Origin: an uncultured candidate division Zixibacteria bacterium
Lineage (GTDB): Bacteria > Zixibacteria > MSB-5A5 > UBA10806 > 4484-95
Length of the DNA stretch: 64,000 nucleotides
Reading direction: 5' to 3'
NCBI GenBank assembly: GCA_963668625.2
Contig: CAXXKA010000008.1
Coordinates: 800,001-864,000, forward strand
Shown: positions 1 through 64,000 of the stretch, piece by piece
Position numbering within the stretch: position 1 is the first letter of the stretch
Layout of the letters: each line of letters begins with the position of its first letter
Program-made: the position numbers and the translations under genes
Notes under the pieces: generated by a model
Seen by the model: the letters and a program-made list of their open reading frames with translations, nothing else
What the model was told of the DNA's origin: nothing
Database searches by the model: none

Positions 1-2
1 TC

Positions 3-269
3 GATTGTGCTTACGATGAAATACGAATTGTAAATGATCCGACGGAATTCTCCTCCTACCCAGTATCCGGTACGATGACACTGAATGTCACCATATCCTC
101 CAATGGCGACCAGGCAAGCGGAATACCCGAGGGAACCTGGACAGCCTCCGTGACCCTGACATTTACAGATGATGGCTATAGCGGTACGATGACTATCGAG
201 GGCGATAATTATACCTGGGATTCCGACTGGAGCGATCTTAGCGGTGTACTACCTGTTAGCAGGCCATAG
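3..269 (+). CDS. Hypothetical beta-rich exported protein, 3' part (runs off window start)
   Basis: Frame of ORF 75..269 stays open back to base 3 (DCAYDEIRIVND...); followed by hairpin 295-313. Confidence 0.65.
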   Translation, partial: DCAYDEIRIVNDPTEFSSYPVSGTMTLNVTISSNGDQASGIPEGTWTASVTLTFTDDGYSGTMTIEGDNYTWDSDWSDLSGVLPVSRP

Positions 270-313
270 TCTTTATAAGATGAATGCAAAAAAAGGCCGG
301 TATCATACCGGCC

Positions 314-728
314 AGGCTGTTGACAGATTAAGTCAACAGCCTTTTTGTTTTTGATCATATTTTCGTTATCCCTTATATCAAGATTATCATTGTCCCAATA
401 CGAGAAACGGGTAATCACTCGTCATGCTTGGCAGGATTGTAAAGAACTGATTAGAAAGAATATCCTTACGCCTCTGGGCAAGTATCTTCGGCATAGACGT
501 CGAGAGACAGTTGAAGGTCACCTGGCAATGCTTGATGACCGCCATTGCTATGAACATTAAGAAGATAGCCTGCTTTCTTCATTATGTTATCTATTATTGG
601 TTGGAAATTCGGTTAAATCCGGCGTTTTGACTTCAATAACTCGATTATACGCAATCTAAATTAATGATCCTTAAAAATACTACAAAAACAAAAGGGAGTC
701 TCGAAAAACTCCCTTTTGTCATCAGTCT
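314..728 (+). mobile_element. Internally deleted IS1182-family remnant
   Basis: Imperfect terminal IRs AGGCTGTTGACAGA / TTTGTCATCAGTCT; residual transposase C-terminal peptides KRVITRHAWQDCKE...RRRETVE and, in another frame, TAIAMNIKKIA. Confidence 0.6.
690..717. terminator. Bidirectional terminator-like hairpin
   Basis: AAAAGGGAGT-N8-ACTCCCTTTT, downstream of 777..2189 and inside the IS1182 right end. Confidence 0.55.
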
Positions 729-776
729 TGGGCGATCAAAGACCGCTTGTTGGTAATTTAAACTGATTTAATTTTA

Positions 777-2189
777 TCATTTAATCAACACCATCCGTCT
801 GGATTGGGAAATATCCCCAACATTCAAACGGTAATAATATACTCCACTGGATAATCCCAGGGCATTAAATGATACGGAATGCAATCCTGCCTGCCTGTCT
901 TCCTCTATAAGTGTCAGGATTTTTCTACCAAGCAAGTCGTAGATATCCAGCGTTACGAAATGAGATCGTTCTATCGTAAATGAAATCGTCGTTGTCGGAT
1001 TGAAAGGGTTTGGGTAATTGGGCGAAAGGCGAATATTTTCCGGCAGGACTTTATCGGAAGATTCGCCGATTCCGGTTTGTATAAGATTTATTAATATCGA
1101 AACATCACCTGAATTGGTATTAGCAACAGCCAGATCGCTACTGCCATCGCTATTTAGATCCGCCGCAAACAACGAATTGGGTCTGGTCCCGACTTCGCAA
1201 TTTATCTCCTCCGGAAATGTGCCAAAACCGGTATTGAGCAGCACTGATATATTATTGGAAAATTTGTTAGCCACCGCTATATCATTATTACCATCGCTAT
1301 CAAAATCCGCAGTAACTACTGAAACCGGTCTATTCCCAACATCATAGTTGACCGCTGCCTGAAATGTCCCATTGCCGTTATTGATAAACACCGAGATATT
1401 ATTAGAGCCGGTATTAGCTACGATCAGGTCGTTATAGCTATCTCCATCAAGATCATCCGCGCAAACTGAATTAGGACCGTTTCCGGCCTCGTAATTAACC
1501 GCTGTCTGGAATGTTCCATCACCGTCATTATGCAGCACTGAGACATCATCCGAATACTTATTAGCTATAGCCAGATCATTATCGTTGTCTCCATCAAGGT
1601 CAATCGCGAAAACCGAATAAGGACCATCCCCGGTCTCGAATATTCCCACGGCCTGAAATATACCGTCACCGCTATTACGAAACACTGAGATAGAATCAGA
1701 GAACTCATCAGTCACGGCCAGATCGATATCACCATCGCCGTCTAAATCAACCGCAGCCACTGAATTAGGATCCTGCCCCGCCTCATAATTGACCGGCGTC
1801 TGAAATGATCCATCACCGTTATTGAAAAGCACCGAGACGTTGTTCGAAATAATATTGCATACGGCTAAATCATTGGAATTATTACCATCCAAATCCGCTG
1901 CAAATACCGAAACAGGACGATCCCCGACAGCATAATTAACCGCTGCCTGAAATGTACCATCACTGTTATTGTGAAGTATCGAAACGTCATCGGAATCCCA
2001 ATTAGCCACAGCCAGATCATTGTCACCATCTCCATCCAGGTCATTTGCGAACACTGAATAAGGAGAAGTTCCTGCTCCATAATTAACGGGTGAGGCAAAA
2101 AGTGAATCTTGCGCGGCAGCCTGATTTATTGGGACTACTATCATTGAAAGTAGTATTAAGGCAAATGTAAAACTCTTTGAAATATGCAT
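777..2189 (-). CDS. Secreted FG-GAP/VCBS repeat protein with T9SS type A-like C-terminal sorting domain
   Basis: Signal peptide; about six 55-aa DLDGDGDxDLAV repeats; C-terminal NYPNPFNP...IYDLLGR...GVYYYRL...RMVLIK. Confidence 0.9.
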   Translation of the reverse strand: MHISKSFTFALILLSMIVVPINQAAAQDSLFASPVNYGAGTSPYSVFANDLDGDGDNDLAVANWDSDDVSILHNNSDGTFQAAVNYAVGDRPVSVFAADLDGNNSNDLAVCNIISNNVSVLFNNGDGSFQTPVNYEAGQDPNSVAAVDLDGDGDIDLAVTDEFSDSISVFRNSGDGIFQAVGIFETGDGPYSVFAIDLDGDNDNDLAIANKYSDDVSVLHNDGDGTFQTAVNYEAGNGPNSVCADDLDGDSYNDLIVANTGSNNISVFINNGNGTFQAAVNYDVGNRPVSVVTADFDSDGNNDIAVANKFSNNISVLLNTGFGTFPEEINCEVGTRPNSLFAADLNSDGSSDLAVANTNSGDVSILINLIQTGIGESSDKVLPENIRLSPNYPNPFNPTTTISFTIERSHFVTLDIYDLLGRKILTLIEEDRQAGLHSVSFNALGLSSGVYYYRLNVGDISQSRRMVLIK

Positions 2190-2518
2190 ACATCCTCCCG
2201 GTATTTTTAAATTTATTAATCCCTGTGATTGAAAATTATTATGGATATCTTCTATTAAGGCTGCAGATAAAACTTATGTCAGTGCATACGCTCAATATAA
2301 TAGTATATCAAACAAGTTCAAGAGAATTATAAAAATTGATAAAATGTTTCAATAGATTTCGCTGATGTTAATCTTTCATTCGTTGGATTGTTTTCGCCAG
2401 ATATTCGTTTATCAAATAAGGGTTTTATCTTTTCATCTTTGAATTAATTATTTTAAATCATCATATTAACATCAATGTTAGGGATAACTATTGTTAGCTT
2501 TTACAATCAGGAGACACG

Positions 2519-2670
2519 GTGAGAATTGCTCATGTATTGGTTTTGCTTACTACAATTTTTATGTTTCCGTATGATATCTTGGCCTTTGATCCTCTCTTTA
2601 TACCAGAATCGATTATACGGTAAGACGGTCTTCCTGCTCAATAGAGTCAGCCGATTATGATAACAACCTG
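2519..2670 (+). pseudogene. Remnant of another FG-GAP/VCBS gene (signal peptide plus first repeat)
   Basis: SD CAGGAG then GTG; RIAHVLVLLTTIFMFPYDILAFDPLF, then after a frameshift TRIDYTVRRSSCSIESADYDNN. Confidence 0.45.
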
Positions 2671-2839
2671 ATAGTGTCTAATTTAAATTTCGCAAACATC
2701 TCTATCCTGGGAAAAAATCCATTTCCGAGCGTTAATATATGCGTGTTTTTTCCCTTTTTGTTGACAATCCACATAAAATCATTAACTTAATATCAGTTGT
2801 GATTACCCGGATACCTCATCGATAAAGTGAGAATATTAA

Positions 2840-4066
2840 ATGAATAGATTAACAAAACTTATATTAACATCAGCATTGATATTGATAATTGCCTCGTTGA
2901 GCTGGTCATACGATACCGAGCATGTCGTAGTGGTGCTCATCGATGGCGTGAGATATACCGAAAGCTTCGGTGATACCACCGGAACCTATTGCCCGCGCTT
3001 GACCGCTTTGCAATCGCAGGGAGTCGTGCACGATTCGGCTTTCAATGATGTGGCAACTTATACCTCAATGGCCGTACCCGCTACCTTCATGGGCAGATTC
3101 TATGCGCTTCAGGATACATCGTACCTGGGCGAGGATGTTCAATTCTGCAGATACCCGACATTCTGGGAATACGCTCGCGCCGATTTAGGCCTTTCGGATA
3201 TCGATGCTATTTACATCACCCCCGACTATGGCTCCGGCACCTGGTTACCATCGTTTTACCCCGGATATGGCCCTGACTACTGGCCGTCATTTCATCAATC
3301 GGCCAACAGCGATGCCGCCGTATTCGATTCGGCACTAGCAGTAATAACGCGAGACCATCCGGTGATTAGCTATGTATATTTTCCGGAAACCGATCATGCC
3401 GGTCACACCGCTGATTGGAATTACTATATCTCCGCAATCAGGGAGGCGGACTCCTTGACTGCCTGTTTATGGGATTCCATTCAAGCCGATCCTGTCATGG
3501 CCGGCAAAACGACAATGATAGTGACAAACGATCATGGCCGTCACGATGATGCGCACGGTGGTTTTCAGGGTCATGGATGTGATTGTTTCGGATGCAGGCA
3601 CGTAATGTTGTTTGCCATAGGTCCTGATTTCAAACGAGGTGATCATGTCGATAGCCCCCGGGCCTCGATTACTGATATAGCAACCACTATCGGTGAGCTT
3701 CTGGAGTTCAATACGACATTCTGCACCGGAAGAGTACTACTCGAGATTTTCGGCGATTCCTACGATTATCTGCCCGGCGATTGCAACATGTACGCCGGTT
3801 CATGGCCGCCAGTCACGATCGGCGCGGATGTTACCTATCTGGTGAACTATTTCAGGGGTATTTCAACGCCCTGTTTGCAGGATGGTTTCTATGCATCGGG
3901 GGATGCTAATGGGGATTGCACTATTATCGGCAGTGATGTTACCTACCTGGTGAACTATTTCAGGGGCATCAACCCGGTTAATTACTGCCCCGATTATCCT
4001 CCCACCTGGTTATCTCCCGAGGATTTACCCGGTGAGGCGCCAAATACCTGGCCGGGATGCGAGTAG
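2840..4066 (+). CDS. Secreted alkaline-phosphatase-superfamily hydrolase with C-terminal dockerin-like domain
   Basis: VVVLIDGVR, ETDHAGH and TNDHGRH metal motifs; duplicated GDxN...DVTYLVNYFRG. Confidence 0.85.
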   Translation: MNRLTKLILTSALILIIASLSWSYDTEHVVVVLIDGVRYTESFGDTTGTYCPRLTALQSQGVVHDSAFNDVATYTSMAVPATFMGRFYALQDTSYLGEDVQFCRYPTFWEYARADLGLSDIDAIYITPDYGSGTWLPSFYPGYGPDYWPSFHQSANSDAAVFDSALAVITRDHPVISYVYFPETDHAGHTADWNYYISAIREADSLTACLWDSIQADPVMAGKTTMIVTNDHGRHDDAHGGFQGHGCDCFGCRHVMLFAIGPDFKRGDHVDSPRASITDIATTIGELLEFNTTFCTGRVLLEIFGDSYDYLPGDCNMYAGSWPPVTIGADVTYLVNYFRGISTPCLQDGFYASGDANGDCTIIGSDVTYLVNYFRGINPVNYCPDYPPTWLSPEDLPGEAPNTWPGCE

Positions 4067-4183
4067 CCGATCGAGAAGTATATCCAGCGGACGAGTTGCA
4101 TGAATTAGAATAGTTCGAAATTACGCGACTATACGCTGTTTCCAGTATCTACCAGGATTTCAGTACTGTAACCAATATAGTAA

Positions 4184-5477
4184 TTAGTGTAAATTCAATT
4201 GTGTAAATTTGTATTTATTGATGTATTAAAGAATTACGGGTATATCCAGCAGAAAACGCTAATCTTCAAGGAGGATATACCCGTGAAACCACTTAGGTTT
4301 GCTGATGAAAATGTAGGTTATGTATTTGCCGGAGTCAAGAGTTATTGGGAGGAGGATGTTCGGGGTGTGGTGTTGAAGCATGCTCGCCGTCATTTGGAAC
4401 GGATGTTGAATGTTGAGTTTAGGATAGCGGTTGGCTGCGGAAAGTATGAGCGGAGTGAGGAGCGGGCGGATTATCGGAATGGTTATTACCGTCGGGGTTT
4501 GCTGAGTTTATACGGCTGGTTAGAGGAGGTAAAGGTTCCCCGGCTGCGTTATGGCAGCTTTGAGTCGAGTGTCTTGCGGAAGCACAAACGGCGTTCGCAG
4601 CTATTGGATCGGCTGATTTTAGAGGGCTTTCTGCTTGGTCATTCTACCCGCAAGACAGCACGGATGTTCAAGCGGGCCTATGGTGAAAGCATCAGCGCCC
4701 AGGCTGTCTCGAACGTAGTTAAGGCATTAAACGATGAGGTTGGCAGCTTCCACTGTCGGGCTTTGGGCGATGATTATCGTTTTATTCATCTGGATGGTTT
4801 ATGGGTGAAGATAACCTCTCCGGTTAAGGTGAAGAAGGTGTTGCTTGTGGCCTACGGTGTCCGTCACGATGGCAGCCGTGAGCTTATCGACTTCATGCTG
4901 GCTGGCTCTGAGAGCGAGGCCTACTGGTGGGGCTTTCTGTCGGATCTCAAGCAGCGAGGTCTGCGCGGTCATTTGTTGGAGGTTGTTGTTCACGATGGTG
5001 GTAAGGGGCTGATTAAAGCTCTGGCCGGGTTATATCCGCGGGTGAAATCACAGCAATGTGTCTTCCACAAGCTGTCGAATATCAGCCAGAATCTGGATGA
5101 ACGTAAAAACCGCAGCCGAATCACCAGGGATGCTGCTGCGGTCTATCAGGCCGAGACGGAGAAAGAGTTGAAGGCACGATTGAAAGCTTTCAAGGCCAAA
5201 TGGCGATTGAAAGAACCTAAAGCTGTTCGATCATTTATTCGCGGCTTTGATCGAACACTGATTTATCGAGAATATGCTGAACCTGAAAGAACTCAAATAA
5301 AGACCAATAATCCTCTGGAGCGATATCTGGAGGAATTGCAAAGGAGGATAAAACCGTTCAGGAAATTTGTTAATGCCAAAAGTGTTGATCGAATCGTTTA
5401 TGGAATAGTCGCTTATGTGCTGGATAACCGAAAATCTGAAAATCATTACAAATTTACACAATTCCCTTGATAAGATC
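4184..5477 (+). mobile_element. IS256-family insertion sequence
   Basis: Subterminal IR AATTGTGTAAATTTGTA / TACAAATTTACACAATT; flanking direct repeat ATATAGTAA at 4175-4183 and 5478-5486 (8-9 bp TSD). Confidence 0.9.
4283..5470 (+). CDS. IS256 (Mutator-like) DDE transposase
   Basis: YRNGYY, LDGLW, VHDG, QQCVFHK, TNNPLER motifs; SD AAGGAGG before GTG 4283. Confidence 0.92.
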   Translation: MKPLRFADENVGYVFAGVKSYWEEDVRGVVLKHARRHLERMLNVEFRIAVGCGKYERSEERADYRNGYYRRGLLSLYGWLEEVKVPRLRYGSFESSVLRKHKRRSQLLDRLILEGFLLGHSTRKTARMFKRAYGESISAQAVSNVVKALNDEVGSFHCRALGDDYRFIHLDGLWVKITSPVKVKKVLLVAYGVRHDGSRELIDFMLAGSESEAYWWGFLSDLKQRGLRGHLLEVVVHDGGKGLIKALAGLYPRVKSQQCVFHKLSNISQNLDERKNRSRITRDAAAVYQAETEKELKARLKAFKAKWRLKEPKAVRSFIRGFDRTLIYREYAEPERTQIKTNNPLERYLEELQRRIKPFRKFVNAKSVDRIVYGIVAYVLDNRKSENHYKFTQFP

Positions 5478-5617
5478 ATATAGTAACTAATCCAAATTTA
5501 AGCTTGACATAATCGTCTATATCCATAACTTAAAATAGTAATACTTCAGTTTTAGAAATAGTGGAGTTTTTAATCAAAATGCTGTTAATATTGTAACAAC
5601 CTCATTCAGGTGGATGT

Positions 5618-7768
5618 ATGAATAATATAATTATATATCAGAAAATGCTCGGTATGGCGGTAATTATAGTAACTATTTTATTTTCATTTTCTGATGCCAG
5701 AAGCGATGATCTGAAAAACTCTTTTCAATTCCTCTCGCCATCACCGGGGGCTGAATTAGTATCAAAGGAAACTAATATTATTATCAAACCCGGTAGTTCA
5801 CTGACCTGTAATAAAAACGAACTGGAAAACCTCGCCCTGATTCAGGGGTCGATATCCGGTATCCACACGTACTCTATTTACATTTCGGATGATAACCGTA
5901 CAATAACGCTAACACCGGATGTCCCATTCGTCCCTTCCGAGACGGTCACTGTCGATATCAATAATCCGATACCGGTCTCCGGTGATAAATTAACTAGAAC
6001 CGGCCAATTCATGTTTTACATCTCTGCCAAATCCTCCCCGCTAATATCCGAGGAGGAATACCGGGAGATGTCATATGAGGGAATGCTTGATCTTGAGGGT
6101 GATGACTTGGATGACCCTGTAACTCCTCAAAATACGGATATCGAAATGGTTTTGCCGGCTGACTTTCCCGGCCTGACCATCAGCGCCTTGGACAAACCTG
6201 CGAGTGGTTATGTTTTCATCGCTAAACATCGCCCGATTGGGAAAACCTACATGATGATTTTGGACAACATGGGGAAACCCATTTACTATTACAGGCAGCC
6301 CAATGTCGTAACCGATTTTAAGGTACAACTGGACACCTTGCTGTCTTTCTATGTTTATAACCGTCACAAGTTTTGCGTTATGGATACCACTTATACGGTG
6401 ATAGACTCTTTCGCCTGCGGTAATGGTTATTTCGCCGATCATCACGAATTCCAACTTCTGCCTAACGGTCACGCTATTCTGATCGCTTACGATACACAGA
6501 GTATTGATATGAGTAGAATCACCGAGGAAGGGCAAACCGATTGCCGGGTAACGGGATTGATAATACAGGAACTCGATCCGAGTAAACAGGTGGTATTTCA
6601 GTGGCGAAGCTGGGATCATATTCCTATCACGGATGTTACCCATGCTGACCTTTCCAGCCGATCGATCGACTATATACATGGTAATGCTGTTGAGTTGGAT
6701 GATGACGGCAATTACTTACTCTCCAGTCGTCACCTGGATGAGATTACGAAAATTAACCGTCAAACCGGTGAAATTATCTGGCGTCTCGGTGGCAAAAACA
6801 ACATGTTCGAGATTGTAAACGATAGCTCCGGCTTCAGCCGTCAACATGATATACGAAGAACCGATAGCGGTACTATAACCTTTTTCGATAACGGTAATTG
6901 GCATTCACCACAATTTTCCAGGGCCGTAGAATACTCGCTCGATACGGTGAACATGGTATGTGAGTTAGTATGGGATTACAGGTACCAGCCTGATATATGG
7001 AACGGCGTAAACGGTAGCGTTCAACGCCTGCCCAACGGCAATACGATGATAGGCTGGGGAGGGCCCTCGGAGATAACCCTGACAGAGGTAAACGATCGAA
7101 ACGAGAAGCAATTCGAGCTATCGTACGTAGAGGGGCCCGATACCTGGTCGTACAGGTCGTTTCGTTTTCCCTGGAGCGGAACCGCTAAAACCCCGTATCT
7201 TATAGCCGAGAAAACCGCACAGAAAAATATTAAACTTATATTTTACAAATTCGGCGATGATGATGTTTCCAAGTATTATCTGTACCTGAAGCACAAAAAC
7301 GGCTCATTCGAACTCGCGGACTCGACGACGAATAATTATTACATCCTGAATGACTACCCCGCCGGTAGAACTTACACCGCGAAAGTTACGGCTATAAATA
7401 GCAATGGTGATGAAAGCCATAGCTCTAATAGCGTCAGTTTCGTCATATCGGGGTTGGTATATAAATACCGTCCTGGCGATATAAATATGACAGCCGGATC
7501 ATGGCCTCCTCGTGTCTATGGCAGCGATGTCACCTACCTGGTGAATAATTTCAGGGGTAAAAATTCCCCCTGTTTGATAAACGGTTTCTTCTGTGCCGCT
7601 GATATTAACGGTGATTGCAGAATCACCGAAGCGGATATAACCGGAATGGTATCCTATTTGAGAGGCCAAAGCGATATATTATGGTGCAAGGATCATCAAC
7701 CGTTCTGGGAGCCGGAAGAGGATTACCCCGTTACAATCCCACCGGATTGGCCAAGTTGCGATGAGTAA
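5618..7768 (+). CDS. Aryl-sulfate sulfotransferase-family protein with Ig-like, Fn3 and dockerin-like domains
   Basis: DHHEF, YIHGNAVE, SSRHLD, RQHDIR, QRLPNGNTMIGWG; C-terminal PGDIN...DVTYLVNNFRG. Confidence 0.85.
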   Translation: MNNIIIYQKMLGMAVIIVTILFSFSDARSDDLKNSFQFLSPSPGAELVSKETNIIIKPGSSLTCNKNELENLALIQGSISGIHTYSIYISDDNRTITLTPDVPFVPSETVTVDINNPIPVSGDKLTRTGQFMFYISAKSSPLISEEEYREMSYEGMLDLEGDDLDDPVTPQNTDIEMVLPADFPGLTISALDKPASGYVFIAKHRPIGKTYMMILDNMGKPIYYYRQPNVVTDFKVQLDTLLSFYVYNRHKFCVMDTTYTVIDSFACGNGYFADHHEFQLLPNGHAILIAYDTQSIDMSRITEEGQTDCRVTGLIIQELDPSKQVVFQWRSWDHIPITDVTHADLSSRSIDYIHGNAVELDDDGNYLLSSRHLDEITKINRQTGEIIWRLGGKNNMFEIVNDSSGFSRQHDIRRTDSGTITFFDNGNWHSPQFSRAVEYSLDTVNMVCELVWDYRYQPDIWNGVNGSVQRLPNGNTMIGWGGPSEITLTEVNDRNEKQFELSYVEGPDTWSYRSFRFPWSGTAKTPYLIAEKTAQKNIKLIFYKFGDDDVSKYYLYLKHKNGSFELADSTTNNYYILNDYPAGRTYTAKVTAINSNGDESHSSNSVSFVISGLVYKYRPGDINMTAGSWPPRVYGSDVTYLVNNFRGKNSPCLINGFFCAADINGDCRITEADITGMVSYLRGQSDILWCKDHQPFWEPEEDYPVTIPPDWPSCDE

Positions 7769-8096
7769 TGAAAATAGTTGCGCTAATACCGGAAATAGTG
7801 GTTCGACTATAAACAGGCTGTAGCAATCTGATGGACAAAATTAGTGTTATATAATAAGTATCTGCCAACTGGCGTAGCTCGAGGATATCTTTAATACCAC
7901 ACTATTAAACCAGCCCGGCTGTTAATGATGCTTTATTAGGCTTAAAATTCTTGATATTGTAATAATAAAGTCAAGCTCGTTCCCTTCTTCAAAGACTTTA
8001 CTTGGCATCTTTAAAATATGCTTTAATAGCAATGATATAGCGCGCTAATTCTAATAAAAAGCTTGCACAAAATTCGATTTATCGTATATTTAACAT

Positions 8097-8201
8097 GACC
8101 AAAACGAGAGATGGGATGTTACTATCAGATATTCCCCCCAATCTTTGGACATCCCATTATAGGGGTGCCAGGGAGCCCTTCCCAGCGCCCCGCTTTTTTT
8201 T
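8097..8201 (+). ncRNA. Putative two-hairpin small RNA, copy 1
   Basis: TTGCAC-N16-TATATT (8063-8090); stem ATGGGATGT/ACATCCCAT with TTCCCCCC loop; second GC hairpin plus T8. Confidence 0.65.
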
Positions 8202-8379
8202 GCCTAATTTTCCAGACAATTCAATATAATCAGCAATTAATGAATCTATAGTGGTTGCCTGTAATGTAATACCGGAAATAGAATAGCGTGGCCGGCAGAT
8301 TCCCATATCTACCGGCGATACTACTAAATTGAACGGATTAAAGAAAGCGATATACTCCAGCCAAAGAAATAGCCAGGTA

Positions 8380-10695
8380 TTAGAACTCGTACTCGATCCC
8401 GAATATAGGCAAGGTCGACCACTGTTCGACCTCTCGTTGCTCGTTGGCGATCTCGTTCCACTCGTAAGTGCCGATATTTTTCCTGCCGTATACGTTCCAG
8501 ACACTCAGATAGAATATCAAGTTGGAGCCGGTGAAATTGAATCGCCTATCGAATCGGATGTTCATCGAATGATAATCCGGCAGTCGTTCGGCGTTGATTC
8601 GGTCGGAATCGTATATCCCCCGGCCGGCTGTCTCCGAGGCTGCGATATCAAATGGTGTGTAGGGGGCGCCGCCGGCATAAATCCACCTGGTGCTGAACTC
8701 CCATTTATTATTCGGCTTATATCCGCCCTCGATACTGAAATTAAACTGGTTGTCATAAGCCCTGTCATACCAGATACCATCATAGCCTTTATAACGCGTG
8801 CGCGAATAAGCTCCGCTGATCATCCCGTAGAACTGCTTGGCCAATTTTTTCTGCACCATGAACTCAATCCCCCGGGCATATGCCTCTCCCGAGGATACGA
8901 GCGGGTTTCCGGCCAGGTACACGCTTTTACCGGCTATGTCATCAACGATGAATATCTGTTGCTTGAGCGAATCGAGCGGAAAATCGCGGTATTCTTTATC
9001 GAATACCTCGATTGTCAGGCGAGTATTTTCGGTTAGCATGTGATTAATTCCGAATACGTAATGATATGCCTTCGGGTCTTTCAGGTCTTTGTTAGCCTCA
9101 TTTTGCGCCAGTATCGGCATCGGCAGGTTCTGATAGTAAATACCGGCCGCAGCGTTTAGGGTGGTCAGGCTTGAAAGTATGTAGTTGACCGATAAGCGAG
9201 GGGAGATACTGGAGTTCTCGTTATAGGTGAAATAAGAAAACCTCGTTCCGGCGGTGACTGACAAACGATCGAATGGATTTACCGTATAGCTGAAAAATCC
9301 ATGCAATTTAGTCTCGTTAATATTGTCATCAACGGAATATGCCGGGGTTACGTTACCCAGTTCATCGTAATATTCTCCATAGTAATTATTGTAATCGATC
9401 AGCGAGTATTTAGCCTCTACACCTAATTCTAACTTGTGAGCGTTGTTTAATTTGATGAAATTAACATTCCTCAGCTTGAATTCGTTCTCAGTCGAGTTAA
9501 AATCGAACGACATCAGTTCGGCGCCGTGATCGTAATAATATTTCGTGTCATAACCCGTGTAGTTATAGTCGTATAACGTATGAGATATGGAGGTGTTGGA
9601 ATAACCATTCGCTCCCCACAGGTATCGCCAGTTGATTCCGGCGGTATTGGCTGTCATATTGAAACTATCGTAATATTTCTCCTCCTCCTCGATAGCATCC
9701 TCGATCTCGTCTGCTATATCATCGATAGAGAGAATATTGAGCAAAGTAATCTGGTTATTGCCGTTAAGATCGTAAGTCACCTTGCCGTGAATATCGCCAT
9801 AATTCGGTACCGAACCGTCATCTTCGCCAATAGCTTTGACTATCAAATCGAGGAAGCTTTTTCGTCCGGCTAATATCCATGAGCCTTTATCGCCAATAGG
9901 CCCCTCGGCGCCGCCACCGAAACCGGCAAACCCCAGATCTAACTGGGCGTCGAACTCCTCCCGGTTACCATCCCGGAAATCGATATCCATCACCGAGGAG
10001 AGACGGTCGCCGTAACGAGCCGGGAATGCCCCCGAATGGAATTCGACATCCGAGACCAGATCGACATTGATTAGGCCAACCGGCCCGCCAGAGGAACTTT
10101 GTTCGGGGAAATGGTTGATATTGGGTATCTCTATATTATCTACATAAAAGCCGTTCTCGAATGAGGCGCCGCCTCGTACGTAGAGTGTGTTTTGGGTATT
10201 ATCGTACTTGGCGATACTCGGCAATCCCATTATCATCCGGCTGACATCCCCGGCGGTCCCCGGCATGCGACGGATTTCCTCGTTGGAGAAACTCACATTG
10301 CTGGCAGGCGCATCCTGACGCTCGGCGAAATAGCCGGTGGTTATCACTACCTCATCAACCTCGATAGCCGATTCATTCAACTCAGCTTTAACGAACGTGA
10401 TTCTTTTAGGACGTACGATAATATCAGCTTTAAGCATTACCTCGTATCCCAGTAGCCTGAATTTCAGCGAGTAATTCCCCACCGGTACGTTCTCGATCGT
10501 AAATTCGCCGTCGCTAGAGCTAACCGCGCCTTTTTCCGTGCCAAGCAGGATTACGCTTACACCGGGAAGCGCAGATCTTGTTTCCGAATCTATCACCGTA
10601 CCGCTGATACTACCCTTTTTGATCTCATCAGCAGAGGCTATCGTGAATAAAATCGCTATCATTATCAATGCTAAAATTATCTTACTCATTTTCAA
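8380..10695 (-). CDS. TonB-dependent receptor with carboxypeptidase-regulatory-like N-terminal domain
   Basis: Signal peptide; plug motif VRGG...N.FYVDNIEI; FPARYGDRLSSVMD; C-terminal GIEYEF. Confidence 0.92.
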   Translation of the reverse strand: MKMSKIILALIMIAILFTIASADEIKKGSISGTVIDSETRSALPGVSVILLGTEKGAVSSSDGEFTIENVPVGNYSLKFRLLGYEVMLKADIIVRPKRITFVKAELNESAIEVDEVVITTGYFAERQDAPASNVSFSNEEIRRMPGTAGDVSRMIMGLPSIAKYDNTQNTLYVRGGASFENGFYVDNIEIPNINHFPEQSSSGGPVGLINVDLVSDVEFHSGAFPARYGDRLSSVMDIDFRDGNREEFDAQLDLGFAGFGGGAEGPIGDKGSWILAGRKSFLDLIVKAIGEDDGSVPNYGDIHGKVTYDLNGNNQITLLNILSIDDIADEIEDAIEEEEKYYDSFNMTANTAGINWRYLWGANGYSNTSISHTLYDYNYTGYDTKYYYDHGAELMSFDFNSTENEFKLRNVNFIKLNNAHKLELGVEAKYSLIDYNNYYGEYYDELGNVTPAYSVDDNINETKLHGFFSYTVNPFDRLSVTAGTRFSYFTYNENSSISPRLSVNYILSSLTTLNAAAGIYYQNLPMPILAQNEANKDLKDPKAYHYVFGINHMLTENTRLTIEVFDKEYRDFPLDSLKQQIFIVDDIAGKSVYLAGNPLVSSGEAYARGIEFMVQKKLAKQFYGMISGAYSRTRYKGYDGIWYDRAYDNQFNFSIEGGYKPNNKWEFSTRWIYAGGAPYTPFDIAASETAGRGIYDSDRINAERLPDYHSMNIRFDRRFNFTGSNLIFYLSVWNVYGRKNIGTYEWNEIANEQREVEQWSTLPIFGIEYEF

Positions 10696-10698
10696 TCC

Positions 10699-11268
10699 TT
10701 ATGCATTTCTATATTTTTTTATCTCAGTATCAATTACCGCCATTCCCATCTCGGTTAGAACACCACCGATATATTCTATGCTGTCATCTTTTACCACCCC
10801 GGCGCAAATCATAGTGGCCAGGCCATGCGTAAACAGCCAGCTTTTCTGAAGAATCGAGCGGCGCGCGTCATCATTCAGACCGTCGAAACGACTATCAGTC
10901 CTCATTGAATCGAAAGCCTGATCAATAAATTCATTAATGACATCCTTAAAATCATGATTTTCCATAAACAGCGAGCGAAACAGCATTTTCTCATCCCGGG
11001 CAAATAGCACAATACCGATACCGATATTTCTAAACGGGTACTTCGTATATGTGCGTTTCGTATACTCGAGTAACAGGTCTTTAGACTCCTTATATATCTC
11101 TTTTTCTACTTCCGGCATGTTTTTAAACTGACTGTAAACCGGCGCAGTGGAGGACTTCAACACTCCAGCGATTTTCCTGGCGGTTAAACCCTTTATCCCC
11201 TGTATTCGAGCTAATTCAAATGCGGCAGCGATAATACCCTTTCTGGTATATTTATTTTTAGGTGGCAT
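10699..11268 (-). CDS. TetR/AcrR family regulator
   Basis: N-terminal HTH LTARKIA...STAPVYSQF. Confidence 0.9.
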   Translation of the reverse strand: MPPKNKYTRKGIIAAAFELARIQGIKGLTARKIAGVLKSSTAPVYSQFKNMPEVEKEIYKESKDLLLEYTKRTYTKYPFRNIGIGIVLFARDEKMLFRSLFMENHDFKDVINEFIDQAFDSMRTDSRFDGLNDDARRSILQKSWLFTHGLATMICAGVVKDDSIEYIGGVLTEMGMAVIDTEIKKYRNA

Positions 11269-11283
11269 AGCAACAAACCTTCC

Positions 11284-11317
11284 TATAACACACGTAATAT
11301 AACATAGGTTATATTAC
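11284..11317. promoter_or_regulatory. Probable TetR operator
   Basis: Perfect IR GTAATATAAC-ATAG-GTTATATTAC (11294-11317) plus overlapping degenerate copy TATAAC-ACAC-GTAATA, just upstream of tetR. Confidence 0.7.
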
Positions 11318-11403
11318 ACATTATTGATAGAATTGTTTCGCTTATTTTTTTGATATCTAAGAATTTTAATTGATTTTTATAAACAATGTGTTATAAATTA
11401 GAG

Positions 11404-11507
11404 TATAAAATAAAAGAGATGGGAATAAGCAGAAAGGCTCAGCCCCTTGTCTTTTTGAATATCCCATTTATTGGGACGCCAGGCTTTGCCGGGTGTCCTT
11501 TTTTTTT
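11404..11507 (+). ncRNA. Putative two-hairpin small RNA, copy 2
   Basis: TTGATT-N16-TATAAA; ATGGGA/TCCCAT outer stem, CAGAAAGGC/GTCTTTTTG inner stem, loop TCAGCCCCTT; terminator plus T9. Confidence 0.65.
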
Positions 11508-11552
11508 ATAAATTGATTTTGCATTTGCCCATGCTATTAAGTATAATAGAAA

Positions 11553-11645
11553 CCTGGGATGTAACTTGAAGGACGAAGCCCCTGGTCACTTCGACATCCC
11601 GTTTTATAGGCCGTCAGACTTAGATGTTTGACGGCCGCTTTATTA
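11553..11645 (+). ncRNA. Putative two-hairpin small RNA, copy 3
   Basis: TTGCAT-N17-TATAAT (11519-11547); GGGATGT/ACATCCC stem, loop GAAGCCCCTG; GGCCGTCAGAC/GTTTGACGGCC hairpin. Confidence 0.65.
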
Positions 11646-11670
11646 ACATAGCTAGACATCTATACTATAT

Positions 11671-13677
11671 TCAGGAAATGCGATCTTTCGACTCATTATT
11701 ATTATGGATTTTCTGCATTTCCTTCTTCATACAATCCGGGCAGATACTATGGGTAAATTCTGCGCCGGAATGATCGGAGACATAGGCCTCCACCTCAGTC
11801 CAGTATCCTTTGTCATCCCTGACGTTTTTACAATATGAACAAATAGGCAACAATCCGCTGAGGGTTTTCACTTTGGTAAGGGCTTGTTTAAGTTCAAGGA
11901 TTAATCGCTCTCGTTCGTCCTCGGCGGCTTTGCGGCGGGTTATATCGCGCAGAGTTGTTACGATTTTTAATGGTTTACCGTTTTCGCCGTATAGAAGTTT
12001 GGAGTTTATCGAGCAGATAATATCCTCGCCGTTTTTTGAGCGCATCCCCACCTCGTAATCGTTGAGCCATCCATGTTTTAATAGATGGTTGATTAGCTCT
12101 GGTCTTCTTCCCGGATCCATATATACGATTTCACTGGAATTGCCGACTAAATCATAACGTGTATATCCAAGTATTTTTTCCATTGATGGGCTTGCTTCAA
12201 GGATGATTCCATTCATACTGGTCTCTATATAACCATCATGAATATTCTCGAATATCCTTCTATATTTGGCCTCGCTCTCTTTTAAAGCCTGTTGTGTTGT
12301 TTTGCTTTCTGTGATATCACGAACAACGGCATATATTAATTCTTTCTCCGGAACAGGAATCGAGTTCCATGATAGCCACCGGTAAGAACCATCCTTGCAT
12401 TTGTACCTATTCTCGAATTCCAATACGCTATGTCCCTGCTGTAGTTGATCACAAGCCATTTTGGTTTTTTCGACATCTTCCGGGTGCACGAAATTAATCC
12501 AGGGTTTGCTGGTTATTTCTTCGGTAGTCCAACCGAGTATCCTTTTAACCGCCGGGTTTGTTTGCTTGAAATAACCATCCGTAGAAGCAACGCACTGGAA
12601 ATCCGGGGATAGGTTGAATAAGCGGGATCGCTCCTCCTCGGCTCGGATTCTCTGAACCAAACCCCAGATATTTTCAGCTAACAGGGCTAACTGATTGATA
12701 TCGAAATCATCATAGTTTTCATTCTTGTTGCCCATGCCGATTATGGCTACTATTTTATCGTTCTCAAAAACAGGTACCGTAAGATCGCGCATCAAGTTGA
12801 TATGGCCCTCGGGTAATCCTTTCTTATGCGGCAGGCCTGCGTAGTCGTTATGTATAACTGGTTTTCTTTGATGAACACAGTCAACCCAGACACCGGCTTT
12901 TTCGATCGAGTAATGAGATTCACTACTATCCGCCAGGCAGTTTTTCAAAGTACTATCCGACCATCTGAAAAGATTGATAGATTTTTGATCGTCGCTGACG
13001 AAATGAAGAAAACCGATCTTGCTACCGGTCAAACGTTGCCCCTCTTCTATGCCGGTTTTTATTATATCATCCACCGTGGCTTGTCCGAGCATACGGGCAA
13101 TTTTTATTATTGATTTAAGCGTATTCTCGGCTATTTTCTGAGGTTTAATATTCTGCAGCATACAAAAATAAGCGTTGTTTCGACTATGTTCCACACAATA
13201 AAGGTTCACATAAATAGGGGTGCCGTTCTTATGTAAAAATGTGAACTCTTGTTTATGTATTCCTGCTGATCCATCGTATACGATAGAGCATTCTTTGATT
13301 TTCGCTAAACTATCTTCCGAAATGAATTTATCGATTTTCTGGCCTATTACATCATGACTTTCATAACCGAACATATTTAACCAGGCACTATTAACGTCGA
13401 CTATAATTAGTTCTTTAGTGATTGAATGTATAGGAATGGGAACGTTTTCCAGAAAATTAGCTGTTTCGATATTATCATCCCTAATTCTATTCACGTAATC
13501 ATATATCGAGCTTTCAAAATCGCTGTTTTTAGCTTTCGCTAATTTTCCGATAGGTGCAGTTGCTGTCTGACCGGGATTGGTTAATTTGATACTTCTACGT
13601 TCCCGGCCGTAATTTCGGTTTTTACTTTCTGGCAATCTGCGAGAATTATTTAGCCTACGAATGAAGGCCGGTCTCAT
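11671..13677 (-). CDS. PAS-GAF-PAS-PAS sensor with C-terminal Cys-rich domain (no kinase domain)
   Basis: PAS ends (RDIT), GAF (VIHNDY...VPV...GNK), tail LLPICSYCK...THSICPDC. Confidence 0.85.
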   Translation of the reverse strand: MRPAFIRRLNNSRRLPESKNRNYGRERRSIKLTNPGQTATAPIGKLAKAKNSDFESSIYDYVNRIRDDNIETANFLENVPIPIHSITKELIIVDVNSAWLNMFGYESHDVIGQKIDKFISEDSLAKIKECSIVYDGSAGIHKQEFTFLHKNGTPIYVNLYCVEHSRNNAYFCMLQNIKPQKIAENTLKSIIKIARMLGQATVDDIIKTGIEEGQRLTGSKIGFLHFVSDDQKSINLFRWSDSTLKNCLADSSESHYSIEKAGVWVDCVHQRKPVIHNDYAGLPHKKGLPEGHINLMRDLTVPVFENDKIVAIIGMGNKNENYDDFDINQLALLAENIWGLVQRIRAEEERSRLFNLSPDFQCVASTDGYFKQTNPAVKRILGWTTEEITSKPWINFVHPEDVEKTKMACDQLQQGHSVLEFENRYKCKDGSYRWLSWNSIPVPEKELIYAVVRDITESKTTQQALKESEAKYRRIFENIHDGYIETSMNGIILEASPSMEKILGYTRYDLVGNSSEIVYMDPGRRPELINHLLKHGWLNDYEVGMRSKNGEDIICSINSKLLYGENGKPLKIVTTLRDITRRKAAEDERERLILELKQALTKVKTLSGLLPICSYCKNVRDDKGYWTEVEAYVSDHSGAEFTHSICPDCMKKEMQKIHNNNESKDRIS

Positions 13678-13942
13678 GTACCCCCCTATACATAAAATGC
13701 CGTTAATATATTATCGGATTGATGTTAAGCTCAATCCGTTAATAATTACCGGAACGTAAATAATGTTACACTCACTAAACAAAATCTGGTTGTCTGTTTT
13801 TATTATTAATCCTTCACTTCAGATATCTCAAAGTAATCGATTACATATTAATGCATTTCAACTCAGATATTAACATTTTCAGGGAGGCTAAAATTAAATA
13901 TTCCCCTTGCCCGAACTCCACAATATCCATATCTTTGCCCCA

Positions 13943-14815
13943 ATGAAAAAAACCGATAAATTATATCTCGGCGCGCATATGTCGATCGCCGGCGGGGTGT
14001 ATAACGCTTTACTTCACGGTGAAAAAGCCGGTTGTGACACGATACAGATATTCGTAAAATCCTCCAACCAGTGGAAAGCCAAGCCGTTCAAATTGCAGGA
14101 GTTGGAACGCTATCACCAGGAACGGAAAAGAACGGAAATTGAGCCTGTAATTGCCCACGCCTCCTATCTCATCAACCTGGGTTCTCCTGATATGGAGCTA
14201 CTGCAGAAATCGCGCGAGGCGTTTTTGGTAGAGATGGACAGGTGCGAAAAGTTGGAGATCCCTTACCTGGTGATTCATCCGGGAGCGCCTAAAGATTTCG
14301 GCGAGGAATATGGTATTAAAACAATCGCCGAATCGATTAACTGGCTTTCCGAACGAACTCCGGATCATCAAGTTAAAATTACCCTGGAGACAACTGCAGG
14401 TCAGGGGTCCTCACTGGGACATTCGTTCGAGCAGCTTGCAGCGATTTTGGATGGTGTGGATAATCCCGGCCGGGTTTTCATATGTTTCGATACTTGCCAC
14501 GCTCACGTAGCCGGGTACGATATTTCGACTCGCAAGGGATTCGAGCAAACCTGGGAAGATTTCGAGCGTATAATCGGTATCGATAAGCTGGCGGTAATGC
14601 ATCTTAATGACGCTAAGAAAGAGATCGGCTCAAAAATAGACCGCCACGAGCACATAGGTAAAGGCAAACTGGGTGAACGTGCGTTTAGCTACATCATGAC
14701 TGATAAGAGATTTAAAAGAGTACCCAAAATATTGGAAACTGCCAAAGGTGATGATAACCGCATGGATGAGGTAAACCTGAATTTGTTAAGAAAACTGGCA
14801 TTTAAAAAGAAATAA
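13943..14815 (+). CDS. nfo: Endonuclease IV
   Basis: GAHMSIAGG, HASYLINL, HPG, LETTAGQG, CFDTCH, HLND, DRHEHIGKG. Confidence 0.95.
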   Translation: MKKTDKLYLGAHMSIAGGVYNALLHGEKAGCDTIQIFVKSSNQWKAKPFKLQELERYHQERKRTEIEPVIAHASYLINLGSPDMELLQKSREAFLVEMDRCEKLEIPYLVIHPGAPKDFGEEYGIKTIAESINWLSERTPDHQVKITLETTAGQGSSLGHSFEQLAAILDGVDNPGRVFICFDTCHAHVAGYDISTRKGFEQTWEDFERIIGIDKLAVMHLNDAKKEIGSKIDRHEHIGKGKLGERAFSYIMTDKRFKRVPKILETAKGDDNRMDEVNLNLLRKLAFKKK

Positions 14816-14845
14816 ATCCGGTTTTGATCGATATATATAAATGGG

Positions 14846-16678
14846 ATGGAAGGAATAGGTTTGAAAACTAAACAAATAGCGATAAGCATATTGATCGTTA
14901 TCTTTCTCTCGGCTATACCTGTACAGGCCGACAATTTCATTCGGGCTTATACCACGTATAGCGGCACCTCGGATACGGTTGGAATGGCCGAGCATTTTCT
15001 TATTTTCGGTACCAAAATACCGATATTTTTACCTCCGTATACGTTTCACGTAGATATTCACCCTCTCACCGAGGGTAAATATAAAGCCAGGATCGACTGC
15101 TATGAATTGGCTCCCGGCTATAGAGATCATCATGAGGAAAAAGAGATAGAACCGGAGAAATGGCAGACAATCGAAGGACTGGAATCAAAAGGCCTCGAAT
15201 TCGATTTTCATTACATAATATTTAAAGATACCGTTGAAATATTCAACTATCTTGCCAAAGACAGCCTTACCACTTTCGAGTCGATCCATTATAAAGCCCG
15301 GATATGGAGAGGTACTTACGCCGATTATAAATGGGAGATGCGTAAAGGGTATCTCGAAAACACCTATAATTTCTATCGCAAGGATCATAAGGTAAAACGA
15401 GCGGGCAAGATGGATTTCTATGTTTACCCGAGTAGTTATAGCTCGCCGTTTATCAACAACCTGACAGGTTACGGCCTGGATATCCCCGGTAATTCGATTT
15501 TTACCGTATTCAACGAGGGATTCGATACCGCTCTGCCGCAATACGCACAGCTTTTCGTGATATATGAGAATCTGGGTTATTCCTCGCGAGCGCTGGCCGT
15601 TGGCTATTCGCGGTATTTCCTCGATGATATTTATCGCGCCAGGGCCTTCGTGTCCGGACTATCTCCGGCCGAGCTGAAAGCTCTACTCAATGATGAGTAC
15701 CCGTCAAACAGGCTGGATGCCGATATTGTGAGCGGTGCGTTCGTAAGGTTCCTGATCGAACTAAAAGGCGTGCCTACTTTCAAAACGCTGTATGAGAAAT
15801 CAAGGCCGGGCAATATCGCTACAAAAGATGTTTACGATATCAGTTTCGATGATATCGTTTCGATGTTTATCGAATATCAGCGAAACCTTCGTATGGATGA
15901 GCCAAACGCCGCTTATTTCAGCAATATCTATAACAGCCAGATGTGGTTCGATCAAGCATTGGAATATGATATCTGGCTCGGTTCGCAGCCGGTAAAAAAG
16001 GATTACCATCTCAAGAGCCTGGGCGCGACGCTGTTTCATGTAGGCGACTACGATGAATCTAAAAAAGCCTATACGGCATTCAACCAGAGAAACCCGGATA
16101 AGGATTTACCGAAATATCTTCTGGGGCTGGCTCTTTTGCGTACCGGTAAAACAAAACAGGCCATGCGTATGCTGGAACAAGCCTCCGATAGTATCTCGGA
16201 GGCCACCCTGATGCTGGGAGAAATCTACCTGGATAAAGGCGAAATCGATAAAGCGGAGACTTACATCCTGAAAGTATCCGAATATCCCGATTATTGGACC
16301 TCGCTCTTGAAAGCTCGCTTGGCATTCGCCGAGGGCAAAAATTCCATAGCCGTTGCGATTTTGAGAAAAGCTTTAGCTCAGAGCGAATCTATCACCTCCA
16401 ACCTGCCCGGTGAGGCGCGCGGATATATTTCAGCCGCCTATGGCTTCATGTTCAGCGGCAAATTCGAGGAGGCGGAATCGGAGCTTAACGTAGCCGTGTT
16501 CGTGGAAAACCGACCGTATTACCTGGGCTCATGCTACCTGGCTTTCGGCAGGCTTTACGACCTGGAGGGGCAGCGCGATAAAGCTAAGGCCTTCTACAAA
16601 AAAGTATCCGAGATCAAATCCAGCAAGTATGATATCTCGCTGGCCAAACAGTACATGAAGAAAGCATTCAAACTCTAA
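14846..16678 (+). CDS. Exported TPR-containing protein
   Basis: Signal peptide; C-terminal TPR-like repeats; stop overlaps next start. Confidence 0.75.
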   Translation: MEGIGLKTKQIAISILIVIFLSAIPVQADNFIRAYTTYSGTSDTVGMAEHFLIFGTKIPIFLPPYTFHVDIHPLTEGKYKARIDCYELAPGYRDHHEEKEIEPEKWQTIEGLESKGLEFDFHYIIFKDTVEIFNYLAKDSLTTFESIHYKARIWRGTYADYKWEMRKGYLENTYNFYRKDHKVKRAGKMDFYVYPSSYSSPFINNLTGYGLDIPGNSIFTVFNEGFDTALPQYAQLFVIYENLGYSSRALAVGYSRYFLDDIYRARAFVSGLSPAELKALLNDEYPSNRLDADIVSGAFVRFLIELKGVPTFKTLYEKSRPGNIATKDVYDISFDDIVSMFIEYQRNLRMDEPNAAYFSNIYNSQMWFDQALEYDIWLGSQPVKKDYHLKSLGATLFHVGDYDESKKAYTAFNQRNPDKDLPKYLLGLALLRTGKTKQAMRMLEQASDSISEATLMLGEIYLDKGEIDKAETYILKVSEYPDYWTSLLKARLAFAEGKNSIAVAILRKALAQSESITSNLPGEARGYISAAYGFMFSGKFEEAESELNVAVFVENRPYYLGSCYLAFGRLYDLEGQRDKAKAFYKKVSEIKSSKYDISLAKQYMKKAFKL

Positions 16679-18759
16679 TGACATTTTTAAACTCGGTGTT
16701 TTTGGCGGCGCTGGCCGCCGTTGCCATCCCCCTATTAATACATTTTCTTTCCCGTAGACGGATAAAGATAGTTGATTTTTCCTCGCTTAAATTCCTGATG
16801 ACAATGCAGAAATCCAAGCTCAGATGGCTGAAAATCCTCGAGCTTCTGCTGCTCATTATCAGGATGATGATTATCGCACTGATTGCCCTGGCGTTCTCCC
16901 GTCCCGCACTTACCGGCAGGCATACAGCCAGTCATGCGCCGGCCTCGGTGGTGATACTCATTGATGATTCGCCGTCTCTCGATCGCCTTTCCGCGGGCGG
17001 CACTTTATTCGAGGATATCAAGCGGGGTGTTATCGAAATAGTCGATATGCTTAAGCCGGGGGATGAAGTCACGCTGATCGGCCTCTCGGGAGAGACCATC
17101 CAATATGGCCCCTACTCCGATTTCGATCGTGCCCATGAAACAATCAATGCCATGCAATCGGGTTTTTCGCCTGCCGACTATCGAGCGGGATTGACCAGGG
17201 TTAAAGAGATATTAGATAACAGCCATAACTTGAATCGTGAAGTGTATATATTTTCTGATTTCCAGAAAACACCGGACTGGGAAAACGATTTCAGCGATGT
17301 CATAGATAAAAACTATCGCTATTTCGCCTTGAAATATACAAGCGATAATAACGATAATATCGGCATAGATAATATCGAGTTTCCATCGCAATTACTTGCT
17401 CCGGGTGAGGAATTCGAGATAAAGGCTCGGTTAAAAAACTATAACGATAAGGCCGTAAAGGGACGGCTGGTAGAGATATTCATCGATGGTGAAAAGCGCG
17501 CCCAGACCAGTATAGACTTAAAACCTTACGGCAACATCGAAACGGCTTTCTCGATTATCCCCGAGCAGCCCGGCGACCATCATGGCTATTTCCAATTGGA
17601 GGATGACGAGTATGGCCCGGATAACAGATTCTTTTTCAATTTCAACATCCCCAGGAAAATAAACGTACTGGGCGTGGCCGAATCTCCTGCCGATGCCAGG
17701 ATGCTGTATAATATTCTGGGACGAACCGAGACCGGTTATATCGAATTTTCCGGGGTTAACATGTCGGGATTCAGCCAGAAAAACCTCGATCTCTACGATG
17801 TTATCATCCTTAACGATATCTCATCTCTTTCACCCGGTAATATCAATAATCTCTCGGCTTTCATGAAATCGGGCAAGGGATTGTTTATTCTTCTGGGGAG
17901 AAATAGCAATATAGATTCTTATCGTCAATTCTTAGAGGAAACAACCGGGATACTGGTCGAGAATCCTGTATTAAATCAACCGACAGGCTCGGAGTTGTCG
18001 TATTATCCTTTGAAACAGTTCGATTTGACCCATCCCATTTTTAGTATTTACTCCCCACAGCATCTGGAGACATCCGAAATACCCTCGCTTAAGCTGTATT
18101 CATACTATCCGCTTTCAGGAGGTAAGTCACTGGCTGATATCGACCGTTCCGGCTCGGTTCTGAATCTCTCGGACAATAGAGCGGTTATAGTCGCCGGCTT
18201 CAGCCTGGACATAAATAGCTCGGATATATCCGTACACTCTTTTATCGTGCCGTTCATGATAAGAACTACGGAGTATTTAGCCTCATCTCCCAATGCCGGG
18301 CAGGAATATTATCTATCCGGACAATCGGTCAATCTTAACCTGCCTGCCGACCTGGCAGCATCCTCGCTGAATTTAAATCGTCTACAAAATAAAAGTGAAT
18401 TGAACGATCATACCAATAGTGTCGATAATATCACCATTGAGGCGCTACGCGGAGCTTACGGAAGTTTCGTCAGTATACCACATGCAGGCTATCCCGGTTT
18501 CTACGTGCTATCGACTAAAACCGATACGGTTGCCATTTACTCGGTCAATCATGACAGCAGGGAGTCCGTGGCGGAAACACTTGATAGTAAGGGTATCAAA
18601 AACAGGCTGGGCGAGGATTTAGTATTTATCGAAAACCAGACTGATATATCGGAGACCGTCATGCAAGCAAAATTCGGATTCGAGTTATGGAAATATTGCA
18701 TTCTATTGGCTCTACTTTTACTGATTGCGGAATCGATTTTGGTACGTAAAGCCAGATAA
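16678..18759 (+). CDS. BatA-domain/VWA membrane-anchored protein
   Basis: MTFLNSVFL...PLLIHF BatA N-terminus; DDSPS MIDAS-like motif; C-terminal TM ELWKY...AES. Confidence 0.88.
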   Translation: MTFLNSVFLAALAAVAIPLLIHFLSRRRIKIVDFSSLKFLMTMQKSKLRWLKILELLLLIIRMMIIALIALAFSRPALTGRHTASHAPASVVILIDDSPSLDRLSAGGTLFEDIKRGVIEIVDMLKPGDEVTLIGLSGETIQYGPYSDFDRAHETINAMQSGFSPADYRAGLTRVKEILDNSHNLNREVYIFSDFQKTPDWENDFSDVIDKNYRYFALKYTSDNNDNIGIDNIEFPSQLLAPGEEFEIKARLKNYNDKAVKGRLVEIFIDGEKRAQTSIDLKPYGNIETAFSIIPEQPGDHHGYFQLEDDEYGPDNRFFFNFNIPRKINVLGVAESPADARMLYNILGRTETGYIEFSGVNMSGFSQKNLDLYDVIILNDISSLSPGNINNLSAFMKSGKGLFILLGRNSNIDSYRQFLEETTGILVENPVLNQPTGSELSYYPLKQFDLTHPIFSIYSPQHLETSEIPSLKLYSYYPLSGGKSLADIDRSGSVLNLSDNRAVIVAGFSLDINSSDISVHSFIVPFMIRTTEYLASSPNAGQEYYLSGQSVNLNLPADLAASSLNLNRLQNKSELNDHTNSVDNITIEALRGAYGSFVSIPHAGYPGFYVLSTKTDTVAIYSVNHDSRESVAETLDSKGIKNRLGEDLVFIENQTDISETVMQAKFGFELWKYCILLALLLLIAESILVRKAR

Positions 18760-18922
18760 TACATTTAAATCATTAACCTATCAAGCAACCTCTAGTTTAT
18801 ATCTAACCATTTAATAGCTATAGTATTTTCGCCTTTCTACCGATTCAATAATAGTAGCTTGGGTTTGCTCCCCATGCTTCGTTGTTGGTATGGAAAAATG
18901 GTTTTGAAATAACGGGAGTACT

Positions 18923-21292
18923 ATGAAAAAAGTTATATTGGCACTGGTATTAATCACATGCACAGCCTCACCTGTCATGGCGCAGCTTACGCCCAATCAA
19001 CAGGAGCTACTCGATAAATATAAATCCCGATTTCAAAAAACAGGGGGCTCGAATGTCGAATCTTATAAAAGTCCTGAAATGTACGAGAATGATAACGATT
19101 CGCTTGATATTTTAGATAAGAAATACCATGACGAAAATCGATGGAAAAACAAATACGATCATCAACGAACCGATATAGCTCTCGATAGCCTTCGAAGAAT
19201 CGATAAGTTCGATCGAACCGATGAGGAGCAGCTAAAGCTGTTCGGTCATGATATTTTCGAAACCGATGATGAGGCTTTCAGGCCGGATATTCATAACATG
19301 CCGCCCGATGGATATAAGTTCGGACCGGGCGATAACATACTGGTAAATATCTGGGGACGGGTAGATCTGGAACTAACGTTGACAGTTGACCGCGAAGGAA
19401 AAGTATTCATTCCTAAGGTCGGCGATATTATCGCCGCCGGTATCACGCTCGATCAATTCGAAGATCGCCTCAATAAAAAGCTCAGCAAAGTATACTCCGA
19501 TTACAGTTTATCGGTAACCTACGGTAAACTTCGCCAGATAACGATATATGTTTTCGGCGAGGTGCAAAAACCCGGAGGATACACCGTTTCCTCATTAGCT
19601 AATCTTTTGAACGCTCTTTATTTGGCGGGAGGAACAACCGAAAAAGGCAGCCTGAGAAATATTCAGATAGTCCGCAATACCAGAGTCGCCGGTAGTTACG
19701 ATTTGTATGATTTGCTGTTGAGAGGCGATAACTCGGATGATCTAAAACTTCATAGCGGGGATGTGGTTTATGTGCCGATAGTCGGCCCGCTGGTTGCGAT
19801 CTCGGGAGAGGTACGCAGGCCGGCCATATACGAGCTTACCGGAGAGGAAATCGCAACCGAGGCTATAGAGCTTGCCGGTGGTTCGACCCCGGAGGCGTTT
19901 CTCCAGTCAATCAGCCTCGATCGCGTAAGTGTCAGCGATTCACGTATGTTGATGGATTTGAATTTGTCCGATTCATCCGCGTACGAGCAAAACAATATTC
20001 AGCTTCAGGACGGCGACAAGCTGACGGTATTTTCAATTTACGATTTTCATGAAAACCTGGTGCATCTCACCGGGCACGTTAAACATCCGGGATTGTTCGG
20101 TATCTCCGATAGCATGAGGGTATCCGATATACTGGATAACGGTGATCAGTTAAAAGAGAACGCCTATATCAAGCGAGCAGATCTTTATCGTTTCAATGAG
20201 GATGCCACTAAAACATTGATTCCCGTAGAGCTGGAAAAAATATTCAACGGCGATGACAAATGCGATATATTTTTAGAACCCCTAGACAGCCTGGTGGTTT
20301 ATTCGTACGATCATATCACCCGAAAGAAATATGTTTACATAAACGGCGAGATAAAAAATCCCGGTGAATACAACCTGTACAACACCATGCATCTCTCGGA
20401 CTTGATATTCCTGGCAGGCAATCTCACCAAACAGGCATATATGGTCAGATGTGAGATTGCCAGAGTCAACCTGAACTACAAGACAGATATTATAGAGATA
20501 AACCTGGAGGATATGTTTTTAAAAGGGGATTTTTCAAAAGATATCCTGCTGATCGAGGATGACCACGTATTCATACGTCAGGTACCAGATTGGCGGCCGG
20601 TACAGACTATCACTATCGAGGGCGAGGTAATGTTCCCCGGTGAATACGCCATACGCCACAAAGGCGAAAAACTTTCCGAGATGCTGGCGCGCGCCGGGGG
20701 CTTAACGCCGACCGCATTTCCCGAGGGCACTATCTATACCCGGAAAAGTATCGAGGGCCAGGTCGAACAGAGGAATATCAGGCAGATAATTCTTAACACA
20801 CAGGAATATCGACGCGATTCCCTGGGAAACGTCTCCTCGGACTATATGATAAAATTCAATCCCGAATTGCTCAACAGAATCGTCATCGATTTGCCCGAGG
20901 TTATCACTAATCCGAATTGTGTCGAGGATATCGCTGTGTCGGATTCGGACTATATCTACGTTCCCACATACCCCTCCGGTGTGCAGGTAATAGGCGCGGT
21001 AGCTTTCAACGGCACTATATCTTATATCGAGGGGGAAAAAGCGAAATACTACCTTAACCAGGCGGGAGGCTTGACACCGGATGGCGATAATAACGGGCTG
21101 AGGTTGGTTAAACCTAACGGCAAAACGTTTTATGGTCGCAAAGCTAAAAGTCAGAAAATTGAACTGGGGGATGCGCTGGTGGTACCATCCAAACTAAGGC
21201 AAAGAACCGATTGGGGTAAGGTACTGACGACTACAGCCACGATAATAAGCTCTATGGCGACGACAATCCTGGTCGTGGATCGTTTGAAGTGA
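18923..21292 (+). CDS. Polysaccharide export protein with multiple SLBB domains (Wza/KpsD-like)
   Basis: YKFGPGD, repeated GEVxxPGxY...AGG SLBB motifs. Confidence 0.9.
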   Translation: MKKVILALVLITCTASPVMAQLTPNQQELLDKYKSRFQKTGGSNVESYKSPEMYENDNDSLDILDKKYHDENRWKNKYDHQRTDIALDSLRRIDKFDRTDEEQLKLFGHDIFETDDEAFRPDIHNMPPDGYKFGPGDNILVNIWGRVDLELTLTVDREGKVFIPKVGDIIAAGITLDQFEDRLNKKLSKVYSDYSLSVTYGKLRQITIYVFGEVQKPGGYTVSSLANLLNALYLAGGTTEKGSLRNIQIVRNTRVAGSYDLYDLLLRGDNSDDLKLHSGDVVYVPIVGPLVAISGEVRRPAIYELTGEEIATEAIELAGGSTPEAFLQSISLDRVSVSDSRMLMDLNLSDSSAYEQNNIQLQDGDKLTVFSIYDFHENLVHLTGHVKHPGLFGISDSMRVSDILDNGDQLKENAYIKRADLYRFNEDATKTLIPVELEKIFNGDDKCDIFLEPLDSLVVYSYDHITRKKYVYINGEIKNPGEYNLYNTMHLSDLIFLAGNLTKQAYMVRCEIARVNLNYKTDIIEINLEDMFLKGDFSKDILLIEDDHVFIRQVPDWRPVQTITIEGEVMFPGEYAIRHKGEKLSEMLARAGGLTPTAFPEGTIYTRKSIEGQVEQRNIRQIILNTQEYRRDSLGNVSSDYMIKFNPELLNRIVIDLPEVITNPNCVEDIAVSDSDYIYVPTYPSGVQVIGAVAFNGTISYIEGEKAKYYLNQAGGLTPDGDNNGLRLVKPNGKTFYGRKAKSQKIELGDALVVPSKLRQRTDWGKVLTTTATIISSMATTILVVDRLK

Positions 21293-21325
21293 TTAGCAAT
21301 CATCAAATTTAAAAACGAGGTAACA

Positions 21326-22477
21326 ATGGACAAAAAGCTGGTAAAAGTGTGTCCGCAGGTGATCGAACTTAAAGACCCGGAATTAAATTATTATGATATC
21401 ATATTATCCGGTGAAAATAGAACGCTTCTAAAACTGGATAATAACGAATCGACGCTTCCTCCCTCGGAGAAAGTTTTGAACTCTCTGAAGAAAACTATCG
21501 AGGGCGAAACACTGAACCATCACCCGGATTACAATATCGGTAAATTAAAAAGGAAACTATCTCACTACGCCGGTGTCAGCTTCAATTCGATAACCTGTTT
21601 CGGTAATGAGGCCTCGATGATCGAATCGATTGGCCATACTTACTTGAAACAAGGTCTGGACGCGCTCGCGACCTGGCCTAATGAAGGGCTGGTTTCACAT
21701 TATCTCTGTTCAACCGGCGCCCGGGTCATAAACTCCCAATTCGAGGATCCATTCAAACCACGCATAGAGGAGTTAATCTCCGGGATATCGAATAAAACAA
21801 GACTTATATATATCGGTAATCCCAACCCGATAACGGGATCATTATTTTCCGAGGCGGAACTCGTATTTTTACTTTCCTATGCCGAGAATATCATGATTGT
21901 CGTGGATGAAACCTATTTCGAGTATTCGGGATGCACCATTGCGGATATGATCGAAAGCTATCCTAACCTGATAGTAGTCAGATCGCTTTCCCGGGCATTC
22001 GCACTAGCCGGTATGGATATAAGCTATATAATGACCGATCCTGAAAATCTTAAATTTATCAATCGCTTGGCGATCGGGAAATATCCTAATATGCTTGCCA
22101 GAAACGCCGCTATGGCCGCGCTGGAGGATTCGAGACACCTGGAAAATACGATATACCAGATAAACGAGTCGAAAAAGATGCTTTACAGCGGACTTAATAT
22201 GCTGGGCTATGATTTTACGATCTCGCCGGCGAATTTCATTACATTGAAAGTAACCGAACCCGAAAAATTCACCCTGGCGATGGCCGAAAAAAATATATAT
22301 GTAAAACATCTGATAAAATATCACGGTTTCGAGAACCATATCAGGATTACTATCGGCACTCCTGACCAAACAGGTATTCTATTAGATATTCTCAGCCAAA
22401 TACGAACCGGGCCGGTTAAGAGTTCTCATAACAGGCTAAACAGGCTGACAGAACATCGGGCATTATCTAAAAGCTAA
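21326..22477 (+). CDS. HisC-like class I/II aminotransferase homolog, catalytic Lys absent
   Basis: LDNNE, GNPNPITG, VDETY, IRITIG; SLSRAF replaces SFSKAY. Confidence 0.75.
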   Translation: MDKKLVKVCPQVIELKDPELNYYDIILSGENRTLLKLDNNESTLPPSEKVLNSLKKTIEGETLNHHPDYNIGKLKRKLSHYAGVSFNSITCFGNEASMIESIGHTYLKQGLDALATWPNEGLVSHYLCSTGARVINSQFEDPFKPRIEELISGISNKTRLIYIGNPNPITGSLFSEAELVFLLSYAENIMIVVDETYFEYSGCTIADMIESYPNLIVVRSLSRAFALAGMDISYIMTDPENLKFINRLAIGKYPNMLARNAAMAALEDSRHLENTIYQINESKKMLYSGLNMLGYDFTISPANFITLKVTEPEKFTLAMAEKNIYVKHLIKYHGFENHIRITIGTPDQTGILLDILSQIRTGPVKSSHNRLNRLTEHRALSKS

Positions 22478-22642
22478 TTAGCTAAATAGCATATATGGAA
22501 AATGGAATCGAAAGCTGAAGCTTTAATGGATCGTTCATGCTTGTTAAACTAAGGAGTTATTTTAAAACATAATCTATCGGGATGATTAACTGTACCGAGA
22601 TAAGAATTACTGAAGTCAAGTTGACCGCATAGAGGAGAATTA

Positions 22643-24055
22643 GTGTTAAGAGAGCATCTTGATAGTTTGAGACGATTGTTGTTCGTTGCTTACATTTCCC
22701 TGGTGGTATTTTGCTACCATACTGCTCTATACATAGAATCGCAAATCCAATCCAATCCGTTTAATTATGATCGATTCGATGAGTTTTTACCCATCATCCT
22801 CATTATCTGGGGCTTCGTATTATATAACGCCAGAGACTGTTACTCGTTCAGATCAAAATCAATATTTCAGGTCGCCCGGACTGCTATACGGGCCTCATTA
22901 TTTGCCTCCTCGGTATATGTTTTGTACATATTTTTTATTGGATACTCGCAGTATAGCAAATTACAGACAGCCACTTTTCTTATTCTCTCGATGTTTTCCA
23001 TCCTGGCTATGAGGCTTTCGATTCATATGTTACTCGAATATATCCGTAGTCGGGGGTTCAACTACCAGACCGTCATAGTTGTAGGCCGGGGCAGGCGGGC
23101 CAAAGCATTCGCCGACAGGATATTCACGAATCAGCAATGGGGTTATAAAATCACTGGATTTCTATTCAGCGGCGTTAACAACCCGAGCGCATTATGGAGT
23201 TATCGTGATGTTCCGGCTATCGGTAACCTGAGCAACCTTCCCGAGATAATCAAATCCCAGCAGGTTGACTGGATCGTATTCGCGGTGGAAAATGCCGAGC
23301 TAAGTAAAATCGAACAGGCGGTGAAAGTATGCGATGAGATGGGTACCAGGGCGGCGGTTTTGACAGATCTATATCCCTCACGTTACGCAGATAAACGTAT
23401 CGAGGAATTTTTCGATTCACCGGTTCTGTTATTCGACTCACTACCAAATAGGGGCTTTTCCCTTGTAGTTAAAGAAGTTATAGATAAGGTTTTGGCCTTG
23501 TCGGGAATTGTCATTGTTTCACCATTACTCGTTATTACTTCAATAATAATAAAAGTTTTCTCGAAAGGGTCGATTTTATATAAACAGGAGCGGTTGGGTA
23601 TTAACGGCAGGAAATTTGAAATGTACAAATTCCGCACGATGATTCCCGATGCTGATTCGATTAAAGACGACTTATCGGAAAAAAACGAAATGGATGGGCC
23701 GGTGTTTAAGCTTAAGGAGGATCCTAGGGTTACGCCCGTTGGACGTTTATTAAGGAAAACCTCGATTGATGAGTTACCACAACTAATAAACGTTCTGAAA
23801 GGGGATATGTCTTTGGTCGGACCGCGACCACCGCTATCCAACGAGGTTGTACAATACGATCCCTGGCAGAGACGTCGTCTCTCCATGAAACCCGGGATCA
23901 CCTGCCTATGGCAAATCGGGGGGCGTAACAATATTAGTTTCAAGAAATGGATGGAGTTGGACTTGAAATATATTGATAATTGGTCGCTCTGGCTGGATAC
24001 TAAGATACTCGCCAAGACCATCCCCGCGGTACTCAGTCGCAAAGGCGCCAGATAG
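22643..24055 (+). CDS. Priming polyprenyl glycosylphosphotransferase (WcaJ/WbaP family)
   Basis: 4 TM, CoA-binding-like domain, KFRTM, DPRVT, DELPQL.NVLKGDMSLVGPRP. Confidence 0.93.
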   Translation: MLREHLDSLRRLLFVAYISLVVFCYHTALYIESQIQSNPFNYDRFDEFLPIILIIWGFVLYNARDCYSFRSKSIFQVARTAIRASLFASSVYVLYIFFIGYSQYSKLQTATFLILSMFSILAMRLSIHMLLEYIRSRGFNYQTVIVVGRGRRAKAFADRIFTNQQWGYKITGFLFSGVNNPSALWSYRDVPAIGNLSNLPEIIKSQQVDWIVFAVENAELSKIEQAVKVCDEMGTRAAVLTDLYPSRYADKRIEEFFDSPVLLFDSLPNRGFSLVVKEVIDKVLALSGIVIVSPLLVITSIIIKVFSKGSILYKQERLGINGRKFEMYKFRTMIPDADSIKDDLSEKNEMDGPVFKLKEDPRVTPVGRLLRKTSIDELPQLINVLKGDMSLVGPRPPLSNEVVQYDPWQRRRLSMKPGITCLWQIGGRNNISFKKWMELDLKYIDNWSLWLDTKILAKTIPAVLSRKGAR

Positions 24056-24064
24056 GAAATTTAA

Positions 24065-25138
24065 ATGAGCCAAATCCTGGTCGTAGATAACAATGAGCAT
24101 ATCACACGGATGTTTCAGGAGGTATTGTCTCGCGCCGGTAATGATATTACGGTGGCTGAAACAGGCCGGGAGGCGATGAGGTTAATCGATAACAATCGAT
24201 TCGATATCGCTTACGTGGACTTAGCCCTGGATGACACCAGTGGCTTGAATATCCTCTGCTACCTCAATAATAGAACGCCCGAAACGGTATCGGTGGTGAT
24301 ATCAGGTAAAACCAACATCGATTACGCTATCGAATCTATAAAAGCGGGCGCTTTTCGTTATATGAAAAAGCCTTTTGATGTGGACGATATTTTGGACGTT
24401 ACCGCCCAGGCTCGGGCGGAATACGAAAGACGAATTACATCTCTTTCCAGGGAAAGCGAACCCCTGGAGCCTCAACACTACGTGAAACTTCTTGGCGACC
24501 TGGTATTGATGATTCCAGCTATGCTGTTAGGTTTTTTAGTACAGCAGGAAATTTACTACTACCGTGAAATCCCGATATTTTGGGGCACGAAAGAGGTGAT
24601 CTATATCCTGGCTTCTTTCGCGTTCTGCTATTCGTTCATTTTTACCGCCTCATACGGCAAAGCCCTCAGATCGAACACATTTCATATTAATGAAATGATT
24701 AAATCGTACGGTTCCGTTTTTATATTGTTTGCCGCCATACTATTTTTCGTAACCGATTTCATTTACGGACGGCTGGTGCTGGTAACAGGTTTCGCTCTTG
24801 GCCTGCCTGCCCTATGGATAAGCAGGAAGGTACTGAGCAAACATCTCGGCAATTGGCTACTGGCCAGCAAGGAAGGCCCCAGAACGCTCAAGTTAAAGAG
24901 TATTCCACTTACGGAACCCTCCGAGGAAACCGAAACCCCGACTATATCCACGACTCTAAACAGCCCGAAGACAGAGCTGCCGGAGAATATCGAAAAGCAA
25001 CCGGCGGTCGATAAAAGAACCCCGCCCCCTACCGAAACGAGCGGTGATTGGGGAAGCCGTCTGATACGGGAATTCCGGGATAACAGGTTGAAAAAATTCG
25101 AAAAGCAGGAAAAACGTAAACCTGAAAAAGTGAAATAG
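24065..25138 (+). CDS. Response-regulator receiver fused to a 4-TM domain and low-complexity tail
   Basis: ILVVDNN...YVDL...KPF receiver; four hydrophobic segments follow. Confidence 0.8.
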   Translation: MSQILVVDNNEHITRMFQEVLSRAGNDITVAETGREAMRLIDNNRFDIAYVDLALDDTSGLNILCYLNNRTPETVSVVISGKTNIDYAIESIKAGAFRYMKKPFDVDDILDVTAQARAEYERRITSLSRESEPLEPQHYVKLLGDLVLMIPAMLLGFLVQQEIYYYREIPIFWGTKEVIYILASFAFCYSFIFTASYGKALRSNTFHINEMIKSYGSVFILFAAILFFVTDFIYGRLVLVTGFALGLPALWISRKVLSKHLGNWLLASKEGPRTLKLKSIPLTEPSEETETPTISTTLNSPKTELPENIEKQPAVDKRTPPPTETSGDWGSRLIREFRDNRLKKFEKQEKRKPEKVK

Positions 25139-25147
25139 AAGTATTCG

Positions 25148-26656
25148 ATGTATGCTGTAAAAACCGCCGTGTTTATGGCTATATTTAACCTGGCAGTATA
25201 TGCCGGCGGCATAATCCCATTCAATGGATCGGATTCCGATATTTACTATAATTTCCACAGGGAATTATATCTCAGGGGACAAATCGAAACTATATCCTCG
25301 ATATATTCCCCCTCTGTCGATGGTGTTTCGGATGATATCGGTTCCGGATACCGATACCTGTTAACGCCATTGCATAACCTGGAAAGCCGATACCTCGCGG
25401 AAAATAACAATCTAGCCCTGGATATTAACCTGATGCCCCATAGTGTTATCACCAATGAGGATGAAAACGCATATATGGCCCTGGCGCCTTATTTAAACTA
25501 TGGTTTTTCGGATAGATTAACGATGGCCGTTGCCTATCGTGTGGATGGTGCATTGGTGGATGACCATCGCTACCAGGGCAAGAAATGGGATAATTTCGCC
25601 GGCTACGCCGACCTGGCAGTGATAAGCTACCGTACCCAAAAACTCAGGCTCGATATCGGCAGACGGCAATCATGCTGGGGAGCGGCCTCAGGCGGTAATT
25701 CGCTTATGCTTTCATCCTCGGCCATGCCTATGGATGGCGTATTTTTCGACTACTTTTTCGGCAAGCACCTGTCATTCCACTCGATAACAGCCTATCTTTC
25801 ACCACTCCCCCAAAACTCGCCGTATAGCGATATCGGTCAAACCGATAATCGTTACTTCTCGGCTCATGCTCTTCGAATATCGCCCCTCTCCTGGTGGGAG
25901 ATCGTCCTGAAAGAGTCGGTAATCTACGGCGGGATCGGCCGCCGCCTCGAACCAGGATACATCATTCCCGCGATCTGGTATCACGCCGAGCAATTGAATG
26001 ATAAAGTTGATGATAACACGTTTTTCGGTTTCGAGACTATCATACGTTCCCCGAACAGATATGCCGCCTTCCTCGAAATTCTTTTAGATGATATCCAGAT
26101 CGAAAACGAAACCGAGGCGGACAACGAGCCCACTGAAATCGGCATAATTATTGGCGCCGATCTGTTCGATTGGCCGATCGCAAAAGGAGCGTTGGAGTTC
26201 CAATATACGCGTGTCAATAATTATACGTACAATCAGATAAAACCTCGTAATGTATATATTAACCAAAATTATCCTATCGGGCACCCGCTTGGTCCCGATC
26301 ATGAAAGTTACGAAATATCATACACTTATCATGCCACAAAGGAATTTACAGCGATATTAAAAGGCAGCCTTACCAATAACGGCGAGGGCGCTTTAGGCGA
26401 TCCCTGGACCGAGCCCTGGCTGGATAATCCTGAATATTCGGAGAAGTTCCCCTCGGGCATCGTAGAGAGAAGATTAGAGGGTAAAATCAGCATTCACTAT
26501 GTTAAAAATGATTGGCTTAGAGGTAAGTTGAGCGCGGATCTGGCCGATATTAAAAATAATGAGAATTACTCCGCAGTCAATGAAACTGACTGGGGTATTA
26601 ATATTCAAATTATGGTTCATTTGCCAAAATTAAGCTGGAGGTTCAGTGATGACTAA
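25148..26656 (+). CDS. Capsule assembly Wzi-family outer-membrane protein
   Basis: GRRQSCWG...SLMLSS, RYFSAH, ESVIYGG, IGHPLGPD. Confidence 0.75.
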   Translation: MYAVKTAVFMAIFNLAVYAGGIIPFNGSDSDIYYNFHRELYLRGQIETISSIYSPSVDGVSDDIGSGYRYLLTPLHNLESRYLAENNNLALDINLMPHSVITNEDENAYMALAPYLNYGFSDRLTMAVAYRVDGALVDDHRYQGKKWDNFAGYADLAVISYRTQKLRLDIGRRQSCWGAASGGNSLMLSSSAMPMDGVFFDYFFGKHLSFHSITAYLSPLPQNSPYSDIGQTDNRYFSAHALRISPLSWWEIVLKESVIYGGIGRRLEPGYIIPAIWYHAEQLNDKVDDNTFFGFETIIRSPNRYAAFLEILLDDIQIENETEADNEPTEIGIIIGADLFDWPIAKGALEFQYTRVNNYTYNQIKPRNVYINQNYPIGHPLGPDHESYEISYTYHATKEFTAILKGSLTNNGEGALGDPWTEPWLDNPEYSEKFPSGIVERRLEGKISIHYVKNDWLRGKLSADLADIKNNENYSAVNETDWGINIQIMVHLPKLSWRFSDD

Positions 26657-28652
26657 GAATATTAAATCAGCAATCGTGTTCACGATTATATTTGCCCTGG
26701 CGGCATTTGGGATATCGTCGGCCGATAGCGATTATCAGGTAGGCACGCGCGGCGAGGCTATCGGATTCGCGTTTTCGGTTTTGGCGGATGAGCCATTCGG
26801 TTCACTCTACAATCCGGCCGGCCCGGCATTCAGCCATGGATACCAGGCCCAGGTCGGCTACCAGATGCCGACCGAATACGGCCTTTCGCCTATCGAGGAA
26901 TCACCATATGGCGCTATGATGGGAGTTAACTACAGCACCGCCAATATGGGTACGGTCTCTTTCAACTCCCACAGGTACGGTTCATTTTCCGATCCATCAT
27001 ATGTAACCACGACCAACGCCATAAATCTTTCTTATGCCCACCCGTTCGGACAATCGCTTTCGGCAGGTATAGGGATCAAATACCTGTTCGAGTCCGATTT
27101 CGAGAAACGCAACGCCTTCGATTTCGATTTGGGCGTGAAATATCGCATAAACGAAAATATCAGTGTCGGCGGTGTTCTGGAAAACGCTACCCGCGCGAAT
27201 TTCAATTCCGATCTGCTCAGTGCCCATCTGGATAGAAAAGTTCGAGTAGCCGGAGCATACCATCTTCAGTTGAACCAGCATATCGCCTCATTTTTATTGG
27301 GTACCCAGTTTACCCAAAACGAGGGCGAGGATGTCGAGTTCACGAATTTGTTGAATGTCGGCACCGAATGGTGGTTGGCCGCGTACAGCGATATTTCTCT
27401 GGGCGCGAGAGGCGGCTACACTTTCGGCAAGTACAAACCCTCCGTTCTGGATGAACAGGACTACAGTCGTTGGAGCCTCGGTTTCTCGCTCAATTTCAAT
27501 ATGCAGGGTAACGACCTTCGCATTGACTATGCCATAAGATCATATCCTTACGAGTCGGATGAATCGCTCACCGCCGATCAATTTTTGTCAGTCAGTTATG
27601 GCTGGGGCGGCGTACCCGATTATTTCGCCGGCAAAGAAATCAAGGATGATAAATACGACCTGACCAAATATCAGCAATCGCAGGATTGGCAAACACCGGA
27701 AAGCGTGGAAAAGTTACGTGAACCGGTAACGGTCGTCGAAACGCCGATTGCCGAGCCTGGAACTCAGGTTGAACTCCCGGTTGAGGTTGCCTCGAAACCA
27801 CAAACACCGGTTGCAGCTCCTGGCGAAATCGCCCCGAAACCGAAACCGGCCGAGGAGCCGGCAATAAACACTCCGGTTGGTATTCCGCCTACCCAAACAC
27901 AGGCGCCTCCAGAGGTCACGCAAACTCAAGAACCAGTCAGCTTGACGATCGTAGATAACACCATTTTAGTGAATGAACAGCCGATAGAGTCACCGGTTTC
28001 GATAAGCGAGCCCAAACCGGTGGTCGAAACACCCATAGAGCCTACCGACGAGACAACGCCGGTCAGCCTGAAAATAATCGAATTGCCTGAGCCGGAAAAA
28101 GCTCCGGTGAGTTTAACGCCTGCGCCGGTAGCGGTTCCCACACCTACTCAAAACCAGGTTGAACAACCCCAAAGCCAAATGCCCGAAGTTGTGGCCACGG
28201 AGCCTCCGATGCAGTCAGAGCCTCCCGTGATTGCCCAGATACCCGAGGAAGAACCGGCCATCGTTCCGGTAATAAATAAGCCTAAAAGAGCGCCGCAACC
28301 GGAAGAAATAGAGTACGAGAAACTGGAGCTTAGCCTGGATGCCAACCAGATGAGCGCGCTGGGTATGAATAAAGTTATTTTCACGATGAGGCCGAATGCG
28401 ATTCTTCATCTTGAATCGTGGAAACTTTACGTTTTCGCCAAGAAACCCAAAAAATGGAACCCGGCTGTTATTGATGATTACGCGATGGCTATTATACGGG
28501 GTAAAGGTGTTACGCCACTTACCATTGTTTGGGACGGCACGCTGGCGCGCGGCGGCACGATCGCTAAAGGCAAGTACTATTTCATAGTGGTGGGACAGGA
28601 TAGCTACGGCACTCATTACAAAACGAAATGGCGCAAATTTAAAGTCCAATAG
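26646..28652 (+). CDS. PorV/FadL-like beta-barrel with Pro-rich linker and FlgD-Ig-like C-terminus
   Basis: RGEAIGFAF...LYNPAG; alternating beta strands; ~200-aa P/E/V/T-rich stretch; VWDG...GKYYF. Confidence 0.65.
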   Translation: MMTKNIKSAIVFTIIFALAAFGISSADSDYQVGTRGEAIGFAFSVLADEPFGSLYNPAGPAFSHGYQAQVGYQMPTEYGLSPIEESPYGAMMGVNYSTANMGTVSFNSHRYGSFSDPSYVTTTNAINLSYAHPFGQSLSAGIGIKYLFESDFEKRNAFDFDLGVKYRINENISVGGVLENATRANFNSDLLSAHLDRKVRVAGAYHLQLNQHIASFLLGTQFTQNEGEDVEFTNLLNVGTEWWLAAYSDISLGARGGYTFGKYKPSVLDEQDYSRWSLGFSLNFNMQGNDLRIDYAIRSYPYESDESLTADQFLSVSYGWGGVPDYFAGKEIKDDKYDLTKYQQSQDWQTPESVEKLREPVTVVETPIAEPGTQVELPVEVASKPQTPVAAPGEIAPKPKPAEEPAINTPVGIPPTQTQAPPEVTQTQEPVSLTIVDNTILVNEQPIESPVSISEPKPVVETPIEPTDETTPVSLKIIELPEPEKAPVSLTPAPVAVPTPTQNQVEQPQSQMPEVVATEPPMQSEPPVIAQIPEEEPAIVPVINKPKRAPQPEEIEYEKLELSLDANQMSALGMNKVIFTMRPNAILHLESWKLYVFAKKPKKWNPAVIDDYAMAIIRGKGVTPLTIVWDGTLARGGTIAKGKYYFIVVGQDSYGTHYKTKWRKFKVQ

Positions 28653-28679
28653 AAAATTGCAATATCATGATGATACGAG

Positions 28680-28711
28680 AAAGCAGCGGCTGGAGGAGGG
28701 CGCTGCTTTTT
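28680..28711. terminator. Terminator between convergent genes
   Basis: AAAGCAGCG...CGCTGCTTTTT. Confidence 0.6.
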
Positions 28712-30003
28712 CTATTTAAGCAATGTCATTTTCACGACCTCGGTAACACCATCAACCTGCAACCGGGCGAAATACATGCCCGAGGCTATCGTGGCATCCC
28801 CCCAGCGATACTTATGCTCGCCGGTTCGTAATTCGCTATTGACTATGGTACATACCCGGCTGCCCAGGATATCGTAAATTTCCAGTTTCACCTGACCGGC
28901 GTTGCCCAGGTTAAAGCTGATCTCGGTTGATATGTTAAACGGGTTGGGATAACTGCCCAGGCTTAACCGATAATCACCGGGTATCTCAACAGGCTCATCG
29001 ATACCCGTAAGGTAGTTCAACTCCTCCAGGTAAACATCATGGTTATCCGGGTAATTGACCGCGTGCGCATATGTGATATACTCATCATGCCCCTCGATAT
29101 ACAGATGCGGCTGGGTGTTATTAACATTATCCTCGGTAATGATATATTCCTCGCCCCAGTCGATAGCATCATAGGAGAAACGGCAACAGATATTGTACAC
29201 GCCGGCGGTGTTTTTTGCATAAGAGAGCATATAGGCGCTATCGAACATCTCGCATACGAAAGGATCGTGCGAGTTCATGTTGTCGGTCATACGCATGTGT
29301 TCGCTCCAGTCATCGAGATTGCCGGAGGTGGTAATGAAAACATCATACTCGTACGTTGTGCCTGTGCGTTTATGATAAGCGTACAGGTAAGTGCCGCCAC
29401 TATGGCGCATAATACGGGGACGGTATCCCGAATTGGATATCTGCCTTTTAAGCGTATCCCACTGGCCGCCGGCCGGGCAATGCGCTACATACACGCCGTT
29501 ACTCATCACCACATAGCTCATGGCTAACGAACCATCGGGTGACTGAGTCACCGTAGGATCGTAATATTGTGTGCCGCCGGTCCAGCCTAAATCAACCACC
29601 CCCTCGGCAGTCCAGTCGATACCATCAAGAGAACAGGCGGAGTAGATTTTATAGCCGCCATCCTCGTTTTCGAGGCATAATACAGCCGGATAGTATCAGA
29701 TGGTGTCTGCACGAACGACAATGTCGCCTGATCACCCGCGCCGGTTATGATAGCCTCGGGATCGCTCCAGGTCAGGCCGTCATCATCGGAGAACGCAACA
29801 TACAGGTCGCCCGATTGCCAGTCGGGGTTGCGGCAGAACACGGTCATCAACCGGCCGGTGTGTATCCTGGCAATCCACGACTCGTAATCGTTACCAGGCC
29901 CTCCGGAGATGATAACCGGGTCGGCGAAGGCCGCGCATGAAATCGTTAATACCATCATAAGCTGCAAAACTATTCTTGTGATATAGTTGCTCGAATAATT
30001 CAT
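28712..30003 (-). pseudogene. Frameshifted secreted BNR/Asp-box propeller protein with T9SS-type C-terminal domain
   Basis: N-terminal ORF (SD AAGGAG, SDDDGLTW) joins the downstream frame at an A4 run (29667-29670): ...YYAS / NEDGGYKIYSACSLDGIDW...; ends SYPNPFN...KMTLLK. Confidence 0.75.
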
Positions 30004-30251
30004 AAACAATCTCCTTGTGAATCGTACCCAATATGATAAATATAAAAGAGAATGTCGAATATACAAGAACTAATATTTGCCGCTAGCGGTAAGTTCAAGC
30101 TAGCTTCCTGATCTCCCGGACCATTCGGCAATTCCGATAGATGATCGTAATTGCTAGATATATAAGAGATTATTCCGCAGTACACAGCTATCAAAACCAA
30201 TAGTATTCCGTTTTCTTAAACCACAGGGAAATTCTGGAAACATTCCATTAG

Positions 30252-30277
30252 AATATACGTAAGCACTTACATATATT
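30252..30277. promoter_or_regulatory. Probable MarR operator
   Basis: IR AATATA-C-GTAAG-CA-CTTAC-A-TATATT, 24 nt upstream of the MarR-GNAT gene. Confidence 0.6.
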
Positions 30278-30301
30278 TATTGTTAGAAGGGTGATTAAAA
30301 T

Positions 30302-31267
30302 ATGGATTTAATTCAGAATCTCGGCCCCCTGGCTTTTGCCAGTCGGCTCAAGCGATTAGCGGATATCCTTCAGAGGGATGTATCACGAATATATAAAGAT
30401 CAACATCTGGATTTCGAGGCGCGCTGGTTTCCTGTTATGTACGCTCTTACGCAGAAACAATCTATGGCAATCACCGAGCTTGCCAGAAAACTGAATATGA
30501 CTCACCCGGCAATCAACCAGATATCCATGGCAATGGGGAAAAAGGGCTTGATCGATTCCAGGCGCGGTAAGGCGGATGAACGTCAGAGATTCATCAGTTT
30601 GAGTGCCAAAGGCGTGAAACTTGCCCGAGAGCTGAAACCCATCTGGCGGGAGATAAAAATCGCTACGGATGATTTAGTAAAATCTATCGGCGGCGATTTT
30701 TTCGATGCATTGTCCGGGATCGAAAAACAATTGGATAATAACAGCATGTATGCGAGAATCAATTCCAAATTTAAAGCTATTAATTATGAGAATATTGAGA
30801 TTGTCGGTTATAAACCGGCTTACAAAAAATATTTCAAGCAACTTAACTATCAATGGCTGAACGAGTATTTTAACATCGAGAGTCATGATGAAGAGATTCT
30901 CTCCAATCCTCATACTAATATTATCAAGCCAGGAGGCGTTATACTTTTCGCCCGACTCGAAAAGAAAGTGATCGGGACGGTAGCGGCCAAACCCATAAAT
31001 GCCGACATATTCGAGTTGAGCAAGCTCGCAGTCAGCGCTAAGTTCAGACGTATTCAAGCGGGCAGGAAACTGGTAGAGAGTATTATCGAAACGGTTAAAT
31101 CCGGGGGCGCACGGAAAATTATATTGGTAACCAGCCCCAAACTGACTGCGGCCAATAGTCTCTATTCGAGTCTGGGGTTCAATTTGGCAGAAGATGAATT
31201 CGACCTTTTGACGAATTTAAAGAGAAAATCATATTGTATGGAATTAGTATTTAAACCCGGGAGGTGA
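30302..31267 (+). CDS. Bifunctional MarR-type HTH / GNAT acetyltransferase
   Basis: ASRLKRL...THPAINQ...DERQR; FELSKLAVS...LYSSLGF. Confidence 0.9.
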   Translation: MDLIQNLGPLAFASRLKRLADILQRDVSRIYKDQHLDFEARWFPVMYALTQKQSMAITELARKLNMTHPAINQISMAMGKKGLIDSRRGKADERQRFISLSAKGVKLARELKPIWREIKIATDDLVKSIGGDFFDALSGIEKQLDNNSMYARINSKFKAINYENIEIVGYKPAYKKYFKQLNYQWLNEYFNIESHDEEILSNPHTNIIKPGGVILFARLEKKVIGTVAAKPINADIFELSKLAVSAKFRRIQAGRKLVESIIETVKSGGARKIILVTSPKLTAANSLYSSLGFNLAEDEFDLLTNLKRKSYCMELVFKPGR

Positions 31268-31268
31268 A

Positions 31269-32630
31269 ATGAATTCTATTCTTGAAAGTGTTCAAATTCC
31301 GAAACTGGTATTTCGGGTGTTAGTTTTCAGCTTGTTGGTTATGAGTAGCTCGGCGATGGGTCAAGCGGCAAAAATCGATGATAAAACAATCGATTCCGGT
31401 TGGCAATCCGAGTTGATAGACAGTATCGAAACGGCATTGAACGAAATATATGTTTTTCCCGATATCGCCAAGAAAATGGGAAAGCATTTGAGAAAGCAAT
31501 TCAAACAGAAGAAATATGCCGAACTAACCAGCCTTCGTGATTTTACGGCAAAACTCACCGAGGACATGCATGAGATAAACCACGATAAACACTTAGCCAT
31601 AAGGTATATTTCCGATGAAATGATCGCTCAATATGAGGGCGATACCCTCACTGATCAAGCGGAGATCGAGGAACTTAAAAATGCCCAACGCGATAATTTC
31701 GGATTCAAAGAGGTCAAAATTCTGAATGGTAATATCGGCTACATTGATTTTAGATATTTCGCCGATGCGAGCAAAGCGGGTGCTACGGCAATCGCAGCTA
31801 TGAATTTCCTGGCTTATACGGATGCCATCATTTTCGATCTTCGTGAAAACGGTGGCGGCAGCCCCTCGATGATACAGCTTATATCGAGTTATTTGTTCGA
31901 GGAGCCGGTTCACCTTAATAGTTTTTATGTGCGGGAAACCGATTCGGTTCAGCAGTTCTGGACCCAGTCGTTTGTCTCTGGCCCCAGGATGTCCGATGCG
32001 GATGTTTATGTACTGACCAGCGATTATACTTTCTCGGGAGCGGAGGAATTTTCATTCAATATACAAAACCAGGAGCGCGGTATGATTGTCGGCGAAATAA
32101 CCGGCGGCGGAGCTCACCCCACGACCAGAAGAGTGTTTGCGAATCTTAACGCCAGGCTGAGTCTACCCTTTGGCAAGGCAATAAATCCAATATCAGGAAC
32201 CAACTGGGAGGGTACGGGTGTAAAGCCCGATATAGAAGCGCCGCAGGAACAGGCCTTTGATATCGCGTACATGGAAGCTTTAAAAAAGATAAAGGAACGA
32301 ACGACAGATAAAGACCAACTCTTTATCATTCAATGGGCACTGGATGGTAAAGAAGCGATGCTAAATAAGCCGGAGCTTGATGATAGCCTTGCTCAAAAAT
32401 ATATCGGGATTTTCGGGCCGCGAGTGATAACATTCGAAAATGGCGAGCTATACTATCAGCGTGAATCCAACCCCAGGTATAATTTAATCCCAATGAGTGA
32501 TAATCGTTTCATGCTTGATGGCCTGGATTATTTCCGTATTCAATTGATCGAGGGAGATGACGGTCAATTCGACGAGTTAATAGGCTTGTATGATAACGGG
32601 CAAACCGATAGTAATAAAAGAACGAAATAG
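31269..32630 (+). CDS. S41 family peptidase
   Basis: DKHL, NIGYI, DLRENGGG, TFSGAEEF, GEITGGG, WEGTGVKPD. Confidence 0.92.
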   Translation: MNSILESVQIPKLVFRVLVFSLLVMSSSAMGQAAKIDDKTIDSGWQSELIDSIETALNEIYVFPDIAKKMGKHLRKQFKQKKYAELTSLRDFTAKLTEDMHEINHDKHLAIRYISDEMIAQYEGDTLTDQAEIEELKNAQRDNFGFKEVKILNGNIGYIDFRYFADASKAGATAIAAMNFLAYTDAIIFDLRENGGGSPSMIQLISSYLFEEPVHLNSFYVRETDSVQQFWTQSFVSGPRMSDADVYVLTSDYTFSGAEEFSFNIQNQERGMIVGEITGGGAHPTTRRVFANLNARLSLPFGKAINPISGTNWEGTGVKPDIEAPQEQAFDIAYMEALKKIKERTTDKDQLFIIQWALDGKEAMLNKPELDDSLAQKYIGIFGPRVITFENGELYYQRESNPRYNLIPMSDNRFMLDGLDYFRIQLIEGDDGQFDELIGLYDNGQTDSNKRTK

Positions 32631-32732
32631 TACAAGTTCCAGATATTCATGAACAACTCCGCATCTCTGATTATTGAGGAAGTAATATCAGCGGACTGGC
32701 ATATTTAAGGCCTTGTATTCGTACATAGTATT

Positions 32733-32762
32733 TAGCCATAAGACAAATATGTTTTATGGCTA
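32733..32762. terminator. Hairpin downstream of S41 gene
   Basis: TAGCCATAAGACA-AATA-TGTTTTATGGCTA. Confidence 0.5.
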
Positions 32763-32880
32763 TTTTAAAATTGATCAATTCAAATTGTATAGTGATGATA
32801 TGAGTTATTTTACGGCGGCACGCATCCACGTGTGCCCCTTAGCTGTAAATGTGAGATAGTAAATGTAGCAGACGATGAGA

Positions 32881-33014
32881 GGCTGTCCCAAAAGGCAAGT
32901 GATTGAGGTACGTCCTCGCTTGCCCCGATGGTGCCTCAACTGGTCTGCCTGCTAACAAATGCCGGCTGACGAGGATATCCGCCGGCCACAGGAAACCATG
33001 CTTTTGAGACAGCC
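32881..33014. mobile_element. 134-bp MITE with IS1182-like ends, within a REP-like palindrome
   Basis: TIRs GGCTGTCCCAAAAG / CTTTTGAGACAGCC (13/14); flanks GCAGACG and CGTCTGC are mutually inverted. Confidence 0.6.
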
Positions 33015-33099
33015 ACAGGACGTCTGCCGACCACGGAATATCAAATTATCTACTGATGATATGGATTACTAAGCAAGATTGAATTTGCATGAGCGAATA

Positions 33100-34587
33100 T
33101 TAGCCGTTATCCGAAGCGCTTTGCCCTTCCCACCTGTCGATTATCGCCGCGCCGACAGAATCGCCCAGCACGTTTACCGTGGTGCGGCATCTATCCAGGA
33201 ACCAGTCAACCGCCAAAATCATGGCTATGCCCTCCGTAGGCAGCCCTACGGCGTTCAACACTATCACCATGGTAACCAGCCCGGCCTCGGGTATGCCGGC
33301 CGCTCCGATAGCCGCCAGGGTGGCGGTGAGGAATATGATAACCTGCGCACCGAAATCGAGCGGTATGCCGTACACCTGGGCGATGAATATCGCCGCTACC
33401 GCCTCATACAGCGCGGTGCCATCCATATTTATGGTTGCGCCTAAAGGCAAAACGAATCCGGCCGTGCGATTAGAGACGCCGCTTTTCTCCTCGACCGCCT
33501 CGATCGTAATCGGCAGTGTTGCGGAGCTGGAAGAGGTCGAGAAGGCGGTCAGTAAAGCCGGTGAGATATTCGAGGCATAGTCCGTAATTTTACGTTTGGC
33601 GAATATCTTAATCGCGGGCAAGAGCACGAACACTGCGTGAATACCAAGCCCGATAATCACCGTGAAAAAGTACTTGGCCATACGGGCTATCTCGGTGGCA
33701 AACCCGCCCTCGGTGGCAAGTTCGGCCTTGCCCAACCGGGCGGCCACGAGTCCCAAAATACCAAGCGGCGCGAAATACATCATGAGACGGATTATTTTCA
33801 GGAACGCCTCGTTCAAGCCCTCGAACAAATCGATTACGACCTTGCCCCGTTCACCAAGCGTTGTCAGTATACCGCCGAACAATAACGAGAATACGATAAG
33901 CGGTAATATATTGTTATTGGCCATTGCCTTAAACAGGTTCTTGGGGATCAAACCAACTAAGACATCGATGAAAGAAAAGTTCTTCTCCCGCATCTTGATC
34001 TCGAAACCCACGCCAATCGTATCGGGCTCGACTTTATTACCGGAGGCGTCATGCCAGTCGGTCACGCCGATTTGCTTGCCGGTTATTTTCGAGGACTTGT
34101 CGATTTCACCGGTTATGTTTTGGTCTTTAAGAACTACGATAAATTTCGAGGAGTAGTTACTTTTCTGAAGATTCTCCGGCCCGGTGATATGCAGCATCGA
34201 ACCGCCTGAGATAGGTCGGGCTTTAATCTGGTAGCTTGCCTGCGGATGATTATCCTGAATCCTGGCGACATCCTTACCCGGCTGTATGATATTTACCAGG
34301 ACGATACCGATAATAACCGAGATTCCGGTAGTTACCATATAGTATATAATCGTTCGGTAGCCCAGTGTACCTAGCTTGCTGATATGCCCCAGTCGAGCGA
34401 TACCAGTAACCATAGAGGCAACCACCAGCGGTACTACCATCATGAATAAAGCATTCAAAAATATCTCACCTAAAAATCCGAGTTTGATCGCGGAGTGAGG
34501 GGCATAATGGCCAAGCAAGAATCCGACGACGATGCCTATCAGGATGAAATAGATATTGAGATTGGATAAGCTTATTTTTTTAGCCAT
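33100..34587 (-). CDS. Dicarboxylate/amino acid:cation symporter (DAACS/GltP family)
   Basis: AFSTSSSSATLP, LPLGATINMDGT, DWFLDRCRT. Confidence 0.95.
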   Translation of the reverse strand: MAKKISLSNLNIYFILIGIVVGFLLGHYAPHSAIKLGFLGEIFLNALFMMVVPLVVASMVTGIARLGHISKLGTLGYRTIIYYMVTTGISVIIGIVLVNIIQPGKDVARIQDNHPQASYQIKARPISGGSMLHITGPENLQKSNYSSKFIVVLKDQNITGEIDKSSKITGKQIGVTDWHDASGNKVEPDTIGVGFEIKMREKNFSFIDVLVGLIPKNLFKAMANNNILPLIVFSLLFGGILTTLGERGKVVIDLFEGLNEAFLKIIRLMMYFAPLGILGLVAARLGKAELATEGGFATEIARMAKYFFTVIIGLGIHAVFVLLPAIKIFAKRKITDYASNISPALLTAFSTSSSSATLPITIEAVEEKSGVSNRTAGFVLPLGATINMDGTALYEAVAAIFIAQVYGIPLDFGAQVIIFLTATLAAIGAAGIPEAGLVTMVIVLNAVGLPTEGIAMILAVDWFLDRCRTTVNVLGDSVGAAIIDRWEGQSASDNG

Positions 34588-34882
34588 GAACATTTAATAT
34601 AACAATATGCATATATTAGTCAAATGTTAATAAATATTGGATTACATCCTCGTGTTCCAATATGGGCTGCGCCGGTAAAGCAGCAGATACTACAGAAGTA
34701 ATTACTATACATTGCCCTGGTACGTGAGAGTAACCTTTTAAGGATTAAATGAGAACAGCAAAAAAGATAGAGCTAATGTATTACCTCCTCCGGCAGTAAC
34801 CATATATAGCCAAATCTGAAAATTGTTTAACATGGTAATTTCATTACTTATAAACTTTAACACTACTGTCCGGTCTTTTCAT

Positions 34883-34980
34883 CTCGTTGCGAAGCGCTGT
34901 TTCGCAACGTGGCTTGTTTGCCGGCAGAATGCGCATTCTACATGATTCAAGAAGGTTTCCAAGCAGCGCTTGGAAACCAG
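34883..34980. repeat. REP/REPIN-like palindrome pair
   Basis: CGTTGCGAAGCGCTGTTTCGCAACG and GGTTTCCAAGCAGCGCTTGGAAACC, with similar architecture. Confidence 0.55.
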
Positions 34981-35226
34981 AAAACCAAGCCTAACATCGG
35001 CAGGATATGTCAGGATGAATGATACGCTGAATAAAATAATTATATCGGAAAATATTTTTCATTAACAATTCCAAGGAGAAATTTAAAATTTAACGAAAAA
35101 CACCGGACACTAGTGAAACTTTAAATATAATAAATTTACATTTGTCCTGCAAGTCATTCACCTTTTTAAAATATAATAGATTGCGCTGAGGAACTCGATT
35201 CATTACCTATTAATATTGGATGGTGA

Positions 35227-37029
35227 ATGACTATGCCTAAAATTCGTAAGCTTTCGAATTATAATTTAAAATCGGTTAGAATAGCGGCCGCAGAATATTT
35301 CGATATAATAAAAACGGCATCTAATGTCGACTCTGCCCGCGATCGCCTATATAGGAAAATCAGCAGTCATCAACTCGAATCGTTCGCGGCGAAATCGGAT
35401 TCTTACGAAGGCAAGTATATAAGGATGCGGGATTGTGCCGCGACATTGAGAAATATTATTAAACCTCGTTCGGATCAGCTTTCCGGTTTCAGTGTAATAT
35501 GAGCCTTATACGATATTGCCCGTGGCAAATCTCGTCCCGACCTTGAACCCGGTTTTTACGCCGAGATATACCATCTGTTTATGGGCTTAAAAGGCAAAGG
35601 CCCCGGTTCAGCTCCCGGTGAATACTACATTCCCGGCCGTCCCCGGGGACGTGAAGCCGCACTGATCAGATCGGGTCAACTCGACAGGCTCTGGGATAGA
35701 GTGGAAAATTATATGGCTAAATACGAGCACGGGCTGGATATGGATATCGCTGATTACAGAAAAGAACGCAGGCTTGAGGTATTATTACAACTCGGAGGCA
35801 ATGAAGATGATTGGAACGATTGGCGATGGCATCTGCGAAATGTGATTAAAAATCCCCAAAAGCTATCGAAAATGATACCGCTCTCGGTTGAGGAATCCGA
35901 ATCGATGGAAACGCTTGCTCGAACTCGTCTGCCGTTTGGTATAACGCCATATTATTTATCCCTGATGAATACCAATGGCGATAAAAGTGATCTGGCGGTA
36001 CGCGCTCAGGTGATTCCTCCAAAATCATACGTAGAGTTCGTTACCAAAAATAAAGGCCATAACTATTGTACTTACGATTTCATGCTCGAACATAACACCA
36101 GCCCGATCGATCTGGTTACGCGTCGTTATCCGGGAATCGCTATTTTAAAACCGTATAATACCTGCCCCCAAATATGCGTTTACTGCCAGCGTAACTGGGA
36201 GATCGATAAAGTCCTGTCTCGAGGCGCTATGGCCTCGCGCGGAAAAATTAAAGCGGCCATAAACTATATAGCCGAGCATCCCGCTATTCATGATGTTTTA
36301 GTTACCGGTGGTGATCCCCTGGCGATGAGCGATAAGAAGCTGTTCTGGACATTAAGTAAATTGGCGGAGGTTCCAACATTGGAACGTATCAGGATCGGAT
36401 CGCGTACGCTGGCGACCATGCCGATGAGAATTACCGATGAGCTGGCCGATTTCCTCGGTGCACTGCGAAAACCGATGAAGCGGGAGATCTCGATGGTCAC
36501 GCATGTCGAGCATCCTTATGAGGTAACGCCCGATATGTACGAGGCAGTGGAAAAACTGAGGCTACGGGGCATTAACGTATACAACCCGCATGTTTACACT
36601 TTCTTCGTTTCCAGACGGTTCGAGGCGGTACTATTGAAACGTTTGCTAAAACGAATCGGTATCGATCCATACTACACATTCAACACTAAAGGGAAAGAGG
36701 AAACAATCGAATACCGGGTGCCTATAGCCCGTCTTCTTCAAGAGCAAAAAGAGGAAACGAGATTATTACCCGGGCTTTCACGAACGGATGAGGCGGTTTA
36801 TAACGTGCCCGGTCTGGGTAAGAATTATCTCAGGGCAATCCAGCATCGCGAAATGCTCTCCATACTACCCAATGGTTCCCGAATATACGAATTTCACTCG
36901 TGGGAGAAAAATATCCGCAAGCAAAAATCATACATAGGCGTTGATGTACCGATACAGGGATACCTTCAGCGGTTGGAAAAAATCGGCGAGGATGTCAGGC
37001 AGTACGAGACTATCTGGTACTATTTCTAA
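35227..37029 (+). CDS. KamA (lysine 2,3-aminomutase)-family radical SAM protein, 600 codons with in-frame TGA at 35500-35502 (recoded or nonsense)
   Basis: ORFs 35227 and 35581 share a frame with one stop between; CPQICVYC, TGGDPL, PGLGKN. Confidence 0.8.
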
Positions 37030-37053
37030 TCGTCCTGCTATATCGAAATCACT

Positions 37054-37518
37054 TCATAAGCCCAAATCACTTATCCAACCGGCGTGCGATTCGGGGCGGC
37101 TGTCGCTTGATGGTACGTAGGGTTTGATATCGAGAACGGGCGTGCCATCGAATATATCACTGTTCTCGAATTCGAGCATATTGTCTTCCCGCCTTATAAC
37201 TTTCACGCAGGATATCGCTATCGGGTTCGGGCGAAACGGCGTTCGGGTTACGAATAACGCGCGCTGATTCTCCGGATCGGGACGGGGGTATATTTTCAGT
37301 TTATACTCCTGCCCGATATTTTTATCGAACACCCAGATAAGCCAGACATGATCGAAAGTCTCGATTCCCTCCAGACCCTCCGCCAGGTTATCATCAAGGA
37401 ACAGTTTAGCTTTAACGATCTGCCCTTTGGGTTTCTTTCGATAATCATCCTTATTTTTCAACTGAGGGCAGGTTACGTAGCCGATAGCTTTCATCTCGAA
37501 TGTAGTTCGTTTATTCAT
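37054..37518 (-). CDS. tsaA: tRNA (t6A37) N6-methyltransferase TrmO/TsaA family
   Basis: FVTRTPFRPNPIAIS, DGTPVLDIKPY. Confidence 0.88.
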   Translation of the reverse strand: MNKRTTFEMKAIGYVTCPQLKNKDDYRKKPKGQIVKAKLFLDDNLAEGLEGIETFDHVWLIWVFDKNIGQEYKLKIYPRPDPENQRALFVTRTPFRPNPIAISCVKVIRREDNMLEFENSDIFDGTPVLDIKPYVPSSDSRPESHAGWISDLGL

Positions 37519-37562
37519 AACCATAAAGCTATCAACATTAAATCGAAAGTCAACAAAATAAA

Positions 37563-37589
37563 GCCCGTAAGTTGAGACAACTTACGGGC
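37563..37589 (-). terminator. Terminator after cheW
   Basis: Perfect IR GCCCGTAAGTTG/CAACTTACGGGC. Confidence 0.65.
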
Positions 37590-37616
37590 AATTGGAGAAA
37601 AATGAAATTTAAAATG

Positions 37617-38111
37617 CTAAGCGACAGGTAATCTGGATGAACTGACAATGCTTTCGAGATCGAGGTAGATCAGCAATCTCTCTTCAAGTTTAACGATCGA
37701 TTTAATAAACTCGGCGCTCAAGCTTTTGGAGGTTTTCCCGGCTATCAATTTCGGGGCTTCCTCCAAAGAACTTTTGTGAACGCGTAACACCTCGGAAACT
37801 CCGTCTACGATAAGCCCGACAGTCTCGTTGGAAACATCTACGACAACTATTCTCGTTTTCTCATCATGAGCCGAGTTTTCCATGCCGAATTTTTTACGCA
37901 AATCTATAATCGGGATTACCTTGCCGCGCAGATTGATAATCCCTTCCACGTAGAAATCAGTCTGGGGAACTTCGGTGATCTCGACCATGCGGTTGATTTC
38001 CTGCACCTGCAGAATATTAACTCCGTACTCCTCGTGGCCGAGATTGAAAGTCACCATTTGCTCCAAATCCTGCCCCTGCTCGTTGATACGATCGGGATTT
38101 TCAGTATTCAT
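37617..38111 (-). CDS. cheW: Chemotaxis coupling protein CheW
   Basis: VQEI, GIINLRGKVIPIIDLR, GLIVDGVSEV. Confidence 0.95.
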   Translation of the reverse strand: MNTENPDRINEQGQDLEQMVTFNLGHEEYGVNILQVQEINRMVEITEVPQTDFYVEGIINLRGKVIPIIDLRKKFGMENSAHDEKTRIVVVDVSNETVGLIVDGVSEVLRVHKSSLEEAPKLIAGKTSKSLSAEFIKSIVKLEERLLIYLDLESIVSSSRLPVA

Positions 38112-39764
38112 TTAAGCGACCTCCTCGACATTGCTGCGAAGCTTGAATCCGCTGATCAGATTTCTCAATTCCTCTGATTGACGATTTAACTGTTCGGACG
38201 CGGTGGCTGCTTGTTCGGCGCCGGTCGCGGCCTCTTTGGAGATTCTATCCACGTTTTCGACGCTTTTCGAAATCTGCTCTGCGGCGGCCGATTGTTCCTC
38301 GGCGGCGCCCGCTATCTGACGCATCATATCCTGTACACCCTCAATTGAGGTGAAAATATTATTCAAGGCAGCGTTCGTCTGGATTACCAGATCTTTACCC
38401 TTATTGACAATCCCCGATGATTCCTCCATCTGGGTGTTGGCTCCGCTGACATCATTCTGGATACCTTTGATCGTTTCGGCAACCTCTTTGGTGGCTTTCG
38501 TAGTGCGCTCGGCCAGTTTGCGAACCTCATCTGCTACAACCGCGAATCCTCTTCCTTGCTCACCGGCACGGGCCGCCTCGATAGCGGCATTCAAGGCCAG
38601 AAGGTTTGTCTGGTCGGCTATATCATCGATGACCTTGATTATCTCACCGATAGCCGTAGCTTTTTCGGCCAGTCCCTGTATATTCTGGGCTGTCACCGCT
38701 GCGGAATCAACTATCTCATTCATGCCCTCCGAGGTATTCTCGGCAAGCCTGCCGCCCTCCTGTGAGGCTTTGGCCGCCTCCTGGGCTTTTTCCGCTGCAT
38801 CCTGAGTGTTTTTAGAGGATTCCACGATAGTTGCCGTCATCTCCTCGATAGCCGCCGATACCTGCGCCGTCTGGTTGGTCTGCTCCGAGGCGCCGGCGGA
38901 AAGCTGTTCGGCCGAGGATGAAACCTCGGTAGCCGCTGAGGCCAATTGTTCGGTGTTCTGCGCCACCTGGTAAATGATATCATGAAGCTTATTGATAAAT
39001 GTATTGAACCAGTTGGCCAGATCACCAATCTCATCCTTCGAGTTAATATCAAGCCGTTTGGTTAAATCGCCCTCACCCTGGGCTATATCTTTTAGCATAT
39101 TAACGACTTTGTTCGTGGGGCGAGTAATACTTCTGGTGATAAATACAGCCAGTATCAAACCTATTATAATGGAAATTGCCGTGATTATAAGGTTCATCGC
39201 TATGGAATTCGATGCCTGGCTCTGAGCATCTCCAACTTTAGCTTCGGCAACTTCGAATTTTTGTTCTTTCAATTGCTTGAGTAATGACTGTACCTGGCTG
39301 AGGTTGCTCATGGTCTTAGTTTTAAATACTTCCAGAGCCTGTTGCTCTTCGGCCTGCGTCCAATCGTTATGATATATACCCTTGATCTCCACTGCTGATT
39401 CATGAAGATGCTTATGAGGCGCCTCTATATCCGCAAGTATAGCTTTAGAGTGTTCATCCAAATGTTTGTATTCCTCGGACTGCAACAAATCATAATACCA
39501 CTTGCCAAAACCGCATTTATGAGGATCAAGCTGTTTGTCGAATTCTTTATTCAGCGTAAAGGCCTCTGATAAAGCGACTGCCCAATTAAGATGGTCAACC
39601 TCTTTTTCAACCAGGAATAAAGCGCCTTTCTCTTCATCTACGGCCTGCTCGTAATTAACGCCAACCTTCTTGAGACTGAGTGTTGATAATCCCCAGATTA
39701 AAACTGCCAAGGCAAGTAAAACGCCAACCATACTAAAGAGTTTTTTCCCAATTGTGAATTTCAT
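38112..39764 (-). CDS. Methyl-accepting chemotaxis protein with CZB domain and HAMP
   Basis: QTNLLALNAAIEAARAGEQGRGFAVVADEVRKLA; HLNW...HKCGFGKWY...HKHLH. Confidence 0.95.
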   Translation of the reverse strand: MKFTIGKKLFSMVGVLLALAVLIWGLSTLSLKKVGVNYEQAVDEEKGALFLVEKEVDHLNWAVALSEAFTLNKEFDKQLDPHKCGFGKWYYDLLQSEEYKHLDEHSKAILADIEAPHKHLHESAVEIKGIYHNDWTQAEEQQALEVFKTKTMSNLSQVQSLLKQLKEQKFEVAEAKVGDAQSQASNSIAMNLIITAISIIIGLILAVFITRSITRPTNKVVNMLKDIAQGEGDLTKRLDINSKDEIGDLANWFNTFINKLHDIIYQVAQNTEQLASAATEVSSSAEQLSAGASEQTNQTAQVSAAIEEMTATIVESSKNTQDAAEKAQEAAKASQEGGRLAENTSEGMNEIVDSAAVTAQNIQGLAEKATAIGEIIKVIDDIADQTNLLALNAAIEAARAGEQGRGFAVVADEVRKLAERTTKATKEVAETIKGIQNDVSGANTQMEESSGIVNKGKDLVIQTNAALNNIFTSIEGVQDMMRQIAGAAEEQSAAAEQISKSVENVDRISKEAATGAEQAATASEQLNRQSEELRNLISGFKLRSNVEEVA

Positions 39765-40360
39765 AAGCACCTTCCTGCGTTAGTAATGTGTTCTGAAAAA
39801 GTGAAAAATACTTCTGCCCATTATTTTTAATAACTTCATCGAAAGATATATTTACAACTTTAAAAATACTAAACAGATAATAAACTGTGTAGATTTATAT
39901 ACCTTATTGTATTAATATATTATAACTCAGTATAGTACAATAATATACGGACACCATACGCATTGCCGATGTAGTCAATATCAGACATGTAACACGTTAA
40001 CTGCAAAAGACTTATAGATGGTGAAACATGTTGTTACAAATATTGTTTAAGTATTAAAGCACACATTTTGAAATATTTACCTTTTAGTCAATATATAATA
40101 ATAGGTTTAATAAACCCTTTATATCAGGCATTATATACTCATAAAAATTGCCATTATAGATTTTATTAATAATCCTTAACGAACAACATATTTCAGATGA
40201 CTATTCGGGGAGTTTTGGCTTTTCGACTCGTGATTGCCATTGTCATTAAGCTTTGATAAAGCTGCTTGAAACTATTTACTTATAGATGGAATTAATACAT
40301 ATTATATTATGAAGTCAAAGTTACCGGTGTGAAATAACCTAAATTTAAGCAGAGGGAACA

Positions 40361-41893
40361 ATGAATACAATAATTAAAAATAAACTGTCTATTTTATTTC
40401 TCTTAGTGCTGTCTTTGAGCGTATCGGTTTTCGGCCAATCCCCGAAAAGTATAACCATCCTGCACACCAACGATATTCACGGCCATTTCACTCCGGACCC
40501 GGCAAGTTGGCTGGACGATAATCCACCGGTAGGCGGTTTCGCGGCGCTCGATTATTATATCACCCGCGAACGTAACGATGTCGAAAGTTCGCTTCTGTTA
40601 GATGCCGGCGATTTCATGACCGGGAATCTTATCTGCAAGAAGAAGCACGGGGGAGCTTACGGCGGCGCTATTATCGAGATGATGAATATGATCGGTTATG
40701 ACTGCTCGGTAATCGGTAATCACGAATTCGACGCTCAGGGAAGCGATATATCGGCAATAAATAATATCATACAACTAGAGCGGATAGCCGAATTCCCGAT
40801 TCTCTGCGCCAATATGATCGACTCATCCGGCAACGAGTTCAGCGATGAACATTTCAGGATATTCGATGTCGACGGCCTGAAAGTGGGCGTAATAGGCGTT
40901 ACCTACCATCAAATGCTGGGCATGGCCTCGGCCGATAACCTCGAGGGATTCTACTCGACCGATCCGGCCGCGAAAGTGAATCAGATCGTCGGGTTGATCG
41001 ACAGCAAAACCGATTTAATCATAGTCCTATCGCATCTGGGGTACGAAAACGATGAGGAGATGGCTAATAAGATTCACGGAGTCGATCTGATAATCGGCGG
41101 TCACAGCCATTCGAGAATTACTCATCCCGATAAGGTAAACGGCGTAATTATCGCTCAGGCGGGTTCATACAATCACGATTTAGGTCGTATCGATTTAACC
41201 GTTGCAGGCGATACGGTGCAGTCTTATAACGGAAAGCTGATTACGCCGCTGGTTGCCAACACTAAAGCCCAACCGAGACTTCAAGCGTTTATCGATAGTT
41301 TTGCGGTTATGATCGAGGAAGAATATGGAGCGGTCATAAGTCATCTCAAACAGGATTGGCGTGGCGCCTATAACGAGGAATCCAATACCGGAGATTGGCT
41401 CACCGATGCCCTTGCCAAAGAGACCGGCGCCGATATCGCTTTCTTGAATTCGGGTGGTATCAGAAAGAATATCATGGCCGGGCCGATTACAAAAAAAGAT
41501 ATCAACGAGATGCTGCCGTTCCAGAATTACGTCGAGCTATTCGATTGCAGCGGTAAAGAACTTAAAGCCATCGCCCAGGAAAACGCCGAGGCACAGGGCC
41601 TGGAAACGCACGGGATATTACAGCTGAGCGGCCTTTCCTATAGCTGGCGAAAGGATGGCCGGAAAGTGATAGTGTCCGATATCAAGGTAAATGATAAGCC
41701 GGTTCAGGATGATAAAATCTACAGGGTAGCCAGTGTCGATTACGTGAATGGAAGTTACGATAAATACTACGGTATAAAGCCGCGCACTATTCATAACACC
41801 GGTATGATTCTTGCTGATGTCATAATCGATGCTATATTAAAAACCGAGACGATCGATGCACCGGATAGAAATCGTATAACACAGCTCGATTAA
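40361..41893 (+). CDS. Bifunctional 5'-nucleotidase/UDP-sugar hydrolase family
   Basis: HTNDIHG, DAGD, GNHEFD, LSHLG, GGHSH, NSGGIR. Confidence 0.93.
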   Translation: MNTIIKNKLSILFLLVLSLSVSVFGQSPKSITILHTNDIHGHFTPDPASWLDDNPPVGGFAALDYYITRERNDVESSLLLDAGDFMTGNLICKKKHGGAYGGAIIEMMNMIGYDCSVIGNHEFDAQGSDISAINNIIQLERIAEFPILCANMIDSSGNEFSDEHFRIFDVDGLKVGVIGVTYHQMLGMASADNLEGFYSTDPAAKVNQIVGLIDSKTDLIIVLSHLGYENDEEMANKIHGVDLIIGGHSHSRITHPDKVNGVIIAQAGSYNHDLGRIDLTVAGDTVQSYNGKLITPLVANTKAQPRLQAFIDSFAVMIEEEYGAVISHLKQDWRGAYNEESNTGDWLTDALAKETGADIAFLNSGGIRKNIMAGPITKKDINEMLPFQNYVELFDCSGKELKAIAQENAEAQGLETHGILQLSGLSYSWRKDGRKVIVSDIKVNDKPVQDDKIYRVASVDYVNGSYDKYYGIKPRTIHNTGMILADVIIDAILKTETIDAPDRNRITQLD

Positions 41894-41975
41894 CCCGGCA
41901 TAAGTCCGGCGGCTAAACTTTATATTGACCTGTAAACTGTCTTAATCCTATAGTTTTGAAAACGGGAGATTTTGT

Positions 41976-43055
41976 ATGGTAAGATATATCAAGAAAATAT
42001 CCAATAAAATCGGCCTGAAACCGGGTACCCCGACTTATATAGGGGAGCACAGACAGGATAAAGTTGTAATAGACATAATCGATTATAACGAGGATAATTT
42101 CAACCACGAATTGAGTATATCAACCGATCAATGCCTCGAATACCGCGATACCGAAACTACCACCTGGATCAACGTAACCGGGCTTCACGATATCCCTATT
42201 ATCGAAAAGCTCGGTAAGCATTTCGGCATACATCCCCTGATGCTGGAGGATTTGACCAATACGGCGCATCGACCCAAGCTGGAGATATCGGAGAATTACA
42301 TATTCATAATCATAAAAATGCTTCAACTCAATAACGAGGATGTTATCGAAACCGAACAGGTCAGTTTGGTATTCGGCAGCAACTGGGTTGTCTCGTTTCA
42401 AGAACATGCCGGAGACGTATTCGGCCCCGTGCGAAAGCGTATCGAGAAATCATCCCCCCGGCAGAGATTCCTTAACACCGACTACCTGGCGTATTCGCTT
42501 CTTGATGCCGTTGTGGATAATTATTTTCTGATATTGGAGAACCTGGCCGAGAGAATAGAGGACGTGGATGAGGAACTTACTATCGAACCCCGGCAGGAGA
42601 ACCTGAAATATATTCATCACCTTAAACGCGAGCTGATATATATGCGCAAAGCTGTTTGGCCATTGCGCGAGGTTATCTCCGGATTGGAACGGATCGAGAC
42701 CGATCAAGTCAACAGCCGGACTAAACCTTACATTCGTGACCTGTATGAACACGTAATACAGGTCGTGGATACGGTCGAAACCTATCGTGATTTGGTTTCT
42801 GGTCTCCTGGATATCTACCTGTCCTCGGTCAGTAATCGGATGAACGAGGTGATGAAAGTCCTGACGATAATAGCGACCATTTTCATACCACTTTCTTTTT
42901 TGGCAGGCGTTTACGGAATGAATTTCGATACCTCGGCAAGCCCATTCAACCTGCCTGAGCTGGGTTTCCGTTACGGCTACCCGCTTTTCTGGCTGGTATC
43001 ACTGATTGTCGGAGGCGGCCTGTTTTTATTCTTCAAATCCAAAAAATGGCTTTGA
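41976..43055 (+). CDS. corA: Mg2+/Co2+ transporter CorA
   Basis: MKVLTII...GVYGMNF signature. Confidence 0.95.
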   Translation: MVRYIKKISNKIGLKPGTPTYIGEHRQDKVVIDIIDYNEDNFNHELSISTDQCLEYRDTETTTWINVTGLHDIPIIEKLGKHFGIHPLMLEDLTNTAHRPKLEISENYIFIIIKMLQLNNEDVIETEQVSLVFGSNWVVSFQEHAGDVFGPVRKRIEKSSPRQRFLNTDYLAYSLLDAVVDNYFLILENLAERIEDVDEELTIEPRQENLKYIHHLKRELIYMRKAVWPLREVISGLERIETDQVNSRTKPYIRDLYEHVIQVVDTVETYRDLVSGLLDIYLSSVSNRMNEVMKVLTIIATIFIPLSFLAGVYGMNFDTSASPFNLPELGFRYGYPLFWLVSLIVGGGLFLFFKSKKWL

Positions 43056-43071
43056 TGGAAAGGGATAATTC

Positions 43072-43974
43072 ATGGATATAAATTTCAAAGAATTCTGGGA
43101 AATAACGATTACCTGGCTTACTACCTCGGGGCTACGCGTGGCACTGATAATAATATTGGCGCTTATCGCCACCAAAATTGCGGCTATGGTATCCAACAGA
43201 ATATTCAAGCCTTTTACGAAAATCCAAAACGGCCCGGAGATTGAGAAACGCGCCAGAACCTTGAGCTCGCTAATAAGGTACATTCTTCATATTTCGATAC
43301 TGGGCGTGTCGGTCGTAATGGTACTCGGCGAATTCGGCATCGATATCGGCCCGATAATCGCTGCCGCCGGCGTGGTCGGCCTGGCTATCGGTTTCGGGGC
43401 CCAGCACCTGGTTCAGGATATAATCAGCGGCTTTTTCATACTCATGGATGACCAGATACGAGTCGGGGATGTCGTCAATATCGGAGGCCAGGGCGGTCTT
43501 GTCGAACGGGTAAACCTTCGTATGACAGTGCTACGCGATCTCTCAGGCAGCGTACATTTCATCCGCAACGGCCAGATAAATATCGTTACCAACATGACCA
43601 AAGATTTCTCCTATTATGTGCTGGAAATCGGCATAGCATATCGAGAAAATGTCGATGATGTAATTGAGGTAGTCAAAAAAATTGATGAGGAATTGCGGGC
43701 CGACTCCGAATACGGTTCTCAGATTCTCGAACCGATAGAGATACTGGGGCTGGATAAATTCGCCGATTCGGCTATTATAATAAAAGCCCGAATAAAAACC
43801 GTTCCGATCAAGCAATGGTGGGTGGGGCGAGAGTTCAACAGGCGAATGAAAATTAAATTCGATGAACTTGGTATCGAGATACCCTTCCCGCATGTCACTT
43901 TGTACGCCGGGCAGGATAAGGACGGCAAAGCGGCGGCGTTTCATCTTCTAAACCAAACCGAAAAGGACAAGTGA
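43072..43974 (+). CDS. MscS family mechanosensitive channel (YbiO-like)
   Basis: GLAIGFGAQHLVQDIISG, IEIPFP. Confidence 0.93.
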   Translation: MDINFKEFWEITITWLTTSGLRVALIIILALIATKIAAMVSNRIFKPFTKIQNGPEIEKRARTLSSLIRYILHISILGVSVVMVLGEFGIDIGPIIAAAGVVGLAIGFGAQHLVQDIISGFFILMDDQIRVGDVVNIGGQGGLVERVNLRMTVLRDLSGSVHFIRNGQINIVTNMTKDFSYYVLEIGIAYRENVDDVIEVVKKIDEELRADSEYGSQILEPIEILGLDKFADSAIIIKARIKTVPIKQWWVGREFNRRMKIKFDELGIEIPFPHVTLYAGQDKDGKAAAFHLLNQTEKDK

Positions 43975-44864
43975 TTAATTTACTGAAAATACAAGAGGCG
44001 TACGAGTTCATCACCCATTTCATAGGTGGACTTATAGACCGGGCGGACAAACATCACCTGTTTTTAATGGCCGGTGGATTGGCTTTCTCGCTATTCGTTT
44101 GTATCGTACCTTTTATTCTCATCATATTCGCGGCGCTGGGTAATATACTCGAGAGACCCTCAATAGCCGGCGAGATACAGAATTTCATTCATCGGATGAT
44201 TCCTTATCGGGCATACGCCGTTAAACTCGAGGAGATCGTGTTCAGCCGGGTCAGTGAATTCACCATCTATAAAAACCTCGCCGGCGTACTGGGCATGTTA
44301 GGTTTGTTTTTCGCCGCCAGTGGCTTGTTTTCCAGTATGAGAACGATTTTAAACAGCGTTTTTCATGTGGTTTCATCTCAGCCGTTTTTCATCGGCAAAC
44401 TTCGTGATTTGGGCCTGGTGATTATGGTGATGGTATATTTTCTGCTTTCGACAACGATTTTACCAACCCTCGATATCGTAGGAGAGCTATCCGACAAGTT
44501 CGCATTTCTACAATTATTCAAGCTGGGATTTGTCGAGGATTTGATACTGGCCGCTTTTTCGTTTCTGGTGATACTGTTTTTCTTTTTTACGCTGTATTAT
44601 CTCATCCCTCAACAGAAAATACCCAAACGGGTTATACTGGTAAGCGCCGTCTCGGCGGCGTTTTTATGGGAGCTGGCCAAACAGGTATTCGGGCTGTATA
44701 TCGCTCATGTCGTTACCTTAAAAAAGGTATATGGAGCTTACGTGTTCCTGATAATCTCCGCTTCCTGGGTGTATTATACCTCGGTGGTATTTATCGTTGG
44801 TGCGGAAATCGGGCAATTATACAGGGAATGGATAAATCGTAAAACATTATATGGCTCTCATTAG
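43971..44864 (+). CDS. YihY/BrkB family membrane protein
   Basis: AGGLAF...P; WELAK...YG...W.YY...GAE. Confidence 0.9.
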   Translation: MINLLKIQEAYEFITHFIGGLIDRADKHHLFLMAGGLAFSLFVCIVPFILIIFAALGNILERPSIAGEIQNFIHRMIPYRAYAVKLEEIVFSRVSEFTIYKNLAGVLGMLGLFFAASGLFSSMRTILNSVFHVVSSQPFFIGKLRDLGLVIMVMVYFLLSTTILPTLDIVGELSDKFAFLQLFKLGFVEDLILAAFSFLVILFFFFTLYYLIPQQKIPKRVILVSAVSAAFLWELAKQVFGLYIAHVVTLKKVYGAYVFLIISASWVYYTSVVFIVGAEIGQLYREWINRKTLYGSH

Positions 44865-45106
44865 TTTTATATTATTGATGATTGGATTTTCAACGGGCAA
44901 ATGAGATGTGATCAATAATAGGCTGACTGTTTCCGGGCCATTATATGTTTGATCCCGGGATCAATTGGCTTGGTATCGAATTACACATTGCAGGGGCGGA
45001 GATCGATCAAACCGATTAGATAGGCACCCGGTGGCGGTTTGCCCCGAATATAATCAATTAATAAACTTTAACCAGAAAATACGATGAAACGAGGAACAAG
45101 TAGGAA

Positions 45107-46945
45107 ATGTCCGAACATCTCTTAATAGGCTTAGCCGGTATAATCTCGTTAGGTATCGCCGCCCAGTGGCTTTCCTGGCGTCTTCACCTACCGTCTATAT
45201 TGGTACTCCTAATATTCGGATTCGGAGCCGGACCGGTATTTCACATAATCAATCCCGATGAGTTATTCGGCGAACTGCTCTTTCCGCTTGTTTCTGTTTC
45301 GGTCGGCATTGTCCTTTTCGAGGGAGGCTTGAGCCTTCGCTTTAGAGACCTGAAAACCACCGGCCACGAAATAAGAAACATGGTAACAATCGGTATCCTG
45401 ATTACCTGGGTGCTGATAGCCGCAATCGCGTATTTTCTGATCGGTTTGCAGCTCGAGCAGGCGGCTCTAATCGGCGCGATACTCATCGTAACCGGACCAA
45501 CAGTCATCATACCACTTCTCAGGCAGGTGCGTCCCTCTCGCAAAGTGGCGGCGATCGTCAAATGGGAAGGTATCATAAACGATCCGATAGGCGCGATATT
45601 GGCGGTACTGGTATTCGAGGCTATCGTGGCAGTCGGTATGCAGGAGGGCACTTATGTCGTTGCGCTGGGAGTAGCTAAGGCGTTGTTTTTAGGCGGCCTC
45701 ATTGGTGTTGCAGGGGCGGCTTTGATGATCGTTCTGCTTCGGTTTTACCTCATCCCGGACTACCTACAAAACCCCGTCTCGTTGATGGTGGTGGTAATAT
45801 CGTTCGCCGGAGCCAACGTTATACAGCCCGAATCCGGATTGTTGGCAGTAACTGTCATGGGTGTAGCGTTAGCCAATCAGAAATATGTCTCGATAAAACA
45901 TATAATAGAATTCAAAGAGAACCTTCGGGTAATACTCATATCGAGCCTTTTTATAATCCTTTCCGCCCGTATAACAGTCGACCAACTGGCGCTATTCAAG
46001 GGTGCAAACTGGATATTCGTGGCTGTGCTGATCATCGCGGTAAGACCTATCGCCGTGTACCTCTCGACGATTGGCTCGAAACTGAAATTCAATGAGAAAA
46101 CATTCATCGCCTGGATGGCTCCGCGTGGTATCGTGGCGGCGGCCGTCTCCTCGGTGTTTGCTGTCAGGCTGGAGGAGATCGGTTTTCAAAACAGCGAGAT
46201 AATCGTCCCGCTGGTATTCCAGGTAATAATCGGGACAGTCGTCGTATACGGCTTATCCGCCTCGCCGGTAGCCCGGTTATTGAAAGTTTCCGAGCCCAAC
46301 CCGCAAGGAGTGCTTTTTATAGGAGCCCAAGATTGGGCCCAGGAGATAGCCCGCGTGTTCCGCGAGGAGGGATTGAAAGTCGCCCTGGTGGATTCCAACT
46401 GGTCACACGTAACCGAGGCTCGTAAAACCGGCTGCCTGGCATATTACGGCAACGCACTATCGGATAATTTCCTCAATGAGATCGAGTTGGATGGCATAGG
46501 CAAACTGTTCGCGTTGACCTCCAATGATGAGGTGAACTCGCTGGCGGCGCTTCACTTTGCAGACCTGTTCGAACGCAACGACGTGTTCCAGATTCCGCCG
46601 AAAAGCCGTAGTTCCAGCCAGAGATCGGGGGGTATCGCTCCGCATCTGAGGGGGCGCTTTTTATTCGATGAAAAATCGACTTTCGATTATTTGAGCGAAT
46701 GCTTCAACTCGGGAGCTGTTGTTAAACGAACCGATATCACCGAGGAATTCAACTATGATGATTTCATAAAGATATACAAAGATTCCTACATCCCGGTAGC
46801 CCTGATCACCGAATCGAAGGATCTCAAGGTTTTTACAGTAGGCAGTAGCCGCAAACCGCAGGCAGGCGAGGTTCTGGTTAGTATCGTAAAACCCGAACAG
46901 TGCAATATCACGCCTGGTAACAATGGAAGTATCAAAAATATTTAA
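45107..46945 (+). CDS. CPA1 cation:proton antiporter with TrkA-N-like domain
   Basis: LFEGGL, TGPTVI, EGIINDP, APRGIVAAA. Confidence 0.92.
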   Translation: MSEHLLIGLAGIISLGIAAQWLSWRLHLPSILVLLIFGFGAGPVFHIINPDELFGELLFPLVSVSVGIVLFEGGLSLRFRDLKTTGHEIRNMVTIGILITWVLIAAIAYFLIGLQLEQAALIGAILIVTGPTVIIPLLRQVRPSRKVAAIVKWEGIINDPIGAILAVLVFEAIVAVGMQEGTYVVALGVAKALFLGGLIGVAGAALMIVLLRFYLIPDYLQNPVSLMVVVISFAGANVIQPESGLLAVTVMGVALANQKYVSIKHIIEFKENLRVILISSLFIILSARITVDQLALFKGANWIFVAVLIIAVRPIAVYLSTIGSKLKFNEKTFIAWMAPRGIVAAAVSSVFAVRLEEIGFQNSEIIVPLVFQVIIGTVVVYGLSASPVARLLKVSEPNPQGVLFIGAQDWAQEIARVFREEGLKVALVDSNWSHVTEARKTGCLAYYGNALSDNFLNEIELDGIGKLFALTSNDEVNSLAALHFADLFERNDVFQIPPKSRSSSQRSGGIAPHLRGRFLFDEKSTFDYLSECFNSGAVVKRTDITEEFNYDDFIKIYKDSYIPVALITESKDLKVFTVGSSRKPQAGEVLVSIVKPEQCNITPGNNGSIKNI

Positions 46946-46959
46946 AATACCAGGAGGGG

Positions 46960-47886
46960 ATGATGGAAATTCCTGAGAGCATTAGTGGAATTTATAATGT
47001 CGTAAGTAGTATTCTCGATATCGAGTTGTTCCAGATCAATCATAAACCTATCAGCTTGATGTCGCTTCTGATGTTCATTCTGGTCGTAATCGTGTTTTTC
47101 ATCATCTCGAAGATATTTACCCGGTTTATCCTTCGTTCCATTCTTTCCCGTTTCGATATCGAACGAGGCCTGAAATTTAACCTTCTGAGAATAAGCCACT
47201 ACCTGGTGATGATAACCGGCACGGTAATAGCATTCCAATTTATCGGTATCGATTTAGCCGGGTTGGCAGTAATATTCGGGCTGCTTTCGGTAGGTATAGG
47301 TTTCGGCCTTCAAAACGTGACCTCTAATTTCATCTCCGGTTTGATACTTTTATTCGAGCGGCCGATCAAGGTTGGCGACCGGGTAACGGTCGGCGATGTA
47401 GAGGGGGACGTTATCGCGATTAACATGCGTTCCACTACCGTACGCACGTTAACCAATATCGCTATTATAGTGCCCAACTCCGATTTCATCTCCGGCAAAG
47501 TGACCAACTGGTCATACGGTGATACCAAAGTTCGCCTCGATGTTCCGGTCGGGGTATCATACGGCTCGGATATCGACATAGTGATCAAGGCCTTAAAAGA
47601 GGTGGCCGGGGAGCATTCCCGAGTATTGAAAAATCCTACTCCCAACGTGTTGCTATCGAATTTCGGCGACTCCTCCTGGGACATGCAATTGCGTGTCTGG
47701 TTGCCGAATACCAGTGCTTACTATATCACGAAATCCGAAATCAATATGGCGATAGTGAGGAAATTCCGTAAGTACGAAATAGAAATACCTTTCCCCCAGA
47801 GAGACCTGCATGTTCGTTCGCCACTGCCGGTACCCCTTAAGAACACCGGGACGGGCCCAGGAGACGATTTGCCAAGCAAGTCGTAA
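46960..47886 (+). CDS. MscS family channel (MscK-core-like)
   Basis: GIGFGLQNVTSNFISGLILLFERPIKVGD, IPFPQRDLH. Confidence 0.93.
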   Translation: MMEIPESISGIYNVVSSILDIELFQINHKPISLMSLLMFILVVIVFFIISKIFTRFILRSILSRFDIERGLKFNLLRISHYLVMITGTVIAFQFIGIDLAGLAVIFGLLSVGIGFGLQNVTSNFISGLILLFERPIKVGDRVTVGDVEGDVIAINMRSTTVRTLTNIAIIVPNSDFISGKVTNWSYGDTKVRLDVPVGVSYGSDIDIVIKALKEVAGEHSRVLKNPTPNVLLSNFGDSSWDMQLRVWLPNTSAYYITKSEINMAIVRKFRKYEIEIPFPQRDLHVRSPLPVPLKNTGTGPGDDLPSKS

Positions 47887-48096
47887 CCGGTTATCTATCA
47901 TATATCTGTATTCGCATTAATCAAAAAGCCGTTGCATAATTCGTATAGTATACTATATTGTTCTTAACTAACGGCTTAAAACGCGGTAACTTCAAAATAT
48001 AGCTTATCTTAAATACTCGCTTCAAGCCGCAAGCTATAGTTATGAGGATTTACTCGAGTGAGATTAATAGCAATTTCAGATACAAGAGAGAGGGTT

Positions 48097-51000
48097 ATGA
48101 ATAAAGCTATATCTGTTTTTATTGGGGTAATTCTACTTTGCGGGATCGCGAGTGCGGAGTTTGTCGAGATCGATAATTTCATCGGTTCGAAAATAGAGGT
48201 GCTCGAATCGAGCCAGACTCGAACGGTTATATCTTTAAAAATCGGCTCTTTCGAGCAAAACCCGGTTACTATCGACGGCCAACCTTATCTTGAATTGAAC
48301 TTACCCGGTGAACCTGTAATGCACCACAAAGGAAAACCGGCGCTACCCTATCTCTGCCGAAGTATTATCATCCCGGATGACGCCCGGATGCGCTTGAACA
48401 TATTGAAATCCAGCTATATCGAATACGAATCCTCTCCGGTTGCCCCCTCTAAGGGGCATATCAAAAGAACGATGAACCCGGAGACGGTGGAATACACTTT
48501 CGATGATATATATCAAACCGATAAGTGGTATCCCTCCTCTCAGGCCAATAGCCGCGAGCCTTATATTTTGCGAGATTTGCGCGGTACGGTTATCGAATTT
48601 TATCCATTCCAGTATAATCCGGCTACGAAAACCGTTCGCGTATATACCGAACTGGAGATTGAGGTTGTCAACGACGGCTATAGTTCGGTTAACGTTTTCG
48701 ATCGCGAGGAACCGTTCACGAAAGTTGATCCGAGTTTCGATCGGCTTTATAAGAATCATTTCTTGAATTATGAAAACGGCGCTCTCTTATACGATCCCGT
48801 TACAGAGACCGGTGATATGCTTATAATATCCGCCAACGATTATCTCACCGACATGATTTCATTCAAAGAATGGAAAAACCAGAAAGGCATACGCACGACT
48901 CTCATTAGCGTATCCATTGTCGGAAATAATGCCGCATCAATTGCCGATTTCATACAGGTATATTACGATTCGACCGATTTAGCCTGGATACTGCTTGTCG
49001 GGGATGCCGACGATGTGGCCACACCCTACTACTCCGGGGGCTCCTCCGATCCCAGTTACGCTAAGGTGGCGGGTAGTGATGATTACCCGGATTGCTTTAT
49101 CGGCAGGTTCTCGGCCGAATCGCCCGCTCATATCCAAACCCAGGTAGACAGAACGATAAATTACGAGAAATATCCTCAATTCGGTGAGAGCTGGTATAAT
49201 CACGCCGCCGGTATCGCCTCCAGTCTCGGCCCCGGGCATTACGGTGAATACGATGACGAGCATATGGATTATATCCGTGATGACCTTCTGGGGTACAATT
49301 TCTCCACTGTCGATCGCATATACGATCCCGCCGCCAACCCCCAGATGGTAGGTGATTCGTTGAACCTCGGGCGCAGCTTTATTAACTATATCGGGCATGG
49401 AAGTATCACTGGCTGGGGAAGTTCGGATTTCAACAATTCTCATATTAATAATCTCACCAATGATTATAAATTACCGTTCATATTCAGTGTGGCCTGCGAT
49501 AACGGCATATTCGATGGTTACACCTGTTTCGGCGAGGCCTGGACCCGGGCGACCAACAATACCACCGGCAATCCCACCGGGGCAATGGCCGCGTATATGT
49601 CATCCATAAGCCAGGATTGGGATCCACCTATGTACGCCCAGGATGAAGCCAACGACCTTCTTTCCTCCGAAACGAGTCTGACTTTCGGCGGCATATGCTA
49701 TAACGGCTCCTGCGCCATGATAGATATCGATTATTCCAGCGGAGTTTTGCATTATGACACCTGGCATATATTCGGCGATCCCTCGGTGTGGTTGACTACG
49801 ACCTCGCCGGAGGCAATGAATATAATTCACGATGAGGCTATTGTCTTCAATGCTGAACAGCTTACTGTTAACACCGGTACAGAGGCCGCATTGTGTGCGC
49901 TTTACGGCGATGGTGTATTGTACGGAGCAACCTATGCCAACCCCTCCGGAACCGCGATAATAGATATACAGGAATTGCTTCCCGTAAACGAGGTATACAA
50001 CATAACGGTGACCGCGCCCAACAAGCTTACCTATATCGGAGAGATCACGGCTATCGCTCCCTCCGGCGCTTATGTAGTATACGATTCGTATACCGTGAAC
50101 GACTATTCGGGTAATAATAACGGTATGATAGATTTCGGCGAAACCGTTGACCTGGGTGTGCTGCTCGAAAATATTGGCCCCGATGACGCCGTCTCGGTTA
50201 CGGCGACTTTGTCCACGGAGGATAGTTTCGTAACAGTGATAGACTCAACCGAAACGTTCGGCGATATTGCCGGAAATTCGGGCACCACATATGTCAGCGA
50301 CGCCTACCGAATCGAGCTATCACCGGACACCCCCGATGCCTATTCGATCCCGATGCATCTTGAGATAACCGGGAGCTCGAGGGATACCTGGCATAGCGAT
50401 TTCGTTATCGTTTCGCATGCTCCGGTTCTGGAGTACGCCGATTTCTACCTGGATGACAGCGCCGGAAACGGTAATGGTATACTCGAGGCGAATGAAACCG
50501 CCAACTTATCGATTAGTTTGATTAATAACGGTAGCGGCCATGCCTATTCGGTGAGCGGTGTACTTTCGGAAAACGACAACTATATCTCGATAAGCGATCC
50601 TGACGGTGTTTATGGAGATATTTTAGGCGGACATGAGGTAGATAACGCCTCGGATGTTTTCACTATCTCGGCCTCGGCCGGTTTCCCGCATAGCTACAGT
50701 GTCGAGTTAAATCTCACTTTAACTGGCGATGGCGGCTATAGCCACACAATTCAATTCAGCTTGAAAAACACCGAATCATTCGAGCAAAATAATGGCGGTT
50801 ACACCGGCACAGGGGGCTGGCAATGGGGCGAACCAACCTCGGGACCCGGAACTGCTTATTTCGGTGAAAAAGTATGGGGAACAGTGCTGGGAGATAACTA
50901 CAATACCGAGTCGGATGATTATCTAACCGGCCCGGAATACCATATCTATTCGGATGAGGCGCAACTCGAATTCTACCACTGGTACGAAATAGAGGATTAT

Positions 51001-51921
51001 TGGGATGGCGGTAATGTTCAGATATCTACTAATGGTGGCTCCTCATGGGAGGTAATAACACCGGTTGGGGATTACCCCCACGGCGGTATTTATACCCTGG
51101 GCGGCCCCGGTTATTGCAATAACTCCGGCCGCTGGCTTCAGGCGGTATTTAATATCGGCGCCTATCAGGGGCAGGATGTCATGTTTAGGTGGCATTTTGT
51201 CAGTGATGAGTATGTCGAGGAGGCCGGCTGGTATATCGATGATGTGGCCATTCTCAATAACGCCGTTCAACTGCCCGTCTTATCCTTTGAGCCCGATTCG
51301 ATTACTCAAACGCTCGAGGAGGGCGAACAAATAGCTACGGATATGATTATTACGAACAATGGCAATGCCAATCTAATATATCATCTCTCTAGCCAGGATA
51401 CCTGGATCGAACCCGATGAAACATATTACACTGTCGAACCTCAACAATTCGACACCGTAAGTGTCAGCCTGAATGCTCAATCGCTGGAACCGGGAGTATA
51501 CACGGGTATCATAACGATTAACTCCAACGATCCGGCAAATGAAACCGCCGATATCAATGTCAGTTTAACGGTCACCTCCGGCTATCAGTGCGAATATATG
51601 CCCGGCGATGTGAACGGCGATCTGCTCATTATCGGCAGCGATGTTTCCTATGCGGTCAACTACTTCCGGGGAGTGGGTGATTGCCCGCCCGATAGCTGTT
51701 TCAACGAACATAATCAGTCGTGGCTGTATGTCGCTGCTGATGTTAACGGTGATTGTGCTTTCATTGGCAGTGATGTTACATACCTGGTAAACTATTTCAG
51801 GGGCATTTCACCATCGCCGCTATATTGTGAATATTTACCTCCCCCAAGTGTAACAAATGAAATCTCTATTGACGAAAAAAGCAATAATCAGTCAAAAAGT
51901 GTGGAAATCTATAAAAAATAA
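48097..51921 (+). CDS. Gingipain-like C25 cysteine peptidase with propeptide, accessory domains and C-terminal dockerin-like domain
   Basis: LLVGD, GRFSAES, NYIGHG, SVACDNG, FGDPS; PGDVNGD...ADVNGDC...VTYLVNYFRG. Confidence 0.92.
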   Translation: MNKAISVFIGVILLCGIASAEFVEIDNFIGSKIEVLESSQTRTVISLKIGSFEQNPVTIDGQPYLELNLPGEPVMHHKGKPALPYLCRSIIIPDDARMRLNILKSSYIEYESSPVAPSKGHIKRTMNPETVEYTFDDIYQTDKWYPSSQANSREPYILRDLRGTVIEFYPFQYNPATKTVRVYTELEIEVVNDGYSSVNVFDREEPFTKVDPSFDRLYKNHFLNYENGALLYDPVTETGDMLIISANDYLTDMISFKEWKNQKGIRTTLISVSIVGNNAASIADFIQVYYDSTDLAWILLVGDADDVATPYYSGGSSDPSYAKVAGSDDYPDCFIGRFSAESPAHIQTQVDRTINYEKYPQFGESWYNHAAGIASSLGPGHYGEYDDEHMDYIRDDLLGYNFSTVDRIYDPAANPQMVGDSLNLGRSFINYIGHGSITGWGSSDFNNSHINNLTNDYKLPFIFSVACDNGIFDGYTCFGEAWTRATNNTTGNPTGAMAAYMSSISQDWDPPMYAQDEANDLLSSETSLTFGGICYNGSCAMIDIDYSSGVLHYDTWHIFGDPSVWLTTTSPEAMNIIHDEAIVFNAEQLTVNTGTEAALCALYGDGVLYGATYANPSGTAIIDIQELLPVNEVYNITVTAPNKLTYIGEITAIAPSGAYVVYDSYTVNDYSGNNNGMIDFGETVDLGVLLENIGPDDAVSVTATLSTEDSFVTVIDSTETFGDIAGNSGTTYVSDAYRIELSPDTPDAYSIPMHLEITGSSRDTWHSDFVIVSHAPVLEYADFYLDDSAGNGNGILEANETANLSISLINNGSGHAYSVSGVLSENDNYISISDPDGVYGDILGGHEVDNASDVFTISASAGFPHSYSVELNLTLTGDGGYSHTIQFSLKNTESFEQNNGGYTGTGGWQWGEPTSGPGTAYFGEKVWGTVLGDNYNTESDDYLTGPEYHIYSDEAQLEFYHWYEIEDYWDGGNVQISTNGGSSWEVITPVGDYPHGGIYTLGGPGYCNNSGRWLQAVFNIGAYQGQDVMFRWHFVSDEYVEEAGWYIDDVAILNNAVQLPVLSFEPDSITQTLEEGEQIATDMIITNNGNANLIYHLSSQDTWIEPDETYYTVEPQQFDTVSVSLNAQSLEPGVYTGIITINSNDPANETADINVSLTVTSGYQCEYMPGDVNGDLLIIGSDVSYAVNYFRGVGDCPPDSCFNEHNQSWLYVAADVNGDCAFIGSDVTYLVNYFRGISPSPLYCEYLPPPSVTNEISIDEKSNNQSKSVEIYKK

Positions 51922-51940
51922 ATGAAACATCAAAACTAAA

Positions 51941-51977
51941 ATAATTATAAGGCGGCTATAGGGGCCGCCTTAATTAT
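51941..51977 (+). terminator. Terminator-like hairpin
   Basis: TAAGGCGGCT-ATAG-GGGCCGCCTTA with AT-rich extension. Confidence 0.55.
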
Positions 51978-52078
51978 ATTCATATAGCATTAAATAACAA
52001 CAGGTTAACTGCATTTAAAAATTACACAAAAACTCAACAAATCACGCATGATAAATATAAATAATCGTAACTTTATAT

Positions 52079-52107
52079 TTATCAACATTTTTCACAAGTT
52101 ATCCACA
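52079..52107 (+). promoter_or_regulatory. Three tandem DnaA boxes
   Basis: TTATCAACA TTTTTCACA ag TTATCCACA versus consensus TTWTNCACA (two exact, one 8/9). Confidence 0.6.
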
Positions 52108-52202
52108 TCCATGCTAAAGCCCGGGCTTTTTCTGACGATATCCTCATTAAAGGTATCAAAATAGATAATGTTGGAAAGACTTAACGATCCGGGGATGATT
52201 AT

Positions 52203-52883
52203 ATGGACAAGCGAAAATTAGTATTTGCTGGCAACAGCAAGGCGGTAATCACCGATGAGCAAATGAATTCTCAGCTGGAGAATTTTTATCGTCGCGAGGT
52301 TACTAAAACCGGCTTTAGCAAATCTAATATGAATATCGATGAATCTAAAATAGACAAGATAGTACTTGCATATATCGAAAATTACTACTACAGGTTCGGT
52401 ACCGGTTTGTTCCTTCAGGGGGATACTTTCTCCGGTAAAACATGCCATCTGAAATATATCGCCTACCGGATATTTCAGGAGGCGGGTTTTTACGGCCTGG
52501 CTGACAGCCCCGATAGATTCGAGTACTGGAGTTCGCCGGCAAAAGGCAGCTTGATGTATCTTCATCCGCTTTCGATTATCACCAACTTCAATCGTATAAC
52601 CGATGATAAACTGGTTGATTTCATAAAAAGCGCCGTGACCGTGGAATATTTGTTTATTGATGACATCGATCGTATTGCGGATAAACACAGTTTATTGCGT
52701 CTGGAGAATATCATAGAGCGCCGTTATTCATCCAGCATGACAACTATTATAACCTCGACGAAGGACGCGAACAAATTAAAATCGCGAGTAACCTATAAGA
52801 GGATAATGCGGATATTGCACGAGTCATGTCAGTTCGTGCAGTTACAAACGGAACCGCATCAATATGATATACGGTTTGCCTGA
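52203..52883 (+). CDS. DnaC/IstB-like ATPase
   Basis: GLFLQGDTFSGKT Walker A; LFIDD Walker B; IIERRY...TTIITS. Confidence 0.75.
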   Translation: MDKRKLVFAGNSKAVITDEQMNSQLENFYRREVTKTGFSKSNMNIDESKIDKIVLAYIENYYYRFGTGLFLQGDTFSGKTCHLKYIAYRIFQEAGFYGLADSPDRFEYWSSPAKGSLMYLHPLSIITNFNRITDDKLVDFIKSAVTVEYLFIDDIDRIADKHSLLRLENIIERRYSSSMTTIITSTKDANKLKSRVTYKRIMRILHESCQFVQLQTEPHQYDIRFA

Positions 52884-52973
52884 TTGGACAAGGGCATTGT
52901 CGGAATTCAGTTAATCTCTGCAGAGTGTCTGTCACCGATGTTTGAATACCTATAACATGCCCTTAGAAAACCT

Positions 52974-53285
52974 CTAATACTTAGAACATTCAACGACTGA
53001 AATCAGGGTAAAGATAAACTTTGCCTCTATTAAATCAATTACTAATTTCAGGATTTTCAGGATCAGATTTCCAGCTATCGGGATTATTAACACTATACTT
53101 TCTTGCCCTATTTTATTCCTCGTCATTTCTGATAATGTGTTCATAATAGTTACGCTGGCCTCGGTTTCTGAGACCCCTTTATTATCGAGCTTTAGTACAG
53201 CCAGATTATCATGGGCAAACGAGTACGCAGGCGTTATCAATAGCATTATTATTGGCAAAAATAAGATTATGAAAGTATTTATCAT
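52974..53285 (-). pseudogene. Probable remnant of an exported CsgG-like protein
   Basis: Signal peptide then LAVLKLDNKGVSETEASV; remainder unconvincing. Confidence 0.35.
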
Positions 53286-53470
53286 CTGTTTCCCCTCACA
53301 ACACAGGCTATATGTCTATGCTGCTACTAATAAATATAATAAAAAAGTTGCCATAAAATCCAAGCCTTAATAACCATATTAATGCTTTTCTGGTATCAAA
53401 TGACTAAATTACCACTCCACCTACTAAAAAACCTCTACCATCTCCCCAACATTAAACATACATTACCACC

Positions 53471-54457
53471 ATGTATGAATCCGCTAAAATTCTGATAACC
53501 GGCGCCAGCGGGCAGCTTGGCAGACGGCTTATACGAACAATGCTGGCTCGAGGTTATGATAACCTTCGCGGCCATTATCGCTCAGTGGCGAAAGCCGATA
53601 AATACTGCCCGGCGGGAGTAGAGCGAGTCTATGGCGATATAACCGAGAGAGACTGGCTGGCGGAGGCCGTTGAAGGCTGCGAGGCGGTTATCCATTGCGC
53701 CGCCTGGGTTAGTGTCCGGCCGTTAAAAGATGACAAAGCCCGTTATATGTATCAGGTCAATGTCGAGGGTACTCGTAACGTAATCGAGGCCTGCCGCGAG
53801 GCCGGTGTAAAACGATTGCTACATGTCTCCTCTATTGCAGGATTGGGCGCCTCAATAAACGACGCGCCTGTCGATGAGACCGCGTCATTCAATCTCGGCG
53901 ATTTCGGCTATCCCTATTTTACCACCAAGCAAGAATCGGATGTATTAGCTCTCGAGGCAAACAGTGATAAGCTGGAAACGATCGTGGTTAATCCCTCTAT
54001 AATGATCTCGCCGCCGGATCGGCCGGTAACCGAAAAGGACCTGAAAAAAATCCCCAAGCGGATCTGGGCTTATTTCGATTTCGGATTGAACCTGGTGGAA
54101 ACTGAGGATGTCATAGACGGTATGATAAAGGCACTGGAAAAGGGCCGGCCCGGCCAGAGGTACCTTCTAACGGGTGAGAACATAAACCCCGATAAGCTAT
54201 TCGCTCTGGGTGAAAAATATTTCGGTATCAAAAAACCCCCGATAAAAATACCTTTACCGGTATTATCGTGCGTAGGTTTTCTGGCTGAGATAATGTATTT
54301 GTTCAAAGGCAAGAAACCCAAACTCAACCGCAGGATCGGCAGTCTGGCAAAGCTAAAATTTTACTACACATACGATAAGGCCGCACGCGAATTCGGATAC
54401 GAACCGAAGCCCCTGGAACGGACTATCGAAAATATCCTAGCAGGCATAAAACGCTGA
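53471..54457 (+). CDS. NAD-dependent epimerase/dehydratase family
   Basis: ITGASGQLG, HVSS, YFTTK. Confidence 0.92.
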   Translation: MYESAKILITGASGQLGRRLIRTMLARGYDNLRGHYRSVAKADKYCPAGVERVYGDITERDWLAEAVEGCEAVIHCAAWVSVRPLKDDKARYMYQVNVEGTRNVIEACREAGVKRLLHVSSIAGLGASINDAPVDETASFNLGDFGYPYFTTKQESDVLALEANSDKLETIVVNPSIMISPPDRPVTEKDLKKIPKRIWAYFDFGLNLVETEDVIDGMIKALEKGRPGQRYLLTGENINPDKLFALGEKYFGIKKPPIKIPLPVLSCVGFLAEIMYLFKGKKPKLNRRIGSLAKLKFYYTYDKAAREFGYEPKPLERTIENILAGIKR

Positions 54458-54615
54458 GACTTTACGAAACTATTATAATTACCGGATAGTTATAGCTATT
54501 TAATCATTTAAAGCCGCTTGCTTTAGCCTGTCATAGGGGATATCTTCACCTTAACAGGCTACTTAGCCGTTAATAATAAATTAAAATTTTGGTTTTAGAT
54601 GATAGGTTTTTAAGA

Positions 54616-55596
54616 ATGACTAAAAACAGCCAAGTAATTCGCAATTTTTTACGTAAACACTACAAGCATTTCAACGCAGCAGTCGTAATCGATGCCGCTC
54701 AGGCCTGGGTGGACTATTTAAACCGGGGCAACAGGATGTTTTTGACGATGGCCGGAGCAATGAGCACCGCCGAACTCGGTATTTCCTTAGCCGAGATGAT
54801 CCGTCAGGATAAAATACACGGTATCTGCTGTACCGGGGCTAATCTCGAAGAGGATATTTTCAACCTCGTGGCTCACGATCATTACGAACGTGTCCCCCAT
54901 TATCGCACATTATCGGCGCAGGATGAGCAGAGCCTTCTGGATAACCACCTGAACCGCGTTACGGACACCTGTATTCCGGAGGAGGAGGCAATGCGCCGTA
55001 TCGAGCGAAAAGTGTTGAAATTCTGGCAGCAAGCAGACAAAGCCGGCGAGAGTTATTTCCCTTATCAATACATGTACCAGTTGATTAAAAGCGGGCAGTT
55101 GGAGGAATTCTACCAGATCGACCCGAAAAACTCCTGGGTAATTGCCGCCTGCGAGAAAAATATCCCTATATATACCCCAGGTTGGGAGGACTCCACGCTC
55201 GGCAATATTTTCGTAGCGAATGTCATAAAAAAGCAATTGTCATCATTCAGGGTAGTTAAAACCGGCCTGGAGCAGATGGAAAAACTCATTGGTTGGTACA
55301 AGGAAAACACTGAGGACGGCTCAGTCGGTTTTTTCCAGATTGGCGGCGGTATAGCCGGTGATTTCGCTATCTGCCTGGTACCGTTAATCCAGCAGGATTT
55401 GAAACAGGACTGTAAACTCTGGGGATATTTCTGTCAAATATCCGACAGCACCACCTCCTACGGCTCTTACAGTGGCGCGGTCCCCAACGAGAAAATAACC
55501 TGGGGGAAGTTAAGCGCGGATACTCCCAAGTTCATAATCGAATCGGATGCCTCAATAGTCGCTCCCCTGGTTTTTGAATACGTTTTGGAAAGCTGA
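54616..55596 (+). CDS. Deoxyhypusine synthase-like protein
   Basis: AGAMSTAELG, TGANLEED, GGGIAGDF, SGAVPNEKITWGK. Confidence 0.9.
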   Translation: MTKNSQVIRNFLRKHYKHFNAAVVIDAAQAWVDYLNRGNRMFLTMAGAMSTAELGISLAEMIRQDKIHGICCTGANLEEDIFNLVAHDHYERVPHYRTLSAQDEQSLLDNHLNRVTDTCIPEEEAMRRIERKVLKFWQQADKAGESYFPYQYMYQLIKSGQLEEFYQIDPKNSWVIAACEKNIPIYTPGWEDSTLGNIFVANVIKKQLSSFRVVKTGLEQMEKLIGWYKENTEDGSVGFFQIGGGIAGDFAICLVPLIQQDLKQDCKLWGYFCQISDSTTSYGSYSGAVPNEKITWGKLSADTPKFIIESDASIVAPLVFEYVLES

Positions 55597-55650
55597 GATA
55601 AATAGCATTTGAATAAAAATCATTTTAAGTCAAACTAAAGGGATTTAACG

Positions 55651-56985
55651 ATGAGCGACGATACCCCCAAAAACAACCGTCAGGAGCCGGGTAAATTCTT
55701 CCGAGATGCCGGCAAGATTCCCAGCCATTTGAAAGCCTCCACTTTCGATAATGCACTCAGGCAATTCGATCAATCGGCGAAAATACTCAAGCTTTCGGAT
55801 AATCAGATAGCCGTGATAAAACAACCGCGAAAGATTATCGAGGCACAATTACCGGTTCGCATGGATGACGGTCATATCGCGGTTTTCAGGGCTTTCCGGG
55901 TTCAACACAATATCTCGCGAGGCCCGGCAAAAGGGGGAGTACGTTTTCATCAAAACGTAAACCTGGATGAAGTTAAAGCGCTGGCGTTCTGGATGACGTT
56001 CAAATGCGCCGTCGTCGGCATCCCGATGGGCGGCGCCAAAGGCGGCGTGGTGGTGGACCCCCGCCTTCTGAGCGAGGGCGAATTGGAGCGGCTGGCCAGA
56101 CGGTATTTCGCCGAGTTGAGCGCCTCATTCGGTCCTGACAGGGATATTCCCGCTCCCGATGTCAACACCAATCCGCAGGTGATGGCCTGGTTTATGGATA
56201 CTTATTCGATGAATCGGCGTAGCCACATCCCGGCGGTCGTTACGGGTAAGCCGTTGGAAATAGGCGGTTCGTTAGGACGGGAAACAGCTACCGCCCAGGG
56301 CATGGTCTACTGTGTCAGCCAGGCAGCCGAACATTTCGGTTGGGATTTGAGCTCGACCAGTGTAGCAATCCAGGGTTTCGGTAATGCCGGCTCGTTTGCC
56401 GCGAAATTGTTACATCAGGCAGGCTGCAAAATAAAGGCCATCTCGGATGTCGACGGCGCTTATTTCAACGATCATGGTATCGACCCGGATGATGCCATCG
56501 ATTACGTGCGCCGTAATAAAACCCTGAAAGACTACGAAAAACATTCGGATGCCGAACGCATGGACAATGCGATGGAGCTTCTAGAATTGCCCGTGGATGT
56601 TTTAATACCGGCGGCGTTGGAAAACCAGATAACCGAGGAGAACGCACCGCGAGTGAAAGCGAAATTGATCGCGGAATGCGCCAATGGCCCGTGTACACCC
56701 GAGGCGGATGATATCCTTAAGGATAAAGGCGTATTCATCATACCCGATATTTTATGCAACGCCGGCGGGGTGACAGTCTCGTATCTGGAATGGGTACAGA
56801 ACCGCATGGGTTATTACTGGAAACTGGAACGCGTGCAAGAGGACCTCAAAGAGATCATGAATAAAAGTTTTCAGGCGGTTCTCGAAACATCGCTGGAATA
56901 CGAAGCGCCGATGAGAATAGCGGCCTTTATCGTAGCTATTCAACGAGTAGTTAAAGCCTCCGAGTTAAGAGGCCTGTACGCTTGA
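55651..56985 (+). CDS. gdhA: Glu/Leu/Phe/Val dehydrogenase (glutamate dehydrogenase)
   Basis: GPAKGGVRF, GGAKGG, PAPDVNT, QGFGNAG, NAGGVTVSYLEW. Confidence 0.93.
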   Translation: MSDDTPKNNRQEPGKFFRDAGKIPSHLKASTFDNALRQFDQSAKILKLSDNQIAVIKQPRKIIEAQLPVRMDDGHIAVFRAFRVQHNISRGPAKGGVRFHQNVNLDEVKALAFWMTFKCAVVGIPMGGAKGGVVVDPRLLSEGELERLARRYFAELSASFGPDRDIPAPDVNTNPQVMAWFMDTYSMNRRSHIPAVVTGKPLEIGGSLGRETATAQGMVYCVSQAAEHFGWDLSSTSVAIQGFGNAGSFAAKLLHQAGCKIKAISDVDGAYFNDHGIDPDDAIDYVRRNKTLKDYEKHSDAERMDNAMELLELPVDVLIPAALENQITEENAPRVKAKLIAECANGPCTPEADDILKDKGVFIIPDILCNAGGVTVSYLEWVQNRMGYYWKLERVQEDLKEIMNKSFQAVLETSLEYEAPMRIAAFIVAIQRVVKASELRGLYA

Positions 56986-57012
56986 TTCATTAGCTAGTCG
57001 ATTAAAATTATT

Positions 57013-57044
57013 AAGCCGGGCTGATTGATTTTAGCCCGGCTTTT
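57013..57044 (+). terminator. Rho-independent terminator
   Basis: AAGCCGGGCT...AGCCCGGCTTTT. Confidence 0.7.
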
Positions 57045-57171
57045 CTATTTCAGGAAATGATATACCGACTTATAAGGTTCGTATTCGCTACATTTTAGAA
57101 ATACGAACCAAGTGCCGAAACATTCTTATCCAGGACAAGATTATCCTGATCGATTTGGAATAATCATCAAA

Positions 57172-57522
57172 TTATTTTTTCGACCACAGCCCCAGTTGAT
57201 TACCCTCCAGATCAGTGACTACGCCCATATAACCATATTCGGGTGATATCTGGGTTTTCTCTTTTACGATAGCACCACCTATACCTTTGACTTTTTCGAG
57301 TGTAGCCGAGACATCCTCAACCTCGATATAGAATAAGATTCCGGGTTTTTCGGATAATTCGTAACTCTGATCGAATCCACCACCTATACCATCAGGGGCG
57401 GTGAATAGCATATAGTTCCACTCCTTCATCAAATCGAATTTCCAATCAAATAACTCGCCATAAAACTTTTTCGCTTTTTCAAAATCTTTCGAGGGTATTT
57501 CCATATGACAGATACCATTCAT
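57172..57522 (-). CDS. VOC/glyoxalase family protein
   Basis: HMEIP...FYGELFDW...DLEGNQLGLW. Confidence 0.9.
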   Translation of the reverse strand: MNGICHMEIPSKDFEKAKKFYGELFDWKFDLMKEWNYMLFTAPDGIGGGFDQSYELSEKPGILFYIEVEDVSATLEKVKGIGGAIVKEKTQISPEYGYMGVVTDLEGNQLGLWSKK

Positions 57523-57559
57523 AATTACTCCTATGATAAAAGTCTACTCCAAATTTCAG

Positions 57560-58573
57560 TTATCTGTTTGCTAACACAAAGTTAGGGAAATCTTCAAACA
57601 CCCAATTATTTTTCAAGGTGTCATAGATTATTCCCAGTAATTTTCTGGCTGTGGCAATGATAGCCTTACCGCTGCCACGACGGTTTTTTATACGATTGTA
57701 ATATTTACTCAAGTAATGGTTATATCGTATGGCAACAAGCGTACACTGCACCAGTGTAGTCCGACCAATCTTAGAACCACGCTTGGTAATCCGACCATGA
57801 TGCTGAATCTCGTTTGAATTGGAAACTCGCGGCACTACGCCAAAATATGAGGCCAATTTATCTTTGTCCGAAAAATCAGCAACATCACCAATTACCGAAA
57901 GCAACACTGTAGCTGATTTGCTGCCGATTCCTTTGATGCTGGTCAGGTTCTTATGCCCGTTCAACTTGCGACCCTGATCCTCTATCTGTTTGTCCAGCTT
58001 TTTTATCCCCTCATTCAAACTGCGAATCTGATCAACCAATACCTCAAGCTCAACAGAAACAACCTCATCAAAATTCATCTTTAGAACCCGCTCCAAACTC
58101 TTGTTGCTGGAGTAGGCCTCCTTTTTACTCTTGATACCATGATGATTGAGTATGTTGTGTATTTTATTCTTCAAAGCTGTACGTAACTTGACCAGCTTGT
58201 CCCGTGTCCCAACAAGTGAACTGATCTGCGCTTTATCTTTCGTCTTTAATCGGGCTTTCGGCAACATGTCTTTGCTCATAAAATAGGCTAAGTTCCTGGC
58301 ATCGTTTTCATCCGTCTTACTGACTGATGATTTGATTATCTCAAATTTGTTCGGATCGACGACAACAACTCGCTTGACCAAATGCGATATCTCATCAACG
58401 AAATAACGAGTGTTGCCAGTGGCCTCAACCGCTACACAATCCGTCTTTTTTAATCCTCGTTTAAATTCCTTTAGATCCTTTAGCCGATACTCCTTGATCC
58501 TCTCCCGACCACCGGCTGTCAGGCAACACACGGTCAAACTGTTTGTGTGAAGGTCTACTCCTAAGTACCTCAT
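57560..58573 (-). CDS. IS110 DEDD recombinase/transposase
   Basis: YLGVDLH, VEATG, KTDENDA; SIKGIG, YFGVVPRVSNS, AIIATARKL; SD GGAG before ATG 58573. Confidence 0.95.
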   Translation of the reverse strand: MRYLGVDLHTNSLTVCCLTAGGRERIKEYRLKDLKEFKRGLKKTDCVAVEATGNTRYFVDEISHLVKRVVVVDPNKFEIIKSSVSKTDENDARNLAYFMSKDMLPKARLKTKDKAQISSLVGTRDKLVKLRTALKNKIHNILNHHGIKSKKEAYSSNKSLERVLKMNFDEVVSVELEVLVDQIRSLNEGIKKLDKQIEDQGRKLNGHKNLTSIKGIGSKSATVLLSVIGDVADFSDKDKLASYFGVVPRVSNSNEIQHHGRITKRGSKIGRTTLVQCTLVAIRYNHYLSKYYNRIKNRRGSGKAIIATARKLLGIIYDTLKNNWVFEDFPNFVLANR

Positions 58574-58594
58574 CTTCTTGCTCCATTCTATGGT

Positions 58595-58795
58595 TATCAC
58601 TGGAGCAGACTCTCTGTCGGCGCCTACCAAACTCCTATTCAAGGTCTTTGCCTTATGGTGGCAATTCGGTTACAGGTCTGATTAATCTCCTTTACGAGGT
58701 CTGGCCTCAAGCATTCAGTTCAGCCTATAACCTATCCGCTCCAGTTAGAAATTCATTACCGAAGCTCTAACACCAACAGAATAGATTAGCAAGAT
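58595..58795 (-). ncRNA. Putative bridge/seek RNA of the IS110 element
   Basis: Closing stem CTGGAGCGGA/TCTGCTCCAG enclosing two similar stem-loops containing AAAGGAG (target) and ATAGGAG (donor junction). Confidence 0.7.
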
Positions 58796-58959
58796 GCTTT
58801 TATCGTACCATCTCCTTTTCTGAAATTGTTGGTATTAAATTGCCGATCTTAAAATATAAAAATAACCGTATCAGGCAACATGTTTCTGACATCGATATCG
58901 TAAAGTATAATTTTCTTGAATACTTTTTCGGCTTATGGTAGTTATAATATATACAACGC

Positions 58960-59105
58960 GGATATCACATCACCGGCTATTAGTATTTACCCTCATATTT
59001 CTTTTGCTCGAACGGAATAATTACGAAAACCGGTCAGCGCTACGTAAACCGTATGAAGAGGGGACGCTTCACGACGAGGAGGTGAATACCTGATTGAGGC
59101 GATAA
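58960..59105 (+). ncRNA. Possible rod-shaped structured RNA or 5' leader
   Basis: Nested pairings GTATTTACC/GGTGAATAC, CTC/GAG, TTCTTT/AAGAGG, ACGG/CCGT, TTACG/CGTAA; TATAAT at 58943. Confidence 0.35.
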
Positions 59106-59133
59106 CTTATTAAACTTTTATCAAGGAGGTATC

Positions 59134-59538
59134 ATGAAAATCGTAGGGTACATGGAAGGCACAAATTCCGAGGTGTTAACCAATCTGTTTTTGGAGGGAA
59201 TAGAAACACTGCCGCTTTCCAATAGTTGGGATAATCACGGGAAATTTATCGCACATATAATGAAAAACGATGATATCAATCTGGTAGTGGGATATCTTCA
59301 CAAGTTCATCCCTCACGCCAAACAGTTCGATATCGGCGATCTGTTCTCATCGATCCGCGTTTATAGAATCCCGGTCGTCATTATTGTCCCGAAGAAACTT
59401 CAGGACAAAGCGAAAAAGAGAGTACCGAAGGGTATTAAATACACATTCGCCGATCCGGATGAGATAACAGATGTTATTCTTGGCGTATTAAAGCCTAAAA
59501 AGAAAAAAGCTAAAAAATCAGCGAAAAAGAGAAAGTAA
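59134..59538 (+). CDS. Hypothetical alpha/beta protein with Lys-rich tail
   Basis: Strong SD AAGGAGGT; tail KPKKKKAKKSAKKRK; terminator 59560-59585. Confidence 0.75.
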   Translation: MKIVGYMEGTNSEVLTNLFLEGIETLPLSNSWDNHGKFIAHIMKNDDINLVVGYLHKFIPHAKQFDIGDLFSSIRVYRIPVVIIVPKKLQDKAKKRVPKGIKYTFADPDEITDVILGVLKPKKKKAKKSAKKRK

Positions 59539-59802
59539 GATAATCATCCGATTTAACTTAAGCCCTCATTTTTGGGGGCTTTTTTATTGATGGGGTATAG
59601 TCCAGACTGTATAGGGACTATCCCATACTTTAAGCCGGTACGGACTCAGGGCATCAACCCAAACAGCCTCACGTTGAAACATTTATCCTATTTCACAATA
59701 ACGAGTTATACGTGTTTTTGAAACAATAACACTGTCTCTACATTTAAAGGCATAACCTTTGTTCCTCTTTTGTTCAAAACGTAATCAGAAAGGGAGGATA
59801 CA

Positions 59803-60027
59803 ATGAAAATGAAATTCACACTTACAATGGAAGATTTACTGGTTGATGAGGCTGAAATCGATAACATGGTAATTGACTGGGTCGAGGATGTCAGCCAGGC
59901 GGAGGTTTTGGAAATGTCTCATCAATGGATAACCTCGAAGAATTTCCTTACCGAACGCATGACTGGTTTGCGCAAAGTCGGCGAATCATCACTGACAATC
60001 GAACCTGTAGAGGAGAATGCGGCCTGA
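59803..60027 (+). CDS. Small acidic hypothetical protein
   Basis: SD GGGAGG; TGATG overlap with next gene. Confidence 0.7.
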   Translation: MKMKFTLTMEDLLVDEAEIDNMVIDWVEDVSQAEVLEMSHQWITSKNFLTERMTGLRKVGESSLTIEPVEENAA

Positions 60028-60353
60028 TGGAAAGATTCAAGTGGTTGCTCGAGGAAATCCTGACACAGTTCCAGGCTATTGAGGATAGTTTGAGCGCTGT
60101 GTTTGCCAAGATACCCGGTATCGGCTCGTTTGCCGGCGATCACAGTAATATCATTCTGATGGCGATAATGGCGCTGATAACGGTTGCGGTTATCAAACCG
60201 CTCGTAAAATGGTCAATAATGATAGTCTCCGGCGGGACGGTGCTGGCGATGGCTATCTCGTATTTCTCCGGTATAACATTCTGGGGAGTACTGCCGCTGA
60301 CGGCTCTGGGTGTGAGTATTGTTCTGTTCTCGAATAAATTTACTATGGGGTGA
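60027..60353 (+). CDS. Small hypothetical membrane protein
   Basis: Start coupled to upstream stop (MERFKW...); about 3 hydrophobic segments. Confidence 0.7.
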   Translation: MERFKWLLEEILTQFQAIEDSLSAVFAKIPGIGSFAGDHSNIILMAIMALITVAVIKPLVKWSIMIVSGGTVLAMAISYFSGITFWGVLPLTALGVSIVLFSNKFTMG

Positions 60354-60357
60354 TAAT

Positions 60358-60516
60358 ATGTACGAAAGAAAGAGAAGTAAAGTATGTCCGTTCTGTCAAT
60401 CAAAAATCAAGCGTGTGGACGGCACTTTTAAATGTGGCAATTGCGGGGCCGTAATAAAACCCGAGGTACTGGATACGAAATCGTTAAACAGCCATTTCTT
60501 TAATGGCCAAAGGTAA
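60358..60516 (+). CDS. Small zinc-ribbon protein
   Basis: CPFC...CGNC; SD GGGGTGA. Confidence 0.6.
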   Translation: MYERKRSKVCPFCQSKIKRVDGTFKCGNCGAVIKPEVLDTKSLNSHFFNGQR

Positions 60517-60519
60517 TCC

Positions 60520-60708
60520 ATGAAAGAGAAAATAATCAAGTGCACGAACTGCGGCACAACTACCAGCCGTGAGCATTTATTGCCTCTTTGCGGAGCTTGC
60601 TTCGAGGGGCTGGAGGATTACGAGGCGTTTTTGGAGAAATCGCTTGATGACGTGGAAATTGCCATTTATAAAAAACCGGTCAAGGTCGACTCGTTCCTTC
60701 AGACTTAA
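60520..60708 (+). CDS. Small zinc-finger protein
   Basis: CTNC...CGAC; 3 nt after previous stop. Confidence 0.6.
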   Translation: MKEKIIKCTNCGTTTSREHLLPLCGACFEGLEDYEAFLEKSLDDVEIAIYKKPVKVDSFLQT

Positions 60709-61700
60709 AGTTCGAGTTTGTTGCGAAGTCTTTCGGCAACGGTATCTATTCGAGTCGACTCGATTCGTTTCTTAGCCCGATCGTGACCGGTAAAACCAGC
60801 ATGGTAATCGGCCATTAAACGTTTGGTAAACTCTCCGCTCCTGATCTCGCTAACCAAGTTATCCATAGACCGTTTCGCCTGATCGTTTATTATAAGCGGT
60901 TCGGCTTGCAATCCCCCCACCGCTGCGGTTACGCTAATTTTATCGTACATTCCGGCTATGCCATATTTCTTTATCAAATCAACTATCAAGTCTATCTGGA
61001 AGACACATTCGAGATAGGCGTTTTCCGGCGGCAATCCGGCTTTCACTAACGTCTCGTAACCGGCCTTCAACAGGGCGCTCAAGCCGCCGCATAGCACGGC
61101 CTGTTCGCCGAATATATCACCGATAGCCTCGGCCTCGAATGATGTCTCTATCAAACCGGCGCGCCCGCAGCCAACCGCCCCGGCATAGGCGGCGGCCAGG
61201 TGAAGGCTTTCCGGGGATGACTTATCGGTCTTGCCGATAAAGGCGGTTACTCCCTCGCCCTGTATGAAACGTTCCCTCATCCTGATACCAGGGCTATGAG
61301 GCGCAACCAATACGAAATCCGTAGAATCAGGCTGAACGACAAGTTTAAAATGAACAGACATGGCATGAGCGAATACGAATGTTTTATTATTGAGCGAGAT
61401 ATCTTTTAGGCCATATTCGAAAAGCTCCTGATGTTTATGATCGGGCGCCAAAACCGCTATAATATCAGATTCGGTCACTGCCCCGGCGGGAGTGGTAACC
61501 CTAAAATCCTCTTCGATTACGATATTTTCCGATTTACTTCCCGGTAAAAGGCCGATAATCGGCTCGTATCCCGAATCGCGTAGATTGAGGGCCTGGGCTT
61601 TCCCCTGCGAGCCAAAACCTATTACGGCAAATTTCTTACTATCGAGTACAGTTTTATCGATATCACTGTCACGCCATACTTTCAGATCATCATTTGACAT
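60705..61700 (-). CDS. ilvC: Ketol-acid reductoisomerase
   Basis: IGFGSQGKAQALNLRDSG, DIFGEQAVLCGG, AYLEC. Confidence 0.93.
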   Translation of the reverse strand: MSNDDLKVWRDSDIDKTVLDSKKFAVIGFGSQGKAQALNLRDSGYEPIIGLLPGSKSENIVIEEDFRVTTPAGAVTESDIIAVLAPDHKHQELFEYGLKDISLNNKTFVFAHAMSVHFKLVVQPDSTDFVLVAPHSPGIRMRERFIQGEGVTAFIGKTDKSSPESLHLAAAYAGAVGCGRAGLIETSFEAEAIGDIFGEQAVLCGGLSALLKAGYETLVKAGLPPENAYLECVFQIDLIVDLIKKYGIAGMYDKISVTAAVGGLQAEPLIINDQAKRSMDNLVSEIRSGEFTKRLMADYHAGFTGHDRAKKRIESTRIDTVAERLRNKLEL

Positions 61701-61740
61701 GGTTATAGGATAAAGGCTGGGAAATCGTAAGTCAACAAAC

Positions 61741-61831
61741 AAACTGCCCCTGCCACAGTGCCGGCAGCTTTTATCCAACCGACTTAAGCCGTCAGGATAA
61801 AAGCCACCAATCCTGCGGCTGGCGGCAGTTT
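61741..61831. repeat. 91-nt imperfect GC-rich palindrome
   Basis: AAACTGCC/GGCAGTTT, GCTTTTATCC/GGATAAAAGC, GAC/GTC nested. Confidence 0.6.
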
Positions 61832-62169
61832 ACATAATAAACAAATTATATGCAGAACATTAATGTAATGTTTTTTAAAACATTATTGGAAAATGTTAAT
61901 CCGATTTCACTAATATTTTGGAAATCCCAATATATTGTGAATCCAACTTATTGGGACGTGAGTGGTTTGATAGTTTGTTTACCGATTATTATTATATTAC
62001 AGCATAATAAGTTAACGGAATCGGAAAATTGAAAATTTACAATATATTAATCATTCCTAAAATATTAGGAGTATTACATTAAGCATAATATATATATACT
62101 GACAATATCTTAAGTCGTAACCTGTAGCAATGTAAGGGTTTGCTTATTTATTGGCTAGTATTTTTGATT

Positions 62170-62184
62170 TGGCATGGTAGTTGC
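62170..62184 (+). promoter_or_regulatory. Sigma-54-type promoter
   Basis: TGGCAT-GGTAG-TTGC (GG-N10-GC) after an AT-rich region. Confidence 0.55.
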
Positions 62185-62223
62185 TTTATTCTTAAGCATA
62201 TGAATAAACAAAAGGCGGAAAGA

Positions 62224-62580
62224 ATGGAATTCAAGACTTTAACAGAAAGTGAATTCAACCAGGGTGTTCTTCAAAGCAACCAAAAGGTCTGTTTAGTCTT
62301 CGGCGCTAATTGGAGCGGATCTTTCTATTTGGTTCAGCCGACTCTTAATGAGTTTGTTAAAAAATCTGACGGGCATGTCAAGATTTTTATGCTTGATTAT
62401 GATTCTAATAAATGGCTCGCTGAACAGAGTGGCATCTATTTTCATGTACCATCGATACTTATATACGAAAACGGCCGGAAAACTAACCAGGCGGTAGGCT
62501 TAATATCGTGTTTGGATTTACTTATCGAGCTTCAAAAGAATAATAACGGAAGTGGCAATGGGGGGCGTCTGGAGAACTGA
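62224..62580 (+). CDS. Thioredoxin-fold protein lacking CxxC
   Basis: F...VLQS..VCLVFGANWSGSF...VPSILIYENG. Confidence 0.7.
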   Translation: MEFKTLTESEFNQGVLQSNQKVCLVFGANWSGSFYLVQPTLNEFVKKSDGHVKIFMLDYDSNKWLAEQSGIYFHVPSILIYENGRKTNQAVGLISCLDLLIELQKNNNGSGNGGRLEN

Positions 62581-62637
62581 TCGAGCGGGGGAATCCAGGG
62601 GGGTGTTTCTCTGCAAAGATTGATTAGTCCAGTAAGG

Positions 62638-62662
62638 GCCCGGCACGATGTGTCGGGCTTTT
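62638..62662 (+). terminator. Rho-independent terminator
   Basis: GCCCGGCAC-GAT-GTGTCGGGC-TTTT. Confidence 0.65.
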
Positions 62663-62776
62663 CTTATATCTGTACTATTGGTTAATGGCGGATTTCGTAA
62701 ATTCCTTGCAATAGAATCGAATAGATCATATACGTATCTCATAGTTTATATTTATCAATTTCATTCGGAGGGTGTT

Positions 62777-63763
62777 ATGAGAAAAATTATATATCTGGCA
62801 TTCGCGGTTATACTGATTTTTCGAAGTACTAATTGCGTTTGGGGAGAAGCCTCTGAAGGATTCGATGAAATCAACACATTTTCGATCGTTGCCTATGATC
62901 CTCGAACCGGCGAATTGGGAGTGGCCGTGGCCTCGAAATTTTTCGCGGTCGGATCGGTTGTTCCCTGGGCAAAAGCGGGGATCGGAGCGGTAGCCACTCA
63001 AGCTTACGCAAACACCTCTTTCGGCTGGCGGGGATTGGAATACCTGGAGAGCGGTTTTTCACCCGAGGAGGCGGTCGAGGAGTTAATCGGCAGCGATGAT
63101 AATCCCGGCCGGAGGCAGCTCGGTATTGTCGATTGCAAGGGGCGATCGTTTTCATATACCGGCGAAAATTGTCTGGATTGGGCCGGCGGCAGAGTCGGTG
63201 ATAATTACGCGATCCAGGGGAATATCTTGACCGGCGAATCGGTCGTGCTGGAGATGGAGGACGCTTTTTTGAATACCGCCGGGACTCTTTCCGAACGGCT
63301 TTACGCGGCGTTATCGGCCGGAGATAAAGCCGGTGGTGATTCCCTGGGAAAACAGTCGGCGGCTATGCTGGTGGTTGCCGAAAGCGCTGGCTATGGCGGC
63401 TATACCGATAGGGCAATAGATATCAGGGTGGATGACCATGCCGAACCATTCATAGAACTTGGACGGTTGTTGAAAAAAGCTCAGCTAAACTATAGCTGGA
63501 ATATAGCCTGGACCGCTTTCATGGATAAAGACTATCGCAGCGCTTTGCCGTCAATGGAACGGGCTGCCCGCCTGGATACGTCGTACGCTGAGGTGCAGTA
63601 TGATCTGGCCGTAATCAGGCTGGCCTCGGGAGACACGACCGGCGGGTTGGAGGCAATGAAAAAGGCAATAGAGTTAAATCCAAAATTGAAAAAACAGGCT
63701 GCCGTTGATGATGACTGTGCCGGTTTCCGCGAATTGCCGGATTATAAAAAGTTATTCAAGTGA
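62777..63763 (+). CDS. DUF1028 (Ntn-hydrolase-like) protein with C-terminal TPR
   Basis: TFSIVAYDP..GELGVAVASKFFAVG, GKQSAA, DIRVDDH. Confidence 0.88.
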   Translation: MRKIIYLAFAVILIFRSTNCVWGEASEGFDEINTFSIVAYDPRTGELGVAVASKFFAVGSVVPWAKAGIGAVATQAYANTSFGWRGLEYLESGFSPEEAVEELIGSDDNPGRRQLGIVDCKGRSFSYTGENCLDWAGGRVGDNYAIQGNILTGESVVLEMEDAFLNTAGTLSERLYAALSAGDKAGGDSLGKQSAAMLVVAESAGYGGYTDRAIDIRVDDHAEPFIELGRLLKKAQLNYSWNIAWTAFMDKDYRSALPSMERAARLDTSYAEVQYDLAVIRLASGDTTGGLEAMKKAIELNPKLKKQAAVDDDCAGFRELPDYKKLFK

Positions 63764-63922
63764 TAATTATTATATTGCGGGAACCCTTACATTTTGGCAT
63801 ATGTTTATTAATTGGTTTATTAACATATTTTAAGTTTCGAGGATTAATCATTCGGGGCAGCACGCTTTAACCATTTACCTGATAAGAATTAAAATACAAA
63901 TACACAAAATAAGGAGTATAGC

Positions 63923-64000
63923 ATGGAAAATGTAATGGACAAATTGATCGAGTGGGGAGCGCTATATGGCACTAAGATTATAGGGGCGATCGCTATCCTC
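63923..64000 (+). CDS. Probable MscS-family channel, 5' part (runs off window end)
   Basis: SD AAGGAG; MENVMDKLIEWGALYGTKIIGAIAIL. Confidence 0.5.
   Translation, partial: MENVMDKLIEWGALYGTKIIGAIAIL

What the first reader, a model, noticed from the sequence alone, without database searches (positions are those of the whole stretch)
8063..11645. Family of three paralogous two-hairpin small RNAs with C-rich loops
Seen: three ~95-105 nt intergenic units (8097-8201, 11404-11507, 11553-11645), all on +, opposite to the TonB/TetR/PAS genes. Each has its own sigma-70-like promoter (copy 3: TTGCAT-N17-TATAAT). Each has hairpin 1 closed by TGGGA(TGT).../...(ACA)TCCC, a different but pairing inner stem, and a C-rich loop (TTCCCCCC, AGCCCCT, AGCCCCT). 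A TTAT linker and a GC-rich terminator hairpin follow. Structure is conserved while stem sequence varies, and no ORF is shared. Copies 2 and 3 are tandem. I do not recognise the family. Inference: sibling sRNAs that pair with G-rich ribosome-binding sites (the adjacent PAS gene has AGGGGGG at 13681-13687) or titrate an RNA-binding protein.
Basis: partly seen in the sequence, partly recalled or inferred. Interest (0 to 1): 0.85.

Follow-up and report, generated by a model that had tools for sequence, protein, structure and literature searches.

The report
Three sibling C-loop small RNA genes
Three related small-RNA genes sit around a transporter operon in an uncultured Zixibacteria genome; each displays a cytosine-rich loop on a conserved hairpin, a design that known bacterial regulatory RNAs use to block ribosome-binding sites, but their targets are still unknown.

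Summary
Three units of about 95 nt lie on the + strand at 8108-8201, 11416-11509 and 11551-11644. Each is a promoter-like site, a long two-part hairpin with a C-run in its apical loop, a U-rich linker and a terminator hairpin.

- **Copy number:** a covariance model finds only these three in the 4.3-Mb genome (85-97 bits; next best 17 bits).
- **Rfam:** no family matches at its gathering score.
- **Relatives:** I accepted one homolog in each of four other genomes, covering two genera of one family. A named record with an identical copy is titled Candidatus Zixiibacteriota.
- **Structure:** stems vary with compensating changes. 18 of 27 pairs change on both sides; 0 of 500 shuffles reach this. 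The C-run stays unpaired in 7 of 7 folds.
- **Coding:** no conserved ORF.

This is most likely a new family of stand-alone sibling small RNAs. That they pair with G-rich ribosome-binding sites is inferred from analogy with RsaE/RoxS and LhrC. My target scans showed no enrichment, and three tested candidate sites, including the adjacent PAS gene, were not conserved in relatives. The kind is known, the family is new, and interest is moderate.

The parts
8063..8090 (+). Copy 1 promoter-like site: TTGCAC (8063-8068), 16-nt spacer, TATATT (8085-8090). The predicted start is near 8097.
   Evidence: Read. It does not pass the scan's rule of 4 matches in 6 per hexamer.
8110..8158 (+). Copy 1 hairpin 1: an outer stem (GAUGGGAUGU/ACAUCCCAUU) and an inner stem. 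The apical loop AUUCCCCCCA is at 8131-8140.
   Evidence: RNAfold, (hairpin alone: z = -3.6, 0 of 300 shuffles fold as well).
8162..8201 (+). Copy 1 terminator hairpin (8162-8191), followed by a run of 8 T (8194-8201).
11370..11397 (+). Copy 2 promoter-like site: TTGATT (11370-11375), 16-nt spacer ending in TGT, TATAAA (11392-11397). The predicted start is near 11404. GTGTTATAA sits at nearly the same offset from the stem in G001.
   Evidence: Read; shared word.
11417..11469 (+). Copy 2 hairpin 1. The apical loop UCAGCCCCUU is at 11439-11448.
   Evidence: z = -4.2, 0 of 300.
11473..11507 (+). Copy 2 terminator hairpin (11473-11499) with its T-run extending to 11507.
11519..11547 (+). Copy 3 promoter-like site: TTGCAT, 17-nt spacer, TATAAT. 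The predicted start is near 11554.
   Evidence: (10 of 12 matches).
11555..11601 (+). Copy 3 hairpin 1. The apical loop GAAGCCCCUG is at 11575-11584.
   Evidence: z = -2.9, 1 of 300.
11609..11645 (+). Copy 3 terminator hairpin (11609-11636, 11 pairs) with the tail GCTTTATTA.

Best explanation
The three units are paralogous genes for stand-alone small RNAs of roughly 85-105 nt. They belong to a family conserved in at least two genera of one family of Zixibacteria.

**Anatomy.** Each gene has its own promoter-like site and ends in an intrinsic terminator. The RNA is a long two-part hairpin. Its stems drift in sequence but keep pairing, and it presents a 9-14-nt apical loop with an invariant run of at least 4 C, usually AGCCCC followed by a pyrimidine. 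A U-rich linker and the terminator hairpin follow.

**Proposed mechanism (inferred, not shown).** The exposed C-rich loop pairs in trans with G-rich stretches of mRNAs, typically Shine-Dalgarno-like sequences. This would block ribosome loading or change mRNA stability, and would work without Hfq. The three diverged loops and flanks (UUCCCCCCAA, CAGCCCCUUG, AAGCCCCUGG) would give the siblings overlapping but not identical target sets.
For: **Shown**
- The three units score 85-97 bits and nothing else in the genome exceeds 17 bits.
- Each unit folds better than its shuffles.
- I accepted homologs in G001 and G002 (same genus) and in G006 and G009 (a second genus). They lie in unrelated gene neighbourhoods, so the unit is conserved for its own sake and not as part of a neighbouring gene.
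- On the 7-sequence alignment, 82.6% of cells are paired against 66.1% in shuffles (0 of 500 reach the observed value). 18 of 27 pairs change on both sides against 11.2 +/- 2.0 (0 of 500). Structures slid by 1-3 columns give at most 9 such pairs.
- The C-run is in the apical loop in 7 of 7 minimum-energy folds, although overall identity is only 52-67% between paralogs and between genera.
- No downstream gene lies on the same strand. The TonB receptor and PAS genes converge on copies 1 and 3, so the units are not leaders.
- This genome has a canonical anti-SD (CCUCC) and uses AGGAGG-type SDs. G-run variants such as AGGGG occur in 77 of 2007 well-defined start regions, against 11 and 22 in controls, so G-rich partners do exist at ribosome-binding sites.
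- The G001 and G002 loops read AGCCCCUCCU, which contains the anti-SD core.
- Hfq was not found.

**By analogy**
- RsaE/RoxS carry C-rich regions that pair with SD sequences (PMC4409812, passages read).
- The five-copy LhrC uses UCCC motifs in loops to bind a G-rich site upstream of the lapB start codon, without needing Hfq (PMC4132741, passages read).
Against: - There is no expression evidence of any kind.
- Only copy 3 has a promoter that passes the scan's rules.
- Predicted duplex energies of the three loops with 3304 start regions are no better than with coding windows or shuffled loops.
- The complement of the conserved core (GGGGCT or AGGGGC) occurs in 34 of 3304 start regions, against 41 coding and 34 upstream windows.
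- Three candidate sites were checked in relatives and none was conserved. These were the PAS gene in G001, a SulP permease in 0 of 2 orthologs and an HD/OB protein in 0 of 4 orthologs.
- The covariation test used an alignment fitted to the model by Infernal, which leans towards the structure, and only 7 related sequences.
- The family was found in 5 genomes only.
Confidence: 0.55

Rival explanations
1. The RNAs act by binding and titrating an RNA-binding protein, such as CsrA or a protein that binds C-rich loops, rather than by pairing with mRNAs.
For: - CsrA is encoded in the genome (85.8 bits).
- Multiple sibling copies are typical of protein-sponge RNAs (my own knowledge).
- No mRNA target signal emerged.
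- The loop motif is conserved more tightly than a base-pairing seed with varied targets would need.
Against: Each RNA has only 2-3 GGA triplets, and in the predicted folds they lie mostly inside stems. CsrA sponges, as I recall them, carry many GGA motifs in loops. No protein known to bind C-rich loops was identified here.
Confidence: 0.13
2. The units are 3'-end modules of the upstream same-strand genes, that is 3'-UTR-derived small RNAs or structured 3' UTRs, and not independently transcribed genes.
For: - In G006, G009 and G001 the unit starts about 80-120 nt downstream of the stop codon of a same-strand gene.
- Copy 1 lies 340 nt downstream of the arylsulfotransferase-like gene.
- The promoter calls for copies 1 and 2 are weak.
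Against: - Copy 2 has no upstream same-strand gene. It diverges from the TetR-like gene.
- Copy 3 follows the terminator of copy 2 and has a near-consensus promoter.
- The upstream genes are unrelated between genomes.
- A -10-like hexamer lies 13-31 nt upstream of the stem in the copies I read.
Confidence: 0.12
3. The units are a selfish or non-functional repeat (a MITE or REP-like element), or chance hairpins placed before terminators.
For: Three similar short units lie within 3.6 kb. No function has been shown.
Against: - There are only three copies in 4.3 Mb, at 56-64% mutual identity over the whole unit (62-67% over hairpin 1 plus linker).
- I read no terminal inverted repeats or target-site duplications.
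- There is no match in the phage or plasmid collections.
- Single copies are conserved across two genera with compensatory changes and an invariant loop.
Confidence: 0.03
4. The units encode small proteins that start at the conserved ATGGGA.
For: ATGGGA opens short frames in copy 1 (46 codons), copy 2, G001 and G002.
Against: - Copy 3 has CTGGGA, and the G006 and G009 sequences have AAAGGG.
- The peptides are unrelated beyond Met-Gly.
- G001 and G002 are 79-81% identical in DNA but shift frame in the middle.
- No SD lies at a proper distance from the ATG.
Confidence: 0.02

Closest known systems
LhrC1-5 of Listeria monocytogenes (multicopy sibling small RNAs)
   Same: - Several paralogous copies of about 100 nt.
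- The same layout of stem-loop, single-stranded stretch and terminator.
- C-rich (UCCC) motifs in loops that bind a G-rich site just upstream of a start codon and block translation.
- Hfq is not required.

(PMC4132741, passages read.)
   Different: - LhrC copies are almost identical and carry three redundant CU-rich sites. Here the copies are only 56-67% identical, with one exposed C-run each. A second UCCC lies paired in the 3' arm of the outer stem.
- There is no sequence or model similarity: no Rfam family reaches its gathering score.
- The phylum differs.
- LhrC is driven by the LisRK two-component system. No regulator is known here.
RsaE / RoxS of Staphylococcus and Bacillus
   Same: A small RNA whose conserved C-rich regions pair with G-rich Shine-Dalgarno sequences to inhibit translation (PMC4409812, passages read).
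   Different: RsaE/RoxS is single-copy with several C-rich regions. It is conserved across Firmicutes and has known metabolic targets. The present family did not match it: no Rfam family reached its gathering score in the window, and none of the 5 sub-threshold matches was RsaE. It has one loop C-run and is confined, as far as I searched, to two genera.
Streptococcal csRNAs (recalled from memory; no call or paper read here)
   Same: As I recall them: several paralogous two-hairpin small RNAs per genome, some in tandem, with an unpaired stretch complementary to the SD and start codon.
   Different: There was no match when the window was scanned against all of Rfam. The comparison rests on recall only.
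Rfam ncr1241 (Bacillus small RNA), the best sub-threshold Rfam match
   Same: A small hairpin followed by a terminator aligns to 11431-11504.
   Different: It scores 32.1 bits against a gathering score of 60 (E = 0.012). The match is carried by the terminator hairpin and U-tail and does not cover hairpin 1 properly. I treat it as a generic terminator resemblance.

Membership tests
Any Rfam 15 family (RsaE, LhrC and csRNA models are in Rfam as I recall) | The covariance-model score reaches the family's gathering score. | tested here: not met
   0 matches in the whole window; 5 matches with E up to 10 in 7900-11900, all far below gathering (best 32.1 against 60 bits).
C-rich-loop, SD-targeting small RNAs (functional class: RsaE/RoxS, LhrC, RNAIII-type loops) | A C-rich motif exposed in an unpaired loop of a stable hairpin. 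| tested here: met
   The C-run is in the apical loop in 7 of 7 minimum-energy folds.
C-rich-loop, SD-targeting small RNAs (functional class) | Base-pairing with G-rich ribosome-binding sites of defined target mRNAs. | tested here: inconclusive
   There is no enrichment of predicted duplexes or of core complements at start regions. Three candidate sites are not conserved in relatives. G-run SD variants do exist in the genome.
C-rich-loop, SD-targeting small RNAs (functional class) | Transcribed as a discrete small RNA. | not testable with these tools
   No usable RNA data were available (see Tried and rejected). Promoter-like and terminator elements are seen by sequence only.
Sibling (multicopy paralogous) small RNAs | Two or more homologous small-RNA genes in one genome that share structure and seed. 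| tested here: met
   Three copies, two of them in tandem. They share the fold and the C-run.
MITE / REP-type repeat | Many dispersed copies with terminal inverted repeats or target-site duplications. | tested here: not met
   There are three copies only, and none in the phage or plasmid collections. I read no TIR or TSD.
CsrA/RsmA-titrating RNAs | Multiple GGA motifs presented in hairpin loops. | tested here: not met
   There are 2-3 GGA triplets per RNA, mostly inside predicted stems. The csrA gene itself is present.
Cis-regulatory leader / riboswitch | Lies upstream of, and on the same strand as, the gene it controls. | tested here: not met
   Each unit ends in a terminator and is followed by a convergent gene or by another unit.

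The most novel reading that the evidence does not exclude
The hairpin is a dedicated display platform for an anti-Shine-Dalgarno-like C-rich loop (AGCCCCUCCU in two relatives). Under this reading the siblings act as competitors of 16S rRNA for the subset of mRNAs with G-run ribosome-binding sites. That would be a lineage-specific, Hfq-independent layer of translational control in an uncultured phylum where no regulatory RNA has been described. Alternatively, the invariant loop is the recognition site of an RNA-binding protein not yet known. Neither reading is excluded by the data, and neither is supported beyond the anatomy.
Probability: 0.1. Interest if true: 0.6.

Novelty: new member of a known kind. 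Interest (0 to 1): 0.4.

Why it matters
- **Gap in the literature.** Zixibacteria are known only from metagenome-assembled genomes. My full-text search for 'Zixibacteria' with 'small RNA' returned one paper, unrelated by its title.
- **A usable starting point.** This is a small-RNA family supported by covariation, with three diverged siblings in one genome. It gives a concrete handle on post-transcriptional regulation in this lineage and could seed a new Rfam entry.
- **A wider point.** It would also show that the design of a C-rich loop acting on a G-rich ribosome-binding site, documented in the papers read here for Staphylococcus, Bacillus and Listeria (all Firmicutes), recurs in a lineage where Hfq was not found and which a record title places in Candidatus Zixiibacteriota.
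- **Limits.** Targets, regulator and expression are all unknown, so its present value is as a well-defined candidate and not as a mechanism.

Tried and rejected
**Database and collection searches**
- **Rfam:** nothing at gathering score, and only chance-level or terminator-driven sub-threshold hits.
- **BLAST of the units against 40 relatives:** only short chance matches. One of them (L012) was read and rejected.
- **Exact-pattern scan of genome contigs:** R1 was run on the 80 loci listed. Only L051 scored well (40.1 bits), and its copy is identical to that of G001. The rest scored at most 27.6 bits and were terminators or chance.
- **Stricter pattern scan of metagenome contigs:** 38 stretches, none above 17.3 bits with R1, so all are chance.
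- **Phage and plasmid collections:** no match.

**Weak covariance-model hits read one by one**
- 2 of 15 accepted.
- 1 of 7 accepted.
- 0 of 7 accepted, with G019 doubtful.
- 1 of 13 accepted, with G138 doubtful.
- 0 of 5 accepted.
- BLAST of the doubtful G019 unit in 24 genomes of the order found no conserved relative. BLAST of the G006 unit did not find the G009 copy that the model later found.

**Target prediction**
- Duplex energies showed no excess.
- Core complements were not enriched.
- I followed a lead that type-IX-secretion cargo genes might be targets, because 3 of 8 hand-picked candidates carry Por_Secre_tail. It failed on all 148 mapped cargo genes: Mann-Whitney p = 0.055, 0.998 and 1, with 3, 1 and 0 cargo genes in the top 25.
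The motif is present in mRNA sense but ranks 70-607 of 3304 and is absent from the closest G001 relative.

**Other negative or unavailable results**
- Adjacent genes: the TonB receptor and TetR-like start regions show no complementarity.
- Expression: no RNA holder was listed for the stretch.
- Supplementary files of papers were not consulted.


Full report
**What is in the sequence**

A covariance model places them at 8108-8201, 11416-11509 and 11551-11644.

Each consists of five parts:
- An AT-rich upstream region with a -35/-10-like pair.
- A long hairpin made of an outer stem (UGGGAUGU/ACAUCCCA in copies 1 and 3; UGGGA(A)UA/UAUCCCA in copy 2) and an inner stem of unrelated sequence.
- An apical loop of 10 nt with a C-run: AUUCCCCCCA, UCAGCCCCUU or GAAGCCCCUG.
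- A U-rich linker that contains UUAU.
- A GC-rich terminator hairpin.

The whole units fold better than dinucleotide shuffles (z = -3.6, -4.0, -6.5). Hairpin 1 alone does so too (z = -3.6, -4.2, -2.9).

Only copy 3 has a promoter that passes the scan's rules (TTTGCA-18-TATAAT, equivalent to TTGCAT-17-TATAAT). Copies 1 and 2 have weaker matches that I read by eye (TTGCAC-16-TATATT; TTGATT-16-TATAAA preceded by TGT). The region as a whole has no more promoter-like sites than shuffles.

The units run opposite to a TonB-dependent receptor gene (8380-10695), a weakly TetR-like gene (10699-11268) and a PAS/GAF sensor gene (11671-13677). Copy 1 converges on the receptor gene. Copy 2 diverges from the TetR-like gene. 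Copy 3 follows copy 2 after about 41 nt and converges on the PAS gene. None of the three is followed by a gene on its own strand, so they are not leaders.

**More than chance, and not a known family**

- In the 4.3-Mb genome (10 contigs, 45% G+C) the model built from the three units scores them at 96.7, 86.6 and 84.5 bits. The next best scores are 17.1 and 15.0 bits.
- Rfam 15 gives no match at gathering score anywhere in the window.
- With permissive settings the best match is ncr1241 at 32.1 bits against a gathering score of 60. It is carried by the terminator of copy 2.
- The phage and plasmid collections hold nothing similar.

**Relatives**

BLAST found nothing in 40 related genomes. Covariance models did.

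| Model | Genomes searched | New homolog accepted |
|---|---|---|
| R1 (3 sequences) | 101 | G001 (40.1 bits) and G002 (26.4 bits), both same genus |
| R2 (5 sequences) | family (10), order (24) | G006, a second genus |
| R3 | 151 genomes of the class, twice | G009, same genus as G006 |

Every other hit I read was a bare terminator or unrelated. Two were doubtful (G019 and G138).

As far as I searched, the family is in 3 of 3 genomes of the window's genus and 2 of 2 genomes of a second genus of the same family. It was not found in the other 5 genomes of that family. Weak relatives may have been lost to Infernal's filters.

A named record that carries a copy identical to that of G001 is titled Candidatus Zixiibacteriota. 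That places the genus in that phylum.

Only the window's genome has three copies. The other four have one each. The neighbours differ in every genome, so what is conserved is the unit itself.

**Structure is conserved while sequence drifts**

- Pairwise identity is 56-64% among the three paralogs over the whole unit and 62-67% over hairpin 1. It is 52-64% (52-67% over hairpin 1) between these and the other genomes' copies, and between the two genera. It is 79-81% for G001/G002 and 70-75% for G006/G009.
- All seven sequences nevertheless fold into the same two-part hairpin with the C-run in the apical loop (7 of 7).
- The outer stem changes from UGGGAUGU/ACAUCCCA to UGGGAAGC/GCUUCUCA and to AAAGGGU/ACCCUUU. 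The inner stems are different sequences that still pair.
- On the 7-sequence alignment, 82.6% of cells are paired against 66.1% in shuffles. 18 of 27 pairs change on both sides against 11.2 +/- 2.0. In both cases 0 of 500 shuffles reach the observed value. Sliding the 3' partners by 1-3 columns gives at most 9 such pairs.
- Two caveats apply. The alignment was fitted to the model, which favours the structure, and seven related sequences are few.
- No ORF is conserved. ATGGGA opens short frames in four sequences, but the peptides are unrelated, and the closely related G001 and G002 shift frame.

**How it probably works**

The anatomy is that of a trans-acting base-pairing small RNA: own promoter, a stable hairpin displaying a conserved single-stranded motif, a U-rich linker and a terminator. 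The conserved element is a C-run, usually AGCCCC followed by a pyrimidine. In G001 and G002 it reads AGCCCCUCCU and so contains the anti-Shine-Dalgarno core.

The genome has a canonical 16S 3' end. It uses AGGAGG-type ribosome-binding sites, with G-run variants in a minority of genes: AGGGG occurs in 77 of 2007 start regions against 11 and 22 in controls. Hfq was not found and CsrA is present.

The closest functional precedents are the following:
- RsaE/RoxS, whose C-rich regions pair with SD sequences (PMC4409812, passages).
- The five-copy LhrC of Listeria, whose UCCC loop motifs bind a G-rich site upstream of the lapB start codon without needing Hfq (PMC4132741, passages).

I therefore favour translational repression by loop-SD pairing, with the three siblings covering overlapping target sets. 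This step is inference.

**What speaks against it, or remains open**

- I found no target signal. Duplex energies of the three loops with 3304 start regions are no better than with coding windows or shuffled loops.
- The complement of the conserved core is not enriched at start regions (34 of 3304, against 41 and 34 in controls).
- The PAS gene does carry AGGGGGG three bases before its AUG on the minus strand. It ranks only 96th, 70th and 607th of 3304 for the three copies, and its closest relative in G001 lacks a G-run.
- Two further candidates lose the motif in their orthologs.
- An apparent link to type-IX-secretion cargo genes did not survive a test on all 148 mapped cargo genes.
- Gene starts were called crudely by my own script and accessibility was ignored, so these negatives are weak.
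- No expression data were available.

**Rivals**

- **Protein-titrating RNA.** This is possible, since csrA is present, but the GGA triplets are few and lie mostly in stems.
- **3'-UTR-derived RNA.** This fits the position of the G001, G006 and G009 copies, 80-120 nt behind same-strand genes. It does not fit copies 2 and 3, and the upstream genes are unrelated.
- **A repeat element or a small protein.** The counts and frames above disfavour both.

**Verdict**

This is a real, previously uncatalogued family of sibling small RNAs in a Zixibacteria lineage. It is of a known mechanistic kind, C-rich loop regulators, with mechanism and targets inferred but untested. My full-text searches found no description of small RNAs in this phylum (one paper, unrelated by its title; none). 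Interest is moderate.

Noticed in passing
window 11294-11317: A perfect 10-nt inverted repeat, GTAATATAAC-N4-GTTATATTAC, lies 26-49 nt upstream of the TetR-like gene's start and about 55 nt upstream of copy 2's -35. It looks like a TetR-type operator and could tie the regulator to the divergent small-RNA gene.
   Followed up: no
L197:1501-1597(-) with gene 1719-3095(-); L252:1501-1602(+) with gene 143-1420(+): In both genomes of the second genus the small-RNA gene lies 80-120 nt downstream of a gene with a type-IX-secretion sorting domain (Por_Secre_tail). The two proteins are alike only in that domain. This may be coincidence, since the window's genome has at least 150 such domains.
   Followed up: partly
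G000:C8:527541-527617 (-), outside the window: The best non-family model hit in the own genome (17-19.5 bits) is a short hairpin with a UAUUCC loop followed by a strong terminator. It may be another small RNA or a gene's 3' end.
   Followed up: no
L219:1501-1584(-) (G019) and L240:1501-1610(-) (G138): Two doubtful distant relatives. G019 has a hairpin with AGCCCCUGCU at its tip, followed by a linker and a terminator. G138 has GGGA.../...UCCCAUU closing a loop GAAGCCAUCCCCUCCA but lacks a clear terminator. BLAST found no conserved kin of the G019 unit.
   Followed up: partly
window 11671-13677 (-): The 668-aa PAS/GAF/PAS protein shows only sensor domains in Pfam and NCBIfam. No kinase, cyclase or DNA-binding output domain was recognised in its last 80 or so residues.
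   Followed up: no
window 10584-10649 (-): A weak Hammerhead_HH9 match (18.7 bits against a gathering score of 52, E = 0.47) lies inside the TonB receptor gene. I take it as chance.
   Followed up: no
Their start regions carry AGGAG more often than other genes do (61 of 148 against 660 of 3156).
   Followed up: no

What the first reader, a model, noticed from the sequence alone, without database searches (positions are those of the whole stretch)
57520..58830. IS110 element apparently programmed to insert into Shine-Dalgarno sequences
Seen (minus strand): AAAA-GGAG-[IS]-GGAG-TAATT-ATG, so the reconstructed empty site AAAAGGAGTAATTATG is the VOC gene RBS. The IS end regenerates an SD (ATAGGAG) at the same 5-nt spacing. 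The guide-like segment in its RNA is AAAGGAG, the SD consensus. Inference: a safe-harbour strategy with many targets, in which the element lands in sense orientation behind a host promoter and keeps the host gene translatable.
Basis: partly seen in the sequence, partly recalled or inferred. Interest (0 to 1): 0.8.

Follow-up and report, generated by a model that had tools for sequence, protein, structure and literature searches.

The report
Insertion sequence that targets ribosome-binding sites
A small mobile element of the IS110 type carries a guide RNA spelling the ribosome-binding motif, so every copy sits between a host gene's ribosome-binding site and its start codon and supplies a replacement site, a behaviour already described for mycobacterial IS900 but seen here in a different, widespread branch.

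Summary
Observation confirmed. The element is a 1284-bp IS110-family insertion sequence (window 57528-58811, minus strand) with 11 identical copies in its genome. All 11 have host ...(A/T)AAGGAG on the left and end in ...CATAGGAG followed by 5-7 nt and an ATG. Two congeneric genomes lack the element and carry uninterrupted AAGGAG-N5-10-ATG at 4 of 4 orthologous loci tested.

The same pattern holds in relatives from several phyla. Of 78 distinct right flanks, 66 have ATG 3-12 nt after the element. Of 76 left flanks, 73 end in AAGGAG.

The left end encodes a two-loop bridge-RNA-like structure supported by covariation. One loop carries N-AAGGAG and the other AUAGGAG, which matches the element's right end. 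The variable guide base covaries with target position -7 (70 of 80).

The motif alone does not explain RBS exclusivity, because only about 35% of motif sites are RBS-like. Selection or another bias must add to it.

Insertion of IS900/IS901 between SD and start codon was published in 1997-2003, so this is a new variant. Here the transposase is co-oriented with the host gene, the SD is regenerated, and the loop polarity is reversed relative to IS621. Transcriptional consequences are inferred, not shown.

The parts
57528..58811 (-). Whole IS110-family element, 1284 bp, with the GGAG counted at the right end
   Evidence: 11 identical copies share exactly this unit. Logan contigs break at 57528 and 58817/8.
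58812..58819 (-). Host Shine-Dalgarno AAAAGGAG, the left target arm, now separated from its gene
   Evidence: Left flank is (A/T)AAGGAG in 11 of 11 copies. Sister-species orthologs have the uninterrupted SD.
57520..57527 (-). Host spacer TAATT plus the ATG of the VOC/glyoxalase gene (ORF 57172-57522), the right target arm
57528..57534 (-). Right-end terminus ATAGGAG. It is the donor arm and the replacement SD, 5 nt before the host ATG.
   Evidence: The last 9 nt of the RE are TCATAGGAG in 76 of 87 loci where an RE was found, and ACATAGGAG in 8. It matches the DBL guide.
57560..58573 (-). Transposase / bridge recombinase, 337 aa
   Evidence: PF01548 and PF02371. D7, E50, D88, D91 and S212 are invariant in 23 homologs. 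Distant match to the IS621 and ISCro4 transposases in the PDB, E about 1e-12.
58602..58742 (-). Bridge-RNA-like core: closing stem P1 around two stem-loops, each with an internal loop and a hairpin
   Evidence: Fold z-score -4.87. In the 61-sequence alignment, 94.7% of cells are paired, 16 pairs show compensatory change, and 0 of 500 shuffles reach the observed values.
58685..58694 (-). Target-loop 3' strand: UAAAGGAG (same sense as the host SD arm) plus AU (same as the first 2 nt of the left end)
   Evidence: Guide base 2 matches target -7 in 70 of 80 sites (permuted mean 42.1). The second following base matches LE +2 in 72 of 83 (permuted 47.9).
58710..58720 (-). Target-loop 5' strand AACUGAAUGCU, weakly antisense to core plus spacer
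   Evidence: Across the family the core-anchored register gives 37.9% WC pairing against 26-32% at other shifts. For this element, occupied sites score 3.82 of 6 against 2.61 of 6 for unoccupied RBS-like sites, p=0.0018. The evidence is weak.
58630..58639 (-). Donor-loop 3' strand: AAUAGGAG (same sense as the right-end terminus) plus UU
   Evidence: AUAGGAG matches the last 7 nt of the RE in 83 of 83 rows. The next base matches target +1 in 38 of 76 (permuted 24.5, p=0.0005).
58655..58659 (-). Donor-loop 5' segment ACCAU, antisense to left-end positions 1-5 (ATGGT)
   Evidence: 248 of 285 cells are paired (WC+GU) in this register and far fewer in shifted registers. Permutation gives p=0.028.
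58797..58807 (-). Left arm of an 11-bp subterminal inverted repeat. It also contains the -10-like TACGAT (58807-58802).
   Evidence: pair I6 (91% complementary, 4 nt inside each end)..
57532..57546 (-). Right arm of the subterminal inverted repeat (57532-57542) and the -35-like TAGACT (57541-57546)
   Evidence: A -35-like hexamer in the RE and a -10-like hexamer in the LE, 17-18 nt apart across a circle junction, are seen in 47 of 51 distinct end pairs.

Best explanation
This is an active IS110-family (DEDD, bridge-recombinase) insertion sequence. Its left end encodes a bridge-RNA-like guide whose target arm is the Shine-Dalgarno sequence N-AAGGAG.

Shown:
- The element recombines immediately 3' of GGAG in host ribosome-binding sites.
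- It always has its transposase in the same direction as the host gene.
- Its own right end finishes in ATAGGAG, so the host gene keeps an AGGAG at the original spacing.
- The RNA has two loops of like design. In each, a conserved hairpin is followed by a 7-nt strand of the same sense as the DNA arm left of the crossover: the host SD in one loop, the element's right end in the other. Two further bases follow that match the sequence joined to that arm after recombination.
- The opposite strand of the donor loop is complementary to the first 5 nt of the left end.
- The opposite strand of the target loop is only weakly complementary to the SD-ATG spacer.

Inferred:
- Read on the strand antisense to the host gene, this is the IS621 design: left guide on the 5' side, right guide on the 3' side, core CT. 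The target is then CAT-spacer-CT|CCTT(T), the published IS900 motif. The transposase/RNA cassette is inverted relative to that site.
- An excised circle would join a -35-like box in the right end to a -10-like box in the left end.
- Integrated copies lose that -35 and would be transcribed from the host gene's promoter or operon. The host gene would then be read as the last cistron.
- Exclusivity for true RBSs needs more than the 7-8 specified bases. Most likely it comes from purifying selection against intragenic copies, a preference for AT-rich, easily melted flanks, and weak spacer pairing.
For: Copies and flanks:
- 11 of 11 own copies show (A/T)AAGGAG | IS | N5-7 ATG.
- Among 74 distinct sites with at least 170 nt of right flank (11 own, 63 from other genomes), 58 have a start codon 3-12 nt after the element with an ORF of at least 50 codons. 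The background is 13.2% of 363,786 positions.
- ATG lies at 3-12 nt in 66 of 78 distinct right flanks, and 73 of 76 left flanks end in AAGGAG.

Empty sites:
- The transposase is not found in the two congeneric genomes.
- Both carry uninterrupted SD-spacer-ATG at orthologous loci: G001 at 4 of 4 tested, G002 at 3 of 4.

RNA structure:
- z-score -4.87.
- Five helices, 94.7% paired, 16 pairs with compensatory change, 0 of 500 shuffles as good, slid controls 28-45% paired.

Guide-DNA covariation:
- Target -7: 70 of 80.
- LE +2: 72 of 83.
- Target +1: 38 of 76.
- The Tardibacter plasmid copy (CGAAGGAG|CT... with guide UGAAGGAG-CU) is an independent instance.

Other points:
- The donor-loop 5' segment pairs with LE 1-5 in 248 of 285 cells.
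- Domains and catalytic residues are as expected.
- Junction promoter geometry is present in 47 of 51 end pairs.
- No terminator-like site lies on the element's sense strand.
- IS621 loop rules come from PMC11208160 and PMC11208158 (passages). The IS900 motif CATGNNNNNNTCTCCTT comes from PMC8141618 (passage).
Against: - The guide specifies only about 7-8 nt. In the own genome only 171 of 490 WAAGGAGW sites, or 178 of 479, are RBS-like. Even among AT-rich sites about 40-45% are not. The guide therefore does not by itself explain 11 of 11.
- Target -8 does not follow the guide (17 of 75 against 15.1 permuted).
- Target-loop 5' strand pairing is weak (38% WC). It exceeds permutation only at spacer positions 2-6 (p 0.005-0.1).
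- The idea that its frequent 5' CAU reads the ATG is not supported by register: 18 of 60 are in register, about chance. The window's own element has no CAU.
- 16 of 74 sites fail the strict RBS test. Most still have a nearby ATG with a short ORF or a longer spacer.
- My left-end finder required GAG before the element, so the conservation of the last 3-4 flank bases is partly imposed. The AA before them is not.
- The sigma-70 pattern scan found no promoter-like site upstream of the VOC gene on its strand.
- Copies within one genome share one RNA, and related elements are not independent. The permutation p-values overstate.
- The polarity argument rests on published IS621 rules and on my structure, not on a cleavage experiment.
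Confidence: 0.8

Rival explanations
1. The element inserts at any N-AAGGAG(T) motif. The all-RBS pattern would then be produced afterwards by purifying selection: intragenic copies are lost, while RBS copies are tolerated because the right end restores the SD. On this view nothing beyond a short guide is 'programmed'.
For: The guide covers only about 7 nt plus one base. Spacer pairing is weak. Non-RBS motif sites outnumber RBS-like ones, 301 to 178. Targets include many non-housekeeping-looking genes such as a VOC protein and signal-peptide proteins.
Against: All 11 copies are identical, which indicates a recent burst that gave selection little time. Not one sits in a gene, although 0.35^11 is about 1e-5. 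Occupied sites differ from unoccupied RBS-like motif sites in AT content (0.73/0.77 against 0.67/0.66), in +1 T (9 of 11 against 19%) and in spacer complementarity. That points to some insertion-level preference. This rival differs from the best explanation in degree rather than in kind.
Confidence: 0.3
2. The GGAG at both ends is a target-site duplication made by staggered cleavage. The AAAGGAG in the left end is merely a ribosome-binding site for an element ORF, not a guide.
For: AGGAG is present at both junctions of every copy. A GGAG also precedes the transposase ATG.
Against: The right end is ATAGGAG in all relatives whatever the target is: TAAGGAG, GAAGGAG, CAAGGAG or CAGGAG. It therefore belongs to the element and is not copied from the target. 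The internal AAAGGAG lies about 110 nt upstream of the transposase ATG, inside a conserved internal loop. It has a twin AUAGGAG in the second loop and covaries with target -7. The protein is a DEDD/Tnp recombinase, and published family members share a core rather than making duplications (PMC11208160, passages).
Confidence: 0.03
3. The target loop reads both universal translation signals: the SD through its 3' strand and the start codon through the CAU that begins its 5' strand in many relatives. RBS exclusivity would then be fully RNA-encoded.
For: 26 of 47 distinct 5' strands begin CAU or UAU. Strand length of 10-12 nt equals core 2 + spacer 5-7 + ATG 3. Individual sites match over 8-9 contiguous nt including the ATG (L048, L037). 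The IS900 motif includes CATG (PMC8141618).
Against: Only 18 of 60 sites have the ATG in the predicted register, about chance. There is no excess over permutation at the ATG-facing positions. The window's own element lacks CAU, yet 11 of 11 of its copies are at RBSs.
Confidence: 0.2

Closest known systems
IS900 / IS901 of Mycobacterium avium (IS110 family)
   Same: [quoted passage not shown] The IS900 target motif CATGNNNNNNTCTCCTT is the reverse complement of AAGGAGA-N6-CATG (PMC8141618 passage). That is the same target as here, and the orientation is likewise fixed.
   Different: In IS900 the motif is written in the element's own orientation, so the transposase is antisense to the host gene. 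A second ORF (hed) on the other strand is proposed to use the host signals (PMC8141618). Here the transposase and RNA are co-oriented with the host gene, and the element's right end re-supplies AGGAG. I did not fetch an IS900 sequence, so its relatedness and its RNA were not compared. I saw Doran 1997 and Inglis 2003 only as reference-list titles and as one citing sentence.
IS621 bridge recombinase and bridge RNA (IS110 group)
   Same: Same two protein domains and catalytic motifs. The non-coding RNA is in the left end, with two internal loops that match target and donor, and handshake-like bases follow the guides. A promoter would be re-formed across the circle junction (PMC11208160 and PMC11208158 passages; my).
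   Different: Protein similarity is remote (E about 1e-12, mainly the Tnp domain). [quoted passage not shown] Here it is on the 3' side, equivalent to an inverted site polarity. IS621 specifies an 11-bp target (ATCAGGCCTAC) found at few sites, whereas here about 7-8 nt are specified. Donor and target arms share 5 nt (AGGAG) rather than a 2-nt core. There is an 11-bp subterminal inverted repeat.
IS1111 group (seekRNA / right-end bridge RNA)
   Same: Long subterminal inverted repeats (7-17 bp according to PMC11208160), and a DEDD transposase.
   Different: IS1111 elements carry the RNA in the right end, downstream of the transposase (PMC11208160). Here it is in the left end.
ISPpu10 (IS110) with a target stem-loop 'dual-match'
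   Same: It is a published example in which base pairing alone does not set target choice (bioRxiv 10.64898/2026.03.19.712850, abstract only). This parallels the gap seen here between the guide and RBS exclusivity.
   Different: That extra layer is a GC-rich stem-loop in a REP-like target. No such structure is evident at these AT-rich RBS sites.

Membership tests
IS110 family (DEDD transposase / bridge recombinase elements) | N-terminal RuvC-like DEDD domain plus C-terminal Tnp domain | tested here: met
   PF01548 (E 1.4e-13) and PF02371 (E 5.4e-22).
IS110 family (DEDD transposase / bridge recombinase elements) | Catalytic D, E, D, D and Ser conserved | tested here: met
   D7, E50, D88, D91 and S212 are invariant in 23 homologs. 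They align to the GxD, EAT, KTDxxDA and SIxGIG motifs of ISCro4. The mapping to IS621 numbering is by motif only.
IS110 family (DEDD transposase / bridge recombinase elements) | No target-site duplication; donor and target share a short core | tested here: met
   The right end ATAGGAG is constant while the targets vary at -7 and -6. Sister-species empty sites hold one SD. The exact core cannot be placed within the shared AGGAG.
IS110 family (DEDD transposase / bridge recombinase elements) | Circular intermediate with a junction promoter | tested here: inconclusive
   -35-like and -10-like hexamers at 17-18 nt spacing are present in 47 of 51 end pairs. No circle junction appeared in the contig-level read data. 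The -10 overlaps the subterminal repeat, which could explain its conservation instead.
IS110 group (bridge RNA in the left end, IS621-like) | Structured non-coding RNA upstream of the transposase, with one loop matching the target and one matching the donor | tested here: met
IS110 group (bridge RNA in the left end, IS621-like) | [quoted passage not shown] | tested here: not met
   The same-sense strands lie on the 3' sides. The rule is met only if the DNA is read on the strand antisense to the transposase (inference).
IS110 group (bridge RNA in the left end, IS621-like) | Only a 2-3-bp subterminal inverted repeat | tested here: not met
   An 11-bp subterminal inverted repeat lies 4 nt inside each end.
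IS1111 group | Guide RNA in the right end, which is longer than the left end | tested here: not met
   The right end is 32 nt after the stop codon, and the left end is 238 nt and holds the RNA.
IS900-like SD-targeting elements | Insertion between SD and start codon in a fixed orientation | tested here: met
IS900-like SD-targeting elements | Transposase antisense to the targeted host gene, with a hed-type ORF on the opposite strand spanning the element | tested here: not met
   The transposase is co-oriented with the host gene in all sites. The ORF list shows only 52-aa and 75-aa ORFs on the opposite strand within the element.
IS900-like SD-targeting elements | Close sequence relationship to the IS900 transposase | not tested
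   No IS900 sequence was fetched.

The most novel reading that the evidence does not exclude
A cross-phylum clade of bridge-recombinase elements has fixed its target guide on the one short motif that nearly all bacteria share, the Shine-Dalgarno sequence. It has made its own donor arm mimic that motif, so that every insertion restores the host RBS. It has also inverted its cassette relative to IS900/IS621, so that the bridge RNA and transposase are driven by the host gene's promoter, with the host gene becoming the last cistron. This would be a host-independent, self-expressing safe harbour that explains the clade's spread across Planctomycetota, Acidobacteriota, Pseudomonadota and other phyla. 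It would also be a natural low-specificity bridge RNA of 7-8 nt whose remaining selectivity for true RBSs comes from an unidentified layer such as DNA melting, transcription, or partial reading of spacer and ATG.
Probability: 0.4. Interest if true: 0.8.

Novelty: new variant of a known kind. Interest (0 to 1): 0.6.

Why it matters
For mobile-element biology, the finding gives an RNA-level explanation for a 25-year-old observation, that IS900/IS901 insert between RBS and start codon. It also shows that the strategy is not a mycobacterial curiosity. It belongs to a large clade: 324 confirmed loci in one scan of species-representative genomes, and thousands of protein homologs.

For bridge-recombinase engineering, the element is a natural example of several unusual features:
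- a very short effective target guide;
- donor and target arms that differ by one base;
- guide strands on the opposite sides of the loops from IS621;
- a long subterminal repeat combined with a left-end RNA.

For genome annotation, these elements sit inside 5' UTRs and operons while leaving the downstream gene with an SD. Downstream genes should therefore not be called inactivated by default.

If host-promoter capture is real, chromosomal copies would express the RNA and recombinase more strongly than IS621 does. IS621 is reported as weakly expressed from genomic loci (PMC13626964, abstract).

Tried and rejected
- **Rfam.** A search of 57000-59300 at E up to 1 gave only three chance snoRNA-like hits. 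No curated family covers this RNA.
- **RNAalifold.** On the 61-sequence alignment it missed the long-range target-loop stem. I therefore supplied a structure of my own and tested it by pair counts.
- **Target-site duplication.** Rejected; see the rival explanations.
- **CAU reads ATG.** Considered and not supported by register: 18 of 60, with no excess at the ATG-facing positions.
- **AT-richness as the sole cause of RBS bias.** Rejected, because 98 of 218 motif sites as AT-rich as the poorest occupied site are not RBS-like.
- **Spacer pairing as the sole cause.** Rejected. At a threshold of 5 of 6, 30 non-RBS sites qualify against 12 RBS-like ones.
- **Sequencing runs.** No RNA holder is listed, so nothing can be said about expression. 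The four runs laid are contigs only. They show the collapsed repeat and near-identical element pieces in two wetland metagenomes. They show no empty allele, no circle junction, and no cover of the flanks in those metagenomes.
- **Promoter and terminator scan.** Nothing on the element's sense strand and nothing upstream of the VOC gene. It is a sigma-70 pattern scan only.
- **Literature.** I searched for IS110 with ribosome binding site / start codon, IS900 with translation initiation signals, bridge RNA, IS110 with Shine-Dalgarno, and IS900/IS901 with ribosome binding. I found no paper that links a bridge or seek RNA guide to the SD, or that describes this clade.
- **What I could not see.** Supplementary tables of PMC11208160 and of bioRxiv 10.64898/2026.10.21.760802 may already list this clade and its target motif.
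- **Rows left out.** L039 (target loop deleted) and L086 (unrelated left end) were left out of alignment A2. Identical sequences were collapsed. Loci whose contig ended within the element or within 12-170 nt of it were dropped from the respective counts.
- **Unused tools.** No structure prediction, complex prediction or protein-atlas search was run, because none would have changed the reading.
Full report
**What is there.** On the minus strand the window reads host ...CAGAAAAGGAG, then ATGGTACGATAAAAGC... (element), then ...TTTATCATAGGAG, then TAATT-ATG.
- The element spans 57528-58811 (1284 bp).
- It encodes a 337-aa protein (58573-57560) with the two IS110-family domains PF01548 and PF02371.
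- The downstream host ORF (57522-57172) is a 116-aa Glyoxalase/VOC protein.
- The protein matches the solved IS621 and ISCro4 transposases only remotely, at E about 1e-12. The catalytic D, E, D, D and S positions are nevertheless invariant in 23 homologs.

**All copies in the genome.**
- The assembly (4.30 Mb, 10 contigs, 45% G+C) holds 11 copies at about 100% identity.
- Every copy has (A/T)AAGGAG on its left: AAAGGAG in 9 and TAAGGAG in 2.
- Every copy is followed by 5-7 nt and an ATG on its right, on the transposase strand.
- Nine of the 11 ATGs open ORFs of 116 codons or more. Two open ORFs of 39 and 34 codons.
- The targets include genes with a long upstream intergenic region. They also include genes 5-65 nt behind a co-directional ORF, so operon-internal RBSs are used too.

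**Empty sites.**
- The transposase was found in 2 of 41 genomes searched. These are the own genome and one family member at 25% identity. It was not found in the two same-genus genomes, which are 96% and 89% complete.
- At the orthologs of four target loci the sister species carry an uninterrupted SD-spacer-ATG.
  - VOC gene: G001 ATAAAGGAGGAACTATG and G002 TTAAGGAGAAAATCTATG.
  - L004: AAAAAGGAG-N6/7-ATG in both.
  - L010: in both.
  - L002: in G001 only, with no match in G002.
- These genomes are about 70% identical species, not the same strain. The reconstruction is therefore supported in kind, not letter for letter.

**The clade.**
- The protein has 4806 database relatives at E up to 1e-10 among 6943 candidates. 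The best 120 are 64-100% identical.
- A scan of species-representative genomes gave 346 pattern matches, of which 324 were confirmed and 80 were kept, at 56-68% identity. The record titles name Planctomycetota, Acidobacteriota, Actinomycetota, Nitrospirota, Verrucomicrobiota, Bacteroidota and others.
- A cultured Tardibacter plasmid carries a 53% identical copy between CGAAGGAG and ACAACCG-ATG of a parB-like gene.
- Over all loci, the last 9 nt of the right end are TCATAGGAG in 76 of the 87 loci where a right end was found, and ACATAGGAG in 8.
- Of 76 distinct left flanks, 73 end in AAGGAG. Of 78 distinct right flanks, 66 have ATG at 3-12 nt.
- Of 74 sites with enough flank, 58 pass a stricter test (start codon at 3-12 nt and an ORF of at least 50 codons). 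The background for that test is 13.2%.
- My finder for the left end required GAG before the element, so only the AA at -5 and -6 and the variable -7 are unbiased.

**The RNA.**
- The 249 nt upstream of the transposase fold with z = -4.87.
- An alignment of 61 distinct left ends supports five helices: a closing stem, and two stem-loops each with a basal stem and an apical hairpin. 94.7% of cells are paired, 16 pairs show compensatory change, no shuffle of 500 does as well, and slid controls give 28-45%.
- Both loops have the same plan. An apical hairpin (GRGGC...GACCYCG) is followed on the 3' side by G-N-N-AAGGAG-N-N in the first loop and by G-N-AUAGGAG-N-N in the second.
- The second loop's strand equals the last 7 nt of the element in 83 of 83 rows.
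- The first loop's strand equals the host arm. Its second base matches target -7 in 70 of 80 sites (permuted mean 42.1, 0 of 20,000 permutations). U, G and C guides go with T, G and C targets. The single ACAGGAG guide has a CAGGAG target.
- The two bases after GGAG in the first loop match the first bases of the left end. AU goes with AT..., AC with AC..., and CU with CT... in the plasmid copy. The second of these bases matches in 72 of 83.
- The base after GGAG in the second loop matches target +1 in 38 of 76, against a permuted mean of 24.5.
- On the 5' side, the donor loop's ACCRU is complementary to left-end positions 1-5 in 248 of 285 cells.
- The target loop's 10-12-nt 5' strand is only weakly complementary to core plus spacer. 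WC pairing is 37.9% in register against 26-32% out of register. It exceeds permutation only at spacer positions 2-6.

**Comparison with the published mechanism.**
[quoted passage not shown] - Here the sides are swapped if the transposase strand is called top.
- They fit exactly if the strand antisense to the host gene is called top. In that frame:
  - the left arm is CAT-spacer;
  - the core is CT;
  - the right arm is CCTT(T);
  - the right guide is AAGGAG;
  - the handshake bases come next.
- That target is the motif reported for IS900, CATGNNNNNNTCTCCTT (PMC8141618, passage). IS900's transposase lies antisense to the host gene, and a hed ORF on the other strand is proposed to use the host signals.
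- I therefore read this clade as the same kind of target with the cassette inverted. This is inference: I did not analyse an IS900 sequence.
- The element also has an 11-bp subterminal inverted repeat 4 nt inside each end. PMC11208160 attributes such a repeat to the IS1111 group, yet the RNA here is in the left end.

**What the guide does not explain.**
- In the own genome only 171 of 490 WAAGGAGW sites, or 178 of 479, are followed by a start codon and a long ORF. Random choice among motif sites would give 11 of 11 with probability about 1e-5.
- Occupied sites are more AT-rich than unoccupied RBS-like sites and than other motif sites: 0.73/0.77 against 0.67/0.66 and 0.56/0.59.
- Among sites at least as AT-rich as the poorest occupied one, 98 of 218 are still not RBS-like.
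- Occupied sites also show three further biases:
  - T at +1 in 9 of 11, against 19%;
  - ATGAAT starts in 4 of 11, against 2.6%;
  - better wobble-tolerant pairing to the target loop's 5' strand, at 3.82 against 2.61 of 6, p = 0.0018.
- The register in that last test was chosen after looking, and T-richness confounds it. None of these restores exclusivity.
- Purifying selection on intragenic copies, eased at RBSs by the regenerated SD, is the simplest addition. An insertion-level bias cannot be excluded.

**Expression logic (inferred).**
- Across a circle junction, a -35-like hexamer in the right end (TAGACT here, TAGACA or TTGACA in relatives) would lie 17-18 nt from a -10-like hexamer in the left end (TACGAT here). 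This geometry is present in 47 of 51 distinct end pairs. It matches the published statement that IS110 circles re-form a promoter (PMC11208160).
- The -10 overlaps the subterminal repeat, so its conservation has another possible cause.
- Integrated copies lose the -35 and lie in a host 5' UTR or operon, in the sense direction.
- No terminator-like site was found on that strand.
- Host read-through into the RNA, the transposase and then the host gene is therefore plausible but untested. The pattern scan found no sigma-70-like promoter upstream of the VOC gene.

**Novelty.**
- Insertion between SD and start codon is in print for IS900 and IS901 (PMC2942039, passage).
- I found nothing that links a bridge RNA guide to the SD, and nothing on this clade. 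Supplements and ISfinder were out of reach.
- I rate it a new variant of a known kind.

Noticed in passing
L092, right flank after the element (locus coordinates about 3050-3090): The last 16 nt of the right end (ACAAACATCATAGGAG) occur twice in tandem before the host ATG. This may be a footprint of a second insertion or excision at the regenerated SD.
   Followed up: no
L082 and L038, right flanks: The element is followed by a (GAG)n run (L082) or by several extra GGAG/GAGG motifs before an ATG 18 nt away (L038). These are SD-like repeats next to the insertion point.
   Followed up: no
L078 (Chitinophagaceae bin) and L096 (Pyrinomonadaceae): Two relatives end in CATAGAAG and carry target-loop strands AAAAGAG and CAUUGAGAG instead of AAGGAG. 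They are possible natural reprogramming away from the SD. One sits in a bin labelled Chitinophagaceae (Bacteroidota), a phylum which, from recall, makes little use of SD sequences. The flanks are too short to verify targets.
   Followed up: partly
L039 (Phycisphaerae SM23_30), left end: This copy lacks the whole target-binding loop but keeps the donor loop and the ends. It looks like a decayed or non-autonomous copy.
   Followed up: no
L033, L035, L040, L043, L045 and other Planctomycetota loci, about 20-120 nt inside the left end: There is an extra segment of about 100 nt holding a long A/T-rich palindrome (GATATTTTTTCTTTC...GAAAAAATATC type) between the left terminus and the RNA. It is absent from the window's element. 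Its function is unknown.
   Followed up: no
window 58811-58800 and the left ends of relatives: The left end begins with ATG (or GTG) directly abutting the host SD, and a stop follows after 3 codons (ATG GTA CGA TAA here). Many relatives have a second ATG 5 nt in. This could be a mini-ORF that captures ribosomes loading on the orphaned host SD, or it could simply be a donor-site constraint.
   Followed up: no
window 58109-58119 / 58551-58561, and the right end 57550-57542: The motif GGAGTAGAC recurs in three places: in the right end, at the start of the transposase ORF (GGAGTAGACC), and in relatives as the 5' half of the RNA's closing stem. The meaning is unclear. It may be a recombinase or RNA contact, or the -35 box.
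   Followed up: partly
coded runs X4 and X5 (wetland metagenomes), laid on window 57528-58818: Contigs with 0-3 differences to the element, but none of the window's flanks. The same element, or a near-identical one, occurs in other samples.
   Followed up: no
L055 and L084 (bins labelled Thermoplasmatales and Bathyarchaeota): Family members lie on short contigs in archaeal bins. This is more likely mis-binning than archaeal hosts.
   Followed up: no

Follow-up and report, generated by a model that had tools for sequence, protein, structure and literature searches.

A recently active IS110-family insertion sequence with a probable bridge-type guide RNA and Shine-Dalgarno sequences as its apparent target

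Does the non-coding DNA in front of a transposase gene of an uncultured candidate division Zixibacteria bacterium encode the guide RNA of a mobile element, and which sequences would such an RNA read? The question was raised by an initial annotation of the locus, which proposed an RNA of the bridge or seek type with separate target- and donor-binding loops. The DNA studied was a stretch of 64,000 nt (assembly GCA_963668625.2, contig CAXXKA010000008.1, positions 800,001-864,000), which is called the window in this work and whose coordinates are used throughout. The evidence described below suggests that the leader is very probably the left end of an active IS110-family element and that it specifies a bridge-type guide RNA for the recombinase, steering insertion into ribosome-binding sites. 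The features of the locus are listed in Table 1.

Table 1. Features of the insertion sequence and its surroundings (window coordinates)
Feature	Position	Strand	Remarks
Whole insertion sequence	57528..58811	-	1,279 bp + one AGGAG copy = 1,284 bp
Left non-coding end, putatively encoding the bridge/seek-type RNA	58574..58811	-	238 nt; structured part ~58770-58600
337-aa DEDD transposase/recombinase gene	57560..58573	-	ORF and domain matches
Left target flank AAAGGAG, original Shine-Dalgarno sequence of the glyoxalase-family gene	58812..58818	-	Empty orthologous sites
Restored AGGAG + 5-nt spacer + 116-aa glyoxalase-family gene	57172..57532	-	Behind the element
Left subterminal inverted repeat	58797..58807	-	Overlaps candidate -10 TACGAT (58807-58802); TG at 58810-58809
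Right subterminal inverted repeat	57532..57542	-	Arms covary in relatives
Right-end motif GGAGTAGACT	57541..57550	-	Holds candidate -35 TAGACT (57546-57541); complementary to P1 3' strand
Closing stem P1, 5' strand CTGGAGCGGA	58735..58744	-	Columns 95-102 with 332-339: 96.2% paired, 6/8 compensatory
Closing stem P1, 3' strand TCTGCTCCAG	58600..58609	-	Also complementary to right-end motif, 57550-57542
Loop 1 apical hairpin GAGG-ccaga-CCTC	58696..58708	-	Columns 129-133 with 178-182: 100% paired, 4/5 compensatory
Putative target guide AAAGGAG + AU, loop 1 3' strand	58685..58693	-	Identical to left flank + element bases 1-2
Loop 2 apical hairpin AAGG-caaaga-CCTT	58641..58654	-	Columns 230-234 with 272-276: 97.9% paired, 3/5 compensatory
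Putative donor guide GCCA, loop 2 5' strand	58659..58662	-	Complementary to element bases 5-2 (TGGT)
Putative donor guide AUAGGAG, loop 2 3' strand	58632..58638	-	Last two right-end bases + AGGAG

The element and its insertion sites

The gene that follows the leader was confirmed as an ORF for a compact enzyme of 337 amino acids, as had been annotated. The protein matched the domain models PF01548 (51.4 bits, cut-off 29) and PF02371 (78.4 bits, cut-off 21.3) as well as NF033542, named 'IS110 family RNA-guided transposase' (243 bits, cut-off 140), and it could be aligned to the IS621 and ISCro4 transposases in the PDB. Residues D7, E50, D88 and D91 coincided with the DEDD motifs of IS621 (GxD, EATG and KTDxxDA), and serines were found at and beside the position of the serine in the IS621 ESG motif, with a register that is uncertain by one residue. 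A phmmer comparison with the IS621 protein gave E = 2.7e-12, the aligned part being chiefly the C-terminal domain, and identity to the IS4321 and IS5075 transposases was 25-26%.

A DNA search detected 11 copies of the element in its own genome, and alignment of their flanks defined the ends. The element starts with ATGGTACGAT at 58811 and ends with TTTTATCAT at 57533, with AGGAG flanking it on both sides. These five nucleotides, within which the crossover would lie, are common to the element end and the target and are assignable to neither. Terminal inverted repeats are absent, and there is no target duplication beyond the common core; insertion is site-specific, the same flanks being found at all 11 sites. 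The non-coding right end comprises 27 nt plus AGGAG, as against 238 nt for the left end upstream of the transposase gene, and GGAGTAGA motifs are repeated within the 1.28-kb element.

A single base varies between the 11 copies (58524), and the reading frames are open in every one of them. In public contigs from the same organism the element was represented by one unitig of 1,290 bp (57528-58817) with a depth of about 51, compared with 4-8 in the flanks. A search of 30 related genomes, of which two belong to the same genus, did not find the element. The near-identity of the copies, the collapsed unitig and the absence from the related genomes indicate that it arrived recently and has multiplied since. 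Judged by its sequence, it is a small, recently active insertion sequence of the IS110 family. In contigs of two runs (X1 and X2), at a depth of 8.6-12.7 and with a short side of 21 nt, a joint was seen that leaves out 56 nt (58569 to 58626) where the transposase gene begins; its source may be another element or organism.

The copies are preceded by [A/T]AAGGAG in all cases (AAAGGAG in nine, TAAGGAG in two) and followed by AGGAG-N5-7-ATG, the next ORF being at least 116 aa long in nine of the 11. It follows from these flanks that the element sits in the Shine-Dalgarno site of a gene, in the same orientation as the gene, and that a new AGGAG stands at the old spacing. Orthologues of the glyoxalase-family gene behind the copy in the window were found in one genome of the same genus and one of the same order; in both they are preceded by an uninterrupted AAAGGAG-N5-ATG, with a single AAAGGAG each. 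The host genome has 862 [A/T]AAGGAG sites, and about 275 of them had an ATG 4-10 nt behind before insertion. All 11 insertions are at ATG-followed sites, for which the chance, given a background of about 0.32, is 0.32^11. At two loci of this genome (L007 and L008) the ORFs behind the element are only 39 and 34 aa long; these ORFs are small genes, or else the sites merely resemble Shine-Dalgarno sequences and have no real gene behind them. Further downstream, a G+C-rich hairpin with a T run (57002-57049), located behind a glutamate-dehydrogenase-like ORF (55651-56985), looks like an intrinsic terminator; its match to a snoRNA in Rfam was at chance level only.

For comparison, 80 related loci were collected from species-representative genomes of many phyla (52-64% protein identity). 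An ATG was present 4-12 nt after GGAG in 65 of 72 distinct right flanks, and a single lineage, with CACGGAG in guide and flank alike, accounts for four of the seven exceptions. In this lineage, found in Acidobacteriaceae genomes (L068, L070, L073 and L080), the guide is ACACGGAG, the elements are located behind CCACGGAG, and CACGGAG recurs just downstream. The lineage is a case of natural retargeting away from Shine-Dalgarno sites. The initial annotation had described the enzyme as a candidate reprogrammable recombinase; of such reprogramming, only natural retargeting in relatives was seen. Four relatives (L012, L029, L085 and L089) were found as contigs of 1.1-1.3 kb bounded by the element ends; such end-to-end contigs are collapsed repeats, and therefore those genomes, too, have many copies. 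On the whole the flanks suggest that the element is aimed at the Shine-Dalgarno sequences of its host's genes, a point absent from the initial annotation.

A conserved leader RNA and its putative guides

The predicted fold of the 238-nt leader has an energy of -80.5 kcal/mol (z = -5.15), and none of 200 shuffled sequences folded as well. The leaders of 39 non-redundant relatives from many phyla were aligned and analysed with RNAalifold and by pair counts. The consensus structure consists of a closing stem (P1), a first stem with an internal loop and an apical hairpin, and a second apical hairpin. In this structure 93.6% of the cells were paired and compensatory changes occurred in 23 of 36 pairs, a value not reached in 500 shuffles (the sequences are related, so shuffle tests of this kind overstate significance). 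With slid partners as a control, pairing fell to 33-50%. The annotated stem CTGGAGCGGA/TCTGCTCCAG, which encloses the two loop units, was also recovered by a repeat search. A search of Rfam gave nothing relevant at E values up to 10. A basal stem for loop 2 (columns 223-228 with 288-293) was considered and rejected; these columns were paired in 80% overall, but column 224 was paired with its partner, column 292, in 14 of 38 sequences only. For this reason columns 223-226 were read as a guide, and the stem was reduced to columns 227-228 with 288-289.

Both of the units described in the initial annotation are present, each a hairpin followed by a short box: GAGG-ccaga-CCTC-gt-AAAGGAG, whose box (58693-58687) equals the target flank plus core, and AAGG-caaaga-CCTT-ga-ATAGGAG, whose box equals the donor end plus core. 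Across the 39 relatives the fold is conserved and the loops covary with the flank and the donor ends, which backs both boxes as guides and, with them, the proposed division into a target and a donor loop in the 5' RNA of an IS110-family element.

The target guide is identical to the left flank and the first two bases of the element, so it would pair with the bottom strand. Identity between guide and flank at 74 insertion sites was 0.84 at position -7, 0.97 at -6 and 0.99-1.0 at -5 to -1, with the chance level of 0.24 at -8, and the two bases that follow agreed with element bases 1 and 2 at 73 (0.99) and 74 (1.0) of the sites. The variable positions -7 to -5 matched exactly in 33 of 39 elements, compared with 13.6 in shuffles, a count that none of 5000 shuffles reached (subject to the same overstatement). 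Seventeen elements have variant guides (AGAGGAG, TTAGGAG, CACGGAG, AATGGAG, GAAGGAG or TAAGGAG), and in 14 of these the element's own flank is identical to the variant. Mismatches at -7 to -5 were seen with three of the 17 variant and three of the 22 majority guides, at -7 in all cases except one (L050, at -6). In eight elements the first two bases are AC and not AT, and in each of these the guide is followed by AC. An unbiased scan of all RNA columns against all flank and end positions gave as the top non-trivial combinations column 184 with flank position -7 (LT-7) and column 192 with element base 2 (RD2), both by identity, and column 224 with base 4 (RD4) and column 226 with base 2, both by complementarity.

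In all 39 elements the sequence on the 3' side of loop 2 is that of the right end, as ATAGGAG with CATAGGAG (35/35) or as ATGGGAG with CATGGGAG (4/4). The four elements of the latter type form one clade and thus represent few independent events; this makes the covariation support for the right end thin. At the left end the support, from bases 2 and 4, is strong: G-N-C-N on the 5' side of loop 2 pairs with element bases 5-2, column 224 is paired with base 4 in all 39 elements (C:G 17, U:A 14, U.G 6, G:C 2), and column 226 is paired with base 2 in 36. The role of guide for this end had been assigned to ACCAT, which does precede the second unit (58659-58655), but the covariation places the guide in GCCA, 3 nt upstream. 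The ACCAU register was rejected on the ground that it sets C opposite A at base 4 in 10 of 39 relatives, a position at which the GCCA register pairs throughout.

A second target guide, for which a weak match had been claimed, was not detectable: no register stood out, either in the column-by-position complementarities of 37 elements or in those of 69 distinct sites anchored on the hairpin. Diffuse positive scores for a right-flank guide look like the effect of shared base composition. Comparison of the two bases after the donor guide with right-flank bases 1-2 gave z values of only 1.7-2.1 in the relatives. In the host genome the first right-flank base is T at nine of 11 sites, in agreement with the U after the donor guide, which hints at some reading of the right flank. 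The core GGAG is invariant except in one clade, so that pairing with the core is inaccessible to covariation. A CUCC segment (columns 51-54) was tried as a guide for the core and rejected, as it follows the GGAG changes of the RNA itself while the DNA core stays GGAG.

In the mechanism that we consider most plausible, transcription of the leader would yield a guide RNA some 170-200 nt long. In complex with the DEDD recombinase of 337 aa, this RNA would base-pair with target and donor DNA and so hold both. The AAAGGAG-AU sequence in loop 1 would read the target, and the two guides of loop 2 would together recognise the abutted ends of the excised circle. Recombination within the common AGGAG would insert the element downstream of the Shine-Dalgarno sequence and ahead of the start codon, co-oriented with the gene, and would leave an intact AGGAG at the original spacing before the host gene. 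For binding of the RNA by the protein, the circular intermediate, strand exchange and use of the junction promoter, we infer from work on IS621, ISEc11 and ISEc21 that they would proceed in a similar way.

Alternative explanations, ends and junction

It could be argued that the leader is merely a 5' UTR which controls translation of the transposase, that its boxes are ribosome-binding or decoy sites combined with a CUCC/GGAG switch, and that the protein itself picks the site. AAAGGAG and AUAGGAG do indeed resemble Shine-Dalgarno sequences, and a role in ribosome binding could account for part of their conservation. There is also competition between GGAG and CUCC: an upstream GCUCC segment (columns 51-56) can pair with the GGAG of the P1 5' strand (columns 93-98; both within ~58765-58742, minus strand) and does so in 91%, and P1 closes in 96% (columns 95-102 with 332-339), and therefore two mutually exclusive helices are possible. 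(The CUCC of the closing stem could also reach the Shine-Dalgarno sequence of the transposase gene itself.) However, a decoy box need not track the flank, yet the variant boxes do in 14 of 17 elements, one of them being CACGGAG, which is not Shine-Dalgarno-like. Nor would such a leader call for the agreement of the post-guide bases with element bases 1-2 at practically every site, or for a column 224 that pairs with the element end in all relatives and with its RNA partner in a minority. We regard the 5' UTR explanation as highly improbable. The element ends, the 11 insertion sites, the conserved fold and the covariation of the guides with flank and ends are observed facts, and swapping of guide boxes reportedly redirects insertion of ISEc11, ISEc21 and IS621. 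The question is different if the guide RNA works as proposed and the preference for Shine-Dalgarno sites comes mostly from selection, that is, if the element inserts at any [A/T]AAGGAG and the gene-sparing insertions survive. The detection of a 7-nt target guide only, with no guide to the right flank, fits with this, and an element that landed inside a gene would not persist. Of the [A/T]AAGGAG sites in the genome, about two thirds have no ATG behind them, and none of these is occupied. The possibility is compatible with the main explanation, as it concerns only whether recognition or selection accounts for the 11 of 11, and the T/U agreement at the first right-flank base speaks against it as a hint of some right-flank reading. 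We consider a predominant role of selection almost an even choice, leaning slightly against it.

The right end gives rise to a further reading, which concerns the form of the RNA. A motif, GGAGTAGAC, located 13-25 nt from the end, is complementary to the P1 3' strand in at least seven of nine positions in 32 of 39 elements, and in 35 of 39 the complementarity of an element's own motif exceeds that of others. Counted by eye, the P1 3' strand begins with a base that pairs with the final base of the motif in 30 of 32 elements, with all four Watson-Crick pairs represented, and the P1 5' strand is mismatched at the covarying base in 14 of 32. This complementarity suggests alternative folds and perhaps, at low odds, an RNA that spans the junction of the circle. 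In such a case the functional RNA of the circle would start in the right end and cross the junction, the motif would close it with the P1 3' strand, and the P1 5' strand would pair with the upstream CUCC, as the 91% pairing of that segment allows, so that circle and integrated copy would fold differently. Against this, the motif overlaps or precedes the conserved -35 box and would thus lie outside a transcript from the junction promoter; relatives whose ORF extends to the end (L063, L067, L077, L081 and L035) lack it, as does L015; its distance from the end varies; and an inverted DNA repeat would yield the same covariation. A junction-spanning RNA seems unlikely. It would be a bolder step, and one we rate as quite improbable, to view the clade as a circular permutation of the IS1111 plan, with the recombination site between the end of the transposase gene and the RNA gene, an RNA gene closed by the right-end motif and complete only in the circle, and integrated copies transcribed from host promoters and folding differently. 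If it were true, the enzyme would be tipped to excision or to insertion by the two folds, an RNA-level answer to the directionality problem that has been studied structurally for IS621. The idea that the P1 3' strand is kept for pairing with the GVD codons of the transposase gene found no support, since synonymous sites vary freely there.

Returning to the bridge-type guide RNA and the ends on which it would act, the subterminal repeats are 11 nt long and 91% complementary (10-11 bp with one mismatch), and 10 nt lie between their arms when the ends are abutted. Joining the ends generates the promoter-like sequence TAGACT-N17-TACGAT with an extended TG, located where it had been annotated; the 17-nt spacer is made up of 8 nt (TTTATCAT), 5 nt (AGGAG) and 4 nt (ATGG). 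A -35-like hexamer with at least four of six matches and a spacing of 16-19 nt (mostly 17-18) was present in 35 of 39 relatives, with a mean of 4.59 matches as against 2.78 in shuffles. The -10 hexamer in the left end matches in 3-5 of 6 positions and is preceded by TG in 32 of 39 relatives. The bases of the candidate promoter double as bases of the inverted repeats. A promoter rebuilt across abutted ends is described for the IS110 family in PMC11208160 and PMC11187229; the candidate junction promoter of our element, conserved as a motif, would fit these descriptions. In the integrated copy a simple scan revealed no promoter-like site on the strand of the element. Host promoters may drive the integrated copies, as every copy lies in a host 5' UTR in sense direction. 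Among the public runs listed, none is recorded as RNA. In Logan contigs of four runs no join of right end to left end was found; such contigs drop rare forms and are thus silent on circles.

Two peculiarities of the right end were seen in relatives. In six of them (L035, L063, L065, L067, L077 and L081) the transposase ORF reaches the end of the element, with its TAG stop codon within the CATAGGAG terminus. At the right junction of L026 the last 16 nt of the right end (to CATAGGAG) are tandemly doubled before the host ATG, as if a stump of a second recombination event had been left there.

Relation to known systems and significance

The element shares with IS621 and the IS110 group (Durrant 2024, Hiraizumi 2024) the DEDD recombinase, an RNA encoded upstream in the left end and the two loops. 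As described in PMC11208160 and PMC11208158, the bridge RNA of IS621 has separate internal loops for target and donor, and either loop carries guides to both strands; handshake dinucleotides adjoin the 3' guides, and two target guides are used. In our element the 2-nt extension behaves like a handshake guide, and a promoter motif, here a candidate, is likewise rebuilt across the abutted ends. The protein is distant from that of IS621, the order of the guides is inverted and a second target guide is not detectable; moreover, the subterminal repeats have 10-11 bp where those of IS621 have 2-3 bp, both loops are enclosed in a long stem, and the target is apparently a Shine-Dalgarno sequence. Read on the opposite DNA strand, the layout becomes IS621-like, with a short guide on the 5' side, a 3' guide of 7 nt extended by a 2-nt handshake, and CT as the candidate core, so that the recombination site would be inverted relative to the RNA gene in comparison with IS621. 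From the handshake position we infer that the core is CT (AG on the transposase strand).

Other features resemble those of the IS1111 type (ISEc11, ISKpn4, ISPa11, IS5075). Siddiquee 2024 (PMC11187229) gives subterminal repeats of 11-13 bp with terminal extensions of 7 + 3 bp for this type, and a seekRNA in which the complement of the top strand is 5' of that of the bottom strand. Our element has subterminal inverted repeats, the 10 nt between its arms equal the total of 7 + 3, and the guide order is the same, with GCCA 5' of AUAGGAG in the donor loop. It differs in having somewhat shorter repeats and a non-coding region that precedes the transposase gene; the usual IS1111 layout is that of IS5075, with ~250 nt of non-coding DNA downstream and a short left end. 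The combination of subterminal repeats with a 5' RNA, stressed in the initial annotation, is real and unusual, but it is not without precedent, as the same source mentions a few exceptions to the IS1111 layout, e.g. ISMtsp17.

IS900 and IS901 of Mycobacterium avium have already been reported to insert, in one orientation, between a host gene's Shine-Dalgarno sequence and its start codon (Doran 1997, Inglis 2003, as cited in PMC2942039). These elements, too, belong to the IS110 family, the likeness to ours being that of the insertion sites. The IS900 transposase gene opposes the target gene, and its protein has about 400 aa; in our element, unlike in IS900, transposase gene and target gene are co-oriented. 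We found no publication linking bridge RNAs to Shine-Dalgarno targeting in a literature search of article texts; the supplements of the bridge and seek RNA papers, with target motifs for thousands of elements, may already include this clade. The accessible part of 10.64898/2026.10.21.760802 does not discuss such targeting by bridge RNAs. In terms of mechanism, the element is a variation on what was described in 2024 and not a new kind of system.

The sequence that this clade reads occurs in hundreds of copies in every bacterial genome, and insertion leaves the host gene with its ribosome-binding site; this may account for both the spread over many phyla and the 11 intact copies. Bridge and seek RNAs are under development as programmable recombinases, and natural variants reveal which parts of the design can change; the clade appears to manage with one 7-nt target guide and a 2-nt handshake. 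For annotation, the finding explains 11 repeats located immediately before genes in this genome. For the family, the clade mixes features that separate IS110 from IS1111 and is thus relevant to the question of how one type gave rise to the other.
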